Below are positions 1-37,786 of a stretch of DNA of 37,786 bases, piece after piece. Under the pieces are notes generated by a model. The model saw nothing but the letters and a program-made list of their open reading frames with translations. It was not told the DNA's origin and did not search any database. Made by a program: the position numbers and the translations under genes. Position 1 is the stretch's first letter, and the number at the start of each line of letters is the position of its first letter. This DNA is from Ministeria vibrans ATCC 50519 (Eukaryota; Protista; Filasterea): NCBI GenBank assembly GCA_943704425.1, contig CALSCP010000099.1:1-37786 (forward strand), written 5' to 3'.

Positions 1-103
1 CCGAGTGAATGGCTTTTTTTTGTCTGTGGTGACCTCTTTTCGAAAATCTGGATATTCTCAAACGCGAATCAAGGCTGGTTTTCGGTCGACACCATCTGAA
101 TAG

Positions 104-1251
<1,148 letters not shown>

Positions 1252-1626
1252 GCAATCGGTAGTCAATGATGACGCGGGAGGCGCGTATGCCTAAAGAGAG
1301 ATAGTTATAGAGAGGGGAGTGCGAGAGTGCGATGAGAGGGAAGAGAGATTGGAGAGAACCATCTTGAAATTTAAAAAAAAGCATCTTTAAAAAGTTATTC
1401 ACAATCAATCAAGAGGCATTTTGTACCGATCAACGACTACCGAGTGAGGCGTACAAAAAAGTAGCCCAAGTCGTAATTTCTATTTAACTAAGTTATCAGC
1501 GACTCAAGTCTCAAAGCTGTCTCAATAATCAATTCTCATTTCTCAAACAACTTTTTCTTTTCTTACATTTTCCGCTGGCAAGTTGTACCTAATTCGTTAT
1601 TTGCGCTGCAGTGATACCGCGACAGT

Positions 1627-2274
1627 ATGGGAGACGTATTGGAAGCACTAGAGTCGCGATTGGCGCGACTGGAAACGATTTTGTCGGCGGACGAAGGAGA
1701 CACGTCCACAGACAGGTCGCTGACGGAGAGCCTTGCCGCGGGCGTGGCGCATTTGAATGAGGTGTCTCATCGAGAGGCCGCGCAGGCGTCTATGAAGCTG
1801 TGTAGGAAGAAATGCGAAGAGTGCTGCGGTCGGTTTTGGTAACGTTTTGTGCATTGTGGATTCATTTCGTATGGTGTAGGTTCGTCGCTGGAGCCGACGC
1901 TGGATGCGGTGGCGGCACACGAGGCACAGGAGACGCAGGTTCCAGTTGATGCTGAAGTGATGCGGGCGACGGTGACGGCGTGTACGGACGACGTGCGTCA
2001 ACTGACGCGACAGCTGGGGCAGTTGGAGCAGTTGCAATCGTTTGTCAATGTGCCGTCGCTCACCGACGTTGCCGACATGGCCAGCGAAACAGCCGACGTA
2101 GAGGTCAAGACCCTCGATTATGGGCACACGGCGGAAGTGCTTCAGAGGAACGTCACGCAGCTGTTGGCCAACTACGAGCGCACTATGCATCGTGTCTCCA
2201 CGATGTTCACGCAGTGGGATGATCGACTCGCCGCGCTCGAATCTAAGCTGGGCAAAGGCAGTGCCAACAGATAG
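1627..2274 (+). CDS. DCTN3: Dynactin subunit 3 (p22/p24), 189 aa
   Basis: Exons 1627-1801 and 1880-2274 splice in frame. The N-terminal LEALESRLARLE and C-terminal LLANYERTMHRVSTMFTQWDDRLAALE resemble recalled DCTN3 ([27 protein letters not shown]), and the length is similar. Confidence 0.8.
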
Positions 2275-2374
2275 AACGAAGCGAGATCGTATCACATTCA
2301 TTTCCTATTCCAATCTGATCTCATATTACCAACAATGAAACCACACCATGTACACAAAATATGCTTTTAAAGTT

Positions 2375-3509
2375 TCACTGTTTTGGCACTGCAAAGAGTC
2401 GTTCGGTCGCGCGCGAACCAGCAGAGTGGCTCGTAAACACCCAAGCAGGGGTGACAAAGACAACGCGCGGGTGATGCTGGTGAGCCAGGTCAAAGTCAGC
2501 GTCCCACACGCGGCGCGACACAACGTGCGTCGTCGCGTCGCTCATATACGCGTCGACAGCTCCGCCAAACGCCACGATGAGTCGCGTCAGTTGCTTGCGC
2601 TCTCCCGCATCAATCTCGTCGCCAAAATACAACACACGCACACCCTCAAAGAAATTGGGCAATGCAGGCAATGACAACGTCTGGTCGGCGTCAAGATCAG
2701 CGGGAAGCGACGCACTGCAGACTGACGAAGAGTAAGGCGCACTGTTCGCACCTGCGGACTCGCGTAGCACGTTGTTGTTGTTGTTGTCATCGTTGTCGTC
2801 GTTGTCATCGTCGTTGCTGTCGTCCGGGACTACATAGATGGGCTCCTCGTCGGGCACTGTGACATCGCTGGCACATCCGTCGTCCATGGCCGCCGCCTTT
2901 CCTTCCTCCTCCACCACATCATAGTGCGCTGAGCCTTCCATCAGCACTGTGATTTCCGCATCGTCTGGCATGTACGGATCGGGCGGATCCTCGCGATCCT
3001 TCCCATACCCATAGGGCCCCTCCGACACACGCACGCCTGCCCGAGCACACGCGTCAATCCACTCGGCATTGACAATGTAGGCGCGTGGACTGCGCTCGCG
3101 CACCTCAAGGTACTTGGGAGTGCCCGCAAACGCACAGATCAAGTGTGTACAGTCCGGTGACCACCCACCTCGATACGACGCGCCCAGCTTGGTTGCAGTG
3201 TCACGTAACTGTCCTCGCTGTGGATTGACAAAGCCCGAAAGCACAAAGGTGACCAAACTTAAGGGAGCGCTCATACACGCTCGCTTCGCCGACGGTTGTG
3301 GATCGTGTTGACTGTCGTCGCTACAAACGACGCTCGATAGTGACCGTTTGTGTGAAGGGATACAGTCCTGCAAGGATGCAGGGGCAGGGGCACTGGGAGG
3401 AGGTGCTGTAGGTGAGGGATGGACAGGGGTGTGTGACGATGCACGGGCAGGAGCACTGGGAGGAGGTGCTGTAGATGAGAGATGGACAGGGGTGTGTGAC
3501 GATGCATGG
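2375..3509 (-). CDS. XRCC1: XRCC1 C-terminal part (BRCT1, acidic linker, BRCT2); 5' end runs into an assembly gap
   Basis: BRCT1 FVLSGFVNPQRGQLRDTATKLGASYRGGWSPDCTHLICAFAGTPKY and BRCT2 LPALPNFFEGVRVLYFG...IVAFGGAVDAYMSDATTHVV...FVTPAWV match XRCC1 signatures. No XRCC1 N-terminal domain is visible. Confidence 0.9.
3375..3509 (-). repeat. 63-bp coding tandem repeat (21 aa, ASSHTPVHxSxTAPPPSAPAx), at least 2 copies, cut by the gap
   Basis: Units start with gatgca at 3375, 3438 and 3501, a period of 63. Confidence 0.9.
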
Positions 3510-3516
3510 NNNNNNN
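3510..3516. other. Assembly gap (7 N) between a coding tandem repeat and an intronic CT-rich repeat
   Basis: Run of N in the sequence. Confidence 0.99.
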
Positions 3517-3530
3517 AGAGAGAAACAAAG

Positions 3531-3577
<47 letters not shown>

Positions 3578-3677
3578 CAAAGTAATAGAGAGACAAGATG
3601 GATACAAACAAGCATGGAGCCGTGCGTGCGAGAGTGTGGTGGGGGTGTGGGGGTGTTTCTGGTGTGTGTCGACTTAC

Positions 3678-4125
3678 GCAAACATATCCGCCGGATCCAT
3701 AAACACAAAGTCGTGTCCACGGTGCGCATGGTGGCTCTGGGGCATCTGCGCTTGGCCTGTTAAGCCTTCAGCACCGTACGTGTCGTATACACGTCGTTGT
3801 TGCTCTGTGAGTGAAGAAAAGAGAAGACAGAGAGAGAGAGAGAGACAGAGAATGTTCCAGAAAAACCGGTCGAACGAAAGTGATAAAGTACCGTCTGACA
3901 GGACTTGGTACGCCTCGGAGATCTTCTTAAACTTCTCCGCAGCCTAGACAGCAATACACGCAGAGGGTTAGACTAGACAGACAGAGTCGACATAAGCGGG
4001 AAATGTACGTCTGGCGCTGACGATTTGTCTGGATGGTGTCGCAACGCCAGTTTGCGATACGCTTTGCGGATTTCGTCGCCAGTGCACGACCGAGACACTT
4101 GGAGCACTTCGTAGTAGTCCGTCAT
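3678..4125 (-). CDS. DnaJ/Hsp40 (class B-like) 5' exons: J-domain and start of the G/F region; its own 3' part is not in the window
   Basis: Exons 4125-4009, 3943-3892 and 3804-3678 read [71 protein letters not shown]...[12 protein letters not shown]. The HPD motif is intact. The ORF track misses this gene. Confidence 0.9.
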
Positions 4126-4311
4126 GTTAAAACCAAACTATTTTGAGTAGATCGACAGATGACGTCTTTTTATTTTTGAGTGTTATGAGTTGTGTAAATG
4201 ATTGATAAACATTGGATCTTCTCATTGATTGGTGCAGGTGATGAGGTGCTATGATACATAATATTTTGTATTGAAGAGGAAAGGGGGAGGGTTTGTTCAG
4301 AGGAGCGAGAG

Positions 4312-4835
4312 TCAGTCGAAGCACTCTTGAGAGCGACGCACACAGCGCTGGACGGCCTTCTTGAAGTCGGCGGGTTGTTCGCGCATCTGCTTGGCCGCAT
4401 CCAGGTTGGCGGGCGACTCGTCGTTGGGGTCGGATAGCATGAGAATCACCGACAACACAATGGTCTTGACTGTGTGAATGGGAAGCCAGCTGAGACAAAA
4501 AACCGTGCGAGAGGAGAGTGTGTGAGTGGACCAATTCTCTGCTTTTCCGAGGTGGTACCGCTCTTCGGGCTTCTCGTAGCCATACTTGTCCTCGCCAGGC
4601 TCGTGCAGAATTGAAATGCATACATCTCCATCGGGATACACTGAAACACAGACACAAAAACATAACAATCCCCTGTTGAGTGGTCTGTGTGTCGTTGGTA
4701 CCGTTGGGGTGCCAGATATCGGTGAGAAACTTCATGGTGGGTGGTCGCTGAGGGTAGTCGGCAGGAAAGTTCAAGAGGGCCTTGAAGAAGCCGCCTTCAC
4801 TGCGCAACACACACACACACACACATACAGTGACA

Positions 4836-4866
<31 letters not shown>

Positions 4867-5159
4867 AAACGCAAAAGATTAGAGCGGAACGTAACATTCG
4901 ATTGCGTTCACGTACTAGAGCGTGTCTGGAGGACCTGTAATAACCACCTGCCATTTGTACTGCAGGCGAGACGGCGCGACAAGGTCAGGTTTCGAGAGAG
5001 AAGCGAGACACACACACACAAGAAAAAAAAAAAAAGGAGAAACCTTACAACGTCGTCATCGTCCACTAGACCGGCACTGAAGCCTTGGATGGAGTCGTCG
5101 CGGTTGAGCTCTGTTCGTGAGGGGGGGAGGGAGCGGCAGGAGAGTCAGGTGAGGTGGAG

Positions 5160-5199
<40 letters not shown>

Positions 5200-5246
5200 G
5201 AACCAGCAAGTTGTCTTTGCAAGAGAAGCGCCGACTGCTGAGACAT
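4312..5246 (-). CDS. UBE2G1: Ubiquitin-conjugating enzyme E2 G1 (acidic-loop E2), 168 aa
   Basis: Six exons (5246-5204, 5110-5049, 4959-4916, 4799-4702, 4640-4559, 4489-4312) read MSQQSALLLQRQLAEL...[39 protein letters not shown]...SPANLDAAK. Catalytic Cys and HPN are present. Confidence 0.95.
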
Positions 5247-5403
5247 GGAAAAGAGAGACGGCGAAGAGTTAGAAAGAGAGGCTGTATGTAACGTGACGAT
5301 GCACAGAGAAAGATAAGAGTAAATCAATCAATCTGTGATTTTATTCTAATTATTTCTCTTAAGATCTCACTAAATTTGACTAAAATCTGAATTTCTGTCT
5401 GTG
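5247..5403. promoter_or_regulatory. Probable bidirectional promoter region (157 nt) between UBE2G1 and the NUUM-like exon
   Basis: Divergent ATGs at 5246 (-) and 5404 (+), with an AT-rich core at about 5320-5395. Positional inference only. Confidence 0.45.
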
Positions 5404-5455
5404 ATGGGGGGAGGAGCACGATACCCGTACCCTAGATGGGTCTACTCACCGGCCG
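5404..5455 (+). CDS. First exon of a small conserved protein resembling the fungal complex I accessory subunit NUUM (MGGG..YP..V.SPAGGWW family); downstream exons not found
   Basis: The exon reads MGGGARYPYPRWVYSPA(G) and is followed by a canonical G|GTAAG donor. The expected GGWW continuation is absent from 5456-6281. Confidence 0.6.
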
Positions 5456-6071
5456 GTAAGCGTGCGCTCCTAGCGAGGACATCAAGAAACACAAATGCAT
5501 TTTGCTCGTTTGTGTCTCGCGTGGCGTTTCTACTCTGCTGCCCCGCTGTCTATTGGTGCCCCACCCCTCCCCTCCGTCGTCTGTAGTGCGCGCCCTCCAG
5601 TCTGGCATTGCTTTGATGAGAATTTTTCATTTTCGTGATTGTCTCTGATTCGACTTATCGCCTTCGAGTTTCGCTCCCTGTGTGCTTAGCACATGCAGAA
5701 GAACATCCTACGATGAGATGATGGCCCGTGGTATTCGGAGTAGCCGCAAAACGATCGCGAAATAGAAACTTTTGCTTTTTTGCTTTGTTTCTACCTGTAC
5801 GGTCGCACCGGTGCGTTCCACCCGCAGCACAACGTCACTGTTGGGCCGACAGCCTGCAAGAGGCGTGTACATAGTTGCTCAAAGCTTCAGTGTAGCTGAG
5901 AGAGAAATTTGAAGTGATGTCTCAGTTTACAAGCGCATCGCACGCCGGGCCGCAGGGCTGCCGGAGTCTAGAACACTGTGTGATGTGTACTTTGGGCTTG
6001 TGTGGAGTGTTGTCGAACGACCTCTTTTGTTCTTTTTATGCAAGTTCTCATTTTTCTCTGGCTGTCTCTCT

Positions 6072-6245
6072 TTTCTCTCTCTCTCTCTATCACTTTGTTT
6101 CTCTCTCTCTCTCTCTCTATCACTTTGTTTCTCTCTCTCTCTCTATCACTTTGTCTCTCTTTCTCTCTCTTTCTATCACTTTGTTTCTCTCTCTCTCTCT
6201 ATCACTTTGTTTCTCTCTCTCTCTCTCTCTATCACTTTGTTTCTT
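6072..6245 (+). repeat. Intronic minisatellite, 6 units of (CT)n-ATCACTTTGTT
   Basis: TATCACTTTG occurs at about 6088, 6118, 6144, 6174, 6200 and 6230. Related units lie at about 3517-3590 (minus strand) and about 17290-17335. Confidence 0.9.
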
Positions 6246-6281
6246 CCTCCTTTCTCTCTCTCACTCTCTCTCGCTTCCTAG

Positions 6282-6682
6282 TGGATGTCACTCACGCAAA
6301 AGAGGTTCTACGTTTCATTTCGTACGTGGGAAATGATGTCGAGGCAGTCTTTGTTGGCAACGCGCACAAAAGGATATCGGTTGCTTGGACTGTGATACAG
6401 TTGTTGCCCGTACTCGCAGATCCGCGGACTCGCGACCTCGACCCGTTCATTCACGAGACAGTCGTGTCTCTCTTTCAGGTCCTTCAACGTCGATCACTTG
6501 CACTCCTTCGCACTGCTTTTGCTGACCTTGTCGATGTCCTCGCCACTCTCTTGGCCATCGAGAGCGCCTACCGTAACGACACCTCCATCCTTCCCGGTGA
6601 CGCAACCTGGTTTTTCAATTGTGCGCGCCTGGAAGACACTGTCACCACGTTAGCCACATCGAATGATTCGACTTCCTCTGAC

Positions 6683-6719
<37 letters not shown>

Positions 6720-9700
6720 ATGCTGATGCTGATGCTGCAGTCCCAACGAAAACCGTGTCCACTCTCACGGCTACATACATCCCCTCTATTGAGTTTTGTC
6801 ATCAACTTGCGCCACGTCTTGTGCCTCTCATTGCTCACTTGATCACCATTTTTCGCCAGCCATCCGACGCGACCTTTTCCATTGACATTTCGTTGTACAG
6901 TCGTGCGAGCTTATGGGAGACATTTGGCGATGTGCTTCTTCGCTGGCCGCACGATGAACAATGCCTCGTTGCCACTGTCTCGACTCTCCAATTGCTCATT
7001 GAACACACCGACCTGGTGCACGGTGCCGCTTCCGTTTTGCCCTTGGTTTCCAACCTATTTGCACATCAGGTTTTTCAAATGGCGCCCTCATCTCTCTCCC
7101 GCGTCGTCACCAAGGCGATTGTACATCTTCTCGACGCCATTCGCGTGTCGCCCCTCATCGCCCCACGCTCTCTGGTTGCCGCTCTTCCGTCCCTTGCTCT
7201 CGTGGTTCGCCGTGCACTCAGTCGAGCCAACGACGAAGAAGGCACTCTTCTGTTGTCGACAGCCGCCGCCAACAACCGCTCGTTGTTGCTGAAGGAAAGT
7301 AGCGATGCCATTGGGGATATCCTGACTGCCTCTCTGCGTTTCTTAGCACATCTTCTTGGCGCATGTCGCGACCTTGCCGATCCTACTGCTCACTTTATGC
7401 TCGATCAGAATGTGGCACAATTGCCTGTGTTTCTCCGTCAGTCGATACGTTCACGTCGTTATCGCTGCGCCACTGTCGCGCTCGACGCTTGGATGGACTG
7501 GTCTCGCTCCCTACCGGCAATCATTCAAAATCCTTCTAACAGCAATACCTCTCTCATTTCGCATGGTGGACGTGCCCCGACCAATGACGAGGGCGTTGAT
7601 GCCGTCGCCGCCGCCGCCGCCGCCGCTGACTCAGATGCAGTTGTTCTCTCCGTTCGTTCGCTACTCCACCAGTACCTTGTGCGTACACTACGTGACGTGA
7701 GGCACTCCACGAAGGCAAATGAGTCTGTATCAAATTCTGCTACTGCTGCTGCTGCTGCTGCTGCTCNNNNNNNNNNNNNNNNNNNNNNNNNNNNNNNNNN
7801 NNNNNNNNNNNNNNNNNNNNNNNNNNNNNNNNNNNNNNNNNNNNNNNNNNNNNNNNNNNNNNNNNNNNNNNNNNNNNNNNNNNNNNNNNNNNNNNNNNNN
7901 NNNNNNNNNNNNNNNNNNNNNNNNNNNNNNNNNNNNNNNNNNNCTACTGCTGCTGCTGCTGCTGCTGCTCGAACTACTACGACTACTGCTGATGCCACTA
8001 CTACTACTACTGCTACTACTACTACCTCTACGACTGCTGCTGCTACTACTGCTACTACCACTGCTACTGCTACTACTACTACTACGACTACTACTACTAC
8101 TACTACTACACCCTCACTTGTTCCTTTGCTGCGCGTGGCCGTTTGTGCCACTCGACTGCAACTAGGCAACGCTTCAGTAGATCGTGACAGCACCAAGACC
8201 GACAGGCATCTAGCCGATGATTATTTTGTTGATGACCTTGACCAGCAGCGGATTCTCGAGGTGTTACAACGTCTATCCGATGAGGGCAACGATGACGTGC
8301 GTGCGAGTGCGCCTCACTTTGCCATTTCTCAGCCGTCTCTTGTGCACGCCTTGATGGGTGTGCTCAGTGACCTCGCGCGCAATTGCACCCCGAGCCAGCT
8401 GCCTCTTGATACCGTCCTCCAATTCAGCGTTGGTCTTTTTGTTGCACGCTGGCTTGGCTGTCCGCCCACCGAATCGCAAGATGCATCCTTGATTGCTCAA
8501 CAGGAGTTCACACTTCTTCTTCAACTCGTCGATTGTGTCTACCGTGATCGCGAAGCCCTCAGACTGTGTCGCTCCGACGCCACCGACGCCCGTGCCCTCG
8601 ACCTTTTCCACACACTCTTCTGGTGCTCTTCACTGCCGTGGGCCACTAACGCCGACCTGCACGATGCGTCGCTGGCCGCCGCTCGTTTCCTTGCACTCGA
8701 TAACCCTCATGTCCTCACGACGCTCGCCGAGCACTTTGCTACCACGGATTTGTCGTTCGCGATACGTCCCTGGGCCGTCGCACACGCATCGCTTCCGCTT
8801 CTGTGCCTCAGTTTGCGCTGCACCGCTCGCTCACCCGTCATCGAGCACGCCGATGGCTTCAGCCGCTCTCGCATCAGTGTCTTTCTGGCCGCATTACGTC
8901 ACCCCGTTGACGTGGTGCGCGCCTGTGCTATCGATTGCATTCCAGACCTGCTTGACAGCTCGAGTCTTATCTTCTTGCCAAACATTGCATTGACCAACGT
9001 ATTGAATCAGTATGTCGCTGACGCCAGCGACGCGGTGCGTCTTGCCGTCGCGCGTGCTGTCGGTCGCCTCTTCACTCGCGGCGACTGTCTCGCACGCAAT
9101 ACCGCACCGCTGCCTCAACGGTGTCGCCACTCGCAACGCAACTCTTCCATGTGTGTCAAAATCTCCGATCTTGCTGGGTTTGAGGTGCTCTGCGAAGACC
9201 CTCACAGTAGTGTGCGTCTGGAAATGCTCAAGTCTCTCGCGTCTGTATTTGCCCACGTTCTTATTGATGACGCCTCTCTGGAAGGTGACATTCCCTCGGC
9301 CTCCCAAGCCATCTGCCTTGGATGTGGCCCTTGTGCCGACCTGTGTGCCCAAGCCATGGCCGACGATCTTACCGCAGTGCGTGTGTGCGCCGGTCAGGCT
9401 TTTGCCACACTTGCATGCAACCCAACCCTCGGCGACAAACACATCACGGCCATGGGCACAGTCCTGCAACAAGTGTTGGGTGCGGCCAGCGATCGGTTTT
9501 CCCTCTTGGATGGACACCACACCTCGTCGGCGTCCGGCCACCCTGTCGAGTCGATACCCGATCCGATGGACGTACTGCGTCTCTTTGAGACAGTCATTGA
9601 GACCATTGGCACTCTCTTGCGCAACACCCACCACGACGCGTTGCAGGTGCTTTGCATCATGGACTTGTGCAATTTGTTGACTCACAAATGGCAACGTGTA

Positions 9701-12700
9701 CGGGCACTCGCCGCCTCGCAACTCTGTGACGCCGCACCCGACGGCAACGTCGTTGCCCTTGTTTGGCCTCACCTCGAAGCGCTATGTCCCTTCCTCACCG
9801 ACGGTCTCCTTCTACTTCAGCCAGCTACGCCCATGACAGCCGCCGCACCCACAACAGCGCCAGCAACGACGGCCGCCAATGCCGATGCTGATGAAGCCGC
9901 AGGGGGTGCGGGCTCGCCACTGGAATTGCTAGCCGACCTCATGGGCCTCAAGAGTGCCGTCAAACTCATTACCAAATCTTTGCCATGTCTCATGCCTCAC
10001 CTCGTGGTACACGATCGCTATGATGCAATGCGCCACCTTGCCTCCGTTCTCGATACTTCCGTTCATCAGCTTGTCGTCAACAACATGCACCTCATCTTTA
10101 ACGTGCTCCTTGTACCCTCACCCGCTCATGATTTGCCCGACCTCGCCGATTGCGACTGGGTGCGCAAACTCAATCTCCAGCTTAACACTCCTCTGTCACT
10201 CTACGAGCTCGTTGGTGTTCAAAGTGACAATTTAGTCAACCTTCTTATTTTCCGTCTCGGTAGCCCCGACACCGCCGCCAATGTTGCCCAAGAGCTTGCC
10301 AATGACGACAACGACGAGGAGGAAGACGAGCAGGACAAGCAGGCGTTTGCTGACGAGGAGGGCGCCGCCAAGGACGATAATTGGCAGCCTCGACTTCGTC
10401 CACGCGCTCCCGATGGACCCATTCCTATGGACATTGATGTGGAAGAAGGTGATGTTCATGAAAACGCCAACATCAACAACAACACCAATAGCAACAACAA
10501 CAACAATAACAACAACGCCAATGGCTGCAACAACGAGTACACTGGTACGTCCAAGAGTTTCTGCGACGAGCGAGCACTCCAGCTTGCCGATCGCCTTGGA
10601 CAACCGTCTCTTGGCGCTCGCGAAAACATTCTTCGTCGTCTCGAATTTGTCCTTGGCCTCCTCACGCCCCACGACAACAAAACTTCGGGGCCAGCGCCTG
10701 CGCAACTTTCTTCTGAGCAGACAAGTCAGCTGTTGCGGCCCTTCACCTTGGGCATCATGGTGTTTCTCACGTCAAAAATGTACTTTCCCGATTGCGATCA
10801 GGACCGTCGTCAGACGGTGGAGTCGCTGGCGGCGCTCATTCAGTTGCTTGATGCCTCCGAGTTGCAACCGCTGCGCTCCAAGGTGATCAGCCTGCTCAAT
10901 CTCACGAGCACTCATTCCGAGTTGGGCGCCGCTTGCTGTCGTTGCTGGGATGTGTTTGTGCGACGCCTCAAGCCGGCCATGCTCGGACCAGTACTGCCGC
11001 AAATTGTGTGTGCCCTTGTGCGGCTTCTCGGTCAGAGTCGACTCTGTCGTGGTATTGCGCTGCGCACCCTTTCCTACCTCATTGTTGACAATCGTGCGGC
11101 GCTCAAGGAGCACCTCAATCACATCTTCGGCGTGCCCAGCGACGATCCCGCGCTCGCTCCCATCCTCGCAGTGCTCACCAAGGCACGAGCGCCGCCGGAG
11201 CATGCGTCGCTTGAAGAACAACTCAGCTTGACGCTGGAGCGATTCTCGCGTGGCATTCGCAGCGAATTTGAAGATGTTCGCACTGCGGCACTGCGCGAGC
11301 TGTACTCCGTGCTGTGCGAACACCGCGCCACCCTTGTCAATCTAATTCTCAACTACGAGACGGTGCCCGTCTCGGTGGGGGTACTTGTGCAATCGCTCAT
11401 GCTTGCCTGTCGTGACACCAATCCTGATGTGCTACGTCTTGTGGGTCAGTGTCTTGGTCAGGTGGGTGCTGTCGATCCTGGTCGATTACCCTCCGACGCG
11501 ACCCTCTCGTCGCTGATGCATCGATCGGCGCTGGTACCCCCATCGAACAAGGCCCACACAAGTGCGGCAGCAGCGGCAGGCGATGTGGCACCAGCTGGAA
11601 CAGCGGTGGCGGCAGCAGCAGCAGCAGCAGCAGCAGCACCGCGTGGGTCTTTGCTGCTCACGACCGTGGCAGCCTGGCAAGAAGGGGACGAGGCGATCGA
11701 AATCACCGAGGCGCTGGTAAACACCTTGATTCGTGACTATGCTGTGCGTGCGTTTCGCTCGGCACAAGACGCTCGTGCGCAAGACCGCGCTGCGTTTGCC
11801 ATTCAAGAGCTTCTTTTGAAAATGTGCAAGTGCGACCGTGCGCTGCCTTTGCAACCGAATGACACGGAGAAGCGTCGCTACGCCGGCTCTACCTTTTGGT
11901 GCAGTCTACCGTTGGCCGTGCGTGCCGATATTCATCCCCTGCTCAACAGTCACTACGAAGGGCGCCAGCGCTACACGTCGGTTACCCTGCCGATCTATGG
12001 CAGCATGATTGGCGATCCGAACGCCTCGTTTCGCGACTGGATTCACATCTGGGCGGGCGAACTGAACTGGAAGTGTCGCAATCTGTGCAAGCAGCCCGAG
12101 GTCCACACTGCCTTTGGTGGCCTCATCAAGGACGACGTTCCCTCCGCTCTCTTTCTCCTGCCGCGTCTCCTCCTCATTATCATTGCTCATGGTGGAGCCG
12201 ATCTTGTCGCCGAGGTGCACCTCGAAATTAACAGCATTTTGCGCAACAACAGCAAGCATGTCGAGGGAGGTGGCAGCGCGGGTGACGACATGCCCGACTC
12301 GACAAGCGTTGTCACGTCAATGCCAGCTGGCGCAGGTGCCAATGGTATGCGTCACATGGCCATGCAAACTCTCTTTTCCGTCATGGACTTTCTTCTCAAG
12401 TGGACCCTTCACATGATGCATGACACACGCGTGAGCGCACGCGAAGCCTGCGGCGCAGTGCAAACGTTTATCCTGACCATTGGGCTCGACCGACTTGCGG
12501 ACGCGGCGCTACGTTTTCACTCGACAGCGCGCGCCCTACTCTATCTCGAGACGTACTGGCGCTGGGACGCCCGCGCGACACGACCGTGCTTTACTGGCAC
12601 AACACGTTCGAGCGAAGCGCTCAAGGAATTACACACACGACGCGAGGCACGTCTGCAGGAGAAGCTTTCGCTGTTGCAACAAGTGTACAAGGCTCAGTCG

Positions 12701-15700
12701 GACGGCGACGGCATCCTGGGTGTAGCCGCGGTGCGCAAGGTGCCCAGCAAGGTGGAAGAACGCGTGTTGGAGCACGAGAGCATTGGTCGATGGGATGCAG
12801 CCATGACGTGCCACGAACAGCAACTGACGCACGCGCCCAATGTACTCGCGCACCACGATGGTCTCTTGCGCTGTCTGGGTCATTTGGGCCGCTACGAGAG
12901 TGTGACGGCCCACGTTAATGGCCTGCTTCGCGACCATGCCGACTGGGAGAGTGATCTCAATGTGCACCGAGTGCGCGCGGCCTGGCGCCTGGGCTCTTGG
13001 AGTGCGCTTGAGACGTACGTGGACGCGTGTGAGTCGCCGCGTTCCTTTGAGCTCAGCCTTGGTCGCGCCCTCTTGAGTGCACGTCGTGGTGAACGTGCGA
13101 CCTTTCGTGCACACGTCAACGCAGCCCTCGACGACTGCATGCCACTGCTGTCGGCGGCCGCCCTTGAGCACGGTAGCTACGAGCGCGCCTATGATCACGT
13201 TGTTCAATTACAAATGCTTGCCGAGCTCGAGCGTCGCGTCGCACCCTGCATTGTCCAAAAACGGTCCTCCACCACCGCTAGCAACAAAACGGCCGTTGTT
13301 TCGGATTTTATGCAAATGACTCAAAATGTCGTGGCCCAAGGAGCGGGCGTGGGCGACGCAGACGGACCGGCCGTGGTGTTGGGACGAGGGGCAGAGCTGT
13401 TTTTGTGGGAAAAGCGTGTGCGATTGACGCGGTCCTCTTACCGGACGCGCGAGCCGCTGCTGCATCTGATGCGCGTGATGAGTTCGTTCACCGAAGACGA
13501 CGCCACCTCGACGGAGATTGGCAATCGATGCTGGCTGATGCTGGCGCGGAATGCGCGTAAGGACGGCCTGGTGCAGGCGGCGTACAATGCGGTGATGAAC
13601 ACGCACGGGACGAGTGCAAGCGTTTACATTGAGCATGCCAAGGTGTTGTGGACTCAGGGCGACATGCTCGACGGAATGCGGCTGCTGCAAGAGCAGCTGG
13701 CTCTTCAGGAGCGCACCGTCGATGCTGAGTCACCTGAGATGCGTGCCAAGACGCACTTGCGCCTGACGCGCTGGCGAATGGAGTCGTCACTGGCGCACTC
13801 AAATGACATCATTTCGGGCTTTAAGAATGCCATTGATCTCAACAAGGCTTCGGAAAAGTGCCACTTCTTTGTGGCCAAGTACTACGATGCAATCTTTAAA
13901 GACCATCCTGTGCAGGGGAGCAACACGCAGCGCCTGGTGATGCTCGTCGTGAGCAACTACGCGACGGCGCTCAAGAACGGCAACAAGTACATTTATGAGT
14001 CGATGCCGCGTCTGCTCACCGTGTGGCTCGATCAGGCCGAGCGGCTGTGCGGCCAGGCTGACTCGACGGCGGCCTCTGCGTCGTCGCGTAGCAGTGGGTC
14101 TTTTTCGCGGTCGTCCAGTGGGTCTAGTGGCGGCGGTCAGTGGACGGTGCAGGGGCTCAACAAGAGCATGCGTAATATGCTCACTAACATACACGACTAC
14201 CAGCTGTTTACAGCATTGCCCCAGCTGGTCTCGCGCATGTGTCATGAGTCGCAAGACGTCTGCGACCTACTAGATGAGCTGCTGGAGCGACTTGCGCGCG
14301 CCTGGCCATGCCATCTGTTGTGGCACACCATGGCCATGTTCAAGTCGAGCACACCTCGTCGCCAGGCGCGCTGCAAGGAGCTGTACGCGCGTGCTTCGCG
14401 CATTCCCGACTTTACTCGTCGCCAAAAGGCGTACGTCACGCTCACCGATGGACTCCTGGCCATGAGTGTGAAGCCGACGTCGAAGGGGGTCACGACGCTG
14501 TCGATGAAGTCCAATTTCGGCTCGTTTGCGCGCTCGTTGACAGCTATTGCGGGCGTCGTGCTGATGCCGCTGCAGCGCTCCATGATGGGTTCGTTGCCAA
14601 TGAGTGCCGCGCAGCACAGCCAGCACAAGGCGTTCCCCGATGACTTGCCCATGATTACGGGCTTTGCCGACACGGTCGAGGTGTTATCGTCGCTGCAGCG
14701 TCCCAAGAAACTGAGTGTGCTCACGACGGACGGGCGCAAATACCCGCTCATGTGTAAGCCGGACGATGACATGCGCAAAGATGCGCGTATGATGGACTTT
14801 AGCACCATGGTGAACCGTCTGCTGCTGCGCGACCCGGACGCGCGTCGGCGGCGCCTGCGCATCCTCACGTACGCCGTGGTGCCGCTCGATGACAAGTGCG
14901 GCATCATAGAGTGGGTGCCCAATACGGCCGGTCTGCGCCACCTGCTTGTGCGCATCTACAAGAATCTTTCGTGCTATGTGTCCGGACGCGAGCTCAATGC
15001 ACTCTACGATCAGTTGAAGAGTCTCAAGACGAAGGCGGAGGCCACGCCCGACAAGAACTTCGCACCTGTTCACGACTTCTTTGTCGACAAGATCCTCCCG
15101 CGCTACCCACCCGTCCTCTACATGTGGTTTATGCGGCAGTTCCCCGACCCCACCGCCTGGTATGCGGCGCGTCAGACGTTTGCGCGCACCGCCGCCGTCA
15201 TGAGCATTGTCGGGTGGATTATTGGCCTGGGTGATCGCCACCTTGAGAACATTCTGCTGGACCAGGAGACGGGCGCCGCAATGCACGTCGACTTCAACTG
15301 TCTCTTCTTCAAGGGCCTCACCTTCCTGACGCCCGAGCGCGTGCCCTTCCGCCTTACCAACAACATGGTTGATGCACTGGGGCCTTGCGGCTACGAGGGG
15401 GCCTTTCGGCGGATGGGCGAGGTCACGCTGCGGGTGTTGCGCAGCGAGAGTGGCTCTGTCCTTGCCGTTCTCATGCCCTTCATCTACGATCCACTGCTCG
15501 AGTGGAACAAGGACGACGGTCGCGTTAAGGGCAAGAGCAAGAGTGCCTCTGCCGCTTCGACAGCAACGGGTGTTCATTCTAACCGCAATGCCGAGGCCCT
15601 CAAGACCCTTCAGAGCATTGAGAAGCGCGTCCAAGGCCGTGCCTCGACTGGTCTTCCCCTCAGTGTGGAGGGACAGGTACTGTTTATGAAAAACAAAAAG

Positions 15701-15829
15701 ATTTTTTGTATGTGATAGGCACTGAGATGAACTCAAATTCTGTGTGTTTAGGTGCAAAAACTTATTGCGGACGCGACTGACATTGGAAACCTTAGCGCCA
15801 TGTACATTGGGTGGGCGCCTTACTTGTAG
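6282..15829 (+). CDS. ATR: ATR/Mec1/Rad3 PIKK kinase (HEAT repeats, UME, FAT, kinase, FATC); start exon uncertain
   Basis: Giant exon 6282-15676 plus final exon 15752-15829. Motifs include SLQRPKK, CKPDDDMRKDARMMDF, GLGDRHLENIL, HVDFNCLF, PERVPFRLT and FATC SVEGQVQKLIADATDIGNLSAMYIGWAPYL. A candidate upstream exon lies at about 5896/5917-5986 (phase-1 compatible). Confidence 0.95.
7767..7943. other. Assembly gap (177 N) inside the ATR Ala/Thr tract, probably an unmerged overlap
   Basis: The identical 27-mer ctact(gct)7c lies on both sides of the gap. The frame is preserved with or without it. Confidence 0.85.
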
Positions 15830-16008
15830 CTATTATTGGAATGCATGATGTACTTCACACCTGTCCATACACGAACTGTATTTGTCATTATTGAGCAGGC
15901 ATTTAGAATAAATTGGAAAATTCTTTCACGGTTCACCCGTTTGAAATATAACTTTGAATTGTGATCATTCTTTTTTACGAGAACCCCCCCGTCCTCTTTT
16001 TTTGAACG

Positions 16009-17433
16009 ATGGCATCTTCTGATGTATGGGAGGCGACGGGAAAGGCCCTGGCGGACACTGTGAAGCTGCAACGATTGGATTCTCGTCAGCAGACGTCAAC
16101 GCAAGTTCCTCAGAGCGCGGAAGAGCGAGAGAGACGCCAGCTGGTCGATCGCATTGCACACCTTGAGGTATGACGGCACCGAGGGCCTCCCTTTCCCGTC
16201 GTCTGCCACAAAACCGATGGTTTGTTTTATTATTTTTTGATTTTGGCGCGCACCGTCAGAACGACATTGTCGAACTCGAGAATGAGTTGGAGTCCCTTGA
16301 TGAGGATGGCGGAAGAATGGCTACCGACGAAATTATGTAAGGAGGGATGCGGCAAGGGCGTTTGGGAGAGAGAGAGAGAGAAAGAGAGTGTGTGTGTGTG
16401 TGAAACAAGAGAGCAAAGTGTCTAACGACACACTCACTTGCACTGCTCTTTTTTGGGCGTAGCAACCATCTGTTGATGACGTCGAATACCGCTTCTGTGG
16501 ATTTGGAAGGGGGAGAAGACGTTGAGAAGGCGGAATCGGAGCAGGTAGCGCTACAAGGAGTCCTTGCCGCCTCTCTGACTGTTGTTTCTTGCAGCAAAAC
16601 TTGACAACACAACTGCGATCGCTTGCCGCCTTCACTGGCATCACATTTGAGTCGAAGACAAGTGCCATTGTAGAGCGTGACGACGGACCGGAGCCACGGC
16701 GTGTACGGCATGTTGAACTCGCGGGGCACTCGTTTGGGGTTCGCTTTGCCATTGACTTTGACGTCGTCGCCTCCGACTTGCGTGTCGTTGATCTTCATGT
16801 ACATCTTCCTGACGATGCTCTTGCTGAAATTGGTGCTGCCTTTGTCGAGAAGTAAGTGATGAAGTCAAGAAAGCGTGACTCGCCCCTCTGATGCTGTCGC
16901 AGTGTCCAACGACGAGCGCTGCTCCTTCCACTCCTACAGACACTTGTGGCGTACGCCGAGTTACGGCAACAGCGACGTCATTTATTTGAACATGTGCGCG
17001 AGCGCTTTGGTGACACTATCTTACTGCCACACGGCACCACAGGCGCACTGCTGCACATTGTGTCAAGGTATGCAACGTCACACCTCTATCGTCTTTCTCC
17101 TGTGTTGCACTGATGTTTTCATAGCTCGCCCTACGTGTTCACCTGGCTACTGCACGTGACGCCTGCGGGTCGAGTGCAGTCGGCAATTTCGCTGGCCAAC
17201 CCGACCGGTAACACCCTGGCGCCCTTTGATGCTGCCGTGCGGGTACGCCACTTTTTTTTCGCAACACTCTCTCATTCGATCATGTTGTTTCTCTCTTTCT
17301 ATCACTATGTTTCTCTCTCTCTCTATCACTTTTTTTCTTTCTCCTCTCTCGCTTTTCCTTCTCATGTGGCTTGCTTTTGTAGAGTTGTGGCCTTGCACAG
17401 GCATTGTGTGCAGTAGTTCAAGCAGCCCACTAA
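16009..17433 (+). CDS. CENPP: Centromere protein P (CENP-P/Ctf19-like), about 302 aa
   Basis: Seven exons (16009-16167, 16260-16336, 16463-16544, 16595-16851, 16903-17067, 17125-17242, 17383-17433) all splice in frame. An N-terminal coiled coil is followed by LAAFTGITF, VELAGHSFGVRFAIDFDV, QRRHLFEHVRERFGDTILLPHG, VFTWLLHVTPAGRV and GLAQALCAVV, colinear with recalled human CENP-P. Confidence 0.75.
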
Positions 17434-17503
17434 TCAAAAAAAACTGCAATATTTTTTGGTTTCTGTATCAATACAACATATACAATCCTCGTTTCTTCCC
17501 ATG

Positions 17504-18405
17504 TTAGGAGACGACTTCAATTCGTGGACGGCGAGTGACGGCCTCTGCGTCGCGCTGGCGATCGCGGTGCTCTGTGTGGAGGATACTCTGAGCAGTGCGC
17601 GTGTCAAGGAGGAGCGTCGCGCGGGCCTGTGCGGGGAGGGATGCAGCAAAGGCAAGCAGGAAGAGCGCACGGTGGGCACTGCGACGCAGGAGGAGACGCA
17701 CAGAGGCAGAACCACTGGAAGGAGTGCGGGCGGTGCGCAACAAAGCCACTGTGTCGCTGAGAGCATGTAGAATGGGCGATGCACGCGTGGGTGTTGTTGG
17801 TGCGCCTTCCAGCAGCGCACACACGTCGTCGAGCAGACCATGCAGCGTTAAAGGGTGCGACAGACCGTCCATGGGTAGCAGTGAGCCTTCATCCACAAGT
17901 TGCTGTTGAGGCTGTTGCTGTGCGCGCATCTGGCACGATTGGATGGCACTGAGAGCAGTGTCGTGAGCAGTTGAGGAGCACTCAGGCGAGCCATCGAGCG
18001 CCGCACTGAGGTGCGTGAGAGAGAGAGCACACGCGAGCGCACCCGCCTCATGCCAACTACCATTGCTCGCCCGCATCACATAGACGTATGCCAAAAGAGC
18101 ATCGACAAGATTAAAGCGTACCAGGGGGTTGGCACGGGCGCGTGTTGCCTCAATAGCCTCACGTGAGGCCACACTGGCGTGCTCGGCCGCAAGTGCAGGC
18201 CAGTCGGGTTCACTTGAGGGTAACCACCAGGGTTGCCACACGCCCACATGATCGGCAGCAAGACGCCCATCGGTCACGGCACGAAGAAACTCCTTTCGTT
18301 CTCGCTCTGTTAATCGCGCCCATACCTCGTCGGTACTATCAAGTACAACCCCGTCCAAACGACTGGCCAGATCCGACACGTTCTCAGTCTCATCCTCCTC
18401 GGTCC

Positions 18406-18437
<32 letters not shown>

Positions 18438-18925
18438 GCGCCCTCATAGTCCACTCCAGTGGCTCCGTCCTCGCCAAGAGAGGCGTTTCGCTTGCCATCA
18501 AGCACGTCGGACGCCTCCAACACAGCCTGTTCGTGGCGCTGACCCTCTTCGTGCACACGACGTAAAATATGGGCCATCTTCTCTCGCTCGTCCCTTGTCG
18601 CAGTCACATCACTCATCACCTCTTCGCAACTGTTGCGATAGAACGTTTCGGAGCAAGAGGCGTGCGCTGCGCCTCGATAGCAGCCGAGGGAGCAGTAGGG
18701 AGTGGCACAGCGTGGACAGGTGTACGATGCGATTTGCTTTTGGCACAGACCACACACTTGCGACGCAGCAGCAGCAGCAGCAGCAGCAATAGGACCCTCA
18801 GCCCCACCCCCAACACCGTCTGCCGACGTCGCCAACGGCTCGGTGCCGCCTGCGTCGACCAGCGACGTCGTTGTTTTGATGAAACTCTCTTCGGTGTGTG
18901 GCAGGCGAATACATCGCGGCAGCAT
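17504..18925 (-). CDS. ZNHIT2: Zinc finger HIT domain protein 2, single exon
   Basis: zf-HIT CGLC...YTCPRCATPYCSLGCYRGAAHASCSETFY, followed by VWARLTERERKEF, WQPWW and NPLVRFNLVDALLAY. First ATG at 18925. Confidence 0.9.
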
Positions 18926-19163
18926 TGTATGTGCCAATGGAAAAGTGTCGCTCGATGCCTAAGTCCGAGTAAAGGACAACTGAAGTAAAAATTAAAATTA
19001 TGAGTTTACGATCTGTGTGAAAAGGAAAAATTTAAGGTGAATATATTTTGACGAACGATGTTAAAATATGTTAATGTTCAATTATCAATAATAAATTCAT
19101 CGCGCGCTGACCGACTGCGCTCTTTGGACGACCTCCCCTTTGACGAGTGTTGTCCGAAGCACC
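18926..19163. promoter_or_regulatory. Probable bidirectional promoter region between ZNHIT2 and the RGS gene
   Basis: Divergent ATGs about 240 nt apart, with an AT-rich core at about 18985-19100. Positional inference only. Confidence 0.45.
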
Positions 19164-19758
19164 ATGAGCGACCAGATGGGCGTGTCTGAGGATGCAGGAC
19201 GGCGGCGAGACAGTCTTGGTCTGCCCATGCTGCTACAGAGCCAGATGCTGGGCAACGCGTCGTCCTGGCTTGACTCGCAGCAGAGCGAAGGTGTGTGTGG
19301 CGCGCGCCGTGGCTCGTGCGACCCTCCCCATCGCAAATGCAGAGGGACAAGAGTTCACTTTTCTCCTGTGACCGCTTTCCGCCCAGCCCGTGCGGGTCTT
19401 CGCGTCGACTGCCGCACCGTCGCCCTGTCCATATGTGACATCGCTCCTGCGCCTTCCCTTTGTCCTTTTCCCTTTTATCTTCTTTTTATTTTGTGTTGAC
19501 GTTTCCCTTTTTTTTTTATTGTCGCATCTTCTTACGTACCTTTCCACCGACTGCTTAGGGCTGTCCAAGTACGCGGGTCTTCTCCTCAAAGCACGCGAGG
19601 CGGCTCCCGGGAGTGCCGAAGACTCGCTGTTAAGTCCTACGATGAACGTGGAGAGCGTACAGAAGGCATTTGATGGGGTCGCGGGCAATATCAAGGCGCG
19701 CGTCAAGTACGGTCCTCGCGAAATCCACACCCGCTCGTCAGTGGCGACACGCCCCGAG

Positions 19759-19836
<78 letters not shown>

Positions 19837-21054
19837 CAACAACAACAACAACAACACATAATACATCATAGACACACACACACATATTATATTATATTAT
19901 ATGTATTACATCGCACATATTTCACACATCATACGCACTCGCACACATCATACGCTCTCGATGTTTTCTTATTAACACGTATCCCATCTTCTGTTTGCGC
20001 AGACGTGTTGCTGTGTGGCGAGAGTCCTTCAATGGACTTGTGTCGGATCCCTTTGGCCTGGCGCTGTTTGAACGGTATCTGCGCGGCGAGTGCAGCGAAG
20101 AGAACATCATGTTCTGGCGGGCAGTCGGCGCACTGCAGCGATGTCACAAGAAGGGCGTTGCCCGAAGTATCATCCTCGAAATTGTGACCGAAATCTACGA
20201 TATTTTCATCAATGAGTCGCCGCACGTCGACTCGGCCGCCTCCTTCGCCATCAACGTCACGGCGTCCGTCCGCGACAACCTTGAGCGGCTTTATGCCTCC
20301 AGAGACATTACAACATTTGACGCTGCAGCAGAGGTACCCGTTACAAGCGATTATATTGGCATCACACCCTTACACACACCCTCACACACACACACTCACA
20401 CACACACACACCCTCACACACACACACACACACACACACACCAACACCATTGTGACCTTGTGTTTTCATTGTTTTTCGATTGTGCAGGCGGTTTTTTCGC
20501 TGATGCAACACGACCCCTACTCGCGCTTTTTACGGTCGGATATTTTGGCACGGGCAGAGATGGGGGAGCGCAAGCGCGACAAGTCGATGCGCAAGAAACA
20601 GGCAGTGGAGACGAGCATGCGCCGCGCCAACACGCTTACTACGCAGGACAAGCAGACGTCAAACATTGCACGCCTCAAGATTGCCCGTACCCGCTCCGAC
20701 GACGCACAAGCTCTGCGCAAGCGATCGCCTCTCGCTCCCACCACTTCAAGCACGACGACTCGTTCTCCTGCCCATACGCTCACCTCAGTCGTCATCACCG
20801 CACCGTCCCCTCTCAGCCCCCCTGACTCCACTCCCACCCGCTCCCACAGTGCCAGCGCTGTTCTGGATGACTCCACTGCGGCCCTGTCATTGGTAGCCGG
20901 CACCTCCACATCCAACTCGCTCCCCTCCTCTCCCACATCCGTCAAACGCGCCGTCTCGGACACGTCAGGCGGCCGTCGCGGCGGGATCTTCTCCTCCCTC
21001 AAGGCTCTTCTTGGCCGCAAGCGGTCCGAAACTCGCTCCGCCTCCTCAGAGTAG
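19164..21054 (+). CDS. RGS (regulator of G-protein signalling) domain protein, about 390 aa, with a Ser/Thr-rich tail
   Basis: Exons 19164-19290, 19559-19706, 20003-20333 and 20488-21054. The RGS box reads WRESFNGLVSDPFGLALFERYLRGECSEENIMFW...IYDIFI...AINV...FDAAAEAVFSLMQHDPYSRFLRS. Confidence 0.9.
19766..19834. repeat. (AC)n microsatellite in RGS intron 2
   Basis: Uninterrupted CA run of about 69 nt. Similar CA/CT tracts occur in many introns of the window. Confidence 0.95.
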
Positions 21055-21226
21055 CAAACATCCAAGATCATCTCACACTTAGCAGTCATTCCCCGCATGT
21101 ACCATATTCTTTCATCTTGTATGATGAACACTACGTCATATTTATAATTAAAATTCACTCTGATAAGAGTCAAGACAAAATAATAATATTATTAAAATAA
21201 TAATATTTTTCATCTTCGTCGAAACC

Positions 21227-24200
21227 ATGACCCACCAGCTGCTTGGCCGCCTTGTGTTTCTCTCTGCCTTGCTGGCCTTGGCAGACGCTGCCGACCTCTC
21301 CAGTATGAATTGTCATTGTATATTCTCACTCGTTATCCTCAACCTATCCTCCTCCTCCCTCTCCCCCCACCACATTCCCCTCAGGCCTCTCGGCAACGGC
21401 GGTCTTCGTCAGCCCCTTGGGCGGCGTCCAGGGCTCCATTGACTTTGCCCAAACAGTCAACGGGACGAGCGTCAGCGCCACCGTGCGCAACCTACCGGTC
21501 GGCGCTGGCGCTTACCATGTCCATCAACTCCCAATCACTGGCGATTGCTCGACCGCCGGCACTCCTTACAACCCCACAAAGTGAGACAAGAAAATGAAAA
21601 AGTAAATTGACGTGATTTTTTTTTTTTATCTCCCCTCTCGCTCTCTTAGCGTCTCTACCGCTTGCAATGCGTCACTTCCGTCGACGTGCAGCGTTGGAGA
21701 TCTCTCAGGCAAGTTTGGTGTGCTGGAGAACGGCGTGACGCAGTCGTATGTGGACGCGAGTGTGTCGCTTCTCACGCGCGACTCGATTGTGGGGCGCTCG
21801 GTGGTTGTGCACGGGGCGGACGGCGCACCCATCGCATGTGCCACTATTGTCTATGCCAATACCCCTTTGAAGACGGTGGTGGCCACCTTTCCCGTCGGCT
21901 CGCCCCTCGCCGGCACCGTCACCTTGCAACAGCCCGTCGATTACCCCTCTGCACCCACCACCATCCTTGTCGACCTTGCCGCCGCCAACGACTCGTCACT
22001 TGCCTCTCTCGGTCACAAGTGGCACGTGCACGTCAATGCGGTGCAGCTCAGCGACGCTTTGGAGACAACAGCCACGGCGCAGCGCTGTCTCTCTGCCGGC
22101 GGTCACTACAATCCCTTCAATGTCAACACCACCGCACCCGCTTATGCCGCAGGTTGTGCCGCCAACAAGAGCCTTTGCGAGGTTGGGGACGAGTCGGGCT
22201 ACTTTGGTCGACTTGATTTGCCCGCCACGCAGCTTTTCACCGATCCCTATCTGCCGCTGTCGGGCCCCGAGAGCGTCACAGGTCGCTCCATGGTGATTCA
22301 CATTGCGGACGGTGGCGGACCCCGTCTTGCGTGCGCCTCCCTTGTCGAGGCGGTGCCACGCACCCTCACGTCGGTCTTTGCACGCAATGGTGTTTCTGGC
22401 TCGGTCGTAATGTCGCAGCTCAACGCCTGGTCACCCACCATCATCACCGCCTTCGTCGAGGGCGCCGCCGACGCCCCGTACCCCTGGCACATCCATCGCT
22501 TCCCGGTCGTCGACGGCCTGTGCACCGCCGTCGTTGTGGGTGGCCACTACGACCCCTTCGCCGTCAATCACACTGACTACGCCACCGTCTGTTCGCCCTC
22601 GTCGCCCTATCGCTTTTCTGCCTGCGAGCTCGGCGACATCTCGGGTCGCTGGGGTTTGCTCGCGTCCGCCTCTGCCGCCACCTACCTCGACTTTAACACG
22701 CCCCTTTTTGGACGCTACGCCGTGATGGGTCGCAGCATAGTGCTGCACAGCAATGTCGACAACTCGCGTGTCGGCTGCGCGAGCATTGGTTACGAGAGCG
22801 CCCAGGTCGACACCGTCGTCGCTACCTTTACCACACCCATTGTTGGTACCATCACACTTCGTCAGGCTCGCAACCAGCCAGACGCCGAGACTACCATCCT
22901 GGTTGACATTGCCTATCCGGACACGGCCCTGCAGACCTTTGGGCACAAGTGGCACGTGCACGTCAACGCAGTGGGCGACGACGCCGCTGTGCCCAGCCTC
23001 CAGAGCCGCTGTCAGTCAGCCGGTGGCCACTACAACCCGCTCGGCGTCAACGTGTCGTCGCCCGCGTACGCCTCCCTCTGCTCCCCAACCACCCCGCTTG
23101 GCTGTGAACTCGGCGACCTCAAGGGCAAGCATGGCAACATGTCTATTCCCTGGACAGCCGCAAACAAGCGCATGTTTACCGACATCCAACTGCCCCTCAG
23201 CGGCCCTAATTCTGTCTCGGGTCGCTCCATTGTGATTCACACCGACAACGCTGGCGCTCCGCGTCTCGGCTGCGCCACCCTCGCTCCCGTTGTGCCCCGC
23301 ATCGCGCAGGCCGTCTTCTTTACAGGCCCGGTCGCAGGCGTCGTCTCCTTCTCGCAGATGACTTCCGACGACCCCACTATTGTCTCGGTGAGCGTCAGTG
23401 GTCCCGATCAAGACACGGCCCTCATCCTCCATGCTCTTCCTCTTACCGTCGGCGACGGTTCGTGCCCCGCCGCTCAACTAGGCTCCATCTATGACCCGAC
23501 TAATGCCCGTGCAGCCCCCACCAACGCTGCCACCTGTTCAAACGGCTCGCCACCCCCCGCCTACAACGCGGGCTACGGCCTTTGCGCTGTGGGTAACCTG
23601 TACGCCAAGCACGGCGTCTTCACCCCCAGCAACACTGTGCCCACCGTCTGGGCCGACTACAACTCACCGCTGTTTGGCAGCGACTCCATTGTGGGCCGTA
23701 CTCTCGCCGTCCACAACAGAGCGTCGGACGCCATTGCCGCCTGCGCCGTCGTCACATACCTCACGGCGTACACTACTCTGCGCGCTACGTTTGACGACGC
23801 CTCTCCCCTCCGCGGCTCCATTACACTGCGCCAGCCTCGCGATGACCCCACTGCCGAAACCCTTGTATTTGTCGACGTTCGCTACGCCGATCCGAACATG
23901 ACGACCACGACCATTGAGCACAAGTGGCACGTTCACGACTTTGCCGTGTCGCCGCCCGACGATACCTCGTGTCAGTCAGCCGGTGGTCATTACAACCCAC
24001 GCAACGTCAATGCGTCATCGCCTCTGTACGCCACGCTTTGTAGCCCAGCGACGCCTACCGGCTGCGAGCTGGGTGACCTCAGTGGCCGTTTGGGCAACAT
24101 TGCCATTCCCGGCCGCTACATGTACACCGACGTCGATTTGCCGCTCGACGGTGACTTTTCCGTTGCCAACCGTAGCATCACTATTCACGCAGCAAACGCC

Positions 24201-27200
24201 ACGAGCCCTCGCCTTGCATGCGCCACCCTCGACACCCTCGCGCCACGCCGTCTCAGCTCGGTATTTTCCCTGAGCGGCCAGGCCGGTGTGATCGTCGCCG
24301 AACAGACGCTTGTCACCGACCCCACCATTTTGACGTCGACTCTCATTGGCATTCCGGACTCTCCCAACCCTTGGCACATCCACCAGTTTCCCACCCTCGA
24401 CGGCAGCTGCGGTGCCACGCAAGTCGGCGGTCACTACGACCCACTCGACGTCAATCACACCGACTACTCGACGCGCTGTCAGCTCAGCTCGCCAACACGC
24501 TTTCGCGACTGCGAACTCGGCGACATCTCTAACAAGGTTGGCAACCTTGTGTCGGGCACGCCGCAAACATGGTTTGATTTCCACCTGCCTCTCTTTGGAC
24601 GACTTTCTGTCATGGGTCGCAGCTTTGTCATGCATGCAGGTACCACCGGTGCGCGTGTTGGCTGCGCCAACATCGGCTACCCCACCACCGACATCACCAC
24701 GGCAACTGCAAGTTTCCAACTGCCAGACCTTGTGGGCACCATCACGTTGCGTCAGCCGGCCGGCATGCCCGACGCCGAAACTACCATCCTTGTCGACATT
24801 GAGTATGTCAATGCAGCCCTGACCGTGCCCACGTCGGGTCACAAGTGGCATGTGCACACTGACCCGGTTGGCACCGACGCCACCGATGCGACCCTTTCGC
24901 AGCGCTGCCTCTCCGCCGGCGGCCACTACAACCCGCTTCAGGCGAACGTATCGTCCCCGGCGTATGCGACACTCTGCTCGCCGACGACTCCGCTTGCGTG
25001 CGAGCTCGGTGATCTCTCGGGCAAGCATGGGCTCCTCGCTGTACCCTCTACCGGCTCGTCCAAGGTTATGTACACCGATGTGCAGCTGCCTCTGTCAGGC
25101 TCCCTGAGCGTCCTCAATCGCTCCGTTGTGATTCACGCTGCCAACGGCGGTGGACCACGCGTTGCCTGCGCCGACCTTGTTCCGCTGCAACCACGCTCGC
25201 TGAGCGCCTACTTTTTTGGCAACGAGGGCGTCTCCGGCTCGGTCATGTTTACCCAGGCGTACGCCGCCGACCCGACTTTGATCACGCCCTACCTTGTGGG
25301 CTTCACTGGCGCACGTGCATTTAGTCTGCGCGAGTTCCCCGTGGGCGCCCTTGGCGAGTGCACTCTCGACGCCGTTGGAGATGTGTACAACCCAGAGAGT
25401 GTCACTAATGCTAGCTGTGTACCCGGCACGTACACACACGAGGGACTTTGTGCTGTTGGTGATCTCTCCAGCAAGTATGGTACGCTCACCAGCGTCGATG
25501 CGTCCGCGTCGGCACCCAACGGCTACTTCGACTACAGTGTGACGCTGTTTGGACGACGCGCCGTGGTCGGCCGCAGCGTGGTGCTGTCGGCGAACGAGAG
25601 CTTATGGGGCGACTCGATTGCGTGCGGTACCATCGCCTATCCGACCGAGGTGGCACAGACAGTCGTCGTGAGCAGCGTCCAGTCGGCCTCGGGACTTGTT
25701 ACGGGCTCCGTCACACTGCGGAAACTCGACGATGTGCAGTCGACGGTGCACGTGATACTGCACAATGCGGATCCGGCACAGCCCAGCGTGGATCATGGCT
25801 GGGGTGTCTACACGAATGCCCCCAGTGCCGATGGCTCGTGCACCTCGCTTGGCGGTGTCTACGACCCCGTCGGTCTGTTTGGTCTCAGTGGCTGCTCGAC
25901 TGACTCGCCCACGGCGTGTGCGGTTGGTGACCTCACTGGCAAACATGGTCGGCTCTCGGCACCCGCCGGTGCTTCTTCGACACAGTACTTTTTTACCGAC
26001 GAGCAATTGCCGCTCGGTGGCGATTTCTCTGTGCTCACGCGCAGCCTCGTGCTACTCACGGAAAACCAGGGCACACAGGTGAGTTCATGTGCATCAACAA
26101 CGCCACTGGTGGCCCGCACCATCACATCGACGTTCGCCATGAACACCTACTATGGCTCTGTGACGTTGGAGCAGGTAGACGCGCGCTCGCCCACGCGCAT
26201 CACCGTGTCACTCACGGGCGCCGTCCAGACGCCCAACCCATGGCACATTCACAACTTTCCTGTGGTCGATTTCTCGTGCGACGCCAACCAGATTGGCGGA
26301 CACTTCAATCCGTTTGCGGTGGACGCGCAGGCCGTCGACTACTCGACGTTCTGTTCGCCCACCGCACCCACTCGCTTTGGTTCATGCGAGGTGGGCGATC
26401 TCTCGGGTAAGTTTGGTGACCTTGCGGCGAATGCCAACGGCGAATGGTTTGACTATTCGCTGTCGCTGTTTGGGCCCGATGCAGTGGCCGGTCGCAGTGT
26501 GGTGTTGCACAGTGGCACGTTGGGTACGCGTTTGGCGTGCGCATCGCTCGGCTACAATGGTGCCACCGCCGCCGAGCTTGTCACAGCCGTCGCCTACTTT
26601 GACACTGACGACGCGCAAGGCACCATCACCTTCCGTCAGGCTGCCAATGATCCCTTGGCGCCCACCACTGTTTTCCTTGATCTTTGGACATCACAGAACT
26701 TTGAGGCGCCCGGCGTCTCGTGGCATGTGCACTCGAATGCGGTGGGCGCCGACGCCGACGCGCTTCTCTCGTCCGGCAATCGCTGCCAGTCGGTCGGTGG
26801 CCACTACAACCCGAGCGGCGTGGATACGTCAAATGCGGCTGCGTATGCGGCTGCGTGCTCTCCGTCGACACCCAATGCGTGCGAGGTAGGCGATCTCACC
26901 GGCAAGTCGGAGCCTGTCGTGCTACCAGCACTTGGTGCCTCCAAACTCCTCTACTCCATTGGCAACTTGCCACTGTCGGGCTCGGAGAGCATTGTCATGC
27001 GCTCCGTTGTTATCCACCTGCCTGGAAGCTCGGCGCGCTTTGCGTGTGCCACCATCACGCAGCTGACCGCCCGCGAAGTTACGGCGCAGGTAAACATGGG
27101 CGGTGTGTCGGGGACTATTACATTTTCGCAGGTGTACCTCACCGACCCGGTGACGATTGACGTGGACGTGCGCGACCTGTCGGGTGGCCCCAATCCGTGG

Positions 27201-29831
27201 TACATGCGTACGCTTCCCTCTATCGATGACAACACGGGCACCAACGTAGCGTCACCCACCGACTGCCCTTCGGTACTCTACGATCCTTTTGGCCGCCGGT
27301 CCGCCGCCGACTACGACACAGCGTGCACGAGTACCGCTCCGTCACGCTGGGCTGCATGTGCCGCCGGAGACTTTGTCAACAAATTTGGCACTCTTCCTCC
27401 CAATGGCATCATGACGGGTCTCAGCGACCCGACCATATCGCTCTTTGGCCGTCATGCCATTTCGCGACGCTCAGTCCACATCACCATGTCGGCTGCAAAT
27501 ACATTCGCGTCGCTCGCCTGCGGCACCGTTGGCTTCTTTGGCTCGCCAACCACGGTCACGGCAAGCTTCGTGTGGCCTGTGCGCGGTTGGATTACCCTGC
27601 GCCAGGTGGCCGCGTCGCCCTTCTCGTCAACTACAGTCGAATGGAGTCTCGCTCAGGCGAATGCCACGCTGGGCACCACGTCGGGCCACAACTGGCACGT
27701 CCACATGGATCCGGTTGGGTCTGACGGTAGTCAGCACAGTTCGCTTGCCGACCGGTGTCAGTCGACGGGTGCTCACTATGACCCGACTGCGCGTGCCACG
27801 GCCGACGTCGGTGCCTACGACTGTGATGCCGCCGCTCCCTTTGCCACATGCGAAATTGGCGATGAAAGTGGCAAACTTGGTTCGCTCAGTGTGTCCACGT
27901 TGCTCTCAAGCCGACAGCTTCTGGTCGACGCAAGCCTGCCGCTGGCCGGTGCGCTCAGCGTCGCCGGACGCTCGATTGTCATCCATGGTGCCGCTGGTGT
28001 TGCCCAACGTCTCGCGTGCGCCACCCTCCAGGTGCAGGAGACTCGCGTGCTCAAAGCAACGTTGGGCACTGGCTCGCAGGGCGTGTCGGGCAGCGTGACT
28101 TTGTCGCAGGACTACGAGGGTGCCCACACCACGGCGAGCGTGTCGGTGACAGGTTTGCCTGCGGGCGGTGCCAAGTGGTACGTCCAGTCGCTGCCGGTCG
28201 CGTCTGGTGCCTCCGTGTGCGATGCAGCCGCCGTTGGCGACGTGTACAATCCTGCCGCCGTGAGCACGACCGAACCGGCGTACAGCACAGACTGCACGCT
28301 CACCTCACGCATTCGTCAGCAGGCCTGTCGTCAGGGTGATCTTGCTGGCCGCCTTGGGTCCCTGACACAGTCAGTGAGTAGCTTCGACGTGGCCGCCTTT
28401 GTGCTGCCGCTGTTTGGCCGGCAGAGTGTACAGGGCCGTTCCATTGTGCTCACGGACGCATCCACGGACGCTCCACTTGCGTGCGGTACGCTTGAGCGCG
28501 AAGGAGCAACCGTCGTGACGGGCACGGTGGCCTTTAGCTCGGGGCAGTTGCGCGGGACCATTATCATGACGCAGGAACTCGGCGTGCCCAATGGCGACAC
28601 GACACTCGTGGTGGACGTCGGCATTGCGTCGCGTCGTCGCGCCGCCGCTGTGTCAGGCAGCGCCTACAGCTGGGGTGTGCGCGACGGGGCAGCTTCGTCG
28701 GGCGGATGCAACGCATTGGCAACCGCGTTCAACCCAACCGGCGCGTCTACGTCGGGCTGTTCCGCCAGCACACCCAATCTTTGTGCCATGGGTGACCTTT
28801 CGGGAAAGTTTGGTCTGCTGACACTGCCCGCCACGGCAGCTCAGCGCCAAGTGTTCACCGACTCGACTTTGCCATTGCAGGGCCCCTTCTCGGTGAAGGA
28901 CCAGTCGATGAGCGTTGCGTCGCCGACCAATTCGTCTGACCCGGTTGCTTGCACTGCCTTGACCACGGACTACACCGAAGAGACGCCTCCCGACCCGAAT
29001 ATCGGTGGCTCCGGCGGTGGCTCCTCCTCGGGCGGCATCATTGCCGGTGTAATTATCGGTCTCATTCTGCTCGTTTTGATTGTCATCTTCTTTGTGGTTC
29101 GACGCAAGCGCTCGCAGCGCACCAAGTACGTGACGCAGTCGTACACGGCGTCGGTCGCGTCCAATGCCGCGCCCGTCGGTCACAACCCTATCTACGATTC
29201 GCGGGCCGCACCCACTGTTGCACCCACTGCCTCTGCTGCTGCGCCCGCGCCGCGCACGGGTCCGCGTCCAGAACGATACCGTGCGCTCTATGCGTACACT
29301 GCCAATGCAGTGGACGAGCTTGAATTGCAGGCGGGCGACGAGGTCGACGTAACTTCGCAGCAAGCCGACGGCTGGTACGTAGGCAAGAATCTGCGCACGC
29401 GCAAGTCGGGCATCTGTCCCGGAAACTATCTGGAGAAGTCAGCGAACTCGACAAGCCAACTGCAGGCTGGCGTGCAGGCGGCCGACGCTCGAATTGCTTC
29501 GCTCCAGCAGCAACAGCGAAGCAAAGCGCCCTCGCGGCCCACCTCAGGCCACATCTACGATTCGGTGCCCCGCCAACCGCGTAAGTCCGCGCCAGTCCCG
29601 CGCAACCCAAGTGTCGGTAACGCACGCCCCCCGTCGCGCCCCACCTCGTCAGCTACGGGCGCTCCGCCACGCCCCGCCCCACGCCCGTCATCCGTCACCT
29701 CCGCCGCCCCGGCCCTCCCTGCGCCTCGTTCCAGCTCCACCACCACGACCGGCCCTGCTAAGCCTCCGCGTGCTCCCTCGACTAACCCACCTGCGCGTCC
29801 TCCGCGTCCCGCTTCCCGTCCCGTGCAATAA
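21227..29831 (+). CDS. Type I membrane protein of about 2817 aa: signal peptide, 16 Cu-only SOD-like repeats (CSRP-like), TM helix, SH3 and Pro-rich tail
   Basis: Exons 21227-21302, 21385-21580 and 21650-29831 splice in frame (8454 nt). Signal peptide MTHQLLGRLVFLSALLALADA. 16 repeats follow the pattern WHxH...C..GGHYNP...C...CE(V/L)GDLSGK.G...GRS.VIH...R.ACA. TM at 29037-29099 (IIAGVIIGLILLVLIVIFFVV followed by RRKR). SH3 at 29271-29438. Confidence 0.93.
29271..29438 (+). other. SH3 domain in the cytoplasmic tail of the SOD-repeat protein
   Basis: YRALYAYTANAVDELELQAGDEVDV...DGWYVG...SGICPGNYLEK carries the ALYxY, ELxLxxGD, GW and PxNY signatures. Confidence 0.93.
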
Positions 29832-29937
29832 TAACAGCTTTTTATCTTTCTTCCCCTCCTTCCCTTTTAATATTGTTCAAACTCATTCTATTGAAATACG
29901 TCTTATAATATTTTTAAAAGAAAAACAAAAGGTGTGT

Positions 29938-37710
<7,773 letters not shown>

Positions 37711-37786
37711 CTGCACACACACAACAGAGACAAGTGTTAAAAACGACACTCGATCACTTTCTTCATTTTTTTTTTTTTTTTTTTTA

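What the first reader, a model, noticed from the sequence alone, without database searches (positions are those of the whole stretch)
21227..29831. Receptor-like protein with 16 tandem Cu-only SOD domains, a TM helix and an intracellular SH3 signalling tail
Seen: signal peptide, 16 SOD-fold repeats of about 155 aa, one TM helix with an RRKR stop-transfer, and a cytoplasmic tail of about 243 aa containing SH3. Known: Cu-only SODs (Candida SOD5 type) lack two Zn-ligand His and the electrostatic loop, and carry ExxD (E110/D113). Cu-only SOD repeat proteins (CSRP) of animals and Capsaspora are described as four-domain, secreted or GPI-anchored proteins. These repeats fit the Cu-only pattern, but there are four times as many and they are joined to a signalling tail. 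I do not know of this architecture being described. Inference: a surface antenna that dismutates or senses extracellular superoxide (or binds Cu or ligands) and couples this to tyrosine-kinase or cytoskeletal signalling.
Basis: partly seen in the sequence, partly recalled or inferred. Interest (0 to 1): 0.92.

Follow-up and report, generated by a model that had tools for sequence, protein, structure and literature searches.

The report
Transmembrane 16-repeat copper-only SOD protein
This is a real gene of a single-celled relative of animals: a cell-surface protein with 16 copper-only superoxide dismutase domains in a row (9 look active, 7 are dead copies), held in the membrane and ending inside the cell in an SH3 adaptor domain. 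The same layout exists, unremarked, in the published Capsaspora protein of this family, which papers describe only as secreted or lipid-anchored.

Summary
A three-exon gene (21227-29831, +) encodes a signal peptide, 16 SOD-fold domains, one transmembrane helix followed by RRKR, and a 243-residue tail with an SH3 domain and a proline-rich end.

Nine domains keep all four Cu histidines together with E110, D113 and the catalytic Arg. Seven have lost them. All 16 lack the Zn histidines and the long loop VII, so they are the Cu-only (SOD5/CSRP) type.

The architecture is not unprecedented:
- Capsaspora CAOG_08503, the published "12-repeat" CSRP, has the same SOD(n)-TM-SH3 layout, and its SH3 is 52% identical.
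- This genome holds two further paralogues with it. One is collinear domain by domain over 16 domains.
- An unnamed eukaryotic transcript also has it.

The CSRP papers I could read call the family secreted or GPI-anchored and mention neither the helix nor the SH3.

My best reading is a type I membrane CSRP: an extracellular SOD array whose vinexin/p47phox-like SH3 tail positions it at the cell cortex. Sensing or signalling is untested.

I could not get RNA evidence for splicing.

The parts
21227..21302 (+). Exon 1: start codon and signal peptide (25 codons plus 1 base)
   Evidence: Read from the sequence. Hydrophobic core LVFLSALLALA followed by ADA.
21303..21384 (+). Intron 1 (GT..AG, 82 nt)
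   Evidence: There is an in-frame TGA right after the donor, and a pyrimidine tract before the CAG.
21385..21580 (+). Exon 2: N-terminal half of SOD domain 1 (YHVH present; the bridging His is replaced by Pro)
   Evidence: Pfam Sod_Cu E 1.6e-7, profile positions 1-56. Domain-model positions 4-75.
21581..21649 (+). Intron 2 (GT..AG, 69 nt, T-rich)
   Evidence: Pfam aligns across it with 1 TGA and 1 TAA inside.
21650..28973 (+). First part of exon 3: C-terminal half of domain 1, then domains 2-16. Domain starts: D2 21861, D3 22356, D4 22800, D5 23295, D6 23766, D7 24243, D8 24687, D9 25191, D10 25647, D11 26112, D12 26562, D13 27069, D14 27543, D15 28041, D16 28506. D2, 3, 4, 6, 7, 8, 11, 12 and 14 have a complete Cu site. 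D1 has 3 of 4 His and D5 has 2 of 4. D9, 10, 13, 15 and 16 have none.
   Evidence: AF2 models: D3-D4 pLDDT 90, D15-D16 pLDDT 85. Both models hit SOD5 and Cu/Zn SODs.
28974..29036 (+). Short Gly/Ser-rich stalk between domain 16 and the membrane
29037..29111 (+). Transmembrane helix IIAGVIIGLILLVLIVIFFVV plus RRKR stop-transfer
   Evidence: The only window of 19 residues with Kyte-Doolittle mean above 1.8 in the exon 3 protein (maximum 3.47).
29280..29438 (+). SH3 domain, vinexin/SORBS SH3-3 and p47phox SH3-B type
   Evidence: Pfam SH3_1 E 1.5e-10. PDB hits: vinexin 2ct3 E 1.6e-14, SORBS1, p47phox 3e-12. 52% identical to the Capsaspora tail SH3.
29520..29831 (+). Proline/serine/arginine-rich C-terminal tail with three PxxPx[RK] motifs, and the stop codon
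   Evidence: 22% Pro; PRQPRK, PAKPPR, PARPPR.

Best explanation
The gene encodes a type I membrane member of the Cu-only SOD repeat protein (CSRP) family in a filasterean protist.

Shown by sequence:
- A signal peptide directs the N-terminus out of the cell.
- Sixteen tightly linked SOD barrels form the ectodomain, each with four cysteines.
- Nine barrels have the full Cu-only catalytic set: four His, E110, D113 and the Arg. Seven have lost all of it but are conserved as folds.
- One helix spans the membrane.
- The tail carries one SH3 domain of the vinexin/p47phox type and a proline-rich end.

Inferred:
- The nine intact domains dismutate extracellular superoxide to H2O2 at the cell surface, as shown for an oyster CSRP.
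- The dead domains act as spacers or folding partners.
- In place of the GPI anchor of animal CSRPs, the TM helix and SH3/proline-rich tail tie the array to cortical proteins (actin, adhesion or endocytic machinery, possibly the NADPH oxidase complex). This would control where on the surface the array sits.
For: Domain content and topology.

Active sites. In every domain of four related proteins, the four Cu His co-occur strictly with E110, D113 and Arg143, and all are lost together in the other domains. The Zn His are absent and loop VII is short, as in SOD5.

Fold. SOD5 gives the best per-domain structural match, TMt 0.78 and rmsd 2.5-2.8, for both an intact and a dead domain pair. pTM of 0.88 and 0.84 points to rigid pairs.

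The layout is inherited, not accidental:
- The same SOD(n)-TM-SH3 layout occurs in Capsaspora CAOG_08503, two paralogues here and transcript P0006.
- Within this genome, the SH3's closest relatives are exactly the two paralogues' SH3 domains.
- The domain tree pairs window Di with C1788 Di at about 100% support. It splits odd and even domain types before the split from Capsaspora.

Biochemistry from the literature. A recombinant oyster CSRP dismutates superoxide (PMC13017621).

Source of substrate. The genome has p22phox and several NOX-type loci, so a surface superoxide source exists.
Against:
- No measurement of Cu binding or SOD activity.
- Seven of 16 domains here and 12 of 16 in the collinear paralogue are catalytically dead, so catalysis may not be the main selected function.
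- The SH3 partner is unknown. The test of SH3 against its own proline-rich tail gave no verdict.
Confidence: 0.6

Rival explanations
1. Adhesion or structural protein. The SOD barrels are used mainly as Ig-like building blocks of a long surface rod that binds matrix, prey or other cells. The SH3 tail links that rod to the cytoskeleton, and catalysis is secondary or vestigial.
For: Seven dead domains here and 12 of 16 in the collinear paralogue C1788. The dead domains are as well conserved between the paralogues as the live ones: raw scores 320-405 against 360-451. They still fold as SOD barrels. The SH3 is closest to the focal-adhesion adaptors vinexin and SORBS1.
Against: Nine domains keep every catalytic residue, with strict co-variation. 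That pattern implies selection on Cu chemistry. In the C486 paralogue the last seven domains are all intact.
Confidence: 0.2
2. Redox sensor or receptor. Superoxide, Cu or another ligand changes the ectodomain, and this is passed through the membrane to SH3 and phosphotyrosine signalling.
For: Receptor-like topology. The tail has an SH3, PxxP motifs and tyrosines in NPIY and HIYDSV contexts.
Against: No kinase or other enzymatic domain in the tail. The Tyr motifs are not conserved in the paralogues or in Capsaspora. There is no known way for a rigid chain of SOD barrels to signal across a single helix. No data on ligand binding.
Confidence: 0.12
3. Gene-model artefact. The SOD array and the TM/SH3 tail belong to different transcripts or to a mis-assembled contig, so the fusion is not real.
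For: No RNA data could be obtained. The window's own protein was not returned from the protein database.
Against: - There is one uninterrupted frame from domain 1b to the stop.
- The repeats are old and diverged, at most 88% DNA identity over about 40 nt.
- The same junction (last SOD domain, TM, SH3) occurs in two paralogues, in Capsaspora, and in an independent metagenome scaffold (P0013, near-identical to the C-terminus of the C1788 paralogue: its last SOD domain, TM and SH3).
- It also occurs in a 6.6-kb single-ORF contig, P0006, which I take for an mRNA because members of its cluster lie as short pieces on large genomic contigs.
Confidence: 0.04

Closest known systems
Capsaspora owczarzaki CSRP CAOG_08503 (XP_011270085.1 / A0A0D2X116)
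   Same: - Tandem Cu-only SOD domains alternating between the same two types, ending in the long type before the membrane.
- A short stalk, one TM helix and an RRRR stop-transfer.
- An SH3 52% identical to this one, followed by a proline-rich end.
- It is the closest named protein (37% identity).
   Different: - The record is N-terminally partial, with 11 full domains and one fragment. The review counts 12 repeats, nine of them intact.
- Only one clearly dead domain, against seven here.
- Its domains do not pair position by position with those of this protein.
- The papers I read do not mention its TM helix or SH3.
Animal CSRPs (oyster CSRP, fish cusr, amphibian SOD4)
   Same: Signal peptide; tandem Cu-only SOD-like barrels with very short linkers; a mix of Cu-binding and Cu-less repeats, with the N-terminal repeat lacking the Cu site; extracellular (PMC13017621; hits P0002-P0005).
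   Different: They are described as having 4-6 repeats and as GPI-anchored or secreted. This protein has 16 repeats, a TM helix and a 243-aa cytoplasmic tail with an SH3. None of the animal hits carried an SH3.
Candida albicans SOD5 (Cu-only SOD, PDB 4N3T)
   Same: Four Cu His; E110/D113 ('EVGDLAGKHGN' against 'ELGDLKGKHGN'); no Zn site; truncated loop VII; conserved Arg and disulfide. It is the best structural match.
   Different: A single domain of about 25 kDa, GPI-anchored to the fungal wall, not repeated, with no cytoplasmic part.
SH3-3 of vinexin/SORBS1 and SH3-B of p47phox
   Same: The tail SH3 is about 55% identical to vinexin SH3-3, including the 'RT(K/Q)K' distal-loop stretch, and scores 48-50 bits with p47phox SH3-B. 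The ALYxY, W and PxNY binding residues are intact.
   Different: Those are soluble multi-SH3 adaptors. Here a single SH3 is fixed to a membrane protein. No SoHo or PX domain is present.
Single-pass or multi-pass membrane proteins with cytoplasmic SH3 (yeast Fus1, Sho1; recalled from memory, not tested) and the unnamed TM + multi-SH3 proteins P0014, P0056, P0091
   Same: An ectodomain, a TM helix, a basic stop-transfer and cytoplasmic SH3 domain(s).
   Different: Their ectodomains are unrelated Cys-rich or mucin-like regions with no SOD domains.

Membership tests
Cu-only SOD / CSRP | [quoted passage not shown] | tested here: met
   Pfam Sod_Cu E 2e-121. AF2 pLDDT 90 and 85. Foldseek hits SODs with probability 1.00.
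Cu-only SOD / CSRP | Four Cu-ligand histidines (H46, H48, H63, H120 in SOD1 numbering) | tested here: met
   Met in 9 of 16 domains. D1 has 3 of 4, D5 has 2 of 4, and five domains have none. CSRPs are defined as a mix of Cu-binding and Cu-less repeats.
Cu-only SOD / CSRP | Loss of Zn ligands H71/H80, with E110/D113 in their place | tested here: met
   E and D are present in all nine intact domains. The alignments to SOD5 and to plant Cu/Zn SOD show H80 replaced by E and no His at the H71 position.
Cu-only SOD / CSRP | Truncated electrostatic loop VII | tested here: met
   10-12 residues between the last Cu His and the C-terminal Cys, as in SOD5.
Cu-only SOD / CSRP | Conserved intramolecular disulfide cysteines | tested here: met
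   The C146 equivalent is present in all 15 domains tabulated and, in D1, in the alignment. There are 64 ectodomain Cys, four per domain. Actual disulfide pairing was not measured.
Cu-only SOD / CSRP | Tandem repeats on one polypeptide with very short linkers, and an N-terminal secretion signal | tested here: met
   16 contiguous domains without spacers. Signal peptide in exon 1.
Cu-only SOD / CSRP | GPI-anchored or secreted, with no cytoplasmic part (as described in the reviews) | tested here: not met
   TM helix, RRKR and a 243-aa tail with an SH3. The published Capsaspora member fails this feature in the same way, so the description is too narrow; it does not make this protein an outsider.
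Cu-only SOD / CSRP | Cu binding and superoxide dismutase activity | not testable with these tools
   Needs expressed protein, ICP-MS and an activity assay.
Bimetallic Cu/Zn SOD (SOD1/SOD3 type) | Zn site (H63, H71, H80, D83) and full-length loop VII | tested here: not met
SH3 domain | Profile match with intact ALYxY, Trp and PxNY ligand-groove residues | tested here: met
   SH3_1 40.9 bits against a cut-off of 22.9. 244 PDB SH3 chains hit at E<=0.01. The residues are visible.
Receptor with an enzymatic signalling tail (e.g. receptor tyrosine kinase) | Cytoplasmic kinase or other catalytic domain | tested here: not met
   Only an SH3 is found in the tail.

The most novel reading that the evidence does not exclude
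The ancestral CSRP of the animal lineage was a transmembrane protein, not a secreted enzyme. Its SH3 tail would dock the extracellular SOD array onto a proline-rich cortical partner. The most interesting candidate is the p22phox subunit of NADPH oxidase, which this genome has, with a PRR 'APTRPPPR'. Superoxide made by NOX would then be turned into the signalling molecule H2O2 at its source. Animals would later have lost the tail in favour of GPI anchoring or secretion.
Probability: 0.1. Interest if true: 0.8.

Novelty: new variant of a known kind. Interest (0 to 1): 0.5.

Why it matters
CSRPs are a recently named family whose function the field itself calls enigmatic. Reviews state that they are exclusively secreted or GPI-anchored and that the largest has 12 repeats.

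This protein has 16 repeats, and a second 16-repeat paralogue lies in the same genome. More usefully, the filasterean members, including the published Capsaspora one, turn out to be type I membrane proteins with a conserved SH3 tail.

That tail gives an experimental handle. Pull-downs and tail deletions in Capsaspora, which can be transfected, could show what a surface SOD array is connected to inside the cell. It also bears on how extracellular ROS handling was wired in the unicellular relatives of animals.

The fixed pattern of live and dead domains, conserved across a gene duplication, is a clean case for studying pseudo-enzyme domains within a repeat protein.

Tried and rejected
- The search for homologous proteins with domain 16 + TM + tail (441 aa) found nothing at E<=0.01.
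- The profile search with TM + SH3 over 1.84 billion representatives was swamped by multi-SH3 proteins. Only P0013 among the best 150 also has a SOD domain. This search therefore does not measure how widespread the architecture is.
- Complex prediction of the SH3 against the protein's own proline-rich tail gave no answer (score 0.02, controls not run). This is evidence neither for nor against binding.
- SH3 against the p22phox tail was not run.
- The ESM Atlas look-up gave only a weak Sod_Cu cluster (0.76).
- Paper searches for CAOG_08503, SRR8466183 and Sod_Cu + SH3 + Capsaspora found nothing relevant. PMC5880121, the 2018 CSRP paper, is not held.
- Assembly expansion of near-identical repeats was considered and rejected.
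- A bimetallic Cu/Zn SOD was considered and rejected.
- The organism of transcript P0006 could not be identified.
- I did not verify the name Ministeria vibrans given by earlier agents. What I can say is that the closest named relative is Capsaspora, a filasterean.


Full report
**What is there**

The region 21227-29831 (+) holds a three-exon eukaryotic gene.
- Exon 1 (21227-21302) starts with ATG and encodes MTHQLLGRLVFLSALLALADAADLS, a standard signal peptide.
- Two short GT..AG introns follow the first two exons (21303-21384 and 21581-21649). Each has a pyrimidine tract and in-frame stops.
- Exon 2 is 21385-21580.
- Exon 3 (21650-29831) is a single open frame of 8.2 kb.

All searches used exon pieces by reference, and domain 1 was judged as two halves.

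Homology supports the splice model. Exon 2 matches positions 4-75 of the domain model and the first 70 residues of exon 3 match positions 84-156. Pfam Sod_Cu aligns straight through intron 2.

**Domains**

- Pfam finds Sod_Cu at E 2e-121 on exon 3 and 1.6e-7 on exon 2, and SH3_1 at 1.5e-10.
- Sixteen 'CxxGD' anchors define 16 domains of 148-169 aa with essentially no linkers.
- Pfam alone reports 12 of the 16.
- The other four (D5, D10, D13, D16) are recognised by their alignment to the rest and by pairwise scores.
- A model of the most degenerate pair, D15-D16, folds confidently as two SOD barrels: pLDDT 85, pTM 0.84, with SOD5 as the top single-domain hit.
- The intact pair D3-D4 gives pLDDT 90 and pTM 0.88. 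SOD5 is again the best per-domain match (TMt 0.78, rmsd 2.5), ahead of the bimetallic SODs at 0.68-0.74.

**Cu-only character**

The sequence alignment to SOD5 shows 'ELGDLKGKHGN' against 'EVGDLAGKHGN'. It also shows the short 'xRLxC' end that replaces the long electrostatic loop. The alignment to a plant Cu/Zn SOD shows the Zn histidines missing.

A column table of all domains gives the following.
- D2, 3, 4, 6, 7, 8, 11, 12 and 14 have all four Cu histidines, and with them always E110, D113 and the catalytic Arg.
- D1 has three His and lacks E110 and the Arg (read directly).
- D5 has two His.
- D9, 10, 13, 15 and 16 have none, and have lost the Glu and the Arg as well.
- The ectodomain has 64 cysteines, four per domain, and exon 3 holds 19 N-glycosylation sequons.

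Only nine can be enzymes.

**Membrane and tail**

Only one segment in 2726 residues is hydrophobic enough for a membrane helix: IIAGVIIGLILLVLIVIFFVV, followed by RRKR. The tail behind it is 243 aa.

The SH3 has intact groove residues. It is closest to vinexin SH3-3 (E 1.6e-14, about 55% identity), SORBS1, and the second SH3 of p47phox (3e-12).

After the SH3 comes a 22%-proline tail with three PxxPx[RK] motifs.

The NPIY and HIYDSV motifs noted by first-stage readers are not conserved in the paralogues or in Capsaspora. The helix, the basic stop-transfer and the SH3 are conserved.

**Relatives**

The closest named protein is Capsaspora owczarzaki CAOG_08503 (37% identity). [quoted passage not shown]

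Its sequence ends in a stalk, a TM helix, RRRR, an SH3 52% identical to this one, and a proline-rich tail. The architecture is therefore already in the public record.

However, the review and the oyster paper describe CSRPs as GPI-anchored or secreted. They never use the words transmembrane or SH3. I found no paper that mentions CAOG_08503 or this domain combination.

**A gene family in this genome**

The genome is 29.7 Mb in 2860 contigs. Earlier agents of this scan call it Ministeria vibrans; I did not test that name. A Pfam scan of the genome finds further multi-SOD loci:
- C1788: 16 domains + TM + SH3.
- C486: at least 14 domains, the last seven all intact, + TM + a Cys-rich juxtamembrane stretch + SH3 + a long proline-rich tail.
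- C540: at least 8 domains + TM and a short tail without SH3.
- C1412: a further locus at a contig edge.

These descriptions rest.

Within the genome, the nearest relatives of this SH3 are exactly the SH3 domains of C1788 and C486 (52% and 50% identity). The next hit is far weaker.

The last twelve domains of C1788 find window D5 to D16 as best matches, in strict order. In a maximum-likelihood tree, window Di pairs with C1788 Di at about 100% support for ten positions. A 16-domain, TM-SH3 ancestor therefore predates that duplication.

The tree also splits all domains into two clades (100/99 support), the odd (short) and even (long) types. Each clade contains Capsaspora domains, so the two-domain unit is older than the split of the two filastereans.

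The dead positions D5, D9, D10, D13, D15 and D16 are dead in both paralogues. They are as conserved as the live ones, which argues that they are kept for a reason.

**Outside Filasterea**

One further SOD + TM + SH3 protein turned up: P0006, from a 6.6-kb single-ORF contig assembled from run SRR8466183. I take the contig for an mRNA. It encodes a signal peptide, three intact and one dead SOD domain, a Ser/Thr-rich stalk, a TM helix and four SH3 domains. I could not identify its organism.

No animal CSRP hit carried an SH3.

**How it most likely works**

Shown: the topology, the domain types and the live/dead pattern.

Inferred: the nine intact domains dismutate extracellular superoxide, as a recombinant oyster CSRP does (review). 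The dead domains serve as spacers or folding partners. The TM-SH3-proline tail replaces a lipid anchor and ties the array to cortical proteins.

The genome encodes p22phox with a proline-rich stretch and several NOX-type loci, so a surface source of superoxide exists. A direct SH3-p22phox link is only a speculation. I could not test it without joining exons. The test of the SH3 against its own tail gave no verdict.

Rivals:
- An adhesion or structural rod built from SOD barrels. The many conserved dead domains and the vinexin-like SH3 favour this.
- A true sensor. Nothing supports this yet.
- A gene-model artefact. This is unlikely given the continuous frame, the diverged repeats and four independent occurrences of the same junction.

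**Verdict**

It is a new, record-size member of the CSRP family. It brings out a membrane-spanning, SH3-tailed variant of that family that the literature I could search has overlooked. The variant is not unique to this gene and is already present in a database entry. Interest is moderate.

Noticed in passing
window 30769-37749 (-): A 2326-aa open frame with PI4K_N, PIK and PI3_PI4_kinase domains: a PI4KA-type lipid kinase gene lying tail to tail with the SOD gene.
   Followed up: partly
L013/L017 (G000:C486:45500-54500): A paralogue with at least 14 SOD domains, interrupted by introns or frame changes inside domains. Its last seven domains are all intact. Just after its TM helix it has a Cys-rich stretch 'CCCNSCRCCPC' that looks like a palmitoylation cluster, then an SH3 and a very long proline-rich tail.
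   Followed up: partly
L014/L018 (G000:C1788:69100-77800): A collinear 16-domain paralogue in which only D3, D6, D7 and D8 keep the Cu site. Its first domains are split by several introns, unlike the window gene.
   Followed up: partly
L015 (G000:C540:1080-5327, -) and L016 (G000:C1412:1-2000, -): Two more multi-SOD-domain genes. C540 has at least 8 domains (one intact among the last six), a TM helix and a short tail without SH3. C1412 runs off the contig start.
   Followed up: partly
L020:1405-2103 (G000:C1139): A p22phox (Cytochrom_B558a, 85 bits) homologue with a proline-rich stretch 'APTRPPPR'. A probable 82-nt GT..AG intron follows directly after it.
   Followed up: partly
L019 (Logan SRR8466183 contig, gene 88-6441): Transcript of an unidentified, AT-rich eukaryote encoding a signal peptide, 3 intact + 1 dead Cu-only SOD domains, a mucin-like stalk, a TM helix and four SH3 domains. 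Members of its protein cluster lie as short pieces on ENA contigs up to 2.2 Mb, as expected for exons.
   Followed up: partly
L025 (ENA ERZ23497041 scaffold_12286, gene 586-1608): A metagenome scaffold (SAMN09406010) encodes a protein nearly identical to the C-terminus of the C1788 paralogue (last SOD domain + TM + SH3). This organism, or a very close one, is therefore present in that sample.
   Followed up: no
P0014, P0056, P0091: Unnamed proteins with a Cys-rich ectodomain, one TM helix and three to five cytoplasmic SH3 domains. They are another class of single-pass SH3-tailed membrane proteins and have no SOD domains.
   Followed up: no
P0002-P0004 (fish cusr proteins): Fish 'cusr' proteins of about 1900 aa show two blocks of four clear SOD domains each, with weak extra matches before each block. 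That is more repeats than the six the review gives for most animals.
   Followed up: no
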